Source: a virus
Lineage: Duplodnaviria > Caudoviricetes
IMG/VR virus record: IMGVR_UViG_3300033475_000038
Span: 1-49,395 of that record
DNA length: 49,395 nucleotides
Strand: one strand, 5' to 3'
This document shows positions 1-49,395 of this stretch, one piece after another (the stretch's first letter is position 1; the number at the start of each line of letters is the position of its first letter). The notes under the pieces were generated by a model. The model was not told where the DNA came from, made no database searches, and was given only the letters and a program-made list of their open reading frames with translations. A program made the translations under genes and the position numbers.

Positions 1-127
1 GCGGATGATGCGACGTTGAGATCGGTCGTCGAGGCGGCGACGCTGCTGCTTCGCGATCTCGATCTCTCGATCCACGACGACGACTACATCTACCTGGCGA
101 ACCCCGAATGAAGGCACACCTGCGCTA
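1..127. repeat. 127-bp terminal direct repeat (copy 1), probable circular-assembly overlap
   Basis: Bases 1-127 (gcggatgatg...cacctgcgcta) are identical to 49269-49395, and ORFs read through the junction. Confidence 0.97.
16..111 (+). CDS. Small acidic hypothetical protein (31 aa, TTG start; also at 49284-49379)
   Basis: Reads (M)RSVVEAATLLLRDLDLSIHDDDYIYLANPE. It overlaps the upstream stop (TTGA) and the downstream start (ATGA), which suggests translational coupling. Confidence 0.45.
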   Translation: MRSVVEAATLLLRDLDLSIHDDDYIYLANPE

Positions 128-725
128 CCTCCGCTACGTGCTGCTGCACAAGCTGTACGTGTTCCGCGCCGGGATCATCATCAACGGCTGGAGCCCGTTG
201 TGGGTTTGGCGTCTGCTCATTCACGATCTCTCGAAGTTCCTCCCGAGCGAGTGGTCGCCGTACGTCGCGAAGTTCTACCGGCCGATGCCGACCGATCCGG
301 TGCTCGCGAACGCCGACCTGCGCGCGTTCAACGCCGCCTGGCTCAAGCATCAGCACCGCAACTCGCACCACTGGCAGCATTGGGTGCTGCGCGAGGATAC
401 GGGCGCGACGCTCATCCTCATCCCGCCGGTCGCCGACGTGGACGAGATGGTCGCCGACTGGATCGGCGCGGGCACGAAGATCCTGTCGTGGCCGACGATG
501 GCGTGCTGCATCGCGGAGACGGTCGGCTGGTACTGCGCGAACCTGCCGAAGATCCAGATGCGCGACGCGACGAAGCAGCGCGTCGAGCAGATCCTCGTCG
601 CGCTCTGCCGAGGGTACGGGCTCACCGAAGCGGCGCTGCGCCTCCATGATGAAACGCTCATGCGGCAGCGGATCACGATCGCCGCGCCGCAGCACGGAGG
701 GCTCGCTCGCATCGAGCAACGCTGA
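108..725 (+). CDS. HD-superfamily protein, DUF5662-like
   Basis: Motifs HK..V, IHDLSKF, HQHRNSHHWQHW and EMVADW are typical of this phage HD-fold family. Confidence 0.8.
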   Translation: MKAHLRYLRYVLLHKLYVFRAGIIINGWSPLWVWRLLIHDLSKFLPSEWSPYVAKFYRPMPTDPVLANADLRAFNAAWLKHQHRNSHHWQHWVLREDTGATLILIPPVADVDEMVADWIGAGTKILSWPTMACCIAETVGWYCANLPKIQMRDATKQRVEQILVALCRGYGLTEAALRLHDETLMRQRITIAAPQHGGLARIEQR

Positions 726-799
726 TGCTCTGGTTCACGATCATCACGCTCGGGATACCCGCCGTCGTGATGTGGCTCTGTCGCCGCCCGCGTGGCTAA
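725..799 (+). CDS. Tiny membrane peptide (24 aa)
   Basis: TGATG coupling; MLWFTIITLGIPAVVMWLCRRPRG has one hydrophobic helix and a basic tail. Confidence 0.4.
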   Translation: MLWFTIITLGIPAVVMWLCRRPRG

Positions 800-1145
800 G
801 CACCGCCCGCCACACACTCCCGAGGAGATCCGAGAACGACTCACGGGTCTCCTCCGCCACTCTCCCGACCTGCTCGATGCCGCCAACAACTTCCTCCCCC
901 TCATCGCCGTCGTTCGAGATGACGGCCGAACGGCTCGCCTACGCGATGGCAAGCCGTGTGTTACGCGAACGCCAGCGGCTCGCTCGGCGGCTGCGCGTGC
1001 TCTTGGACGATTCCGGGGAAAACCTCGTAAGCGATCTGGAGCTGCTGGTCGCGGAGCTGTTCCGCAGCCCCTCGCCGACAGCGCCGGTCGAGCGCGCTTC
1101 GCCGCCGCCCGAGAGCGCCGCGCCGCTGTTCGTGGCGACGGATGA
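792..1145 (+). CDS. Hypothetical protein (only the N-terminal half looks like real protein)
   Basis: GTG overlaps the previous stop. MAKHRPPHTPEEIRERLTGLL... is helical and natural-looking, then drifts into R/A-rich shadow-frame sequence. Confidence 0.35.
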   Translation: MAKHRPPHTPEEIRERLTGLLRHSPDLLDAANNFLPLIAVVRDDGRTARLRDGKPCVTRTPAARSAAARALGRFRGKPRKRSGAAGRGAVPQPLADSAGRARFAAARERRAAVRGDG

Positions 1146-1248
1146 CGGGTTGCCCGAGGTGCATCACATGGACGACATGGTCGAAGGCATGGCGCTCGTG
1201 CAGGGCGGGATGCACCGCCGAGGACTCACGGGCCGCCTGCATCGGTGA
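919..1248 (+). CDS. Hypothetical protein (109 aa)
   Basis: MTAERLAYAMASRVLRERQRLARRLRVLLDD... has natural composition, and its stop lies 1 nt before the TerL GTG. Confidence 0.5.
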   Translation: MTAERLAYAMASRVLRERQRLARRLRVLLDDSGENLVSDLELLVAELFRSPSPTAPVERASPPPESAAPLFVATDDGLPEVHHMDDMVEGMALVQGGMHRRGLTGRLHR

Positions 1249-1249
1249 C

Positions 1250-2794
1250 GTGCTCGCGTTCTTCCTGGGGCTCCTGATGGTCGCCTTCGATCCGGCGGCG
1301 GTGCGCGTCCTCTGGGCTCCATTCCCAGGGATGCAGACCGAGTTCGTCAACGCCGCCGAGTTCGAGGTGTTCGGCGGCGGAGCCAAGGGGCCGGGCAAGT
1401 CCGACTGTCTCGTCGCGCAGGCGGTGCGCCAGGTGCATCGGCCGCGCTACAACGGCTACCTCATCCGCGAGACCGGCCCGCAGCTCGACGAGCTGAAGCA
1501 GCGCACGCACCGGCTGTACCCGCTCATGCCCGAGAAGCCCGCGTGGAACGGCGACGGTCACGGGCGCTGGACGTTCCCGAGCGGCGCTCGCGTGATGTTC
1601 GAGTCGATCGCGACCCCCGAGGACGTGGCGAAGATCCAGGGCAAGGAGCCGACGTTCATCGGCCACGACGAGGCGGGCAACGTCAAGGACGAGAAAACGA
1701 TCGACTTGGAGCAGGCCGAGCTGCGCTCGCCCGACCCCGAGCTGGTCGTGATGTGGCGCGGCACCGGCAACCCTGGGAAGGCCGGGCACGCCTGGGTGAA
1801 GCGCCGCTTCATCACGCCGTGCGGCGAGGACGGCCGCCGGATCGTGCTCCGCAAGGTGAAGCTGCCGAACGGGTTGGTCGGCGTGCTCAGCCGCCGGTTC
1901 ATCCCCGGCACGGTGCTCGACAACCCGATCTACGCGAACGATCCGCTGTACATGGCGCAGCTATTCACGCTGCCCGAGCTGCTGCGCCGTCAGCTCCTCT
2001 ACGGCGACTGGAACGCGGGTGTCGGCACCGCGCTCGACGAGCTGAACGCCGCCGTCCACATGGTGCGGCCGTTCCGCGTGCCCGAGGGCTGGCCGCGCTT
2101 CGGCTCGTTCGATTGGGGCTACGCGCACTGGTGGGTGCTCTGCCACTTCGCCGCCGCCGAGGACGGGCAGCTCTACGTCGTCGATACCGTGCGCGGCCGT
2201 CGTCACAAGCCGTATCAGATCGCCGAGCGGATCAAGTCGCGTGTGCCCGAGCTGCAACAGCTCCAGTACATCGACACCGACACCTACGCGATGCAGGAGC
2301 GGCGCGATCGGAACGACAACACGCCGAGCATCCAGGAGGAGCTGATGACCGAGCATCAGATCTTCCTGCGCCTCGGCAACCTCGATCGGAAGAAGGGGCT
2401 CAACAACCTGCGCCACTATCTCGCCTGGCGCGGCATCGGCCCCGAGGGACGCGACGCGCTGCCCGCGCTCCGGTTCTTCGACACGCCCGGCAACCGCTGG
2501 CTGTTCGAGCAGTGCGAGGCGATGGTCACCGACGAGAGCGATCCCGAGGACGTGCTCAAGGTGAACGCCGACCCGGAGACGGGCGTCGGCGGCGACGACG
2601 GCTACGACGCGCTGCGCGTGGGCGTCGCCTCCCGGCCGCCGCGCGCGATCGGCTCGTACTACGCAGGCGACGTGCGCGCCTTCTCGAAGCAGACGCTCAA
2701 CTTCATGGTCGAGACGCTGTACCGCGACCGGCCGGGCCTGACCTCGCACATGGGGCAGGGCAGCAACCTTTCCACTTTTCTCACAGGAGTGTGA
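1250..2794 (+). CDS. terL: Terminase large subunit
   Basis: Walker A GGAKGPGKS, Walker B FIGHDEAG, coupling motif GTGNPG, RNase-H-like nuclease FDWG ... DDGYDALR. The start is uncertain (GTG 1250 or ATG 1277). Confidence 0.95.
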   Translation: MLAFFLGLLMVAFDPAAVRVLWAPFPGMQTEFVNAAEFEVFGGGAKGPGKSDCLVAQAVRQVHRPRYNGYLIRETGPQLDELKQRTHRLYPLMPEKPAWNGDGHGRWTFPSGARVMFESIATPEDVAKIQGKEPTFIGHDEAGNVKDEKTIDLEQAELRSPDPELVVMWRGTGNPGKAGHAWVKRRFITPCGEDGRRIVLRKVKLPNGLVGVLSRRFIPGTVLDNPIYANDPLYMAQLFTLPELLRRQLLYGDWNAGVGTALDELNAAVHMVRPFRVPEGWPRFGSFDWGYAHWWVLCHFAAAEDGQLYVVDTVRGRRHKPYQIAERIKSRVPELQQLQYIDTDTYAMQERRDRNDNTPSIQEELMTEHQIFLRLGNLDRKKGLNNLRHYLAWRGIGPEGRDALPALRFFDTPGNRWLFEQCEAMVTDESDPEDVLKVNADPETGVGGDDGYDALRVGVASRPPRAIGSYYAGDVRAFSKQTLNFMVETLYRDRPGLTSHMGQGSNLSTFLTGV

Positions 2795-2796
2795 GT

Positions 2797-3360
2797 ATGA
2801 CCGATCGAGAGATCGACGAGATCGTCGCCGCGCGCGCTGGGGTCGGCGTGCAGCGCATCACGCAGGAGGACGGCCCGCGCATCGCCGCCGAGGGCCGTCG
2901 AGCGGTGAAGCGCGCGAACCCCGTGTTCCTCGTCGAGCTGAAGGACGACGCCGTCGTCGAGACCGTGGACGGCACGCTCAACGGCGAGGCGGGCGGCTTC
3001 ATCGCGCACGACCCGATCTCCGGGCATGTGTGGCCGGTGAAGCGTAGCTACGTCGAGCAGCACTACGACTTCAAGCAGCCGGGCGATCCACCGAGCACCG
3101 TCACGAGCGACACGGCTCGCGAGCTGTACAAGGACGTGAACGCGATCCGACGCGCGCTGAAGGACATCGGCCGCGATCTCGACCAGATGCGCCGCGACCC
3201 GATGCTGCGCCAAGCGACGCTGTTCGACCAGGACGTGGGCGCGAACATCACGATCGCGTTCAGAGATCTCGAAAGCGCGTCGATGCGGCTGGGCAAGGCG
3301 CTCCAGGCAATCGACGGCGGTGTCAGCGTCTACGACAAGGAGACCACGGTCGGCGCATGA
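2797..3360 (+). CDS. Two-domain protein: PGDYG-like beta domain plus Acb2/Tad1-like helical hairpin (putative anti-defence sponge)
   Basis: AGGAG RBS at 2785. N-terminal VETVDGTLNGEAGGFIAHDPISGHVWPV..YVEQHY; C-terminal ANITIAFRDLESASMRLGKALQAIDGGVSVYDK. Confidence 0.55.
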   Translation: MTDREIDEIVAARAGVGVQRITQEDGPRIAAEGRRAVKRANPVFLVELKDDAVVETVDGTLNGEAGGFIAHDPISGHVWPVKRSYVEQHYDFKQPGDPPSTVTSDTARELYKDVNAIRRALKDIGRDLDQMRRDPMLRQATLFDQDVGANITIAFRDLESASMRLGKALQAIDGGVSVYDKETTVGA

Positions 3361-3620
3361 AGCAGCCAATGGATCGCCTCCCCCCGCGTCGCGCACTCGG
3401 CGACGCGCAGGGGCGCGAGGCGGAGAAGCTGAGCGAGTATTTCGACTTCGAGCGGTTCCCCGAGAAGGCGGATCGCAAGGTCACGCGGCGCGAGCTGCTG
3501 GCCTGGCTGATGCGCCAGAACGCCGTCCACGAGCAGCGACGCTGGTATCGGCGTCTCTGGGCCTGGCTCACGTCCAAGCGCGGCAGTGCCCCGCGCCCGA
3601 TCGGCGGCGGCGCATCGTGA
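3357..3620 (+). CDS. Hypothetical protein (87 aa)
   Basis: ATGA coupling; amphipathic W/R-rich C-terminal helix (RRWYRRLWAWL). Confidence 0.65.
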   Translation: MKQPMDRLPPRRALGDAQGREAEKLSEYFDFERFPEKADRKVTRRELLAWLMRQNAVHEQRRWYRRLWAWLTSKRGSAPRPIGGGAS

Positions 3621-4006
3621 TCGTCACCCTCGGCTATCACGAGCGCCAGCTCGAACGCGAGCAGCAGCGGCACGATCGCGAGATCGAGCGGCTGCACGCG
3701 ATGTACGCCAAGATCATCGAGTCGCAGGCGTCGGCGATCGAGAAGGTGTTCAACCTGGCGAACTTCGGCACGGCGTCACGGCCGGAGGCGACGAGCGCCG
3801 AGGGCGACACGACCGCGCCGCAGCGGCTCGCGCGGGTGATCGACGAGGACACGGTCAACCGCGCCGTCGATGCGCTGCGCGCGCAGTACAAGGACATCGG
3901 CATCGAGCTGCCCGACTCCGAGCTGGAGGCCGAGGCGCGCTCGCTCGTCATGGGCACCGGCTTCGTGCCGGGCGAGACGTTGCGCGAACGCCTGGCGGTC
4001 GGCTGA
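3617..4006 (+). CDS. Hypothetical coiled-coil protein (129 aa)
   Basis: GTGA coupling; ERQLEREQQRHDREIERLH coiled-coil pattern. Confidence 0.65.
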   Translation: MIVTLGYHERQLEREQQRHDREIERLHAMYAKIIESQASAIEKVFNLANFGTASRPEATSAEGDTTAPQRLARVIDEDTVNRAVDALRAQYKDIGIELPDSELEAEARSLVMGTGFVPGETLRERLAVG

Positions 4007-4314
4007 TGGAGCGCGTCGCGCTGCTCGCGCCGTTCTCGACGATGCAGGAGATCGTCGTCGATCTGCTCGGCGTCGGGCTCACGTACACCGAGCTGGCGGT
4101 CCACCTCAAGATCTCCGAGGAGGTGGTGCGCGAGCACGCGAAGCGCGCGGCCCGGAAGATCCCGAGCGACCTGCCGACGCAGATGCGCTGCATCGTCTGG
4201 GCGCGCGGCGCGACGCTCGACGTGCTCCAGGGGCTCACGCTCCGCTACGAGGTGCAGACACGGTCGCCGTCAGCGCGCACACGACCCCCGGTATCAACCG
4301 CTGCGACGGCCTGA
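4006..4314 (+). CDS. LuxR/GerE-type C-terminal HTH transcription regulator
   Basis: TGATG coupling; FSTMQEIVVDLLGVGLTYTELAVHLKISEEVVREHAKRAARKI matches the LS.RE.EV..L...G.S..EIA..L.IS..TV..H....KL pattern. Confidence 0.8.
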   Translation: MERVALLAPFSTMQEIVVDLLGVGLTYTELAVHLKISEEVVREHAKRAARKIPSDLPTQMRCIVWARGATLDVLQGLTLRYEVQTRSPSARTRPPVSTAATA

Positions 4315-4326
4315 AAGCTCAACCCC

Positions 4327-4372
4327 CCCCCGGTGTGGGGGCATTTCCCGCACCAGCCCGGTCTCGTAAGTT
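4327..4372 (+). promoter_or_regulatory. Putative activator-dependent late promoter with upstream CCCCCGG-N3-GGGGG box
   Basis: -10-like TAAGTT at 4367-4372, weak -35 TTTCCC at 4344-4349, and dyad box at 4327-4341, in the only gap before the portal gene. Confidence 0.4.
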
Positions 4373-4409
4373 GCCGGGCGGCCGTCACTTCCCCCTTCAC
4401 TCTCGCTGA

Positions 4410-6791
4410 ATGACTGCTCCTCTCGTCATCACATCGAGCAAGACGATGGAAGCGGCCCCGCAGAACGGGCCGAAGTCCATCATCCCGCTCCGCCAGGGCA
4501 ACACGGCCGACAGCCAAGACGGCGCGCGGCTCCAGATGGTCAAGGCGGGCTGGGGCTTCTACGACGACCTCGTCCGTCAGCAGAACCGGCAGATCGAGGA
4601 AAACATCCGGATGATCGCCGGGCAGCAGCACGCGATCTTCCACCCCGTGCTCGGCCGCTGGCTCGACCCGAGCGAATGGATGTCGGCCGAGGAGCGCCAA
4701 TACCGCGCGCGGCCCGTGTTCAACAAGCTGCTGCCGTGGTTCATCCTGACCCACGCGCGCGCGACCGAGAACATGCCGATCGTCGCGTTCGTGCCCGGCC
4801 CCGATCGCGCTGACGCCGAGCTGGCGGAAGTGCTCGACATCGCGATCAAGACGGTCTGGTTCGAGGCGAACATGGAGGACATCCACGACCGGCTCATGGG
4901 CTGGGTGATCGCCGCCGGGCGTGGGCACCTGATCTCGCGCATCAACCCGCACGGCGGGAAGGTGCAGACGTTCCAGGGCCAGGGCATGGTGCCGGTCGTC
5001 GATGTGAACGACCAGCCGGTCGATGACGGCGACGGCGGCCAAGCGATGCAGCCGTACGACGACGGCGTGCGCTACGACAAGCAGGGCCAGATGCTCACGA
5101 AGGCGCGGCTCGTCGCGCCAGGGCAGACCGAGCTGGTCCACTCGGGCAACGCCTACCAGCAGCGCACCGGGTGCATCGAGTCGGACGTGTACTCGCCGAT
5201 GCAGTGCCGCGCCGATTGGGGGCCGCAGCCGTGGTACATGAAGCGCCGCCACTGGCTGCGCTCGTATCACACGCCCGAGCAGGTGTACGAGATGTTCGGC
5301 GTCGAGGTGCAGCCCGACGTGCGCGGCGGCCAGGCGACCGATGTCGGCGAGATCGAGCGGCTGCTCTACGGCACCGGCTTCTACGGCGCGACGTGGGGCC
5401 TGCCCGAGTCGCAGACGACCGCGACCAACACGGACGGCTACGTCGAGCTGACGCAGCTCTGGGAAGCGCCGTGCAGCTACGCGGGCATGGAGCAGACCGA
5501 GGACTCGCCGGGCGGGCGCTGGTGCGTGGTCTCGCGCTCGCAGGTGATCCGCGACGGCGTGCGCCCGGCCGCGTTCCCGTACACGAGCCCGCTCAACACG
5601 TTCGAGTTCATCCGCATCCCCGGTCGCCCCGGCGGCACGACGCCGCAGGAGGCGCTGAACCCGGTGCAGCGGCAGATCAACGATCGGAACGGCCGCATCA
5701 ACGACCACGTCAACCTCTCGACGAATCCGATCGGTATCATCGACCAGGCGGCGAACCTCGGGCTCCGGAAGTTCTCGAACCGGCCGGGCCAGAACTACGT
5801 GCTCACGCGCCGCCCCGGCGTCGCGCCGATCGAGTACGTCGCGCCGCCCGCGCTCGGCGAGGACGTGTACAAGTCGTACGAGATGTTGCAGGGCGAGTTC
5901 AACTCGATTGGGTTCACCAGCGGAGCCGAGGAGCAGTCGAACCCCGGCGACTCGGGCGAGAAGGTGCGCGAGGTCCGCTTCAACACCGATCGGTTCCTCG
6001 GCCCGACGATGCGCCGCGTCGCCGGAGAGTACGGCCGCCTCTACCAGAACTGGCGCGTGCTCATGCCGCTCATCTGGGATCTCGAAACCACGATCTCATA
6101 TGCGGGCGACGACAACATCGCGCGGACGATCACGGTCTACCCGGAGATGTTCAAGACGGGCGACGTGAACGTGCGGCCGGACGTGGAGTCGATGCAGCCC
6201 GAGGGCCTGGCGGAGAAGCAGGACAAAGTCGTGTGGGCGTACTCGAACGGACTGTTCGGGCTCCCCGGCTCGCCGCAGGCGATGATGAAGTTCTGGGAGT
6301 TGGCGCGGATGCCGCACCTCTCGCGGCTCGCGAAGCCTGGCGGCGTCGATTACACGACGGCCGAGCAGGAGAACGGCCAGCTCCTCCAGGGCCAGCAGGC
6401 GGCGCTCATCCCCGTGTACGAATGGTACGATCACCAGATGCACCTGATCGTCCATGAGAAGTTTATGAAGTCGCCCGAGTTCCTGAAGCTCGACGACAAC
6501 ACGAAGAACCAGTTCGTTCTGCATCGGCAGGCGCACCAGTTCGCCGCGCAAGCCGCCGTCGCGAAGGCCGCGATGCAGCAGGCCGGACTCCAGAATGCCG
6601 TCGCTGGCGCACTCGGCGCAGGCGGCGGTCCACCGGGACAACCGGGGCAGGGCGCACCGTCCGGGCCAGGTAACGGCGATGCGTCGGGCAACGTTCGTCC
6701 CTCCCCCCCGACGCCTCCGAAAGCGGGCGTGCCCGGCGGGACCATGCCCACCGCTGCCGGGGCTCCGACCGGCGGCCCACCCCCGTCCTAG
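4410..6791 (+). CDS. Portal protein (P22-like)
   Basis: 793 aa, follows TerL; motifs PVFNKLLP, PLNTFEF..PGR..G, ALNPVQRQIN; low-complexity Q/P/G tail. Confidence 0.85.
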   Translation: MTAPLVITSSKTMEAAPQNGPKSIIPLRQGNTADSQDGARLQMVKAGWGFYDDLVRQQNRQIEENIRMIAGQQHAIFHPVLGRWLDPSEWMSAEERQYRARPVFNKLLPWFILTHARATENMPIVAFVPGPDRADAELAEVLDIAIKTVWFEANMEDIHDRLMGWVIAAGRGHLISRINPHGGKVQTFQGQGMVPVVDVNDQPVDDGDGGQAMQPYDDGVRYDKQGQMLTKARLVAPGQTELVHSGNAYQQRTGCIESDVYSPMQCRADWGPQPWYMKRRHWLRSYHTPEQVYEMFGVEVQPDVRGGQATDVGEIERLLYGTGFYGATWGLPESQTTATNTDGYVELTQLWEAPCSYAGMEQTEDSPGGRWCVVSRSQVIRDGVRPAAFPYTSPLNTFEFIRIPGRPGGTTPQEALNPVQRQINDRNGRINDHVNLSTNPIGIIDQAANLGLRKFSNRPGQNYVLTRRPGVAPIEYVAPPALGEDVYKSYEMLQGEFNSIGFTSGAEEQSNPGDSGEKVREVRFNTDRFLGPTMRRVAGEYGRLYQNWRVLMPLIWDLETTISYAGDDNIARTITVYPEMFKTGDVNVRPDVESMQPEGLAEKQDKVVWAYSNGLFGLPGSPQAMMKFWELARMPHLSRLAKPGGVDYTTAEQENGQLLQGQQAALIPVYEWYDHQMHLIVHEKFMKSPEFLKLDDNTKNQFVLHRQAHQFAAQAAVAKAAMQQAGLQNAVAGALGAGGGPPGQPGQGAPSGPGNGDASGNVRPSPPTPPKAGVPGGTMPTAAGAPTGGPPPS

Positions 6792-6793
6792 AC

Positions 6794-8119
6794 ATGGCGA
6801 CGACTCTGACTCCCGATCCGGGCTCCAGCGCCCAGATCATCGTTCAACCAGGCAACTCCGTCGCGCCCGATAAGTCGGCCGTCGAGATCGCCTCCGATGC
6901 CGCGCGCGCTCGCGTCGCTGCCGGTCAGCCGCTCGTGCCTGGTGCCGCTCCGGCCGCACCTGTCGTGCCCGCTGCCGGTCAGCCGCCGCGCGTGCCCGCT
7001 GGCGTTCCCGAGGGCGGCCAGTTCGCGAAGCCAGGCGAGCAGGCCGCGCCGCCCGCCGGGCAAGCCCCTGCGGCCGGTGAAGCGCCGAAACCAGGGGAAG
7101 AACCCGCTCCGGGTGCGGAAGCGGCTCCTGAAGGCGCTGGTGAAGCCGAGGCCGATCCGCTGCGCGTCGAGCTGCCGTTCACGCCCGAGGGCGCGGAGAG
7201 CCCGCTCGCGATCGTCGCCGACTCGCCTGAGACGGCCGCCGCGCTCGCGCAGCTCAGCGAGGACGCCGTCGCCGGTCGCGAAGCGCGCGAGCTGGTGGAC
7301 TCGGCGCACGCCCAGCTCCAGCGCATGGACGAGATCCGCGAGTACGCCGAGGTGGACCCGATCGGCGCGTTCCTCGATCTCACGAACCGCGACAAGGAAA
7401 CGGCGAAGCAGATGACGCTGTTCTTCCTGTCGCAGCCGTCGCTGTTCAACGAGCTGAAGCCGCAGCTCGAAAAGCTGATCTCCGATCCGAACGAGATCCG
7501 CGCTCTCGCTGGCGACGTTGCCACGTCGCGCTCGAACCTCGAACGCGAGGCGCAGAGCCGGATCACGCAGGGCCGCGAGGTGAAGTCGAACCTCGCGGAC
7601 ATTCAGACCGCCGTCGTCTCGATGCTACCCGCCGAGATGTCGGAGGCCGCTCGCAAGGTGGCGTTCACGGACATGCTCCGTGATCTCCAGATCTACGCCG
7701 ACAGCAACAACCTCATGACGCTGCCGGTGCATCAAGTGCCGAAACTGCTGGAGAACCGACTGCTCGCTCTCGGGATCGACCCCGAAGTAGCGGCGTCGGC
7801 AGCAGCCGTAGCCCTCGCGCGACGGGGAGGATCGACCATGACCGGGCGGCCAGCGATGGCGGCACGGCGTGCGCCCGCCGCTCCCGCGAGACCCGCTGCG
7901 CCCCCGGCACCTGCGCGCCCCAAGCCGAACGGAGCCGCTTTCGCGAAAGCTGCGACCGTGCGTGCCGCTGGCGCTTCGATCCCCGCTGGCGGGGCCGGTT
8001 CCCCCGGCGCTGCCGCTCCACTCACTGCACCGACCAACGCGGACGGCACGAAGATGACGACCGCGCAGGCCGTGCAATGGCATCGCGATCGGTTGAAGCG
8101 CGGTGTCAAAACGTATTAG
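6794..8119 (+). CDS. Probable capsid scaffolding protein
   Basis: Lies between portal and capsid; P/A/E-rich disordered N-terminus, helical core and basic C-terminus. Confidence 0.7.
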   Translation: MATTLTPDPGSSAQIIVQPGNSVAPDKSAVEIASDAARARVAAGQPLVPGAAPAAPVVPAAGQPPRVPAGVPEGGQFAKPGEQAAPPAGQAPAAGEAPKPGEEPAPGAEAAPEGAGEAEADPLRVELPFTPEGAESPLAIVADSPETAAALAQLSEDAVAGREARELVDSAHAQLQRMDEIREYAEVDPIGAFLDLTNRDKETAKQMTLFFLSQPSLFNELKPQLEKLISDPNEIRALAGDVATSRSNLEREAQSRITQGREVKSNLADIQTAVVSMLPAEMSEAARKVAFTDMLRDLQIYADSNNLMTLPVHQVPKLLENRLLALGIDPEVAASAAAVALARRGGSTMTGRPAMAARRAPAAPARPAAPPAPARPKPNGAAFAKAATVRAAGASIPAGGAGSPGAAAPLTAPTNADGTKMTTAQAVQWHRDRLKRGVKTY

Positions 8120-8128
8120 GAGACTCGC

Positions 8129-9571
8129 ATGAAGCGTCTGCTTCAGTCGCGCCTCGCTGGGTTCCTCGCGGTCGCCCTGGTCATGGGCGTCGCGATGCTG
8201 GTCGGCGCTCCCGCCGCTCACGCATCGCCGCTGCTCATGGGCGTCACGACGGACACGACGGCGCTCGACAACCTGATGAAGATCATCTACTCGGACCCGC
8301 TCATTGTGGACATCGTGAACGACTCCGAGCTGATGGACATGTTCAAGACCGACTTCAACGTGAAAACCGACGAGACGACGGGCGGGAAGTACATCGAGAC
8401 CGCTCACTACATCCGTCTCGCTGGTGCTGCTGGTGCGCGCGCCGAGAACGACTACATCCCGGTGCCGCAGAACCCGAAGGCGTTCAACGGCCGGATCTTC
8501 CTCAAGAAGATCATGGGCGTGGTCGAGATGACCGGCGACACGATGGACCGTGTCGTGGGCGACGAGGGCTCGTTCATCAACTTCATGGAGCGCGCGCTGC
8601 CGGACACGAAGGAGCGCGTCGTGAACGAGATGGATCGCATGTACATCGGCTTCGGCGCGGGCATCAAGGCGCGCGTCAAGGCCGGATGGGTTGCCGGTGG
8701 TCGCGTCACCACGGCGCTCACGATCGACCGCGCGCTCGGGGTCACGGGCTACGAGGACGCCTGGCTCCAGTTCCAGGAAGGCGAGACGATCGTGTTCTCG
8801 TCCACGGCGGCGGGCACGGCGCTCCGCAACCCCGGCTCCACGCAGGCCGCGCTCGTCGAGGACATCGACGAGAGCGCGAACACGTTGTCGCTGACGCTGG
8901 ATGCCGCGCTGACGGCCGCCATCGCCGACGACGACTACATCTTCAGCGGTGACCAGGCGGGCACGGCGTCGCAGAACAGCGGCGTCGATCGCGAACTGGC
9001 GGGGCTCCTCGCGGCCGTCGATGACGGCGGCATCCTGCCGGTGTACAACAACGTCACGCGAGCGGGGAACCGCTCGTTCAACAGCCGCATCATCGACGCC
9101 TCGGGCGCACCGTACAACGGTGAGCTGACCGAGGAGCTGCTGATCGTCGCGGATGCGGTGACGATCTCCTCGGCCGCCGCGAAGATCGACGCGCTGGTCG
9201 TGTCGCCGCACGCCTCGATCGGCTACTGGCGCGACGTGGTCGGCGATCGAATGATCGCAGACGCCCGGAACTTCACGGGCGGCAAGGGCAAGATGGCGGT
9301 GCAGCTCGGTGACCGCATCATCCCCTTCCGGTCGGCGCGCAAGCTGCCCCCGCAGATCGCGTTCGGGCTCACCACCTCCACGTTCCGCCGCTTCACGCTG
9401 AACACCTGGGAGTGGATCAACCGCCAGGGCTCGATCTGGAACCTCGTGACGGACAACGTGGGCCGGAAGGATGCGTACTTCGCCTTCGGCAAGCTGTACG
9501 AACAGCTCGCGTGCCTCGTGCCGCGCCGCAACTTCCGCATCGAGGGGCTGAACCGGCAGTTCGATTACTGA
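8129..9571 (+). CDS. Major capsid protein (HK97 fold) with hydrophobic N-terminal extension
   Basis: AGGAG RBS; synteny; AGARAENDYIP, MDRMYIGFGAG, ELAGLLAAVD and C-terminal LACLVPRRNFRIEGL are typical of P22/T7-like coats. Confidence 0.85.
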   Translation: MKRLLQSRLAGFLAVALVMGVAMLVGAPAAHASPLLMGVTTDTTALDNLMKIIYSDPLIVDIVNDSELMDMFKTDFNVKTDETTGGKYIETAHYIRLAGAAGARAENDYIPVPQNPKAFNGRIFLKKIMGVVEMTGDTMDRVVGDEGSFINFMERALPDTKERVVNEMDRMYIGFGAGIKARVKAGWVAGGRVTTALTIDRALGVTGYEDAWLQFQEGETIVFSSTAAGTALRNPGSTQAALVEDIDESANTLSLTLDAALTAAIADDDYIFSGDQAGTASQNSGVDRELAGLLAAVDDGGILPVYNNVTRAGNRSFNSRIIDASGAPYNGELTEELLIVADAVTISSAAAKIDALVVSPHASIGYWRDVVGDRMIADARNFTGGKGKMAVQLGDRIIPFRSARKLPPQIAFGLTTSTFRRFTLNTWEWINRQGSIWNLVTDNVGRKDAYFAFGKLYEQLACLVPRRNFRIEGLNRQFDY

Positions 9572-9579
9572 TCTCTAAT

Positions 9580-9621
9580 CCCGGCGGTGCGCTCCGACAG
9601 GCACCGCCGGGCAACCTCTTT
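9580..9621 (+). terminator. Stem-loop after the capsid gene (weak terminator or stabiliser)
   Basis: CCCGGCGGTGC-(10 nt)-GCACCGCCGGG forms an 11-bp perfect stem with a short, interrupted U-tract (CAACCTCTTT). Confidence 0.6.
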
Positions 9622-9632
9622 CGGAGCGAGCA

Positions 9633-10505
9633 ATGCCTCGGTTTCAGGACCGCAACATCGACCAAAACTCGTCGTATCCCCTGCGCCAGCTCAACCTGCC
9701 GCTCTCGACGATCGCGGTGTCGCAGACGAAGCGGGCGATCTGGGTCCACAAGTTCACGCGCGCCGTGAAGCTGCACCTCTTGAGCGTGTACGCGACGGGC
9801 GTGACGGCGGCGCTGGAGTTCTTCTACTACATCACGAGCGGCAACCAGCCGATGCAGGCGGCCGTGATCGTCGTCGATGCGGTGCCGGAGAAGTACAAGA
9901 ACACGGCCGTCTCCCGCTATCTCACGACGGCGGGCGTGTTCAAGGAGATCGCGGCCAACACGGCGCAGACGTTCACCGCCGCGCACACGATCAACAACGC
10001 GGCGGCCGGGCAGGTCTGGGGGACGATCCTCATCCAGCAGAACGCCGCCGATGGCGTGCTCTCGACGAAGGTCATCACCGCCGACCAGGCGTACGCGACG
10101 AAGGCTGCCGCCGAAGCCGCAGCGGCGACCGTCGCCCCGGACGCGGGCAAGTTCATCGTCGGCGCGATCACGATCCAGACGAAGAACAACACGAAGTGGA
10201 CCGCCAACACGGACGACATGACGGCGGCGAGCGACGTGGCAGCGGTCACGTTCTACGGCACGGGCGCGGGGCTCAGCAGCGGTGTCAGCTTCACCGGCAC
10301 CGTGCTCACGCCGAGCGCCGACGTGGTGCCGGTCGCGTTCACCGAGACCGTCGAGGATACCTACGGGCCTCGCGTGCATCGCGAGAACCAGTTCGGCGTC
10401 CTGTGCTACACGAGCGACGGCACGGGCGCGGCGGTGAATCCGGCGGTGAAGCTGGAGTTCCTGCCGTGGCCGATCCGGGGTGACAGCGTCGCCACGGACG
10501 TGTGA
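9633..10505 (+). CDS. Virion structural protein (capsid decoration/cement candidate)
   Basis: Directly follows the capsid gene; A/T/V-rich beta composition; GGAG RBS. Confidence 0.6.
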   Translation: MPRFQDRNIDQNSSYPLRQLNLPLSTIAVSQTKRAIWVHKFTRAVKLHLLSVYATGVTAALEFFYYITSGNQPMQAAVIVVDAVPEKYKNTAVSRYLTTAGVFKEIAANTAQTFTAAHTINNAAAGQVWGTILIQQNAADGVLSTKVITADQAYATKAAAEAAAATVAPDAGKFIVGAITIQTKNNTKWTANTDDMTAASDVAAVTFYGTGAGLSSGVSFTGTVLTPSADVVPVAFTETVEDTYGPRVHRENQFGVLCYTSDGTGAAVNPAVKLEFLPWPIRGDSVATDV

Positions 10506-11104
10506 TGCAGCGGCTCGTACAGTTCGACAACGCGGAGGCACGCCCCACTCCGCTGCTGCTCCTGGCCGACCTGCGGATGATTGATCCGCAGGTCGAGCTG
10601 GTCTACGTCGGCGAGGGTCGCTGGTGGTTGGGGGCGATCAAGCCGAACGACGAGCGCCGACGAAAGGGAGAGCTGATCGCGAAGCAGATGGACATGCTGC
10701 CGATCGAGCACCAGAAACTCCCGACGATCCAGCGCAATAAGATGCTTGCGAGATTGCTCATGCAAGGGTTCGCACGCATTGAAGAATACTTCGCGCCCGG
10801 CGATCCGTCTGGTGACGTGATCGCCCAGCGCGGCACCGACCACGAGTACCACTGCCTCATGGTGCGCGACTTCCAGGAGCGCGACTTCGTGTTCCGCTCC
10901 GAGGAGCAGCGCAAGGCCAAGGAGGCGCGGGTGCTCGATGAAGTGACCGGCGCGGAGGAAAAGCGGGCGAGCGACGCGAACTTCCGCGACTACATCCTCA
11001 ACGACGGCCGCGATCACTGGCACCGGCAGGCGCGTGACCGAAAGAACTTCGGGCGCGGCGGCATGACGGGCGGCCGTGGCAGCGGTCTCATTCTAGGAGT
11101 CTGA
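10505..11104 (+). CDS. Hypothetical protein
   Basis: TGATG coupling and natural composition. Confidence 0.7.
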   Translation: MQRLVQFDNAEARPTPLLLLADLRMIDPQVELVYVGEGRWWLGAIKPNDERRRKGELIAKQMDMLPIEHQKLPTIQRNKMLARLLMQGFARIEEYFAPGDPSGDVIAQRGTDHEYHCLMVRDFQERDFVFRSEEQRKAKEARVLDEVTGAEEKRASDANFRDYILNDGRDHWHRQARDRKNFGRGGMTGGRGSGLILGV

Positions 11105-11106
11105 GC

Positions 11107-11739
11107 ATGGACGCACAGCGTCTCGGTCCAGCGCACGGCCCGCGCGTCATCGGGCAGGAAGCGTTCGATCGCGAGCAGAAGAAGTTCACCGAGGGCGCGC
11201 ACAAGTTTGGCCCGCGCGTTCGCGGCTCCTCCCCCTCGACCGCTCCGCAGCCCGGCGCGGTCGTGAAGCATGGCGAGAAGATCGGCGGCACGCCGGACAC
11301 GCCGGACGTGCTCCCTTTGGACCAGCTCCAGAAGGCGCTGACGGAGAACCCGTCGTTCTTCGACGGCCTCTACGAAGCGGAGCTGAGCCGACCGGATGGC
11401 GCACGCCCGAAGGCGTTGGCGCTGTTCCGCACGGTGGAGATGCAGCAGCAGCGGCGCACCGACGTGATCGAGGAGATCGACAGCCTCCTCGCGTCGAAGC
11501 AGCCCGAAGTCAGTGGACCGACGACGGACGAGCCGAAGCCCGAGACCGACGAGAGCAGCGAGCCCGAGACCGAGACCGAGGAGGTCGAGGTGGACGAGCT
11601 GAGCAAGGCCGAACTGGAAGCCAAGTTCGCCGAGCTGGGTGGAGACCCGACGACCATCAAAGCAACGGGTCGCGGGGGTCGCACCGTTCGTGAGGATATT
11701 CTGAAGGCCGTCAAGAAACTCCTCAAGGCGCAGGGCTGA
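11107..11739 (+). CDS. Hypothetical protein with acidic linker and C-terminal E3-binding (PSBD)-like domain
   Basis: AGGAG RBS; C-terminal GGDPTTIKATGRGGRTVREDILKAV resembles GVDL..VKGTGPGGRITKEDV. Confidence 0.7.
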   Translation: MDAQRLGPAHGPRVIGQEAFDREQKKFTEGAHKFGPRVRGSSPSTAPQPGAVVKHGEKIGGTPDTPDVLPLDQLQKALTENPSFFDGLYEAELSRPDGARPKALALFRTVEMQQQRRTDVIEEIDSLLASKQPEVSGPTTDEPKPETDESSEPETETEEVEVDELSKAELEAKFAELGGDPTTIKATGRGGRTVREDILKAVKKLLKAQG

Positions 11740-11740
11740 C

Positions 11741-12412
11741 ATGACGATCCGGGCGGGCAACGTCATCGACGCGGCGCGTGATAGGCACGCAGCCTTTGAT
11801 CCGAAGCATCACCCGAACAAGGGGGCGCTCCGGATCTTGTCGCAGTATGCGAAGCGGCTGCACGGGAAGATCTCGCAGATCGACCCGAACCTGGTCACGG
11901 TCGTCGATACGGTGGCGTTGCCCCTCGCGGATTTCACTGTGGGCATTCCGCTCACGAGCGCGCGGCTCGTGCTGGATGTGCAGGCGCACTTCGCCAACCA
12001 GACGACCGTGCCGAAGGACCCGTATCAGGTGCGGCTCATCGACTTTCAGCAGCGCAACGCGCCGAACGCGCCCCGCGCCGCGTGCTGGCAGGTGGGCTCC
12101 ACGCTCTACTTGCGGCCGATCTCGACGATCTGGTCGAACTTCGATTCGGTCGAGATCACGACCTCGACGGTGCCCGCCGACCTCGCGGACCTCGACGACA
12201 CGGTCGCGCTGCCCGACATCGCCGAGCTGGCGTGCGTCGAGCGCGTCGCTCTGTTCTTCGCGAACCGCGAGGTGCAGGAGCGGCCGGATTCCAAGATCAA
12301 CATTAGCATCTTCGCACAGACGCTCGGCTCCGCCGAGACGGACTTCCTCACCGACATCGGCAACAACGTCGGCGCGCGCTCCTTCTTCACCGAGGACGTG
12401 TATCGCCCATGA
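11741..12412 (+). CDS. Head-tail adaptor/ring protein 1
   Basis: 223 aa; N-terminal helices, beta insert (WQVGSTLYLRP), PADL..LDDTVALP, C-terminal helices. Confidence 0.6.
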   Translation: MTIRAGNVIDAARDRHAAFDPKHHPNKGALRILSQYAKRLHGKISQIDPNLVTVVDTVALPLADFTVGIPLTSARLVLDVQAHFANQTTVPKDPYQVRLIDFQQRNAPNAPRAACWQVGSTLYLRPISTIWSNFDSVEITTSTVPADLADLDDTVALPDIAELACVERVALFFANREVQERPDSKINISIFAQTLGSAETDFLTDIGNNVGARSFFTEDVYRP

Positions 12413-13080
12413 GCACCCCGAGCGACATCCTCACCCGCGCGTTCGGCTACTCGACGAAGAACAAGCCGTCGTTCCTCACCGACAAGGCCGACGAGCTGCG
12501 CTTCGTCGTCGTCGATGCGATGCGCGCGCTCTATCTGCTGAGCGCGAAGGTGAACCCCGAGCGGTTCTCGAAGCACACGATCGTGAACGTCTCGACGGGC
12601 GGCTGGACGCTGCCGACCGACGCGCTCGCCGTGTTCCGGCTGGAGGACAACGTCGGCAACGAGATCATCATCGTGCCGCGCTCGCAGCTCAAGGCCGACG
12701 AGGGGCGCGGCGCGGTGTGGACTGAGGGGAACCGCTACTTCTCGGCAGGCAACCCGCTCGACCCGACCTCGGGCTCGATCACGTTCTTCTACACGAAAAC
12801 GCCGGACGTGCCGGGCGACATCAACTCGAACCTCGACGCGCTCTGGCCGACGACGTTCGACCGCCTGCTCGCGCTGGAGTCGGCGATGTATCTCGCCGCG
12901 CAGGACGGCCGCGCTGATGACGTGGCGGCGCTCCAGCCGATGCGCGACGGTTGGGCGACCAGCTTCATCACCTGGCTCGATGTCGCCAACTCGAACGTCG
13001 TCCGGCAGTACGGCAACACGCGCAACATCAACATCCCGGATCTCATCCGCACGACTCTCATCACCGGACCCGCCGCATGA
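12409..13080 (+). CDS. Head-tail adaptor/ring protein 2
   Basis: 223 aa; WTLPTDALAVFRLE, ITFFYTKTP, LWPTTFDRLLALESA; same architecture as its neighbours. Confidence 0.6.
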   Translation: MSTPSDILTRAFGYSTKNKPSFLTDKADELRFVVVDAMRALYLLSAKVNPERFSKHTIVNVSTGGWTLPTDALAVFRLEDNVGNEIIIVPRSQLKADEGRGAVWTEGNRYFSAGNPLDPTSGSITFFYTKTPDVPGDINSNLDALWPTTFDRLLALESAMYLAAQDGRADDVAALQPMRDGWATSFITWLDVANSNVVRQYGNTRNINIPDLIRTTLITGPAA

Positions 13081-13751
13081 CCGCAGAGGAGATGGCGATC
13101 CTGGCGCTCGCGCGCACGAGCGAGATCACGGAGCACTACCCGGCGACGCGCTCGACGATGTACCGGCGCATGGGGCTGCGGCAGCGCGAGCTGATGACGC
13201 TCGCGGCGAAGGCCAACCCCGACTACTACGGCGTCTGCGCGCTCTCGAATCTCGACTCGAACACGGCGACGGACCTGAACGACATCATCGAGCCGGTGCC
13301 GACGCCCGAGCTGATCTCGCTCGTCAAGATCGAGGACCCCGGCACCTCGCAGTGGGCGGCGGGCACGGAGATCAACATCGTCCCGGCGGCGCAGAAGGAC
13401 TGCGAGCTGCCGCCTCGTGCGACGTTGCGAGATCTCGTATTGCAGGGTGTGGATACGGATCTCGTCGGCGTCACCTCGGTCGAGATCCTGTACTCGCGCA
13501 TCGCGGCGGCCTTCGGCCCCTTCGACGGCGACTCGGTGCTGGAGCTGCAAGCGCCCTGGGATGAGCTGCTGGTGATCGACCTGACGAAGCACCTGCTCGG
13601 GAAGGCGACGCGGCTGCCGCAGGACATCCAGCAGGCCGCCATCGCCGCGCTCGACAAGGAGGAAGCGCCGATCCTCACGGCGTACATCGACCACGTCACG
13701 AACTACGCGCCGCTCACGACGCGCTTCACTCGGAGGGTTGCCCGCACATGA
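13077..13751 (+). CDS. Head-tail adaptor/ring protein 3
   Basis: 224 aa from ATG 13077 (ATGA coupling); VEILYSR, LQAPWDELLVIDLT. Confidence 0.6.
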   Translation: MTAEEMAILALARTSEITEHYPATRSTMYRRMGLRQRELMTLAAKANPDYYGVCALSNLDSNTATDLNDIIEPVPTPELISLVKIEDPGTSQWAAGTEINIVPAAQKDCELPPRATLRDLVLQGVDTDLVGVTSVEILYSRIAAAFGPFDGDSVLELQAPWDELLVIDLTKHLLGKATRLPQDIQQAAIAALDKEEAPILTAYIDHVTNYAPLTTRFTRRVART

Positions 13752-14173
13752 TCGTCCGGCTGAACACCGCGCTGCGGAACGTCATCCTCGACTGCATGTT
13801 CAACACGGGGAGCGCCATTGCGTTCTTCGATAACGGCACCGTCGAGTTTCGCACCGGGGCGCAGCCCGCCTCGGCTGACAATGCGGCGACGGGCACGGTC
13901 GTCTCGACGGTCTCGCTTCCGGCCGACGCGATGGCGGCGGCGAGCGGCGGCTCGATCTCGAAGAACGTCACGGCCTGGGAGGACACGAGCGCCGACAACG
14001 CGGGCACGATCGGCTACGCGCGCTTCAAGTCGAACGGCGGCACGTACGTGATGGACATCGACGTGACGGTCACGGGCGGCGGCGGCGGCATCACCGTCGA
14101 TAACCCGGCGCTGCTCGCGGGCCAGGACTTCCAGGTCAGCTCGTTCACGCTCACCATGCCCGCCTCGTCGTGA
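13748..14173 (+). CDS. Small virion/tail protein
   Basis: RTGAQPASADNAATGT, ADNAGTIGYARF and SSFTLTMP are typical of a widespread phage tail-associated beta protein. Confidence 0.65.
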   Translation: MIVRLNTALRNVILDCMFNTGSAIAFFDNGTVEFRTGAQPASADNAATGTVVSTVSLPADAMAAASGGSISKNVTAWEDTSADNAGTIGYARFKSNGGTYVMDIDVTVTGGGGGITVDNPALLAGQDFQVSSFTLTMPASS

Positions 14174-15180
14174 GCAACATCGTCGCGGATCGCGTCAAGG
14201 AGAGCACGACCACCACCGGCACGGGCGACATCACCCTGGCCGGGGCGGCTGCCGCGCACCGCACCTTCGGCTCGGTCTGCGCGGACGGCGACATCGTGCC
14301 GTACTGCATCGCCGGGCCGAGCGAGTGGGAGGTCGGCGTCGGCATGTACGTCGCCTCCGGCACGAAGCTGACGCGCCTGGAGGTTCACGGCAGCTCGAAC
14401 GCCAACGCGCTCGTGAACTTCAGCTCGGGCTCGAAGGACGTGTTCCTCACGGTCGTCTCGCGGCAGCTCGATGCCATCGCCGCGTTCCCGATCACGTCGA
14501 ACCTCTACGCGCGCTACAGCGCCCGGCGTTCGCGGATCGACCTGGACACCAACGGCTACGTCACGAAGTGGTACGACATCAGCGGCAACGCGCGCGACTC
14601 CGACACCGCTGCGGCGAATAAGTGCAAGTACATGGACCGGGTGCTCAACAACAAGTATCCGGCCGTGGTGAACACCAGCTCGAACACGCTCAAGTTCTCC
14701 GCGCTCGCCGCGCAGGGCTCGCCGTTCACCTGCACGCTCGTGTTCATCGTGCAGAACATGAAGGGCTTCTCGGGCAACGGGCACCTGTATAATTGGGCGG
14801 GCAACCCGATCGGCTTCGGCCCGGCGTCGCCGCTCGATCGCATGTACAACGGCACGCTCCCGGCCGCGCACCCCGGCGGCGCAGGCGTGAACGACGCCGA
14901 TCTCCCGCCGCAGTTCCTCGCGCACCCGGCGGTCGTGATCCACGCCTTCAACGGCGCGTCCTCGATCCAGTCGATCAACAACCGCGAAGTCACCGTCTCG
15001 CCCGGCACGACGGCGGGCGGCGCGACGAACGAGTTCCGGATCTTCCAGAGCAACACCGGCACCGATGTCGCGAAGGGCATGATCGGCGAGTTCTTCATCG
15101 TCACCGCCTTCCTCAACTCGACCGATCGCCTGAAGATCGTGCGCTGGGCCGAGGCCGAGTGGGGGATTCGTAGCCCGTGA
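14170..15180 (+). CDS. Tail fibre/spike-like protein with C-terminal LamG/ConA-like domain
   Basis: N-terminal ADRVKESTTTTGTG..EWEVGVG..SSNANALVNFSSGSKDVF attachment domain; C-terminal WYDISGNAR ... GMIGEFFIV...WG. Confidence 0.7.
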   Translation: MSNIVADRVKESTTTTGTGDITLAGAAAAHRTFGSVCADGDIVPYCIAGPSEWEVGVGMYVASGTKLTRLEVHGSSNANALVNFSSGSKDVFLTVVSRQLDAIAAFPITSNLYARYSARRSRIDLDTNGYVTKWYDISGNARDSDTAAANKCKYMDRVLNNKYPAVVNTSSNTLKFSALAAQGSPFTCTLVFIVQNMKGFSGNGHLYNWAGNPIGFGPASPLDRMYNGTLPAAHPGGAGVNDADLPPQFLAHPAVVIHAFNGASSIQSINNREVTVSPGTTAGGATNEFRIFQSNTGTDVAKGMIGEFFIVTAFLNSTDRLKIVRWAEAEWGIRSP

Positions 15181-15593
15181 TCCCCGGCGGCTTTCCGGTC
15201 GCTGGCGCACCGCTCGCCGAGGGCGTCGAGTCACCCGGCGCGATCGGCAACGCGACGCTGCCGATGTTCACCTCGGACGCGAGCGGGCTCGCGCGCGCGA
15301 CGGCGATGTCGTCGGCGTTCCTTCCGGCGATGGGTCCGGCGAGTGGCGCGGCAGCGGCTCCGGCCGAAGGAACCGGGGCAGCCATCCTGCCGATGTTCAC
15401 CTCCGTCGCTCCAGCCAAAGCGCGAGCGACCGCGCGCGGTGCGGCCCTGCTGCCCATGCTGACCGCGAACATCACGATGAATACAGCGGCAAGGCGTAGC
15501 CTCCGATCGTGGCAGCAATGCCCACGCCCGGCCTCCGGCTTCACGGTGTGCGCCGACGTAACGGTCGGTTCGCTGCGCGAGGGACCGCAATGA
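15177..15593 (+). CDS. Ala-rich virion-associated protein with LPM(F/L)T repeats
   Basis: GTGA coupling; repeats ATLPMFTS, AILPMFTS and ALLPMLTA. Confidence 0.55.
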   Translation: MIPGGFPVAGAPLAEGVESPGAIGNATLPMFTSDASGLARATAMSSAFLPAMGPASGAAAAPAEGTGAAILPMFTSVAPAKARATARGAALLPMLTANITMNTAARRSLRSWQQCPRPASGFTVCADVTVGSLREGPQ

Positions 15594-16489
15594 CCTGGAA
15601 CGAGAGCACGCCGACCACTGGCTCGCTCCGGCAGGGGCCGTTCGATCCGGGGCCGCCGCTCGATCCGATTCCGGTTGACGAGGTCTGGGAGAACTGCCCC
15701 GACCAGGTCGTCGGCTCGCTGCGCCAGGGCGCGCGCACGATCGCGCCGAACCTCGGCATCGGGCTCGGCGGCGGCGCATCGCTCGACCTCTCGTGCCCCG
15801 AGAACAACGCGCAGCTCCTCGCGAACGGGGTGTCGCCGCAGTGCGTCTCGCGGCAGGGTCGCTCGCTCTACTCGGGCGTCGGTTCCGGCCAGGCTCCCGG
15901 CGCGAGCGGTCACACGGTCTACAAGGGTCGGCCGTGCGGCTGGATGGAAGCGCAGGGCGCGGGGCGCTCGGAGATCGGACTCGCGTGGATCGACTTCCAT
16001 CGGCAGCGCGGCGGCGCGGAGTTCCGGGGCGACCGCGCGTGCTGGCGCGTCAAGGGGCTCATGGCGTTCGAGCCCACGGGCTCCGGCGACATCGGGCTCA
16101 TGATGAAGCTGGAGAACGACACGAACGCGATCAAAACCGGCACGGGCGCGGGACTCTTGCTGCGGCCGGACGCGACCAACGTCGTGACGTTCTACGCGCG
16201 CGCGGTCGGCGGCGGCGGGCTCACGCACTCCGACGCGCTGCCGATCGACCTCGATGTCTCGGACTTCAACATGTACGAGTATCGGTTCCTCGGCGCGACC
16301 GACGACCAGCCCGCGATTTTCAAGATTCTCATTAACGACATCTTGCTGCTCCAGGAGGACTTCGAGTCCGGCCTCCTGCCGGGCGGCGCGATGCAGTGCT
16401 GGTTCGGCACGCGCGCGGGCGGCAAGATGTACACGGCGATGATGGGGGTGAACATCAAGGCCGGACCCACGGAGGACTCGCTGCTATGA
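15590..16489 (+). CDS. Virion protein with lectin-like beta-sandwich (paralogue A)
   Basis: ATGA coupling; C-terminal half aligns by eye with the next gene. Confidence 0.6.
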   Translation: MTWNESTPTTGSLRQGPFDPGPPLDPIPVDEVWENCPDQVVGSLRQGARTIAPNLGIGLGGGASLDLSCPENNAQLLANGVSPQCVSRQGRSLYSGVGSGQAPGASGHTVYKGRPCGWMEAQGAGRSEIGLAWIDFHRQRGGAEFRGDRACWRVKGLMAFEPTGSGDIGLMMKLENDTNAIKTGTGAGLLLRPDATNVVTFYARAVGGGGLTHSDALPIDLDVSDFNMYEYRFLGATDDQPAIFKILINDILLLQEDFESGLLPGGAMQCWFGTRAGGKMYTAMMGVNIKAGPTEDSLL

Positions 16490-17865
16490 GCGGCCCGCTT
16501 CGCGATCCGACCGGCACCCTCGACGGCGTCACCTGGACCGAGCGCGTCGATCTCTCGATCGACGGCGGGATGGTCGTGCCGCCGGTCGCGCACTCGAACC
16601 CGATCACCCCGCCGAGCTACTACGCGGGACCGCTGCCGTACTACGGCGACTTCCAGCTCTCGGCCGCGCCGGGCCAGAACATGCAGCTCGTGATCGAGTT
16701 CGATAAGCCGATCAAGCAGATCCGGACGACGGCGCAGTTCGTCGGCGCGTCGGCGCTCGCGATGTACGCCGTCGTGCAGGAGTCCGACTTCAGCGGCGGC
16801 GGGCTGGTGTTCACGAGCCCCAAGTTCGTGACGTGGGATCTCTCGACGAGCGGCACACGCACGCTGACGTACGAGCCGGGGTTCCGGTTCGTCGTGCTCA
16901 GAACGCTCGTTATCAGTTCTCAAAACAACTCGCTGACGTTCGGGCCGACGTTCCGAAACACGTTCTTCTTCGAGAACATCACCGCCCCGGAGTCGTTCGA
17001 GCCCTTCGAGCCCGACCTGCACGTCCCTCGCGGCGTCGGCCGCACGATCTCGCTCCACTGGCCTGCGGCGGCGTTCGGAGCTGGTGATCCCATCAGTGGC
17101 GGGATGCGCGTGCGCCAGGATTGGACGGCGAACGTCGGCACGAGCGCGACGATGCTCTCGGGGATTCTCGGCGCGGGCACCGGCCCGGACGGCAGCGTCT
17201 ACTATCGCAACAAGTACGCGCTCCGGATGGCGGCGGCGGCGGGCTCGCTCGGCCGCGTTTTCTCGCCGCAGGGCGGCACGTCGCGCAACACGCAGATCTA
17301 CATCGCGACGCAGCAGCCGAACCGCGCGCTCATCGGCAAGCTGGACGAGATCGCGTGGTGGGAACTGCACATGACGATGGCGTTCGAGCAGCCGAGCGGC
17401 GTCATCGGCGGCGACGTGGGCATGGTGATCGGCCAGGGCCTCAACATCCGCATCCGTGATTCGGTCGCGAAGCAGGCGGGCTTCTCGTTTGGGCTCCGCG
17501 ACATCGACACGCTCGGGCTCTCGATCCGGAAGGTGACCGGCGCGGCGCTCACGTACGACAAGACGTACGTGCCGGGCAACCAGCTCCCGGCGGGGTTCGA
17601 TCTGGAGGACTGGCACGACTACAAGCTGCGCCTCAACTCGGCCGACTTCGGGCTCGATGCCGCGCTTCAGGTCCTCGTCGATGACCAGGTGATCGACACG
17701 ATCGCGTTCCCTGGGATCGCCCCCGACCCGAGCGACGGCTCGACGATCGGCTACTATTGGGCCTGGTCCAACCAGAACCGCGACTCGGGCGTCACCTCGC
17801 GGCTCTACCTCGCCCACGAGGGCCTGGCCCTCATCGCATCATCCACGGAGACCGGCCTTGCCTAG
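16486..17865 (+). CDS. Virion protein with lectin-like beta-sandwich (paralogue B)
   Basis: GGAGG RBS and ATGA coupling; DWHDYKLRL...LQVLVDDQVI is a ConA-like motif. Confidence 0.6.
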   Translation: MSGPLRDPTGTLDGVTWTERVDLSIDGGMVVPPVAHSNPITPPSYYAGPLPYYGDFQLSAAPGQNMQLVIEFDKPIKQIRTTAQFVGASALAMYAVVQESDFSGGGLVFTSPKFVTWDLSTSGTRTLTYEPGFRFVVLRTLVISSQNNSLTFGPTFRNTFFFENITAPESFEPFEPDLHVPRGVGRTISLHWPAAAFGAGDPISGGMRVRQDWTANVGTSATMLSGILGAGTGPDGSVYYRNKYALRMAAAAGSLGRVFSPQGGTSRNTQIYIATQQPNRALIGKLDEIAWWELHMTMAFEQPSGVIGGDVGMVIGQGLNIRIRDSVAKQAGFSFGLRDIDTLGLSIRKVTGAALTYDKTYVPGNQLPAGFDLEDWHDYKLRLNSADFGLDAALQVLVDDQVIDTIAFPGIAPDPSDGSTIGYYWAWSNQNRDSGVTSRLYLAHEGLALIASSTETGLA

Positions 17866-20317
17866 ACAGACCGCGCCCATCCCCTTCGGCGGCGGCCTCG
17901 ATCGCGACAGCGGGATCATGGTCGTCGATAAGTCCGCGTTTTCAGACATCCGTAATTGGCACCTTCGCTACGGCAAGATGGTGCTGCGCGGCGGCAACGG
18001 AAACACGGGCGCGACGTTCGGCACGGCGACCGACATCTGCGGCATCTGGCCGATCCGCGCGCGCGCGAAGGGCGCGGTCGTCACGTACGACTTCGCGGCC
18101 GTAGGCAACGGGCTCAAGCTGTGGATCGTGAACGCGGACGGCACCGCGCCGGTCGATACCGCTGCGCCGTTCTTCTTCATCGGCGGGCAGTCGGTGCCGC
18201 GCATCATCATGACCGACGTGTACGGCCGCCTGTTCATCGCGCACGACGAGCCCGACATCTCGAAGCGCATGAGCACCGTCGTGTACAACCTAAACACCGG
18301 AGCCTTCGAGGGGATCGGCGGGCTCGATGGCAGTCCGATCTTCCGGGGCGTCACGCGCTATTTGAGTTATCTCATCGGCTGGGGCTACGGCACGAACGCC
18401 GACCCGGATCGCCCGGAGACGCTGCGGATCTCACTGCCCGGCCAGCCGACCGTGTTCGATCCGCAGCACTACTTCCTCGTCGGCCAGCAGGGCGAGCCCG
18501 TGCTCGCGTGCGACAAGGCGGGCCAGGTTCTCGCGCTCAAGAAGCTGAGCGAGACGTTCCAGCTCGTCGGGTACGATCGCGCGACGTTCGGCGTGCAACC
18601 GCTCGACGGCGCGTTCGGCCAGATCGCGCAGCGGCTCTCCGTCTCGGTCGGCAACGTCAACTACTTCTGGAGCGAGAGCGGCCCCCGGCGCACGGCGGGC
18701 GGCGAGTCGGAAGATCTCGCGATCCCGCTCAACCTGCTCGGCCCCGCGCCCGATCCACTGGCGAGTGGCTTCGACACCGACGACGCCTTCGCGTACTACG
18801 ATCACGACCAGCGCGAGGTCGTGTTCTCGTTCGGGCAGTGGCAGTACGTGTTGCACTTGAGTGATCCCTCATCGCCGCGCTGGGGCTACAACCAGCTCGG
18901 GGTGAAGGTCGGCTGCGCGGGCACGTTCTACGAGCTGGCGGTCTCGACGCTCGCCGCGCCGCCCGCCATCGCGACGACGCTGGTCGCGCACACCGCCTCG
19001 ACCGATGGATCGCAGACGTGGAGCGTGTCGATCTCCGGCACCCCGGACCCGACTGACGCCGTCGAGTGGTGGGTGCGCGAGAAGGTGGGCACGTTCGCGA
19101 ACGTCTGGGTGAAGAAGTTCACCGAGCTGGTCGCGAGCCGCAGCTCGTGGTTCACGACGATCTCCGGGCTCTGGTGCGGGGAACCGAGCGATTGGGCGAT
19201 CCGGCCGTCGCGCCTCGGCGTGCCGGGCAGCGCGTACGTCTCGGCCGATCCGACGCTCTGGCCCGCCGCGACGCGCCACGTTGCCGATCCCGCCGCCTTC
19301 ACGACGCTGCCGACGCCGATCAACACGGAAGCGAACTACATCGACAACGGCACGGATCAAACGCTGGAGATCGTCAGCTCGCCGTTCACGGGCGAGGGCA
19401 CGCACATCCGGTACGAAGCGCAGGTCTCGGACGGCGTCGGCGGCTGGGACCCGTCCTTGACGATTCTCTCATTCGACATCGAGCGATTCACCTGCGACGT
19501 GTCGGCGTACGTGGGCCTCACGCGCGATGTGCGCTACCGGCGCAAGACGCTCGACGGCCTGGTCGGTCCCACGGCCTGGGTGACGATCGCGGGCGTCGTG
19601 TTCACCGATCCGCTCGCCGCGCTCATCACGGCGGTGAACGGCGCACCCGGCGACATCTACGGGATCTACATCGCCGGGCGCGGCATGGAGCTGGACGCCG
19701 GGAAGCTGAACACCTGGCACGGCCGCGACAACACGGGCATGAACGCGCCGAACATCTTCGCGGGCGCAGTCGAGCCGCCGTACACGGCGGGGCCGCCCCG
19801 GATCTCGTTCAACGGCACGACCGAGGAGCTGGGCGACATCACCATCGCCGACAACCCGGATCTGGCTCCGGCCGACCAGGGCATGACGGTCGTGTTCTGC
19901 ATCAAATGCACGGAAGCCGGAGCGGTGCGACGGCCGATGATCGAGCAGTTCGCGGGGCTCAAGCCTGCGCTCTGGTTCGATGCGTCGGGCGACGAGGAGG
20001 TGGACTACGGCGACGCGCCCGGCTCCGGCGCGGATCGGCGCGGCGATTGGGTGATCCTCGGCTTCACGGGCGACACCTCGACCGGCACCGTTCACGGCTA
20101 CGACGGCTCGACCGATCTCGGCGCGGACACCGGCCCCGGCGCACCAATCGGCTTCTGCATTATGAATCTCTTACGCGGCACGGGCGGCGCGCACTTCAAG
20201 GGTGACCTCTACGCGATCATCGTCACCCGGTCGGTGCTCACCGCAACGGATCTCGGGAACATCTACACCGAGCTATCAGCGGTCGCGCTGGTGGACGGCA
20301 TCACGGTGACCAACTAA
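17858..20317 (+). CDS. Tail nozzle/DNA-stabilisation protein (P22 gp10/T7 gp12-like propeller) with C-terminal FN3-like and LamG-like extensions
   Basis: TTG start; IPFGGGLD, LRISLPGQP, LKKLSETFQLVG and SVSVGNVNYFWSESG propeller blades; tail FKGDLYAIIV. Confidence 0.7.
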   Translation: MPRQTAPIPFGGGLDRDSGIMVVDKSAFSDIRNWHLRYGKMVLRGGNGNTGATFGTATDICGIWPIRARAKGAVVTYDFAAVGNGLKLWIVNADGTAPVDTAAPFFFIGGQSVPRIIMTDVYGRLFIAHDEPDISKRMSTVVYNLNTGAFEGIGGLDGSPIFRGVTRYLSYLIGWGYGTNADPDRPETLRISLPGQPTVFDPQHYFLVGQQGEPVLACDKAGQVLALKKLSETFQLVGYDRATFGVQPLDGAFGQIAQRLSVSVGNVNYFWSESGPRRTAGGESEDLAIPLNLLGPAPDPLASGFDTDDAFAYYDHDQREVVFSFGQWQYVLHLSDPSSPRWGYNQLGVKVGCAGTFYELAVSTLAAPPAIATTLVAHTASTDGSQTWSVSISGTPDPTDAVEWWVREKVGTFANVWVKKFTELVASRSSWFTTISGLWCGEPSDWAIRPSRLGVPGSAYVSADPTLWPAATRHVADPAAFTTLPTPINTEANYIDNGTDQTLEIVSSPFTGEGTHIRYEAQVSDGVGGWDPSLTILSFDIERFTCDVSAYVGLTRDVRYRRKTLDGLVGPTAWVTIAGVVFTDPLAALITAVNGAPGDIYGIYIAGRGMELDAGKLNTWHGRDNTGMNAPNIFAGAVEPPYTAGPPRISFNGTTEELGDITIADNPDLAPADQGMTVVFCIKCTEAGAVRRPMIEQFAGLKPALWFDASGDEEVDYGDAPGSGADRRGDWVILGFTGDTSTGTVHGYDGSTDLGADTGPGAPIGFCIMNLLRGTGGAHFKGDLYAIIVTRSVLTATDLGNIYTELSAVALVDGITVTN

Positions 20318-20817
20318 TGGGCGTCGTCAAGCATCTGTTCCTCGGCCGCAACGACGGAGCGGGGGCCGACCTGCTCAAAGTCGGCGACACGTTCCAGGAC
20401 GACGGCGAGGACTACAACGGCTTCGCGAAGTCGGATCGGCTCGCGGTCGCGGGCGTCGGCGGCGAGGCGGCGTACTACACGCTCTACGTGCCGGTCACCT
20501 TCGACACGGATCTCACGCCGCTTCGCGTGAAGGTGTACCTCGACGACGCGCTGCTCATCACGCGCGACTTCACGCTCGCCAACGCGGCCGACCCGGCGCA
20601 GCTCCGCACGGTGCTTGAGATTTCTCTCATGCAGAAGTTCAAGAACACGGTCACCGGCTATAACACGGCGGGGCTGTTCGCGCCTCGCGGCTGCTGGTTC
20701 CAGGTCTCGATCGAGACCGTGTTTCTGGGCGGTGTCGGCTTCGTGCAGATCGACGGCGTCGAGGTGGAGTACGAGGTCGTGCAGGAAGGCAAGCAGGAGG
20801 GTCAGAACAATCCATGA
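20317..20817 (+). CDS. Probable separately encoded C-terminal part of the nozzle
   Basis: TAATG coupling; LFLG...LLKV.D.FQDDG.DY and RGCWFQVSIE..QIDGVEVEYE resemble the end of gp10-like proteins. Confidence 0.55.
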   Translation: MGVVKHLFLGRNDGAGADLLKVGDTFQDDGEDYNGFAKSDRLAVAGVGGEAAYYTLYVPVTFDTDLTPLRVKVYLDDALLITRDFTLANAADPAQLRTVLEISLMQKFKNTVTGYNTAGLFAPRGCWFQVSIETVFLGGVGFVQIDGVEVEYEVVQEGKQEGQNNP

Positions 20818-20981
20818 AGCTGAGCCAGATCAAGACGAAAACGATCCAGGCGGCGAACGCTGCCGCGCTCGACACGGCCATCACCGCCTTCATCGAAACG
20901 CAGACCGAGGCGACGTTCCTCGATCTCCAGTACATCGTTGACGGCGGGTCCTACTCTGTTATCATCGTTTACACGAACTGA
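20814..20981 (+). CDS. Small protein (55 aa), Cse60/DUF2758-like beta-alpha-beta-beta
   Basis: Absent from the ORF track. MKLSQIKTKTIQAANAAALDTAITAFIETQTEATFLDLQYIVDGGSYSVIIVYTN; ATGA coupling. Confidence 0.6.
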   Translation: MKLSQIKTKTIQAANAAALDTAITAFIETQTEATFLDLQYIVDGGSYSVIIVYTN

Positions 20982-20994
20982 GCCGGAGAAGATC

Positions 20995-21636
20995 ATGGGA
21001 TTCAACGACATGATGGTCGCTGCCAACCCCTACGGTCGCCGCCGCCCGCCCGTGAACTGGAACGACCCGAACGCCACGGCGGCCGAGCAGGGCGACCAGT
21101 ACAACACCGCCTCCGGCTATGGCGATCGGGCCAACAGCGACTATCTCGGCGCGGCCGAGAACTTCGACGCCTCGAAGGCGCTGAACACCTACGCGCAGGG
21201 GGCGTACGGCTCGATCTCGGATGCGCTGAAGAAGCAGCTCAGCGATCTCTCCGGCCAGGCGACCGGCGCGGGCCGCTTCGACTCCGGGTTCTACGACCAG
21301 GACAACGGCACCGTCATCAACCAGGCGACGAAGCAGCTCGCCGACTCGATCGCCCAGCAGTCGATGGGGGCGCTCGGCGCGCAGCAGCGCAACACCGAAG
21401 GGCTCGCTGCGTTCGGCCAGTCGCAGCAGGGCACGGCGAACGATCTTCTCGCCGCCCGGCGCGAGGAGCAGGTGAACGCCCAGCGCGAGCAAGACGCGCA
21501 GAAGCGCGCGAAGAAGCGCGGGATCGGTGGACTCATCGGCGGCGTCATCGGCGGCGCGGGCGGCTTCCTGCTCGGCGGCCCGGCGGGCGCGGCGGCCGGA
21601 TACGGCATCGGCTCGCAGGTCGGGAGTTCCTTCTGA
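20995..21636 (+). CDS. Ejection (internal virion) protein 1
   Basis: GGAG RBS; Q/A/N/G-rich with a C-terminal glycine zipper GGLIGGVIGGAGGFLLGGPAGAAAG. Confidence 0.7.
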   Translation: MGFNDMMVAANPYGRRRPPVNWNDPNATAAEQGDQYNTASGYGDRANSDYLGAAENFDASKALNTYAQGAYGSISDALKKQLSDLSGQATGAGRFDSGFYDQDNGTVINQATKQLADSIAQQSMGALGAQQRNTEGLAAFGQSQQGTANDLLAARREEQVNAQREQDAQKRAKKRGIGGLIGGVIGGAGGFLLGGPAGAAAGYGIGSQVGSSF

Positions 21637-23030
21637 TGAGCCGCTACTCGCTGAACCTCCGTCCGATCTACGATCCCGGCGAGGCCGATCACTACCAGAA
21701 CGCCACGCGCGCGATCGGCGCGGGGCTCCAGATGTACAACGCGAAGCTCGACGCCGACCGTGCCGAGCAAAACCAGATGGCGCAGATCGGCGCGACGCCG
21801 GTCGAGTCGCGACAGGTCGGGCCGATGGATCGACTCCGCTCGATCGGCAGCGCCATCAAGAAGCGGCTCCGTCTCGGCAACGGCGCGGAGCCGAACGCCG
21901 TCGCGACCGACTACGACAACGACGCGGGCAACGAAGGCGACTTCGACATGGACGACATGTCGGGTCGCATCGCGCGCATGAACGCGGTCGGGACGAGCGC
22001 GATGCAGCCCTCGCAGCAAGGAAACGCTCCAACGGCTCCGCCTGTCCAAATCGACGCGAAGGGCCGGGTCGCGGGTACGAACCGCTTCCCCTCGATCACC
22101 GACCTCCAACCCACCGCGCCGTTCGTCCCGACCGATCGGCAGCCAGCGGTCAACCCCGCGCTCGGTGTCGCGCAGCAGGCGACGCCGGGTACGCCAGCTC
22201 CCGGCCCGAGCGGCAGGCCCCAGACGATCGGCGACGCGATCAAGCCGTACCTCTACCACGGGCGGAACGGCCAGGATTATCAGGTCGATCCGATGTACCA
22301 GGCGCGCATCGGCGTCGCCGGGCACGAGCTGGAAGCGGACGCGCAGGAGCGGCGCACCATCGCGACGGAGCAGCGCAAGCGGGGCGAGCAGACGCAGTCG
22401 CAGACCGAGGCAATCCAGGCGCTCATCGACGCGGGCATGAAGCCCGGCGAGGCGCGCGCTCGCGTGCTCACGAACACCGTCAAGTACGACGAGGTGTACG
22501 GGCCGCAGCGCGGGCAGATGACGTTCGACGAGCGGCAGCGACTCCAGAAGCAGCGCGACGACGCGGCGTACACACGCGCGCAGCTCATCGCGTCGGGCCA
22601 GCAGAACACGGCCGCGTATCACCAGGCGGAGCTGGCGCTCTCGAACGCCGAGCTGGCGCTCAAGATGGCCGACACCGAAGCGGCCGGTCATGACCGGGCG
22701 GCGGCGGCGGCGCAGAAGGACGTACCCGCGAACCCCGTCGATCGCGCCATCGCCACGGCGACGCCCGAGGGGGCGAAGCGTGTCGCCTCGGCCGAGAGCA
22801 CCGCGAGCACGCAGCGCGCGCAGGCGGAGAGCACGCGCGCGGGCGGCGTTCGGGCGGCGGCGGCTGCTGCCGCTCCGGCGCGCACCGGGAAGTTCACGCC
22901 CGAACAGACGCAGTCGCGTGCGAGAATGCTCAAGGATCGCGGCTACGACATCTGGCAGATCTACGATCTCATGCAGGAGGAGGGCTACAACGTCGCCAAG
23001 CCGCGCACCCCGCGCCCGGCGAAGAAGTAG
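21636..23030 (+). CDS. Ejection protein 2
   Basis: TGATG coupling; A/Q/R-rich helical sequence; middle of three genes of increasing size. Confidence 0.65.
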   Translation: MSRYSLNLRPIYDPGEADHYQNATRAIGAGLQMYNAKLDADRAEQNQMAQIGATPVESRQVGPMDRLRSIGSAIKKRLRLGNGAEPNAVATDYDNDAGNEGDFDMDDMSGRIARMNAVGTSAMQPSQQGNAPTAPPVQIDAKGRVAGTNRFPSITDLQPTAPFVPTDRQPAVNPALGVAQQATPGTPAPGPSGRPQTIGDAIKPYLYHGRNGQDYQVDPMYQARIGVAGHELEADAQERRTIATEQRKRGEQTQSQTEAIQALIDAGMKPGEARARVLTNTVKYDEVYGPQRGQMTFDERQRLQKQRDDAAYTRAQLIASGQQNTAAYHQAELALSNAELALKMADTEAAGHDRAAAAAQKDVPANPVDRAIATATPEGAKRVASAESTASTQRAQAESTRAGGVRAAAAAAAPARTGKFTPEQTQSRARMLKDRGYDIWQIYDLMQEEGYNVAKPRTPRPAKK

Positions 23031-26000
23031 ATGCCGACGCCGCCGCTCCAGCTTGAGGACATCTTCGCCGAACAGGGGCCGGGCAAGAAGAAGCCCGCCG
23101 CCCCCGAATCGGACGCATTTGACCTAGAAAGCGTTTTCTCGCCGCCGCCCTCGCAACTCGACACTGCGATGAAGGCGACGCCGCCTGCCCCGACGCCCGC
23201 GCCACGGCGCGGCATCTTCAGCGCGATCCACGACTTCCTCGGCTACCACGAGGCCCCGCAGAAGCCGGTCGAGGGTCCAGCGCCCACGCCCGAGCAGGAA
23301 GCGGCGGGGGCGCGCGCCGCCGGGAACAAGCTGATCGCGGGGGCCGCCGCGCCATCCGCGACGGCGACGCCGACGCAGACGTACGTGAAGAACCGCACGG
23401 GCGCGGTCGTGCCGCTCAACGAGCAGCAGCAGCACGACGAACGGCTGCGCCAGCAGATGGTCTCGACCGAGCAAGCGAACGCGACGCCCGAGCACTGGCG
23501 CGAGATCGCGAAGCGCGGCATGGAGCTGGGCTCGCAGCTCCACGCCGAGGGGAAGCACGAGGAAGCGAACGAGGTGCTGCGGAAGGCGTACAACGCCCAG
23601 CTCCTCGCGCAGTCCACCGAGAAGTCGGACACGTTCGGCAACATCGTGAGGAGTTCCGCATTAGGGATCGTGAAAGATCCCTTCGCGGCCGAGAAGCGGA
23701 ACATCGACGAGATCTCCCAGCAGGGGATGACGTTCTCGCCCGAGGAGCAGCAGCGGCTCCTCGGCGTGCGCGGCGCGACGACGCAGCGCGGCTTCGACAT
23801 CACGAAGGACATCGCGGCCCCGGCGGTCGGCCAGCTCCCGCTGCTCGCGGCGGGCGGTGCGGTCGGCCGGACGGCGACGGCGATCCTCGGCGCTGGGCTC
23901 GAACGCGCTGGCGCGGAGACGATCGGCCAGGGACTCGGCCGCCTGGCGCGCGGGATCGAGGTGCCGGAGGTCGCGGGGCCGCGCATCCCCACGTCGCTCG
24001 CGACGGAGGGCGGCCGGGTCTCGACGCTCGGCGCGCGCATCAGCGAGGAGGTGCAGGCGCTCCGCACGCAGCTCCCGTCGATCGTCGGCCGGGGCGCGAC
24101 CGAGGGGCAGATCGTCGGCGGCGTCGCGACCTATCGAGAAGCGCGCCAGCGCGGCGCGACACCCGAGCAGGCCCTCGCCGCCGTCGCCGAAGGGATCGTG
24201 CCGAATGCGGCGCTCGGCGTCACCGCCGAGACCGGGCTCGGGCTCGCCGGTCGCGCAGCGGGGCTCGGCTACGATCCGATCCGTCGCGCGTTCGTGCCGA
24301 TCGCTGACAAGATCCGGGGCGCGGCGGCCGACGTGCGCGACCGCTTCGGCGGCATCGTCACGCCGACCGACGAGCGCGAGCAGGTGCAGCTCGGGCCGGA
24401 ACCGCCGTCGCTCGAAGCGAAGCGCGGCGAGCTGGCGGGCAACATGGACCAGCTCCTCGCCGGTCGCCGCCAGGAAACGCAGCGGTCGATGGAGGACGTA
24501 TTCGCCGGGCAGGACACGCGCCCGGCCGGGCCGGAGTTCTGGGAGAACATTCCGCCCGAGCAGATCCCCCGCGAGACGGCGGGCGAGCGCATCGTCGGCC
24601 CGCGCGAGAACGTCGTCGAGCCGCCGCAGGGTCCGCTCCAGCGCGCGCCCGAGGGCACGCTCCGCACGGCGCAGCAGATCGCGATGGGCGAGCCGGTGCT
24701 CCAGCCGCACGAGGAGGCGAACGCTTTCCATCAGATGGTGCGCGCGCAGGAGACGGCGCGCGCGGAGACGGCGGCGCGCGAGTCAGCGGCGAACGAGATG
24801 CTGAATCACCCGGACTTCCGGCTGGAGCGCGCGGCGCAAGAGCGGCCGGGCGAGCAGCAGGGTCCGCTGACGTTGGCCCAGACGCTCGAAGGCGCGGCGC
24901 GCGGCGCGGAGCAGGGCGAACCGTTGGCGCAGGAGTACCACCAGGCGATCAACGACTACGCCGACGCTGCCGCCGCGATTCGCGACGCGGGCGAGAACGG
25001 TCCCTCGACGAAGGCGCAGGTCGCGCTGGCTCGCGCGCGCCAGGCGCTCGACGCCGCACGCACCCGCTACGGCAAGCAGTTCGGCGCGTCGGCCGTACTG
25101 GCGCTCGCGGCAAGCAACTCGGATCTCACGGATGAGGAGAAGAAGATGGTCGGCCTCGGTGGGCTCGCCATCCTCTCGACTGACATCGTCAAGCACGGCG
25201 AGATCCCGCCCGAGCGCGGGTTCGTGTCGCGGCTCCGCCAGGCGATCGAGGACCGCACCGTGTTCCCGAAGAAGTGGGACGAGGCCCGGCCCGCCGCCGA
25301 CTGGATCGGCAAGCTGTCCGGCTCGAACGCCTTCTCGAAGAAGGAGCTGGAGCTGCTGCGCCCGCGCTTGGAGGAGGCCCAGCAGCAGAAGGTGAAGCTC
25401 ACGCGCGCGAGCGTCGCCAAGATGGCCGAGGACGTTGCGCCGCAGATCGAGCGCATCACGCTCGGCTCGGGCGCGGGTCATCGCGTTGGCGAAGTCGCCG
25501 ATCTCGAAGGCGACGCCAACGACATTCACGACATCGACGAGTTCTCGGAGGAGGAGCAACGCGACCCCGGCTACATCCAGCAGCAGATCGCCAATCGGCA
25601 GACGCAAGTCACAGCCCACGAGGAGGACATCGAACGACAGCAGAGTGAAGCGCAGGAGGCGATGGACGACGCCGAGCGCACGCAGCGGCGTCGGCTCAAC
25701 GAGCTGCACGAGACCCTGGACAAATACGGGCTCTCGCACCGGGTCGCCGACGATGCGATCGACTACATCCACGAGCACGTCGAGGACGAGTACGTGCCGC
25801 GCGATACGATCGACAAGGCGATGGCGAAGATTCAGGACGATCTCTACGACGCTCGGCCGGACGATGAGAATGTTCTGAAGGAGAGCGGCTATAAGGTCAA
25901 GCAGGAGGAGCGCGAGGTGTACAAGGCGACGTACACCATCGACGGCGTCGAGCACGAGGAGGAGTTCACGCTCGAACCGAACGAGACCGAGGCCGACCTC

Positions 26001-29000
26001 CGGAAGCACATCGAGACCGAGAATCCGAGCGCCCAGGAGATTCAGCTCGAACAGACCGATGTGCAGGACGAATGGGTCGTCTACGATTCCGGCGGCGACG
26101 AGCGCGCGCGCGGCGACGATGAGCAGGAGGTCATGCGCGAGGCGGTCGAGCGCGATCGGCTCGGCGAGGACAGCCTAGAGGAGTTGTTCAACGACGTGCG
26201 CCGCGACCTCGACGACTACGCCGACGCCACGGCCGAATGGCGACGCGCGGAGAGTGAGCACTACTACCGCACCGAGGGCGACGCCTTCGACGAGGAGCAC
26301 AGTCAGATCAACACGCTCCAGGAGGAGATCTCGCGGCTGGAGGACATGCACGACGACGCGGTCGATTACCAGGCCGAGCAGGCCCGGCTCAACGATCAGA
26401 CCGAGCAGCGCCGTGCGCTCGAAGCGGCCGGACAGACGACGATGTTCCCCGAGGAGACGGGTCGCCCGCCGGGCGAACCAGTCGCCGTCGTCGAAGCGCC
26501 GCCCGAGGAGCAGCCCGAGCGCAACATCATCCCGCAGGTTCACGGGTCGCCGCAGTATGCGTCGTATCAGCGCATCGGCGGCGGCACGAACTATCGAGAG
26601 ATGTTGAATGTGTGGAGTAATAAGCCCGACGATCCGTACACGCAGGGGCATTACTCCGACTACTCGAACGTCGTCGGTCACGTCCGCGCCGAAGATCACA
26701 CGATCCAGGACACGCCCGATGTCTCCGGCTCGAAGATCGAGTTCCGCGAGGGCGAGCCCGAGGTGATCCGCACGACGAAGGCGCACGTCATCGAGAAGCG
26801 AAAGGATCGCGAGAAGCTGCTGGCGCAGATGGCCGACATCGCGCAGCAGTACGCGCAGCTCTCGGGCGACGAGGCGACGGGCGAGCGCGCGCACGAAATG
26901 GCGCGCAAGTACGAGCGGCTGAACCAGCAGGCGAACGACCTCTCGAATCGCGAGGACGAGCTGCTGGCGAAGCTGCGAAACCTCCAGGGCTCGCTACTGC
27001 ATCAAGACTCGCCGCCGCCGAAGAAGGTCGCGGTCATGATCGAGTCGCAGTCCGATTGGGCGCAGCAGGCGGGGAAGTACGGCGTGAAGGGACCGCCGCC
27101 AACGCCCGAACAGAAGGGCGCACTGCGCGTCGAGCTGGGTCGCCGTCAGCAAGAATGGCAGCAGGCGACGAGCGCGTTCAATCGCGCGCAGGACACGCAC
27201 GACGTGTCGGTGCGCGAGTTCATCGGCCTGATGAACAGCGAGCAGGGCACCGGCCCCGAAGGCTGGCGCGCGCAGTACCACGAGGCGGTGCGCGAGAAGA
27301 ATGCGGAGCACACGCTCGGGCGGCCCGACGAGACCGGGCGGCCGTACGATCACGCGATCCCCGGCACGGGCGACATTCTCAACCCGTACTACTCGCGCGA
27401 GTGGGCGCTGCTCGGCTCGATCGCGCCGGAGGTCCGCGAAGGGATCGACAAGCTGCGCGCCACGCGCCAGGCGCTCGACGATGCCAGTCTCGCCGACAGT
27501 CGTGCGCGCGAGCGACTGAGTGACGCCCAGGATGCCGTGCGCGAGATCGACAACGAGGGCGGCGGGCGCAACAAAGTCCCGGCGTCGCCGTACATCACGG
27601 GCGGCACCGAGAAGAACCCGGTCACTGGCCGCTACGACGCCGAGGGCGCGCAGGCGGTTCACCTCAACGCCGCGCGCTTCCTGATGGATGCGGCCGAGCG
27701 CGGCTACTCCGACATCGCCTGGAGTGACGCGGCGAACCGGGTGAAGAACGCCGGGCTCGGGATGGACGCGGCGCGCGTGAACTACGACGAGCAGACGCCG
27801 AGCGCGATGAAGAAGCTGCTCGGTGCGCTCGGGTTCAAGGACGTGCCGATGGACAAGATCTACATCAAGGGCAACGGCCACTGGCACATGGAGCTGACGC
27901 CCGAGATGCGGAAGGCGATCCGTCGCGCGGGGCTGCCGCTGCTCGGCGTGATGGCGATCGCGGGCTCGCCCGACGAGGCACAGGCGCAGGACGGCAAGGG
28001 CGGCTCCGGCGACGTTTACAAAACGCTCACGGGCGGGATCGCGGCCGGGGCGGCGCTCATGTACCTCGCGCAGCACCGGAAGGTGCGCCGGATCGTGAAG
28101 GAGAACCGGGCGCTGGAGCGCGCGCTCGACATGGACGAGCTGTCGGGGCTCGCGAACAAGCGCGCCTTCGCTCGCGCGCGCGACGGCGTCGATGCCGACG
28201 ACAAATACTCGTGGGCGGTGTTCGACGGCGATCGGTTCAAGAAGATGAACGATGTGCATGGACACGCCGAGGGCGACAAGGCGATCCAGCACTTCGGCCG
28301 CACGGTGATGACCACGGCGAAAGACATGGACATCCCGATGCGCGGCTTCCGGAACGGCGGCGACGAGATCGCGTTCGCCGTGCCGAAGGAGCACGCGGCC
28401 GAGTTCATCGAGCGCGTGGAGAAGGCGTCGAAGTACACGAAGGGCGACGTGACGACGCAGCTCACGGGCGGGCTGGGCGACACGTTCGAGAGCGCCGACG
28501 CGCAGCTCCTCGCGAACAAGCGCGCGAAGAAGGCGGCCGATGCGTCGCTGCTCCGCGAGGGCGAGACGGTGCCCGAGCTGCCGAGCGGCGCGAAGGTGCC
28601 CGCCCCGCCGAAGAAGATGACCGACACGGGCGGCGCGATCCTCTACTCGAACCCGGTCGGCCCGGCGCTCAAGGAGCTGGCGCGCTACCCGCAGGCGGCG
28701 GCGCTCGCCGGGGCCGCGACGCTGCTTGCGGATTCTGACAACAAAGATCTCAAACAGACCGCGATGCCGATCTACGCGCTCGCGGCCCTGTCGGCGATCG
28801 GCTCGCGGCGCATCGGCGCGGGGAAGGACTTCCTCGCGGACAAGCTGCTCCAGCAGCTCCGGAAGTCGAGCGAGGGCACGGCGGTCGCGCGGTTCTTTAA
28901 TCCCGACGCGCTGCTCCATCCCGAGGTGCGCGACGCGATTCTCCGGTACGAGAACGATCGGAGCCGCGCCGCCGCGCGCGGCCAGGAGTTCGCGAGCCAG

Positions 29001-31328
29001 GCGCGGAAGCTGGGCGGCGCGGGTGACCGGGCGGTCTCCGACGTGCTCGAAGGCGAGCAGTGGGAGGACACGTCGAACATGAGCGCGAAGGATCTCACGG
29101 CCGTGCTCACGTTCGCGTCGGCGCTCGACGCCGAGTACCAGGGCGCGGCGAAGGAACTGCTCGACACGAAGGCGCGCTCGCCGGAGGAGCTGCTGGCGGG
29201 CTACGCTGGCCCGCGCCGGTATGCGTACCACGAGGCCCAGGCCGCCCAGGCGGAGGGGAAGGCTCCGGGCGGGAAGGGCGGCGCGACGCGGATCTCGCAG
29301 CTCAAGACGCGCACGCTCGACGAGCCGATCCGCGCCGCCGAGGCCGCGCTCGCCGAAGCGAAGCAGGGCAACGACGCGAAGGCGATCCAGGACGCGCAGG
29401 ACAAACTCGACGAGGCACACGCCGTACAGCAGTCGCGCCGGGTCGAGCTGGGCGAGATTCGAGAATCCTCATATCGCGCCGCTCAAGGGATCGAGCGCGC
29501 ATACTCCGACGCCGCCGCCGCGCGTCTGTTCGGCGCGCTCAAGGATGTCCCTGGGGTCGTGCATCCCGAGTGGAAGTCGGCCGCCGACGATCTCCAGACG
29601 GCGAAGCAGATGCTCGCCGCCGCCAAGACGCCCGCCGATCGCGACGCGGCGAAGCAGCTCCGCGACGCCGCCATCGTGAAGATCAACGATCTCCGGCGGC
29701 AGTTCGATCGCGAGGGCGGTGACTTCGTGTCGCTCCCCGACTCGCGCTCGATGGGCCTCCTGCGCGGGGCCGTCGTGCAGCGCGACGTTGCCAACTCGAT
29801 CAACGGCGTCGCGAAGAAGGGCACGTACGCCAAGCTGCTCCGCGCCTGGAAGGAAGTGAAAACGGTGTTCAACCCCGGCACGCATCAGGGGAATATCCTC
29901 TCGAACATCGTGTTCTCGCACATGGAAGGGCTGCCGATGTGGGAACAGCCCGCCTACCTGAAGAAAGCAGCGGCCGATCTCCGGAGCTACGGCCCGGCGG
30001 CGCGCGCGCTTTCCGAGGCGGGCATCATGGACGTGAACGCCGTCAACGCAGAGAGCGAGGGCGTCGCCGCGCGCGAGATGCACACGCGCGAGGGCCTTGA
30101 GGGTTTACTCAAGACGACGCGGCCGGAGACGAAGTCCGTGCTCGAACAGCAGGGCATCACCGAAGCGGCGATGCGCGCGCGCGGCCGGAAGGCGGTCGCC
30201 AAGGGCGCGGCCGTGGGCGCGGCGCTCGGCGCGGCGAAGCTGGCCGACGACGAGAACCCCGAGGACTCCGCGCTCGGCGGTGCAGCGGGCGCGCTCGCGG
30301 GCGGGCTCATCGCGCGTCGCGGGCTCAAGAAGTCGATTCGAGGACTCTACTCGAACGAGGACAACATCTTCCGCGCCGCGATCTGGCTGAAGAAGGTGAA
30401 GGGCGGCATGACGCCGGAGCAGGCGACGGCGTACACGCGCGAGGCGCTGGGCAACTTCCGATCGCGCTCGCCCGCGCTGGCGATGGCGCGCTCGACCGTC
30501 GCGCCGTTCGTCCTCTATCCGGCGAAGGTGCTGCCCCGCTTCGCGAAGCAGGTCGTCGATCACCCCTGGCGCTATGCGTCGCTGATCGCGCTCTGGGGCG
30601 GGCTGAACGAGCTGTCGAAGCGCCAGGTCGGCGCGACGCAGGACTCGGATCTCCCGCCCGGCCAGCGCCGCGCGCTGGGCTACGCGCTGCCCGGCTTCAC
30701 GCAGCTCCCGTTCTCCAACGCGCGCGGCGAGAAGGCGGGCGTGGATGTCTCACGCTGGACGCCGGTCTCGGCCGCGACGACGGCAGCACCGCCGGGCTCG
30801 CTCCCGGCCAGCTTCGACGAACGCATCCCCGACGTGTTCAGAGCGGGCGGCCCGGTGGTGGATCTCGCGGCGCGCTTCGGCGCGAACGTGGACCCGTACA
30901 CCGGCAACCCCGCGTACGCTCGCGACTATCCGCCGCGCCAGAACATCGCGCACCTCCTGCGCGACGTGGCGGGTGTCGGACTCCCCAGCGCGCTCGACTT
31001 CCATGCCGAGCGCATCAAGGAGGATGTCCAAAACCGCGACACCGACAAGCTGAAGAACGATCTGCTTGGCCCGACCGGATTGCGGCCGAGGTTCATCCGC
31101 CCAGGCGCGAACCTCATGCAGAGCCGCAACATCCTGGAAAACTCCCTACGTGAAATGAAGCAAGATTTCCGACGCGCCATGATGGCGAACCAGAACGAGG
31201 CGCGTGTTCCCGTGTTGCGCGACCGTTACCTGCGCCAAGTGCAGCAGGCGCTCGATAACTTCCGACGCCGTGCGGGGATGGAGCCGCCCGCCGATCTCGT
31301 CCATGACGCTCTCTCCGGCGAACAATGA
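23031..31328 (+). CDS. Giant ejection/polyvalent protein (2765 aa) containing an acidic tract, an ESQSDW-type domain and a GGDEF domain
   Basis: Last structural gene before lysis; C-terminal KTVFNPGTHQGN, EDNIFR, VAPFV and NVDPYTG motifs of large injected proteins; GGDEI at 28356-28370. Confidence 0.8.
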   Translation: MPTPPLQLEDIFAEQGPGKKKPAAPESDAFDLESVFSPPPSQLDTAMKATPPAPTPAPRRGIFSAIHDFLGYHEAPQKPVEGPAPTPEQEAAGARAAGNKLIAGAAAPSATATPTQTYVKNRTGAVVPLNEQQQHDERLRQQMVSTEQANATPEHWREIAKRGMELGSQLHAEGKHEEANEVLRKAYNAQLLAQSTEKSDTFGNIVRSSALGIVKDPFAAEKRNIDEISQQGMTFSPEEQQRLLGVRGATTQRGFDITKDIAAPAVGQLPLLAAGGAVGRTATAILGAGLERAGAETIGQGLGRLARGIEVPEVAGPRIPTSLATEGGRVSTLGARISEEVQALRTQLPSIVGRGATEGQIVGGVATYREARQRGATPEQALAAVAEGIVPNAALGVTAETGLGLAGRAAGLGYDPIRRAFVPIADKIRGAAADVRDRFGGIVTPTDEREQVQLGPEPPSLEAKRGELAGNMDQLLAGRRQETQRSMEDVFAGQDTRPAGPEFWENIPPEQIPRETAGERIVGPRENVVEPPQGPLQRAPEGTLRTAQQIAMGEPVLQPHEEANAFHQMVRAQETARAETAARESAANEMLNHPDFRLERAAQERPGEQQGPLTLAQTLEGAARGAEQGEPLAQEYHQAINDYADAAAAIRDAGENGPSTKAQVALARARQALDAARTRYGKQFGASAVLALAASNSDLTDEEKKMVGLGGLAILSTDIVKHGEIPPERGFVSRLRQAIEDRTVFPKKWDEARPAADWIGKLSGSNAFSKKELELLRPRLEEAQQQKVKLTRASVAKMAEDVAPQIERITLGSGAGHRVGEVADLEGDANDIHDIDEFSEEEQRDPGYIQQQIANRQTQVTAHEEDIERQQSEAQEAMDDAERTQRRRLNELHETLDKYGLSHRVADDAIDYIHEHVEDEYVPRDTIDKAMAKIQDDLYDARPDDENVLKESGYKVKQEEREVYKATYTIDGVEHEEEFTLEPNETEADLRKHIETENPSAQEIQLEQTDVQDEWVVYDSGGDERARGDDEQEVMREAVERDRLGEDSLEELFNDVRRDLDDYADATAEWRRAESEHYYRTEGDAFDEEHSQINTLQEEISRLEDMHDDAVDYQAEQARLNDQTEQRRALEAAGQTTMFPEETGRPPGEPVAVVEAPPEEQPERNIIPQVHGSPQYASYQRIGGGTNYREMLNVWSNKPDDPYTQGHYSDYSNVVGHVRAEDHTIQDTPDVSGSKIEFREGEPEVIRTTKAHVIEKRKDREKLLAQMADIAQQYAQLSGDEATGERAHEMARKYERLNQQANDLSNREDELLAKLRNLQGSLLHQDSPPPKKVAVMIESQSDWAQQAGKYGVKGPPPTPEQKGALRVELGRRQQEWQQATSAFNRAQDTHDVSVREFIGLMNSEQGTGPEGWRAQYHEAVREKNAEHTLGRPDETGRPYDHAIPGTGDILNPYYSREWALLGSIAPEVREGIDKLRATRQALDDASLADSRARERLSDAQDAVREIDNEGGGRNKVPASPYITGGTEKNPVTGRYDAEGAQAVHLNAARFLMDAAERGYSDIAWSDAANRVKNAGLGMDAARVNYDEQTPSAMKKLLGALGFKDVPMDKIYIKGNGHWHMELTPEMRKAIRRAGLPLLGVMAIAGSPDEAQAQDGKGGSGDVYKTLTGGIAAGAALMYLAQHRKVRRIVKENRALERALDMDELSGLANKRAFARARDGVDADDKYSWAVFDGDRFKKMNDVHGHAEGDKAIQHFGRTVMTTAKDMDIPMRGFRNGGDEIAFAVPKEHAAEFIERVEKASKYTKGDVTTQLTGGLGDTFESADAQLLANKRAKKAADASLLREGETVPELPSGAKVPAPPKKMTDTGGAILYSNPVGPALKELARYPQAAALAGAATLLADSDNKDLKQTAMPIYALAALSAIGSRRIGAGKDFLADKLLQQLRKSSEGTAVARFFNPDALLHPEVRDAILRYENDRSRAAARGQEFASQARKLGGAGDRAVSDVLEGEQWEDTSNMSAKDLTAVLTFASALDAEYQGAAKELLDTKARSPEELLAGYAGPRRYAYHEAQAAQAEGKAPGGKGGATRISQLKTRTLDEPIRAAEAALAEAKQGNDAKAIQDAQDKLDEAHAVQQSRRVELGEIRESSYRAAQGIERAYSDAAAARLFGALKDVPGVVHPEWKSAADDLQTAKQMLAAAKTPADRDAAKQLRDAAIVKINDLRRQFDREGGDFVSLPDSRSMGLLRGAVVQRDVANSINGVAKKGTYAKLLRAWKEVKTVFNPGTHQGNILSNIVFSHMEGLPMWEQPAYLKKAAADLRSYGPAARALSEAGIMDVNAVNAESEGVAAREMHTREGLEGLLKTTRPETKSVLEQQGITEAAMRARGRKAVAKGAAVGAALGAAKLADDENPEDSALGGAAGALAGGLIARRGLKKSIRGLYSNEDNIFRAAIWLKKVKGGMTPEQATAYTREALGNFRSRSPALAMARSTVAPFVLYPAKVLPRFAKQVVDHPWRYASLIALWGGLNELSKRQVGATQDSDLPPGQRRALGYALPGFTQLPFSNARGEKAGVDVSRWTPVSAATTAAPPGSLPASFDERIPDVFRAGGPVVDLAARFGANVDPYTGNPAYARDYPPRQNIAHLLRDVAGVGLPSALDFHAERIKEDVQNRDTDKLKNDLLGPTGLRPRFIRPGANLMQSRNILENSLREMKQDFRRAMMANQNEARVPVLRDRYLRQVQQALDNFRRRAGMEPPADLVHDALSGEQ
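28134..28532 (+). other. GGDEF (diguanylate cyclase) domain within the giant protein
   Basis: DELSGLANKRAF ... VFDGDRFKKMNDVHGHAEGD ... FRNGGDEI ... ADAQLLANK, against canonical DPLTGL.NRR.F / D.D.FK..ND.YGH..GD / R.GGDEF / AD.ALY.AK. Confidence 0.9.
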
Positions 31329-31759
31329 TCCAGGCGCAGCAGCCTCTTTTCACGAACGATCCGGTTGGGTTCATCAAAATCGTTTCTCTCCTCGTCGGGA
31401 CGGTCCTGCTACCGCTAGCCGGACTCGTGGTCTACTTCCTGAAGCGAGGCGACGCTAGCGCACTCAACGCATTCGAGAAGGATCTGAATGGGCTAGGGTC
31501 GAGGGTGAAAGCTGTGGAGATCGAACAGGGAAAACTGGCGGAACAAATGGTTTCCATTTCGAGGGCTATGAGCGCCGATCACGAGGCCGTGCTCGGAGCT
31601 ATCCAACGCGCGAGCGAGCAGCAGATGCGGGCGACGCACGAGGTCGAAGTGCAGGTCGCCCGACTCGACGAGCGCAACAACATCGGCGACGCGCTCGCGA
31701 AGTTCGCGACCTCGATCGAGCGCCTAGTCGAGCTAGTCGTCACGCGAGGAGATCGCTGA
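31325..31759 (+). CDS. Membrane-anchored coiled-coil protein (lysis cassette; holin/antiholin-like)
   Basis: One N-terminal TM helix followed by a coiled coil; precedes the holin and endolysin. Confidence 0.6.
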   Translation: MIQAQQPLFTNDPVGFIKIVSLLVGTVLLPLAGLVVYFLKRGDASALNAFEKDLNGLGSRVKAVEIEQGKLAEQMVSISRAMSADHEAVLGAIQRASEQQMRATHEVEVQVARLDERNNIGDALAKFATSIERLVELVVTRGDR

Positions 31760-32094
31760 TGTGGAGCTGGATCGAGGACGTTCCGACGACGAACCTCCGC
31801 ATCGTCGTCTCCATCGGGCTGTCCGCGCTCTACGTGCTCGTCATGACGGTGGGGCTCGTGCTGGAGAAGCACATCGACCTGGAGGTGTCGGTCACGCTCG
31901 GCGGCTTCCTGCTCACGATGGGCGGGCTCGACGTGACGCAGTACATCCAGAAGCGCAAGACGCACATCCCCGGCGAAGCGCCCGATCCGCCGACCACGGC
32001 TGACGTGCCGCCCGTGCCGCCCGCCGCCCCTGTGCCCGATGCCGCGCCGCCGCCGCCGAAGGCGAGCCTGACGACGATCATCCGCGACGACTGA
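31759..32094 (+). CDS. Holin candidate
   Basis: Two TM helices with a basic, Pro-rich tail; directly upstream of the endolysin. Confidence 0.65.
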   Translation: MWSWIEDVPTTNLRIVVSIGLSALYVLVMTVGLVLEKHIDLEVSVTLGGFLLTMGGLDVTQYIQKRKTHIPGEAPDPPTTADVPPVPPAAPVPDAAPPPPKASLTTIIRDD

Positions 32095-32645
32095 TGAGCC
32101 TCTACACGCTCCCGGCCGAAGCCTGGCCCCGCGCGCTCGGCTGGCTGGTGCCGGGCGAGAACTGCACCGATCTTCAATTCAAGATCTGTCAACGCGCCTG
32201 GTGCGACCTCGGCATCCTCGAAGTGCCGAACGGCTCGAACCGAGGCACGCGCATCGACCGCTACACGCTGCGCTCCGGACTCAAGCCGCCGCAGTATTGG
32301 TGCGCGATTCTCGTCGGCGCGGTCTACGCCGACTGCGAGATCCCGGTGCCGGTCGATTATCCCTCGACGGACATGTGGCTGCCGTACATGCGCGAGGGCG
32401 GCGCGAAGGCGAAGTTCGAGGTCGGCGACGCGATCCTCTACGGCACGAAGAAGGATGCCAAGCACATCGGGATCGTCGTGCGCGTGCCGGAGCTGGGGCT
32501 CGGCCAGAAGTACACGCTCACCGTGGAGGGGAACCGTGGGTTCGCTGGCACGGACACGAATGACGGTCTGGGCGTTGGCCTTGGCCCTGTCACCCGCAAG
32601 GACATCCTCGGGTACGTCTCCCCTGCCGCTCTCGCCCTCGGATGA
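32094..32645 (+). CDS. CHAP-domain endolysin
   Basis: EVPNGSNRG, YWCA (catalytic Cys), HIGIV (His), TVEGN. Confidence 0.9.
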   Translation: MSLYTLPAEAWPRALGWLVPGENCTDLQFKICQRAWCDLGILEVPNGSNRGTRIDRYTLRSGLKPPQYWCAILVGAVYADCEIPVPVDYPSTDMWLPYMREGGAKAKFEVGDAILYGTKKDAKHIGIVVRVPELGLGQKYTLTVEGNRGFAGTDTNDGLGVGLGPVTRKDILGYVSPAALALG

Positions 32646-33256
32646 AGCGGGCGCTGACCCATCCCGTCGTTCTGTGGGTCGTGATCGTCGCGCTCGTGAT
32701 CTGGCCCCTGTTTCGATCGTCGCCCAAGCCGTTGATCGACGACAAGACGCGGGCCGAGGCGTCTGCCCTCCGCGCCTCGCGCGCACGCGATTCGACCACG
32801 ATCGACTCGCTCAGACGGTCTGCCGTCAGCTCGCAGGCGGCTACCGACCGCGCCGTGGCACGGGCGCGGGCCGTGGAGCGCGTCGCAGCGGTTGAGGGTA
32901 GGCGAGCTGACTCCCTCGCCCGATCGGCCGCTGTAAGCGATCCTGGGCCGAATCCGTGGAAGGACGCCTACGCGGCGCGCACGGCCGAGCGCGACAGCCT
33001 GCTCCGCTCGATCGCCGAGCGGGACAGTGCCGATGTAAAGTCCCACTTTACACTGACCGCCTTGACGGCGGCTCTCGACAGCTCCGAGCAGCGGCGGCAG
33101 CGCCTCGAAGATGTCAACACGCGGCTGTTGAAAGCCGTGGAAAAGGCCGAGCGCGGTTGCCGGATCGCGGTGTTGATCCCGTGTCCGAACCGCAAGCAGG
33201 CCCTCGTCGCTGGCGCGGCTGGCGGCGTCATCGCGACACTCCTCGCCCACCGCTAA
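32642..33256 (+). CDS. Spanin-like lysis accessory protein
   Basis: N-terminal TM helix, long Ala/Arg coiled coil and hydrophobic C-terminus; follows the endolysin. Confidence 0.6.
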   Translation: MKRALTHPVVLWVVIVALVIWPLFRSSPKPLIDDKTRAEASALRASRARDSTTIDSLRRSAVSSQAATDRAVARARAVERVAAVEGRRADSLARSAAVSDPGPNPWKDAYAARTAERDSLLRSIAERDSADVKSHFTLTALTAALDSSEQRRQRLEDVNTRLLKAVEKAERGCRIAVLIPCPNRKQALVAGAAGGVIATLLAHR

Positions 33257-33263
33257 GAAACTC

Positions 33264-33292
33264 TTGACGCACCCCCGGAGCGGGGTCATCTT
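33264..33292 (+). promoter_or_regulatory. Sigma70-like promoter of the recombination/replication operon
   Basis: TTGACG-N17-CATCTT; the spacer holds the dyad ACCCCCGGAGCGGGGT; GGAGG RBS downstream. Confidence 0.65.
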
Positions 33293-33330
33293 GAGCGGCG
33301 TTTCCCTTTTCACCAAAATGCGGAGGCATC

Positions 33331-34344
33331 ATGGAGGATCGCACGCAGTTCATCGGCGGCAGCGACGTGGCCGCCATCCTGGGGTTCAGTCCGTATCGGA
33401 CGAGGCTCCAGGTGTGGGAGGAGAAAGTCGGGCTCAGCCATCGCTTCGAGGCGAACGCGCACACGACGCGCGGCACGAAGCTCGAAGCCATCGCGGCGAA
33501 CGAGTACAGCGAGAAGTACGGGGTCGATCTGCGGCGCATGAACACGCGCGTCCGGCATCCGAGCTATCCGTTTCTCACGGCGCTCATCGACCGCCGAGTC
33601 GTCGGCCGCCGCGCGCTCGTCGAGCTGAAGTGCCCGTCGCTCGGCATGTACTCGAAGATGAAGCGCACCGGGCTCGGCGAGGATTACATCTGCCAGATGC
33701 ACCACTACCTGAACCTCATGGATTTCGACGAGGGGTTCTGGGGCGTGTTCTGCGCTGACCAGTGGGACATGATGCAGGTGCCGGTCACGCGCGACGAGAC
33801 GCTGGAACGCAGCATGACCGAGCGGCTGGTCGCGTTCTGGCAGAACCATGTGCTCACGAAGGTCGCGCCCGACGCGGAGAGCGGCGACGAGGAGCGCCTG
33901 GAGATCCGCCGCGCCGAGGGCGAGGTCGCGCTCTACGAGATGGACGGCGACCCCGCATTCTGCCGCGCCGCCGAGCTGCTGCGCGAGGCGCGCGCGATCC
34001 TCAAGGACTCGGAGCTGGTCGCCGAGGAAGCGAAGGCGCAGATCAAGGAGCTGATGGGCGAACGCGCGGGCGTGTACGTCGGCCCTGGCTTCCGGATCTC
34101 GCTCATCGCCATGAACGGCCGCGCATCGTTCGACGCGAAGGCGCTCGCCAACGCGAAGCCGCTCGATCGGCTCAAGGTCGGCGCGCTGCTTCAGCCGTTG
34201 TTCGATCGCGCCGCGCCGGGCAGCGAGTTCGAGGGCGTGGTCCAGGCGATCGGCCGCGATTGCGGGCTCGACCTCACGCCGTTCCAGAAGGTCGGCAAGC
34301 CGTTCACGCAGCTCCGGCCCACGTTCTCGGGTGAGGATCAGTGA
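33331..34344 (+). CDS. YqaJ-like viral recombinase/exonuclease
   Basis: FIGGSDVAAILGFSPY, RGTKLE, HPSYPFL.A.ID, ELKC, YICQMHHY. Confidence 0.92.
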   Translation: MEDRTQFIGGSDVAAILGFSPYRTRLQVWEEKVGLSHRFEANAHTTRGTKLEAIAANEYSEKYGVDLRRMNTRVRHPSYPFLTALIDRRVVGRRALVELKCPSLGMYSKMKRTGLGEDYICQMHHYLNLMDFDEGFWGVFCADQWDMMQVPVTRDETLERSMTERLVAFWQNHVLTKVAPDAESGDEERLEIRRAEGEVALYEMDGDPAFCRAAELLREARAILKDSELVAEEAKAQIKELMGERAGVYVGPGFRISLIAMNGRASFDAKALANAKPLDRLKVGALLQPLFDRAAPGSEFEGVVQAIGRDCGLDLTPFQKVGKPFTQLRPTFSGEDQ

Positions 34345-34964
34345 AAACTTCCCCGGAGACCGACAAGCTGCTGCCCGCGCTGATGAAGGCGCGGGCGGCG
34401 ATCTCGATCCTGCCGCTCGTCAAGGACGCGAAGGGCGAGCGGGCGAAGTATCTCAAGCTGGGTACGCTGCTCGCGGCGGTCGAGCCGGTGCTGTTCGAGC
34501 ACGACATCATGATCGTGCAGGGCGTCGGTGCGCCGATCCAGGACGGGCTGCTCATCGCGATCGACGTGCAGACGACGCTGCTCCACGTCAGCGGCCAGTG
34601 GATCTCGACCGGCGTGTTGATCCCCGTCGCCGGGCCGATGCTCAAAGGCGGCGAGAACCGGGGCGCGGTCTCCGCGCCGGACGGCGGGATCTCGATCTCC
34701 TACGGTCGCCGCTACGGGCTGATGGCGATCCTCTCGATCACGCCCGAGGACGACAACGACGGCGTCATCGCCACGTCAGCGCGGCGCGGCCGAGCGCGGG
34801 CGGTTGCAGTCGGCGTCGCCGAGCGCGCGACCAACTCGCGCACGGAGAGTCTGAAGCAGCGGCTCGCCGAGACCGGCCAGCGGAAGCTGGTGAAGATCGA
34901 GCAGTGCATGGACTGCGGCGCGAAGCAGGGGCAGCCGCACGAGGAGGGCTGCCCGAATGCCTGA
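34341..34964 (+). CDS. erf: ERF-family ssDNA annealing protein with C-terminal Cys knuckle
   Basis: KYLKL..L, TTLLHVSGQWI and GISISYGRRYGL.A...I..EDDNDG match the ERF signature. Confidence 0.88.
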   Translation: MKTSPETDKLLPALMKARAAISILPLVKDAKGERAKYLKLGTLLAAVEPVLFEHDIMIVQGVGAPIQDGLLIAIDVQTTLLHVSGQWISTGVLIPVAGPMLKGGENRGAVSAPDGGISISYGRRYGLMAILSITPEDDNDGVIATSARRGRARAVAVGVAERATNSRTESLKQRLAETGQRKLVKIEQCMDCGAKQGQPHEEGCPNA

Positions 34965-35193
34965 CAACATCGAGGAGCTGGTGCAGCGCAACGCGCGCGA
35001 GATCATGGACGAGGTGAAGCGCGCGATGCCCGCCCATTTCTCGCCGCGTGAGCGGCACGGCGTCACGGTCATGGCGCTCTCGCGGTTGAAGGAAGTCGCC
35101 GACACCGAGGGGCTGCGGCTCATGCCCCTCGATCGCGCGGCCGTCGTGATCGGCGTTGCGTGCTGGGAGCCGGGTCGTCGCTACGAGCTATGA
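34957..35193 (+). CDS. Hypothetical protein (78 aa)
   Basis: Overlapping starts and stops within the operon; GAGGAG upstream. Confidence 0.6.
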   Translation: MPDNIEELVQRNAREIMDEVKRAMPAHFSPRERHGVTVMALSRLKEVADTEGLRLMPLDRAAVVIGVACWEPGRRYEL

Positions 35194-35522
35194 AGAAACT
35201 CTCAAAGCGCGAGCTGGCCGATGCCGCCTGGCTCAAGAATCAGCAGCTCGAAATGCCGCGCGAAGCGCCCCAGGAGCGGACGGTGCTCCGGTGTGGGACG
35301 GTCCCGGAAAGCTGTCCCTCCTGCGGGCGGCGGCAGACGTATCAGTCGGGCTGGAACGCGCAGTTCGGCGATCTGCTCGAATGCGGCAACTGCGCGTACG
35401 TGATCGAGGTGCCGCGCGAGGAGCATGAGCGTTTCCTCAAGGGCGTGCATGACCACTTCGCGGCGCTGAGCGCCAGCAAGAAAGAGAACGCCAAGGGGCC
35501 ACGGGTGCGCGGTGCCGGATAG
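35190..35522 (+). CDS. Zn-ribbon protein
   Basis: ATGA coupling; CPSCG ... ECGNC. Confidence 0.65.
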   Translation: MKKLSKRELADAAWLKNQQLEMPREAPQERTVLRCGTVPESCPSCGRRQTYQSGWNAQFGDLLECGNCAYVIEVPREEHERFLKGVHDHFAALSASKKENAKGPRVRGAG

Positions 35523-35775
35523 CTCGCGCTGGGCGATCGAGCACCCCGAGCACAAGGGCTATTACCTCGTGTTCGGCGTGCCGGACGGCAACACGCGCCC
35601 GGCGATGTGGCTCCAGCGCGGGAACGACGTGCAGATCCTCGCGCGGTTCTACGGGCCGAAGCACATGCAGACGGTTGAGTATTTCCTGAACGATGTCATC
35701 AACACCATCAACACCATCCACGATGCCCACGAGAAGCAGAAAGACCGACCCCGCGACGAGCAAGGCGGCGGGTGA
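35512..35775 (+). CDS. Hypothetical protein (87 aa)
   Basis: GTG start overlapping the previous gene; natural composition. Confidence 0.5.
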   Translation: MPDSSRWAIEHPEHKGYYLVFGVPDGNTRPAMWLQRGNDVQILARFYGPKHMQTVEYFLNDVINTINTIHDAHEKQKDRPRDEQGGG

Positions 35776-36163
35776 GCGGGTGACCAATCTCCGCGCGAGC
35801 CAGGCGCGGGTGCTCAACATGTTCGTGCTGTACGGCGACATGAACGACAAGCAGCTCATCACCTACCTGCACGACGCCGAGAAGGCGGCGGGGCTCAAGC
35901 TGATGTCCGACTCGGGCGTCCGCACGCGCCGCTCCGAGCTGTCGAAACCGAACATGGACCGCCTCGCCGAGATCGTGCGCGAGCAGACCGGCGTCGCTGT
36001 TCACCAGCACGACCTGCTCTCGGCCGACCAGGGCGACGCGACGGTGACCGACGCCGCGCGCCGTCAGCTCCGCATCGAGGGCTTCCGCTCGAAGCTGTGG
36101 GACACCGGCAAGCGCGAGATCGTGGACGGTCGCACGGTCGTTGTCTGGGGGCTCGCCCGCTGA
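35723..36163 (+). CDS. Phage winged-helix-like DNA-binding protein
   Basis: R.TDPATSKAA, SDSGVRTRRSEL and DTG.R....GR..VVW motifs of a common phage wHTH family. Confidence 0.65.
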   Translation: MPTRSRKTDPATSKAAGERVTNLRASQARVLNMFVLYGDMNDKQLITYLHDAEKAAGLKLMSDSGVRTRRSELSKPNMDRLAEIVREQTGVAVHQHDLLSADQGDATVTDAARRQLRIEGFRSKLWDTGKREIVDGRTVVVWGLAR

Positions 36164-36456
36164 TGTGCGACGCCTGCCGAACCCGAGGCCGGGAGATCTT
36201 GGAGCGGCTGAGCTGCGAGGATCGGCGTGTCGTCGATCTCTATCTCGACCGCGATCAACACGAGTACGAGGACAACCGCCGCCGCTTGCGCCACGCACAG
36301 GGCGACCTGAACGCGCTCGGCGACGATGTGACGGACCTGCGGAAGATGCTCGCCAAGTTCGAGCCGAATCACGACCCGCTCGATCCCGAGCTGTCGAAGG
36401 AGTGGGATGCGATCAAGGAGAAGGTGGCCGACATGGAACGGGTGCTCGGGCTGTGA
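36163..36456 (+). CDS. Hypothetical coiled-coil protein (97 aa)
   Basis: TGATG coupling; starts MCDAC. Confidence 0.55.
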   Translation: MCDACRTRGREILERLSCEDRRVVDLYLDRDQHEYEDNRRRLRHAQGDLNALGDDVTDLRKMLAKFEPNHDPLDPELSKEWDAIKEKVADMERVLGL

Positions 36457-37460
36457 TCGACTACTTCGTGCAGGTTGAAGTCGGCCTGCCAACGTCGAAG
36501 CTGGTGGACGCGGGCGTCACGATGCTCGGGCTCGACAGCGACCAGGTGATGGGGAAGCTGCTCCGGCTCTGGTCGGCCTGCATGACGGTGCGCTGCGGCA
36601 TGACGCTCGGCGAGCGCAGCGACTCGTGGATCGAGGAGGTCGTCGCCTGGCGCGGACAGCCGGGGCTGTTCGCTCGGTTCGTCCGCGAGAAGCACCTCGA
36701 CGGCGACGCGATCCGCGACTGGCACGAGAAGTACGGCAAGCTGGAGCGTATCCGCGAGGCCGCGAGTGAGCTAAAGCGAAGCCAGCGCAGCAGATCGAAG
36801 CAACGTCCAGTGGACGGTCCACCGGACAGTCCTGGAGACAGTCTTGTGGACGGTCCACCGGACAGTCCACCGGACCTCTCTCCAACTATCCACTCTGTAG
36901 TTAAAGAGCCTAGAACTACAAAAGAGCCTGTAAGGAGAGATGCGGTTGCTCAGTTCGCTCACGACGAGTTCGACTTCGGCCCGTTCGCCGACATCGTCGA
37001 GGGCTTCCTCCGGTCGCAGCAGCGCGTCGCCGCGATCATGGCGACGCTCCGGATGCACAAGCAGGGCGAGCTGGGCCACGAGAAGGCGACCGATCGCGAG
37101 CTAGGGCTCGCCGTGCAGCAGTACGCCGCGAGCGCGACCGGCGGCTTCAACGCCAAGTATTTCCGAGGGTTCGTGAAGGACGCGAAGCAGGCGGTCGTCG
37201 TCGTCGAGAACCGGCAGCGGAACACCGCCGAGCAGCGGACGATCGACCTCGAAGCACGGGCCAGCGCGCAGCGGGCGGCCGAGGAGGCGGAGGGCGACCA
37301 GCTCCTCACCGACTTCGAGCGCGAGAACCCCGACCGCTTCGCCGAGCTGAAGAAGATCGCCGACAACCAAATCCCCAAGAAGTTCACCGTCGCCAGGGAA
37401 GTCATGATCCGAGGGCAACTACTCGCGCTGGTGCGAGAGGAGGCGCTACGTGCCAGCTAG
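36453..37460 (+). CDS. Replication initiator (lambda-O-like architecture)
   Basis: GKLLRLW, IEEVVAWRGQPG.F and IRDWHEK N-terminal wHTH motifs; basic helix, then a linker encoded by iterons. Confidence 0.75.
   Translation: MIDYFVQVEVGLPTSKLVDAGVTMLGLDSDQVMGKLLRLWSACMTVRCGMTLGERSDSWIEEVVAWRGQPGLFARFVREKHLDGDAIRDWHEKYGKLERIREAASELKRSQRSRSKQRPVDGPPDSPGDSLVDGPPDSPPDLSPTIHSVVKEPRTTKEPVRRDAVAQFAHDEFDFGPFADIVEGFLRSQQRVAAIMATLRMHKQGELGHEKATDRELGLAVQQYAASATGGFNAKYFRGFVKDAKQAVVVVENRQRNTAEQRTIDLEARASAQRAAEEAEGDQLLTDFERENPDRFAELKKIADNQIPKKFTVAREVMIRGQLLALVREEALRAS
36805..36950. repeat. Probable replication origin: six 12-bp-period GTCCnnnGGAC iterons plus an AT-richer tract
   Basis: Units start at 36805, 36817, 36829, 36841, 36853 and 36865. 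They are followed by an AT-richer segment with AAGAGCCT twice, all inside the initiator gene. Confidence 0.8.
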
Positions 37461-37698
37461 CCAGCACATCAAACCGATCAGCCGCGACCCCCGCGCGAAG
37501 CGCGTCGCGGACTACGTGAACACGAAGTTCGACGGGAACCTATCCCGAGCGGCCGACGAGATCGGCTGCAACTACGACCACCTCTCGAAAGCGGCGAACG
37601 GCCAACTCAAGAAAGGGCCGAGCGTCGTGTTGCTCAACCAGCTCGCGCAGCATTCCGGCTTGACGCTCGACTGGTGGATCAACGGAGATCTCAAATGA
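37450..37698 (+). CDS. XRE/Cro-family HTH regulator
   Basis: NLSRAADEIGCNYDHLSKAANG...PSVVLLNQLA....LDWWING. Confidence 0.75.
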   Translation: MPASQHIKPISRDPRAKRVADYVNTKFDGNLSRAADEIGCNYDHLSKAANGQLKKGPSVVLLNQLAQHSGLTLDWWINGDLK

Positions 37699-38495
37699 AA
37701 CTTCTCTTAGTGGACGGCACGAACGTGCTGCTGCGGTTCGCGCACGCGATGGTGCCGGGCAACGTCGTCGCGGACTATGACCTGCCCGCCGTCGTCGAAA
37801 TGGTGCCGAAGATCCTCTCGGCGGCCGAGCGCGCGATCCGCGAGTGCGCCGTCACTGCCGCGCAGACGCCGTACGTCGTCGTGTGCCTCGACTCGACCGA
37901 GAACTTCCGCAAGCAGCTCTACCCCGAGTACAAGGCGAACCGGGCGGGCTCCGCCGCCGCCTGGACCAACCGACTCACGGCGCACTGCGCCGAGGTCGGG
38001 CTGTTCACGGCGCGCTCGTACGGGTTCGAGGCCGACGACGTGATCGCGACGCTCGTCGGCCGGGCTGCGCGCGCCGGGCACCAGTCGGCCGTGTTGTCGA
38101 GCGACAACGACCTGCTCCAGCTCGCGTCGCTCTACTGCGACGTGTTCCAGTTCGGCCGGAAGGGCGAGGATCGCTATGCGCGCCGGAAGATGGCGTACGC
38201 CGTCGAGAAGTTCGGCGTCGGCGGCGTGCTAGAGATCCCGTGGTACAAGGCGCTCGTCGGCGACACGACCGACAACGTGCCGGGGATGCCGGGCATCGGC
38301 CCGGTGAAAGCGCGGAAGCTGCTCCGCGAGCACAAGAACTTCGACGGGATCTGCGCGAGCGGCCACTTCGACAACGCGCAGATCGAGCACCTGAAGCTGA
38401 TGCTCCAGCTCGTGACGCTGCGCGAGGACGCGCCGCTCGATCCCATCACGCCCGCGCAGTGCAGGCTCACCACTTCTCTCACAAAAGAACCATGA
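37695..38495 (+). CDS. 5'-3' exonuclease/flap endonuclease (PolI N-terminal-like)
   Basis: LLLVDG, FRKQLYPEYKANR, FEADDVIATL, SSDNDLLQL, GDTTDNVPGMPGIG. Confidence 0.95.
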   Translation: MKLLLVDGTNVLLRFAHAMVPGNVVADYDLPAVVEMVPKILSAAERAIRECAVTAAQTPYVVVCLDSTENFRKQLYPEYKANRAGSAAAWTNRLTAHCAEVGLFTARSYGFEADDVIATLVGRAARAGHQSAVLSSDNDLLQLASLYCDVFQFGRKGEDRYARRKMAYAVEKFGVGGVLEIPWYKALVGDTTDNVPGMPGIGPVKARKLLREHKNFDGICASGHFDNAQIEHLKLMLQLVTLREDAPLDPITPAQCRLTTSLTKEP

Positions 38496-39166
38496 AGATC
38501 GGCACAAAGTCCGTCCTCTACGGCGCGCACTGCTTCCTCCTCCACTGGTTCTTCGTCGCGCTCGGCTGGTGGAAGGTCTACGGCGGGCGGCGCATCGAGA
38601 TTGGCTCGCGCTGGCGCACGGTCACCGATGACGTGGGCTTCACGTACCGCGCCGAGACGCGCGTGTACGCCTCGCTCTGGCACCCGGCGCTCTGGCTCGC
38701 GTTCTTCGTTCACGATCTCGGCTACCTGGGCAAGCCGAACATGGACGGCCCCGAGGGTGAGCTGCACCCGATGCTCGGCGCGAAGATCCTGCGCTGGTGG
38801 TTCGGCGAGCCGTGGGGCCACTTCGTGATGTATCACTCGCGCTTCCTCGCCAAGCAGCACGGCGTGCGGCCGAGCGCCCTCTGCATCGCCGACAAGCTGG
38901 CAATCGCGCTAGAGCCGTGGTGGTTCTACCTGCCGCGCGTGAACCTGACCGGCGAGGTGAAGGAGTACATGGCGAAGTCGAGCGCGATGAACGCGACCGG
39001 CAATAAGTATTCTGGCATGAACCTCACCGTCAGCTCGCAGCGCGCCTGGAACCGCGACATGTGCAACTACATCCGGCGCTGGGTCGAGGAGCACAAGGAC
39101 GGCCGCGAGGATACGTGGACGCCGAACACGAAGGAGGCGGTGAGCGAGACCGGCGTGTGGAAATGA
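38492..39166 (+). CDS. HD-domain phosphohydrolase-like protein
   Basis: H...V, FVHDLGY, GELHPMLGAKI, YHSRF and LCIADKLA give the H..HD..H..H..D pattern. Confidence 0.8.
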   Translation: MKIGTKSVLYGAHCFLLHWFFVALGWWKVYGGRRIEIGSRWRTVTDDVGFTYRAETRVYASLWHPALWLAFFVHDLGYLGKPNMDGPEGELHPMLGAKILRWWFGEPWGHFVMYHSRFLAKQHGVRPSALCIADKLAIALEPWWFYLPRVNLTGEVKEYMAKSSAMNATGNKYSGMNLTVSSQRAWNRDMCNYIRRWVEEHKDGREDTWTPNTKEAVSETGVWK

Positions 39167-39332
39167 AGCGCCCGATGGGGGCCGCCGCGCCACATCTGCG
39201 TTTGGTGAAAACCGCAAGTCAAGAGCCAATTCCCGAGCCTACGCGCCTCGCTGAGCCACGATCGCCCTCGAAACAGGCCGATTATGAGAATCCTAAAGTT
39301 ATATTTAAGGGTCTCTCATTCGAGGTGTTGAA

Positions 39333-39821
39333 ATGGTTCGGGATGTTCAGAAGTCGAAGGTCTACCGCGCCGAGCGGCGCGCGAGAGAGGTGATCGGTGA
39401 CAAGGCAATCCAGGACCGGATCGCAGCGTGGGCGTTCGTCGAGAAGGTCGAGCGCGACGCCTGGTTCCGGAAACACTACGGCCGCTGGCGCTTCCGGATC
39501 TCGGACGGCCGGGGCACGCGGATCGCGCGCGGCGGCGGCGGCTGGCTCAACCTCCCGCGCTGGAGCCGCACGCCGGTCGTCATGCTCCACGAGATCGCGC
39601 ACAACGTCGCGCCCTCTGACGCCTGGCACGACTGGCGCTTCTGTCAGGTCCACCTCGCGCTCGTCCGGCACTTCCTCGGCCGCGAAGCGCACGACGTACT
39701 TCGAGCCATGTACCGGGAGTGCAAGGTCCGCTACAAGCGCCCGCGCCGGATCTCCGCCGCGACGCGCGCCGCGCTGGTCGAGCGGCTGGCTGGCCTTCGA
39801 GCTGCCAACGAGGAGGGGTAA
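39333..39821 (+). CDS. HEXXH zinc metallopeptidase-like protein (SprT/Rv0185-like)
   Basis: GAGGT RBS; RDVQKSKVYRAE, VMLHEIAH, WHDWRF. Confidence 0.8.
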   Translation: MVRDVQKSKVYRAERRAREVIGDKAIQDRIAAWAFVEKVERDAWFRKHYGRWRFRISDGRGTRIARGGGGWLNLPRWSRTPVVMLHEIAHNVAPSDAWHDWRFCQVHLALVRHFLGREAHDVLRAMYRECKVRYKRPRRISAATRAALVERLAGLRAANEEG

Positions 39822-40163
39822 GTGACGGCCGTCCTCGACCACCAGGCCGAGGGCGACTGGCAGCGCCGTGAGTGGCTGCGGGCCTACGGCTCCGAGGAGC
39901 GAGTGCAGTGGGTCCAGCAGCAGCTCTCGGTCGCGAGCGGGAAGTACGGCTGCGTCAACGCGCACACCGAAACCGGCGGCACCTCGCGCAAGGCGAACTA
40001 CGACACGATCGTCCCGCTGACGTGGGCGGAGCACGAGGAGCTGCACCAGCACGGGCAGCAGACGTTCGAGGCGAAGTACGGCATTGATCTCAAAGCCTGC
40101 GCGCGCGAGACTCAGCGGCGCTGGCTCATTCACGAACGGACCACCACGAGGCCCGCATGGTAA
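39822..40163 (+). CDS. Degenerate HNH-like (DUF968-type) protein
   Basis: NAH...GG.SRKA.....VPL...EHEELH..G..TFE.KYG. Confidence 0.65.
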   Translation: MTAVLDHQAEGDWQRREWLRAYGSEERVQWVQQQLSVASGKYGCVNAHTETGGTSRKANYDTIVPLTWAEHEELHQHGQQTFEAKYGIDLKACARETQRRWLIHERTTTRPAW

Positions 40164-41101
40164 CCGAGGAGGAGATCCTTCAGGCGCTCGGCATTCTCGC
40201 CGAGCACCCGGACTTCCGCGTGCTGACTCGCTTCCGCGAGCGGCCCGCGTATCACGCCGCGCCGCCGGGCGCGGTCATTCACAAAGCTGTATTTCTGGAT
40301 CTCGAAACGACCGGGCTCGATCCGGCGGTCGCCGAGATCATCGAGCTGGGGGCGACGCGCTTCACGTTCGACGAGGACGGCCGGATCTTCACGGTCGGCC
40401 CGACCGTGCAGGGTTACGAGCAGCCGAGCAATCCGATCACGCCGGAGATCACGGCGCTCACCGGCATCACGAACGACATGGTCGAGGGCAAGGTGATCGA
40501 GTCGGTCGTGATGGATCACCTGATGGACGGCGTCGAGCTGGTCATCGCCCACAACGCCGACTACGATCGCAAGATCGCCGAGCGCCGCTGGAAGTACCGC
40601 TTCGAGCATCTGCCCTGGGCGTGCAGCTACAAGCAGATCGACTGGAAGGCGCGCGGCTCGATCGGCTCGAAGCTGGGCAACATCCTCATGACGCTGCGCG
40701 GCCAGTTCTACGACGCGCACCGGGCGGCCGACGACTGCCTCGTCGGGATCGACGTGCTCAACCACCAGCTCGACGGCCGCACGGCGATGGCGGAGCTGCT
40801 GGACACGACGCGCGCTGGCGTGTTCCGGGTCTACGCGCACGGCGCACCGTTCGAGGTGAAGGATCAGCTCAAGGCGCGCGGGTTCTTCTGGACCGGCGAG
40901 AAGCCGTGGAAGCGCGACTTCATCACGCGCGAGGCCGCCGACGCCGAGGTCGTGTGGCTGGACGAGACCGGCTTCTCGAAGGGGGCGCAGATCAAGCGGA
41001 TCAGCTCGCGGCACCGCTACTCGACCCGCGAGGAGTCGCGGGCCGTGCCGCTGACGCCGCTGACCGCGATGATGACGACCGACCCCGGCCCGTACGCCTA
41101 G
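40157..41101 (+). CDS. DEDDh 3'-5' exonuclease (DNA Pol III epsilon-like)
   Basis: FLDLETTGLD, IAHNADYDR, AHRAADDC, APFEVKDQLKARG. Confidence 0.92.
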   Translation: MVTEEEILQALGILAEHPDFRVLTRFRERPAYHAAPPGAVIHKAVFLDLETTGLDPAVAEIIELGATRFTFDEDGRIFTVGPTVQGYEQPSNPITPEITALTGITNDMVEGKVIESVVMDHLMDGVELVIAHNADYDRKIAERRWKYRFEHLPWACSYKQIDWKARGSIGSKLGNILMTLRGQFYDAHRAADDCLVGIDVLNHQLDGRTAMAELLDTTRAGVFRVYAHGAPFEVKDQLKARGFFWTGEKPWKRDFITREAADAEVVWLDETGFSKGAQIKRISSRHRYSTREESRAVPLTPLTAMMTTDPGPYA

Positions 41102-41184
41102 CGCCATCGAGCGGGCTTGACCGTGGCGGCCCGATCTGGCGATGGTTGGGGGTGCAGTGACCCCTCACCCCGGATCGGCCCGCC

Positions 41185-41796
41185 ATGCGCCTCCTAGCCC
41201 TGCTCGCTCTCGCCGCGTCCACCGTCCAGGCCCAGAAGGTCGTCGTCAAGGTCCCGGACAGCCTCATCATCAACGACACGGCCGCCGTCACCGGCACGGT
41301 CTACAACGCCGCCGGGGCTCGCTCGACGACCTCGAAGGTCACCTGGGCGGTGCATCCCAGCGAGCGCGCGCTCGTCAAGCCGGACAGCACCGCGAAGGGC
41401 CAGAAGGCCAGCGTCATCGCGCGCACGGTCGGCTATGCCTGGCTCGTCGCAAGCTGGAAGCGCACGACGGACGGCAAGGTGTTCAGCGACTCGGGGCGCA
41501 CGCACATCACCGTCGCGCGGGTGCGGCCGTTCTACGCCGCGCACCTCCTGCCCACGGGGCTCGTGCTCGACACGACGATCACGCTCCAGATCGGCCAGAA
41601 GGTCTGCCTCTACGTCGCGGCGCTCGACCGGCACGGCGCGTATCTCTCGGGCATTCCGATCGACGAGATCCGCTCGCTCAACCCGGCCATCGCCACGGTC
41701 GGCGGCGATCCATTCGGCCTGCCGGGGCCGTGCCCGACGACGACCGTGAACCCGTTCCAGATCAACGCGCCCAACCTCTCGACGCGCATCGGGTGA
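41185..41796 (+). CDS. Secreted Ig-like (Big_2-type) protein
   Basis: Signal peptide MRLLALLALAASTVQA|Q; two beta modules (VYNAAG..KVTW; ALDRHG..SLNPAIATV). Confidence 0.65.
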   Translation: MRLLALLALAASTVQAQKVVVKVPDSLIINDTAAVTGTVYNAAGARSTTSKVTWAVHPSERALVKPDSTAKGQKASVIARTVGYAWLVASWKRTTDGKVFSDSGRTHITVARVRPFYAAHLLPTGLVLDTTITLQIGQKVCLYVAALDRHGAYLSGIPIDEIRSLNPAIATVGGDPFGLPGPCPTTTVNPFQINAPNLSTRIG

Positions 41797-42182
41797 TGCT
41801 GGACGGCCATGAGCCGCACTACCGCTGCCAGCACAGCGACTTCTACGACGGGAAGCATCACAAGACGCGCGTCTGGTCGGTCTCGTGCTCGTGCGGCTTC
41901 CGGCACGACGGCGCGGGCTCGAAGGTCACGCGCCGGAACATCTGGCTGGAGCACGTCGCCGTCACGATGGCGCGCGAGCTGAAGCAGCTCCGCGAGTTCA
42001 GGGCGCTCGCGATGGGGGAAAGACAAACCCCCCGGCCCGAAGGCCGAGGGGCTGCGTCTCCCTCAAACGAGGCACCACCACGAGCTGGTACGGTAGCACC
42101 ATCCAGCTCGATCACGCAAGCACGAGCGGGCGGAGCGCCGGAGCCAGCACGACCTCGCCAGTCGGCTCGACCGTTGCGATGA
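41796..42182 (+). CDS. Cys/His-rich hypothetical protein (possible Zn finger)
   Basis: TGATG coupling; H...CSCG...WLEH. The 3' end overlaps the convergent terminator and gene. Confidence 0.45.
   Translation: MLDGHEPHYRCQHSDFYDGKHHKTRVWSVSCSCGFRHDGAGSKVTRRNIWLEHVAVTMARELKQLREFRALAMGERQTPRPEGRGAASPSNEAPPRAGTVAPSSSITQARAGGAPEPARPRQSARPLR
42019..42051 (-). terminator. Intrinsic terminator of the leftward early operon
   Basis: Minus strand reads CCCCUCGGCC-UUCG-GGCCGGGGGG-UUUGUCUUU. Confidence 0.8.
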
Positions 42183-42402
42183 GCATCGACTTCGAGCGCG
42201 TGTGCCGGAGCGTCATGATCTCCTTCAACTGCTCCCAGCTCGCGGTCATCATCACCGAGAACACCAGCTCGTAGTCCTGCTCGTAGCCCGCGACGACGTG
42301 CGGCCGGTTGAAGTGAATGGCACGCTCCATCGCCAGGCGGATCGCGTCGCCGACGTTCTTCGCGTCGGGATCGGTCCACTCGCTGCGAACCTGGTCGCTC
42401 AT
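42112..42402 (-). CDS. Hypothetical protein (96 aa)
   Basis: GGAGG RBS and ATGA coupling; MSDQVRSEWTDPDAK... Confidence 0.65.
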   Translation of the reverse strand: MSDQVRSEWTDPDAKNVGDAIRLAMERAIHFNRPHVVAGYEQDYELVFSVMMTASWEQLKEIMTLRHTRSKSMLIATVEPTGEVVLAPALRPLVLA

Positions 42403-42584
42403 TTCGGCCTCCAGTTCCCGATCCGGTTCATGAGCGGCTGGGGCACGTTGCGCTCGCCGGTCTCGTACCGCCTCCAGCTTCGCTCGGAGCAGCCGTACCA
42501 CTCGGCCGCCTCCGCCTGGGTCCACTCGCGATTCTGCCGGAACAGCTTCACGAGCTGCATCTGGACCATTGCTCGCTCGTTCAT
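42399..42584 (-). CDS. Small XRE HTH protein
   Basis: FRQNREWTQAEAAEWYGCSERSWRRYETGERNVP. Confidence 0.85.
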   Translation of the reverse strand: MNERAMVQMQLVKLFRQNREWTQAEAAEWYGCSERSWRRYETGERNVPQPLMNRIGNWRPK

Positions 42585-43123
42585 GCACCGGGTCCGTGCC
42601 GACGACGGAACGGGATCTCGGGCTTCTCGGTGCGCGCGTGCGGCGGCTCGTGCGGCTCGTCGTCTTTCTGGACCTTGATGATGACGTGCGCGACGGACTG
42701 CGCCTCGCGGATCGCCTTCGCGACCGTGCGTGACGGGCTGTCGTCGCCGATCTCGTCAACGTGCTCGGCCCACCAGCCGATCGCGGTCGGATCACCAGCC
42801 GTCGCCATCCCTTGGATCGCGCCGACGCCTGCGCGATTCACCATGTCGAACGCGAGCGACATGTAGCTCGAAGTCTCGATCGCCTTGATGACGCGCTCCG
42901 CCCCCATCGACTTGAGCAAGTTGATATAGGCGGTGATGTCCAGGCGTTCGTCGGAGTAGTCGCGCGCGACCTGCTTGAGCAGCGCGGACATGTCCTGCAT
43001 CGTGGCGTTGTACGCCTCGATGCGCGCGGCGTTATCGGGGTGCGTGGTCTCCGGCGCGCGCACGCCGGAGGAGAGCACCGTCGCCAACATCATCGCAGCG
43101 TTGGCTTGGCAGTTTAAGCACAT
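42581..43123 (-). CDS. Hypothetical protein (180 aa)
   Basis: Starts MCLNC; helical; coupled to the next gene. Confidence 0.65.
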   Translation of the reverse strand: MCLNCQANAAMMLATVLSSGVRAPETTHPDNAARIEAYNATMQDMSALLKQVARDYSDERLDITAYINLLKSMGAERVIKAIETSSYMSLAFDMVNRAGVGAIQGMATAGDPTAIGWWAEHVDEIGDDSPSRTVAKAIREAQSVAHVIIKVQKDDEPHEPPHARTEKPEIPFRRRHGPGA

Positions 43124-43146
43124 GTGAGAGGATGTGAGAAAGGGGA

Positions 43147-43227
43147 GAGTCGGGCGGGGAACGTCGCTACCGTGGACGCCGTTCCCACGCGCCGAAGTGC
43201 GCGCCGGTTGGAGGCCGCGCCCGACCC
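43147..43227 (-). ncRNA. Structured intergenic RNA element (four-way junction)
   Basis: A 10-bp closing stem GGGUCGGGCG/CGCCCGACUC encloses three hairpins. Confidence 0.35.
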
Positions 43228-43229
43228 GA

Positions 43230-43523
43230 TCATCCGACCTTGCGCTTGATGTGGCCGATCTGGATCGCGATCGGCGAGAGCAGCGCGCGATCTCGAATCA
43301 GCCGTTCGAGCGAGAAGCCGCGCAGCTTCCCCGTGGTGATGAGCGACCACTGGCTCGGCGCTTCGCCCGTGTGATACGCCGCCTCGGTCTGGGTCATGCC
43401 CGCCTCGGCGATGATCTTCGTGATGTCCTTCGCGACCTCGACCTTCATCGCATGGACGTGCGCTTCGACGCGCTCGCGGCGTTTGACGTGGGCCTTCAGA
43501 TCCTTCTTCGCGTTCGCTGCCAT
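43230..43523 (-). CDS. XRE-family HTH protein (HigA2/HTH_37-like)
   Basis: GAGGAG RBS; GMTQTEAA...G...SQWS....GKLRGFSLERLI. Confidence 0.85.
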   Translation of the reverse strand: MAANAKKDLKAHVKRRERVEAHVHAMKVEVAKDITKIIAEAGMTQTEAAYHTGEAPSQWSLITTGKLRGFSLERLIRDRALLSPIAIQIGHIKRKVG

Positions 43524-43551
43524 GATCTCCTCGTGGTGGTGGTGAGTGCGC

Positions 43552-43672
43552 GCCCGGACTTGGGACCGGGCCGTGCATTACGAGCTGGGGGCACCCCTCG
43601 CGGGGCAGTGGTCCGGCCACTCGCTGGCTTGCCGCCAGGCGGCTCGCGCCGCTCCCCCAGCTCTCCCTCTGC
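43552..43672 (-). ncRNA. Twister-like self-cleaving ribozyme, permuted (P5-type), copy 1, with a 62-nt multi-hairpin insert in P1
   Basis: GCA-GAGGG-A-[P1 GAGCUGGGGG/CCCCCAGCUC]-G-UAA-UGC-ACG-GCCCGG-UCCCAAGU-CCGGGC; predicted cut U43580^A43579. Confidence 0.8.
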
Positions 43673-43673
43673 G

Positions 43674-44024
43674 CTAGTCCTGTTGGGCGGGCCGGGCGGT
43701 GACGCGGATGTCGTTGCCCTCGACGACCCCGTGCTCGATGCCGCGCTCGCTGATGATCGTCGCCTCGTGCGCCATTGCGCCGCGCGTCTCGATCGGCGGC
43801 TCCTTGCCGTAGATCTCGTCGGCGGCCTCGGTCACGTCGGCGCAGCTCATGGCGATCGACGCCGCGCCCCACTTCCCGCGCTTCCCGGCCTCGCGGATCG
43901 CCTTGCATGTTCGCGTGATGTACTCGTCACGCGACAGCTTCGCGCGCTTCGCCTTGCGCGCTCGCTTGATCTCCTGGGCGAGCGGGCTCTGGTCCCGGAT
44001 CTCGCCGTACAGCTTGGTTTTCAT
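43674..44024 (-). CDS. Basic hypothetical protein (116 aa)
   Basis: GGAG RBS; K/R-rich N-terminal half (KRARKAKRAK); the stop codon abuts ribozyme 1. Confidence 0.7.
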   Translation of the reverse strand: MKTKLYGEIRDQSPLAQEIKRARKAKRAKLSRDEYITRTCKAIREAGKRGKWGAASIAMSCADVTEAADEIYGKEPPIETRGAMAHEATIISERGIEHGVVEGNDIRVTARPAQQD

Positions 44025-44083
44025 CGTGGACTCCGTCGTGGTGGTGAGGCGGCCCGCTGCGTCGCGAACCGCCAGGGCGTCGG

Positions 44084-44218
44084 CTAGAGCGACGCCCAGA
44101 ACAGGTAGCCGAGGAACGTGATGACCCCCGCCATGATGACGTTGTCCGCTGAGTTATCCGTCACCGGCGTCGGCGTCACGCATTGCGTGGTGCAAGAGCT
44201 GTAACCGTAGGCCCACAT
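44084..44218 (-). CDS. Small membrane peptide (44 aa)
   Basis: Absent from the ORF track. Strong SD GAGGAGGUG; MWAYGYSSCTTQCVTPTPVTDNSADNVIMAGVITFLGYLFWASL. Confidence 0.6.
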   Translation of the reverse strand: MWAYGYSSCTTQCVTPTPVTDNSADNVIMAGVITFLGYLFWASL

Positions 44219-44250
44219 CTGAAATCACCTCCTCATGAGGAAACGTGAAT

Positions 44251-44309
44251 GCCAGGACTTGGGACCTGGCCGTGCATTAAGCCGAGCAGCGTCGCCCGGC
44301 CCCCTCTGC
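44251..44309 (-). ncRNA. Twister-like self-cleaving ribozyme, permuted (P5-type), copy 2
   Basis: GCA-GAGGG-[P1 GGCCGGGC/GCUCGGCU]-UAA-UGC-ACG-GCCAGG-UCCCAAGU-CCUGGC; predicted cut U44279^A44278. Confidence 0.8.
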
Positions 44310-45181
44310 TAGACGCCCGCGAGCGCGGTCTGCGCCGGGTCCGTGTCCTCCTCCATCGACTTGCCCAGCTTCGCGAGGAGCGTCGCCTCGGCCGTGTCGA
44401 TCGCCTCGGTCAGCTTCGCGGCCTGCGCGCCGACGAGCGTCGCGTAGGCACCGACGCGCTCGCGCAGCTCGGCGACGCGGGTGAGGCGGCGGGACTTCAC
44501 GTCCGAGCGGATGCCCTTCTCGTTCAGCTCGTCGATCGCTTCCTTCAGCTCGCCGATCTGCTTGAGCATGTAGTCGGTGATCGTGTTCGCGATCGACTCG
44601 TCCGAGCCGTGGCCGATCGTGCAGGCGAAGCGCGAGAGCGAGCCGCCGATCTCGTCGAGGATCGAGGCCATCTGGCCGATGACGCCCTGGCCGCTCGGGA
44701 TGAAGTACGCGCCGCCCTGGTCGCGCACCGGGATAAGATCGGAGCCTGCGCCGCTGACGACGCGCTGGAGGATGCGCGTCACGTCGCTCGCGGTGCGCGT
44801 CTCGATCACGAGCTGGTCGGCGTCGGCGACCGCCTGGCGCAGCGCCGGGTCGTCCGTGGTGAGGCGGTTGGCGATGTCGTCGAAGTCGATCGCCGCCTCG
44901 CGCGTGTACGTCAGCGAGCCCGAGGCCGCGTGATCCTCGCGCGTGATCTGGCGCGTGGTGTGAGCGACCGGGCGAGCCAGCTTCTTCACGTCCTTCGCGC
45001 TGGTCGTCTTGGCGATGTAGCTCGCCGAGCGCGCGACGCGAGAGGCCGGGCGGAGATCCGGCGCGAGATCCGGGTCGAGCCCGGCGGCGATGATGCCGTT
45101 GCGGAGATCGTTCAGCTTGACCGTGGCCGGAACCGACCAGGAGACGATGAAGCCGACAGGTGCGTTGATGTTGCTGGTCAT
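44309..45181 (-). CDS. DUF6744/DUF3150-like protein associated with AAA-VWA modules
   Basis: GAGG RBS; VGFIVSWSV, IPVRDQGGAYFIP and a C-terminal coiled coil. Confidence 0.6.
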   Translation of the reverse strand: MTSNINAPVGFIVSWSVPATVKLNDLRNGIIAAGLDPDLAPDLRPASRVARSASYIAKTTSAKDVKKLARPVAHTTRQITREDHAASGSLTYTREAAIDFDDIANRLTTDDPALRQAVADADQLVIETRTASDVTRILQRVVSGAGSDLIPVRDQGGAYFIPSGQGVIGQMASILDEIGGSLSRFACTIGHGSDESIANTITDYMLKQIGELKEAIDELNEKGIRSDVKSRRLTRVAELRERVGAYATLVGAQAAKLTEAIDTAEATLLAKLGKSMEEDTDPAQTALAGV

Positions 45182-45192
45182 GGGAGGGGTCC

Positions 45193-46578
45193 TCAGTTCG
45201 TGGTGGTCGTGGGGCCGATCGACAGCACGACATCGACGGCCGGGTTGTTGAGATCCAGCTCGGGGAGACACCAGACGCCGCCGTTGCAGAAGCGGGCGAG
45301 CGTGGTGGTCTTACGGACTCCGACGCCGATGCCGAACGTGCGGAGATTCATGCGCTTCGAGAACGCCTGGTACTCGGCCAGCAGCTCCTCGGTGATGCCG
45401 ACATCGTCGTCGGTGATGATGATGTGATCGGACTGCGCGCCGATCTTGCCCTCGGGCCAGGCTTCGGTGGGCAGCGTGTGCAGCGGGCCGACGAGCGAGG
45501 TGCCGCCGCAGAAGAACGACTCCAGCCACTCGACGATCACCTCGGGCGAGCCGGACGCGCACCGGATCTCGGGCGTGCCCGACCAGGCGCAGAGGAGGAA
45601 CGGCCGCTTCTGCGCGCGAGCGATCGACGCCATCGCCAGGGCGAGCCCCTTCGCCGCCTCGATCCGCTCGCCGCCCATGCTCGCCGACTCATCGACCGAG
45701 ACGACGATCGGTCCCATCTGGACCGGCGTCCGCAACGTGCGCCGGTAAGACAGCGCCCGGCGCTGGGCGAGCCTCGCCAGGGCAAGAACTTCGAGTTCTG
45801 GTACTGCACCAGCCACCAGGCTCGACTCGACCGGCAGAAGGCGTCCTAGATCGCCGGACAGCTCGATGCCGGTGATCTCCATGCCGGGGAGATCGAGCCG
45901 CTGCCGCTGAAGCCGCTGGGCCTTGGCGATGAAGCGGCCCGCCATCTTCATGATCCCGGCGAGGTTGGTCGAGCCCCGCAGGCGGCGCGTGTACTGCGCG
46001 AGCTGCTTCGCTTCGAGCGAGCTGCCGGAGCCGAGCCCGAGCCCCGCGCCGACCGCCTCGGCTTCTTCGGCCGCCTGGTTCGCTTGGCTCAGCGCCTCGC
46101 GCGTCGAACGGATACGCGCGACCGACTGCTCGGGTGACTCCTCCTCGCCGTCCTCGGCCTGGTTGTCGCCCTCCTCGACGGCGTACGCGATCCACTGCTT
46201 CGCCAGCTCGGCGGCAGCGATCTCGGCTACGGCCGCCGACGCCACGGTGCGCGAACGGAGCGCCGCGCACTCGGGCGACTGCATGAGCTGCGACCACCAG
46301 CGGGCGCGCGTGGCGTCCTTCGGCCGCTCGGCCAGCGTCGGCTTCGAGCTGAGCAGGGTCTCGATCGCGTCGGCCGCGACCGGCGCGTCGTCCTTCGTCA
46401 CGCCCTCGACGCCCAGCTCGCTCCACTGCTCGGCGAGCCGGGTGCCCGTGCGCTTCGTCCAGCGATCGGTGCGGAGAACCGTCTCCGACTCCTCGGCAAA
46501 CTCGCTGGTGTGGGACGCGACGGCACCAGCAGCCGCCGCGCCTTCCCCGAGGAGCTGCGTGAGTTCTTCGCTGCTCAT
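45193..46578 (-). CDS. VWA-domain protein (ViaA/CoxE-like)
   Basis: GIELSGDLGRLLP.E; MIDAS motif VSVDESASM ... GGTS ... IITDD. Confidence 0.88.
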   Translation of the reverse strand: MSSEELTQLLGEGAAAAGAVASHTSEFAEESETVLRTDRWTKRTGTRLAEQWSELGVEGVTKDDAPVAADAIETLLSSKPTLAERPKDATRARWWSQLMQSPECAALRSRTVASAAVAEIAAAELAKQWIAYAVEEGDNQAEDGEEESPEQSVARIRSTREALSQANQAAEEAEAVGAGLGLGSGSSLEAKQLAQYTRRLRGSTNLAGIMKMAGRFIAKAQRLQRQRLDLPGMEITGIELSGDLGRLLPVESSLVAGAVPELEVLALARLAQRRALSYRRTLRTPVQMGPIVVSVDESASMGGERIEAAKGLALAMASIARAQKRPFLLCAWSGTPEIRCASGSPEVIVEWLESFFCGGTSLVGPLHTLPTEAWPEGKIGAQSDHIIITDDDVGITEELLAEYQAFSKRMNLRTFGIGVGVRKTTTLARFCNGGVWCLPELDLNNPAVDVVLSIGPTTTTN

Positions 46579-47678
46579 GCGGACAGCATCGCCTCGATCT
46601 TGGCTTCCGAGAGGCCCATGATGCGGCCCTGGAGGCGAACGTGGGCGGAGTTGACGTACTTCACGACCTTCGCCGCGCGCCCGTTGGCACCGGGCTGGCT
46701 GGCGAGCTGCTTCGACTCCTTGACCAGCGTCTCGATCTTCGTGACGGCGTCGAGCCGAGCCGCCGCGTCCGTCGCCGCACGCATCAGCTCGTCAGTCTCG
46801 GCGAGGATCGAGTCGAGCCGGGCACCGAGCGGGTTCGCGATGGCGACGATCTTCTGCGCCGCCGGAGCCGCCTGCTCGGGCGTGGTCCAGAGGACCCACT
46901 GGAGGCATTCGAGATCGGCCGACTCGACCGTCGTGCCGCCGCGCAGCAGCGCCGCCGCCCGCGCGATCTTCTCGGAGGTGCGGAGCCGACGATCGCTGAC
47001 GGCGATGCCCGCCTCGTCCAGCTCGTTGAGGATCTGGTCGAGCGTGTCGAGCGCGGCCGGGCTCCAGGCGATCTTCTTCGCCTCGTCAGCGGCGTGGTTG
47101 ATGTCCTGGAGCGTGACGACCGGCATGATGACCGGCGGCGAGAACGCGAGGAGCTGACGACGGAAGCCGGAGCCGAGGTACTGCACCGACGCCCGCAGCG
47201 CCCAGCGGTCGAGCATGGCCGCGTCCTCGGGCCAGGTGTTCGCCGAGCCGATGCAGCTCACGAGCGGCATCTTGAGCTGCGACGTGCCGATGAGCGCCTG
47301 ACGCTCGGGACCGAGCGCGTGCAGCAGCGAGTCGAGGATGGCGGGCGAGGCCCGCCCGACTTCGTCGAGGTAGGCGATGTGCGCCTCGGCGAGATAGCCG
47401 CCCGTGACGTGCTCGTAGCGATCCTGTCGGAGCGCGGAGATCGAGACCGGCCCCCAGATCGCCTCGGGGGCCGTGGTCGGCGACAGCAGGCGCTCGAAGT
47501 AGCGCGAGCCGTCGATAAGGGACGCCGCAGCGCGACAGAGCTGCGACTTGCCGGTGCCCGGCGGGCCGACGAGCAGCGCGTGCTCGCGAGCGACCAGCGC
47601 CAGGGTGATGATCGAAGCCTCGCGCTCGCGCCCGAGGAGTTGCGCGGCAATCCCGTCGCGCAGGGTCGTGATGGTCAT
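46575..47678 (-). CDS. MoxR/RavA-family AAA+ ATPase
   Basis: REHALLVGPPGTGKS, YLDEV, ILDSLL, SAN, AMLDRW, VSDRR. Confidence 0.92.
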   Translation of the reverse strand: MTITTLRDGIAAQLLGREREASIITLALVAREHALLVGPPGTGKSQLCRAAASLIDGSRYFERLLSPTTAPEAIWGPVSISALRQDRYEHVTGGYLAEAHIAYLDEVGRASPAILDSLLHALGPERQALIGTSQLKMPLVSCIGSANTWPEDAAMLDRWALRASVQYLGSGFRRQLLAFSPPVIMPVVTLQDINHAADEAKKIAWSPAALDTLDQILNELDEAGIAVSDRRLRTSEKIARAAALLRGGTTVESADLECLQWVLWTTPEQAAPAAQKIVAIANPLGARLDSILAETDELMRAATDAAARLDAVTKIETLVKESKQLASQPGANGRAAKVVKYVNSAHVRLQGRIMGLSEAKIEAMLSA

Positions 47679-47721
47679 CGGTAGCTCCAGTTCGAGTAAG
47701 TGGGAGACGGTCCCGGCCTCA

Positions 47722-47751
47722 AGATTACAACCGGACCATTGGTCCTGTCAA
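47722..47751 (-). promoter_or_regulatory. Sigma70-like early promoter with palindromic operator in the spacer
   Basis: Minus strand TTGACA-N18-TAATCT (or N16-TGTAAT); perfect dyad GGACCA-A-TGGTCC at 47733-47745. Confidence 0.7.
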
Positions 47752-47769
47752 CAGTCGAGTTAAGTGCCG

Positions 47770-47852
47770 GTCCAGTGGACACATACGAGGACGGTCCTGT
47801 GGACTGTCCGGTGGACGGTCCACTAGACAGTCCGGTGGACAGTCCGGTGGAC
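47770..47852. repeat. Second GTCCnnnGGAC 12-bp-period array (six good units plus one degenerate unit)
   Basis: Units start at 47770, (47782), 47794, 47806, 47818, 47830 and 47842. GTCCGGTGGAC is the reverse complement of GTCCACCGGAC in the rep-gene array. Confidence 0.9.
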
Positions 47853-47867
47853 AAGTAGTTGCAGAGC

Positions 47868-47896
47868 TTGCGATTAACCCCCGGCTAGGGTACTCT
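47868..47896 (+). promoter_or_regulatory. Rightward promoter for the terminase-region operon
   Basis: TTGCGA-N17-TACTCT; the spacer contains ACCCCCGGCTAGGG. Confidence 0.55.
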
Positions 47897-47942
47897 GACG
47901 CCTGAGATTGCTGGGGTAACTCGTTGCCCAGCCTGGGGGAAC

Positions 47943-48143
47943 ATGAGACTTCACATCACCAGCCGAGACACGGCAATCCGACTGAAGCAATGCACAGCTC
48001 GCCTGGAGCTGGAGCTGCCCGCGCACTGGCACTGCCTGCCGGTCGAGGAGCAGAACCGCGAGCTGGAGCTGGCCGCTGGCCGCGCCGTCGCCGACACGTT
48101 GCGCGCGCTCGACATCCACCGCGCGCTCGCTCGAAGCGCGTGA
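47943..48143 (+). CDS. Hypothetical protein (66 aa)
   Basis: GGGGGA RBS; first gene after the promoter. Confidence 0.55.
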   Translation: MRLHITSRDTAIRLKQCTARLELELPAHWHCLPVEEQNRELELAAGRAVADTLRALDIHRALARSA

Positions 48144-48787
48144 CGGCTCCGGCCGAAGCGACGGTCCAGTCCGGGCCGCCTCCGATGTCCGACGCCGAGA
48201 TAGCCAAGCTCGGCAGCGCCGCGCTCCCTCGCATCGGCCACGAGATCGCGGCGATGCTCAACTCGAAGGTCATTCGACGGTACGTGCAGGCGGTCCTCGC
48301 AGAGCGTGCGATCGGCCGCCTGTACGACATCGGCATGGGCGTGACGCAGTTCACCGTGCCGACGATGACCGGGAAGCTCGTCGTCGTCCCAGCCGCCGCC
48401 AGCGTGCAAGTCAAGGCGCTGACGGCGGTGCTCGCGATCGGGCTGCCGCACACGCACTCGGTGATCGACGACGACGGCAACGTGCTGCCGGGCATCTTCG
48501 CGATGGGGCCGCTGGAGCTGGATCAGGCGCGGCGCATCGCGCACGGCGATCGGTACATGGAGACGCCCGAGGCGACGATCGCCGAGTCGCCGAAGCCGAT
48601 GGCGGAACGCATTGCAGCGGGCGAGTTTACCGTGGTCGAGCTGGACGAGACCGCTGCGGTTGCAGCTCGCGATGATGACGCCGCTCCGCCCGCGAACGGG
48701 AACGGCGCGAATGGTCACACGAACGGCGCGGAGACGCCCGAGCAGCGCGCGCTCGCTCGGCACCGTGCTCGAACCCGGAGAAGCTGA
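48140..48787 (+). CDS. Hypothetical protein, terminase small subunit candidate
   Basis: GTGA coupling; helical hairpin AIGRLYDIG...ASVQVKALTAVLAIG resembles TerS oligomerisation helices; upstream of TerL on the circle. Confidence 0.45.
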   Translation: MTAPAEATVQSGPPPMSDAEIAKLGSAALPRIGHEIAAMLNSKVIRRYVQAVLAERAIGRLYDIGMGVTQFTVPTMTGKLVVVPAAASVQVKALTAVLAIGLPHTHSVIDDDGNVLPGIFAMGPLELDQARRIAHGDRYMETPEATIAESPKPMAERIAAGEFTVVELDETAAVAARDDDAAPPANGNGANGHTNGAETPEQRALARHRARTRRS

Positions 48788-49029
48788 TGCCCTCGATCCT
48801 CAAGCGCGTCCTCCAAGAGCTGAAGGAGAACCGCGCCGCCGAGCGTGCCGCGAAGCCGCGCCCGAAGCTGGTCACGAACCCGCACTGCAAGGGGTGCGGC
48901 ACGTACGTCGAGAAGGGCCAGGAGTTCTGTGCGACCTGCGTCGCGAAGCGCGGAGCGCCGCAGCCGTCGATCGTGCTGACTCCAGTGAAGGAGCCAGCGT
49001 ACGCGCGCAAACCCACTGCCGAGGAATGA
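48787..49029 (+). CDS. Small Zn-ribbon protein
   Basis: TGATG coupling; HCKGCG...FCATC. Confidence 0.65.
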   Translation: MPSILKRVLQELKENRAAERAAKPRPKLVTNPHCKGCGTYVEKGQEFCATCVAKRGAPQPSIVLTPVKEPAYARKPTAEE

Positions 49030-49032
49030 GCC

Positions 49033-49287
49033 ATGCCGGGGGTCGGTCCAACGCTCAACGAGTACGAGCAGGGAACGCTGCACAGCGGCTCGAAAAACGG
49101 GCCGATTGTCCGGTCGAGAAAGCAAGCAATCGCGATCGGGCTCGACGAGGACCGGCGCGCGGGCAAGTCAGTGCCGCCGCGCCCGAAGAAGCGCCGCCCG
49201 ACGATCGGCCGCGCGATCGAGGAGAAGCTGGAGGGCGGTCGCGACAGCCGCGCCGAGGACATGCGCGAGCGGATGATGCGACGTTGA
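49033..49287 (+). CDS. DUF6496-like small basic protein
   Basis: GAGGA RBS; EYEQGTLHSGSKNGPIVRSRKQAIAIGL. Confidence 0.75.
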   Translation: MPGVGPTLNEYEQGTLHSGSKNGPIVRSRKQAIAIGLDEDRRAGKSVPPRPKKRRPTIGRAIEEKLEGGRDSRAEDMRERMMRR

Positions 49288-49395
49288 GATCGGTCGTCGA
49301 GGCGGCGACGCTGCTGCTTCGCGATCTCGATCTCTCGATCCACGACGACGACTACATCTACCTGGCGAACCCCGAATGAAGGCACACCTGCGCTA
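49269..49395. repeat. 127-bp terminal direct repeat (copy 2)
   Basis: Identical to 1-127. Confidence 0.97.

Follow-up and report, generated by a model that had tools for sequence, protein, structure and literature searches.

Two minus-strand ribozymes, Rz1 and Rz2, lie in the window (the whole phage contig analysed here, 49.4 kb long with a 127-nt terminal repeat) and, judged by sequence, both belong to the type-P5 twister class. It is likely that each folds during transcription and cuts, so that one transcript would become three linear messages; this operon segmentation, which a sequence-only reading of the same DNA had mentioned as its simpler alternative, fits the evidence from placement and recurrence best. 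The ribozymes appear to be real and their arrangement of a known kind, and the circular mRNA that the same reading had proposed is unsupported. The role of self-cleaving ribozymes in phage genomes is called an open question in PMC6765202, and the window locus alone does not settle it; the grammar found in about 120 elements, together with arrays that reach 15 members, suggests that phages process polycistronic mRNA independently of nucleases, and the set of stop codon, ribozyme, and RBS gives easy reporter constructs.

Two twisters in a leftward gene block

The sequence-only reading had described two minus-strand elements with a shared core, and both are where it placed them: the window contains exactly two copies of the 23-nt core, and two core matches were found in none of 100 window shuffles, even with 3 mismatches permitted. 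Each element had been said to start at the UAG of its upstream gene, which is true of Rz1, whose GCA overlaps the G of UAG, but not strictly of Rz2, whose GCA begins one base past it. Rz1 (44251..44309, minus strand) comprises the 5′ strand of P2 with GAGGG (44309-44302), P1 (44301-44294/44287-44280), UAA (44279-44277) with a predicted cut at 44279^44278, and P4 (44270-44265/44256-44251) with its loop L4 (44264-44257). Rz2 (43552..43672, minus strand) comprises P2 with GAGGG (43672-43665), a long P1 made of an A.G mismatch followed by 10 bp (43663-43654/43591-43582), a predicted cut at 43580^43579, and P4 (43571-43566/43557-43552).

The type-P5 class reportedly goes back to Roth et al. 2014. 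The twister identity proposed for both elements is borne out by Rfam for Rz1, by our model R1 for both, and by core and fold. Specifically, i) Rz1 matches Rfam Twister-P5 (RF02684, clan CL00120) at 44253-44310 with 51 bits against a cut-off of 37.6, but the same search, which had been named as a check, gives Rz2 only 22.1 bits (E 0.32), below the gathering cut-off, because the P1 of Rz2 bears a 62-nt four-hairpin junction; ii) R1, which consists of 20 elements from other contigs (nine with a long P1) and none from the window, scores Rz1 at 63.5 bits and Rz2 at 43.3 bits (E 8.5e-10), the next-best match in the window reaching 14.6 bits; iii) folds and coordinates put stems P1, P2, and P4 in P5 order in both elements, and the conserved L1 and L4 bases and the U^A scissile site are present in both; and iv) the P4 stems differ by a compensatory C-G to A-U change, the P1 stems are unrelated in sequence and both pair in the folds, and CCC/GGG (the 3-bp L4-L1 pseudoknot) and AC/GU (the 2-bp L2-L4 pseudoknot) are complementary in both, all as previously described. 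The R1 alignment itself pairs in 99.1% of 336 cells and shows two-sided changes at 11 of 17 pairs, both pseudoknots included, its core conservation being partly built in since its elements were picked by motif. Searches with Rfam, the pattern, and R1 found no third ribozyme in the window.

Compared with the type-P5 twister described for RF02684 and in PMC5408937, Rz1 and Rz2 have P1, P2, P4, both pseudoknots, U^A, and termini between P4 and P2 in common; they differ in the 2-bp pseudoknot, which is GC/GC there and AC/GU here (as in 75 of the 121 phage elements introduced below), and Rz2 differs further by the 62-nt five-way junction in P1. An assembly artefact is argued against by short DNA contigs from other public runs that match pieces of both elements: X2 (44149-44299, 0 differences), X3 (43437-43587, 0 differences), and X4 (43568-43715, 4 differences). 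Among 50,697 records of cultured phages, Rz1 found no meaningful match.

Twisters cut at U^A beside P1, and P1 is dispensable to catalysis (PMC5408937). The cut sites previously predicted from the U^A, and the 699-nt spacing between them, are right; the excised RNA (43580..44278, minus strand) would carry a 5′-OH, the 3′ half of Rz1, two genes, the 5′ half of Rz2, and a 2′,3′-cyclic phosphate. No such piece would arise if Rz2 were inactive or slow and only one cut were made, a reading to which its score below the Rfam cut-off, the A.G mismatch beside its cut site, and its large insert lend some colour. We think it extremely improbable, since every core base of Rz2 equals that of Rz1, A.G stands at the same position at the base of P1 in 15 of the 121 elements, and the precursor MFE structure retains P1 and P2, P1 being dispensable in any case (PMC5408937).

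The contig, for which CheckV estimates a completeness of only 55%, encodes a terminase, a P22-like portal, a major head protein, and RecE/Erf recombination genes, and the ribozyme pair sits in the one block of genes that runs leftward (47678 to about 42100), in the order MoxR AAA+, vWA-like, DUF6744-like, 44 aa, 116 aa, HTH, 180 aa, HTH, and 96 aa. From gene order and content we infer that the block is one early transcript; a sigma-70 scan found no promoter. At the head of this putative operon are the MoxR-type AAA+ ATPase and vWA-like genes (45193..47678, minus strand; bpMoxR E 4e-38, VWA_2 weak at E 0.004), followed by the gene upstream of Rz1 (44309..45181, minus strand; 290 aa, frame open to 45271), whose UAG overlaps the ribozyme and whose DUF6744-like product has an ESM Atlas structure match to PF20529 (TM 0.82) and no direct match in a Pfam search. 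Between the ribozymes are two ORFs on the minus strand. The first (44084..44218; codon model score 19), with the SD GGAGGUG at 44232-44226, encodes an acidic 44-aa product (pI 4.05) with a hydrophobic C-terminal segment (hydropathy peak 1.68), possibly a small membrane protein, for which Pfam and PHROG searches returned no family. The second (43674..44024; codon score 42) encodes a 116-aa protein of pI 9.2 without known family: Pfam and PHROG gave no match and the Atlas no usable one, a search of viral contigs found no relatives of the gene, and the single other homologue found is P0002, with 67% identity. Past Rz2 by 20 nt comes the SD GAGGAG (43532-43527, minus strand) of a 97-aa HTH gene (43230..43523, minus strand; Pfam HTH_37 E 4.8e-8, phrog_2339), and the presumed end of the operon is a terminator-like hairpin (42026..42053, minus strand), which is backed by its position and not by count, since 2 such sites were found and shuffles average 2.0.

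A recurrent placement between stop codon and RBS

When viral contigs were scanned twice for the motif, 3 and 60 loci came out, and a whole-record Rfam search covered 48 records, 45 picked by motif and 3 by protein homology, a comparison set that is not a census. Twister-P5 was present in 45/45 of the former and 0/3 of the latter, and it accounted for all 124 of the 124 Rfam matches in 15 array regions. A pair of elements is nothing special: among the motif-picked records 17/45 have one copy, 7/45 two, and 21/45 three to fifteen (these being matches rather than exact copy numbers, with a few records near-duplicates). A structure-aware pattern recovered 142 elements, and the removal of five duplicate loci (21 elements) left 121 in 42 loci, Rz1 and Rz2 included.

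An SD and start codon follow within 60 nt in 113 of the 121 elements (median 25 nt; 14.8% at random positions), and an upstream ORF stops within 6 nt of P2 in 94 of the 121 (4.6% at random), the stop overlapping P2 in 44. The stop is TAG in 47/77 genes preceding a ribozyme compared with 85/388 other genes, in phages that are related and thus not independent. Across 13 arrays, the median length of the 92 segments is 618 nt; 53 of them contain one gene and 24 contain two. We conclude that a fixed stop-ribozyme-RBS grammar exists in about 120 phage elements and that the window pair is the short end of this common grammar, in which singletons, as well as arrays reaching 15, are no rarer than pairs. 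Our literature searches turned up nothing on phage operons with arrays of twister-P5 or on the spacing of stop, ribozyme, and RBS, though Roth 2014 and Weinberg 2015 may show arrays.

A look for paired ribozymes in relatives had been named as a check. The closest that we found, G046 and G047, whose upstream protein is 70-72% identical to that of the window and near-identical between the two (the records being only 32% and 49% complete), have no twister in the slot and other genes there, so the operon works without them. The flanked genes are thus variable, and the near-identical units of ribozyme and RBS might serve mainly at the DNA level, as recombination points for swaps of accessory genes, with cutting secondary. 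In keeping with such a role, Rz1 and Rz2 form a 56-nt repeat of 73% identity, and two 99.5% identical phages differ at one ribozyme (L070 near 3453, L076 near 2049) which shares its 5′ half and takes its 3′ half from another array member, an apparent gene conversion between ribozymes. We nevertheless consider a DNA-level main role highly improbable, because the catalytic bases hardly vary whereas the stems change in a compensatory way, a pattern that indicates selection for the RNA fold and makes the copies less alike as DNA, and because single copies are common.

Several variations on the theme were seen in passing. In L060 a twister-sister (2615-2685, minus strand) lies about 320 nt downstream of a Twister-P5, making a mixed-class pair. 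The arrays of L072, L073, L077, and L081 have core variants, with C, G, or A preceding the cut in 7/107 elements, and their 3-bp pseudoknot is also found as GUG/CAC. Some bacterial genome bins (L099, L154-L156, L115, and L147) contain repeated matches to the core as well, as many as six within 2 kb, and these are probably prophages or binned phage contigs.

Linear messages or circles

Motif identity, placement, and recurrence across phages are all of a kind with operon segmentation. Both window twisters occupy intergenic gaps, directly past a stop codon and about 20 nt ahead of the next RBS, and their cuts would yield three gene-block mRNAs of about 3.4 kb or more, 699 nt, and about 1.5 kb. 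With the P5 permutation, the upstream piece at each cut would end in the stop codon, the P1 hairpin, and a cyclic phosphate, and the downstream piece would begin with a 5′-OH and the P4 hairpin just before the RBS. The likely purpose would be that each block gets ends of its own, and with them separate rates of decay and of initiation, without recourse to host or phage nucleases. This presumes co-transcription of the block, cleavage in the cell, and an effect on stability whose direction would be set by the host RNases, with the hairpin-bearing ends perhaps playing protective roles. RNase E prefers a 5′ monophosphate. In E. coli, mRNA is stabilised by 5′ hairpins (PMC4033574), whereas in B. 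subtilis RNase J1 degrades the glmS product bearing a 5′-OH (PMC11780869), so the sign of any stability effect is expected to depend on the host.

Two further candidates for shared features were rejected: a CACCAC-rich leader before the RBSs gave 4 matches and 4 in the reversed control, and a rule that cleavage drives SD accessibility met opposite shifts at the two sites (0.32 to 0.13 and 0.30 to 0.57).

RiboJ-type insulators use self-cleavage upstream of a hairpin and RBS to produce a standard 5′ end. Those are engineered, whereas the window pair is natural, of the twister class, and inside an operon, and its upstream piece would also gain a 3′ hairpin. A natural precedent is the set of phage hammerheads of Perreault 2011 (PMC3088659), in which several ribozymes likewise flank single genes or short variable blocks; the window pair matches that layout in having co-oriented ribozymes in intergenic gaps and variable flanked genes, and differs in being twister rather than hammerhead. 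The clustered prophage hammerheads cleave in vitro within 2-kb polycistronic transcripts, and one set does so in E. coli (PMC3088659). Processing to gene-length mRNAs was proposed there (PMC3088659), and the working idea stated in PMC6765202 is that polycistronic RNA is processed to pieces differing in stability. The fixed spacing of stop, ribozyme, and RBS and the arrays reaching 15 that we measured for twisters are undescribed for the hammerheads in the available text of PMC3088659.

The sequence-only reading had instead had RtcB close the 699-nt piece into a circular mRNA. That host RtcB, or the twister itself, ligates this piece to a circle which accumulates or cycles between open and closed seems to us decidedly unlikely. 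In its fullest form the idea is a cut-and-close cycle in which docking of the halves would keep the ends in place for sealing by host RtcB and the rebuilt twister would then open the ring again, giving exonuclease-proof translatable circles in a bacterium, with the four-hairpin domain of Rz2 as the site for a circle-locking factor; we hold this to be just as doubtful, and if true such circles would be a natural bacterial counterpart of engineered circular mRNA. The predicted ends are of the RtcB type (PMC8782182), and hosts often encode RtcB (10 of 14 control genomes do), although the 5′ end of the twister 3′ fragment is described as buried (PMC8782182), and RtcB is absent from the window phage (G000) and from 48 of the 49 records searched. 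The exception is the array-bearing phage G025, which encodes RtcB about 2.2 kb upstream of its first twister-like match, but among helicase, primase-like, and UDG-like genes. This gene (L087 10626-11978, minus strand) lies upstream of a five-member twister array, and G025 is the best natural place to seek circles.

Complementarity between the two ribozyme halves would keep the ends of the piece together in the circle, where the hybrid P2 has a probability of 0.82, but in the linear 699-nt piece that probability is only 0.16-0.19. A first test of end pairing gave p 0.017, without a composition control and with 18 sites missed; with shuffled composition controls and 107 of 113 sites, pairing of a segment with its own end (z -0.17) resembled cross pairing (z -0.14, p 0.39). 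For the window z was -0.27, and 43% of operon 40-mers pair equally well with the 5′ flank. An end-to-end ligation stem was found neither at the window pair nor in 92 comparable segments. The engineered Tornado system has two different twister permutations, almost no ribozyme left on the product, and a designed ligation stem. The window pair resembles Tornado in putting a twister 5′-OH and a 2′,3′-cyclic phosphate on one RNA, as predicted here, and differs in that both its ribozymes are P5, their halves remain on the product, and a ligation stem is absent.

The earlier claim that the junction of a circle rebuilds a full ribozyme does hold in the predicted circular fold, where P1 (0.98-1.0), P4 (0.95), and P2 (0.82) re-form, but the rebuilt twister would be unblocked, and the circle is therefore predicted to cleave again; P1 and P4 are likewise kept in the circular folds of 35/55 other segments. 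Retrozymes, in which tandem ribozymes of the same type do yield circles, offer an instructive comparison (PMC4918200), and circles from tandem ribozymes of the same type are also proposed for totiviruses (PMC13725137). Like the window pair, retrozymes have two such ribozymes about 700 nt apart and would give a circle with one complete ribozyme, but i) their circles survive because alternative pairing blocks the hammerhead (PMC4918200), whereas the modelled window circle leaves its twister unblocked; ii) they are non-coding and about 70% paired (PMC4918200), whereas the 699-nt piece has two ORFs and as a predicted circle is 63% paired (z -1.35 against 30 shuffles; longest helix 10 bp), without a rod fold; and iii) they have 300-400-bp LTRs with TSD, PBS, and PPT (PMC4918200), whereas the window pair forms only the short repeat noted above. 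Zeta-like circles have a length that is a multiple of three and an endless ORF; 699 is divisible by three, yet the three sense frames of the circle contain 5, 4, and 3 stops. The lengths of the 92 segments modulo three (32/32/28) show no bias, and an endless frame occurs in 2 of the 92, namely a 297-nt segment of L080 and a 717-nt segment of L071. Four of the five spacings in G009 are divisible by three; both this and the two endless frames we treat as chance across 13 arrays.

Single copies bear on the same question, since without a partner they can excise nothing: of seven singleton loci checked, six lack a second Rfam ribozyme in the surrounding stretch and one has a twister-sister, with the proviso that long-P1 partners or new classes could be missed by such a search. 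Perreault 2011 looked for circular or spliced products of hammerhead clusters and detected none, the data not being shown there (PMC3088659). Six public runs, all of DNA contigs, showed no join of 43580 to 44278, a result that speaks neither for nor against a junction in RNA. Our literature search found no paper on phage circular mRNA or on the ligation equilibrium of twisters. Operon segmentation thus remains the reading that we prefer, with one feature, the 62-nt junction of Rz2, for whose purpose simple cutting does not account.

The four-hairpin junction in Rz2 P1

The P1 of Rz2 is topped by a 62-nt five-way junction (43592..43653, minus strand) of four 5-bp hairpins (43652-43639, 43638-43624, 43621-43607, and 43606-43593), two with GNRA loops, which had escaped the sequence-only reading. 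MFE and centroid structures agree (z -3.69), and none of 200 shuffles was as stable. Inserts of more than 60 nt in P1 are present in 4 of the 121 elements, Rz2 included, and patterns for long P1 stems retrieved 1 viral and 11 metagenome loci. One of these, L189, is identical to the window, and L117 and L118, being 100% identical to it, are not independent either. The four-hairpin fold was found in none of the other long-P1 twisters that we folded, first at 3 and then at 11 loci, 2 of the 11 being without a proper P1, and no tRNA or tRNA-like gene was found in the window, the junction included. We conclude that the four-hairpin domain is a feature particular to the window locus, with no relative found among long-P1 loci; since the other long inserts share neither sequence nor fold with it, the junction is without covariation evidence. 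As Rz2 shows, twisters with large P1 inserts are missed by Rfam, so that counts are underestimates. In L186 and L193 a long-P1 twister has another GCAGAGGG a few bases after it, possibly an arrangement of back-to-back ribozymes.

The stability of the junction and the rarity of such inserts, together with stops that abut ribozymes far above chance and the strong shift to TAG, could reflect regulated cleavage. In this reading, folding would be held back while P2 and GAGGG are covered by a ribosome terminating at the adjacent stop, and a protein or ligand would bind to the 62-nt junction in the P1 of Rz2, so that cleavage would serve as a readout of translation or of a signal. A TAG overlapping P2 closes an ORF of at least 30 codons in 45/51 cases, against a background of 21.7%. 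Genome compaction accounts equally well for the abutting stops, however, the other long inserts resemble this one in neither sequence nor fold, and P1 is dispensable to the ribozyme (PMC5408937), which makes control through P1 a weak proposition; we judge regulated cleavage unlikely.

Other structures and genes in the window deserve mention. A 10-bp hairpin (44048-44073, minus strand; z -1.28) separates the 44-aa and 116-aa genes within the predicted excised piece. For the gap after the HTH gene (43124-43229, minus strand), the predicted fold has three hairpins enclosed by one long stem (z -1.66); the gap had no Rfam match at E <= 5 and could have a role in processing or stabilisation. About five tandem 12-nt repeats lie at 47790-47852, in a gap upstream of the leftward block; their core on the minus strand is GTCCACCGGAC, with inverted symmetry, and they are a possible operator or origin array. 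On the plus strand, 2797-3360 weakly resembles (E 6.6e-5, below cut-off) the Acb2/Tad1 hairpin domain known from anti-defence sponge proteins, and 23031-31328, past the structural genes, encodes a 2765-aa protein with an internal GGDEF-like domain (E 5.5e-11).
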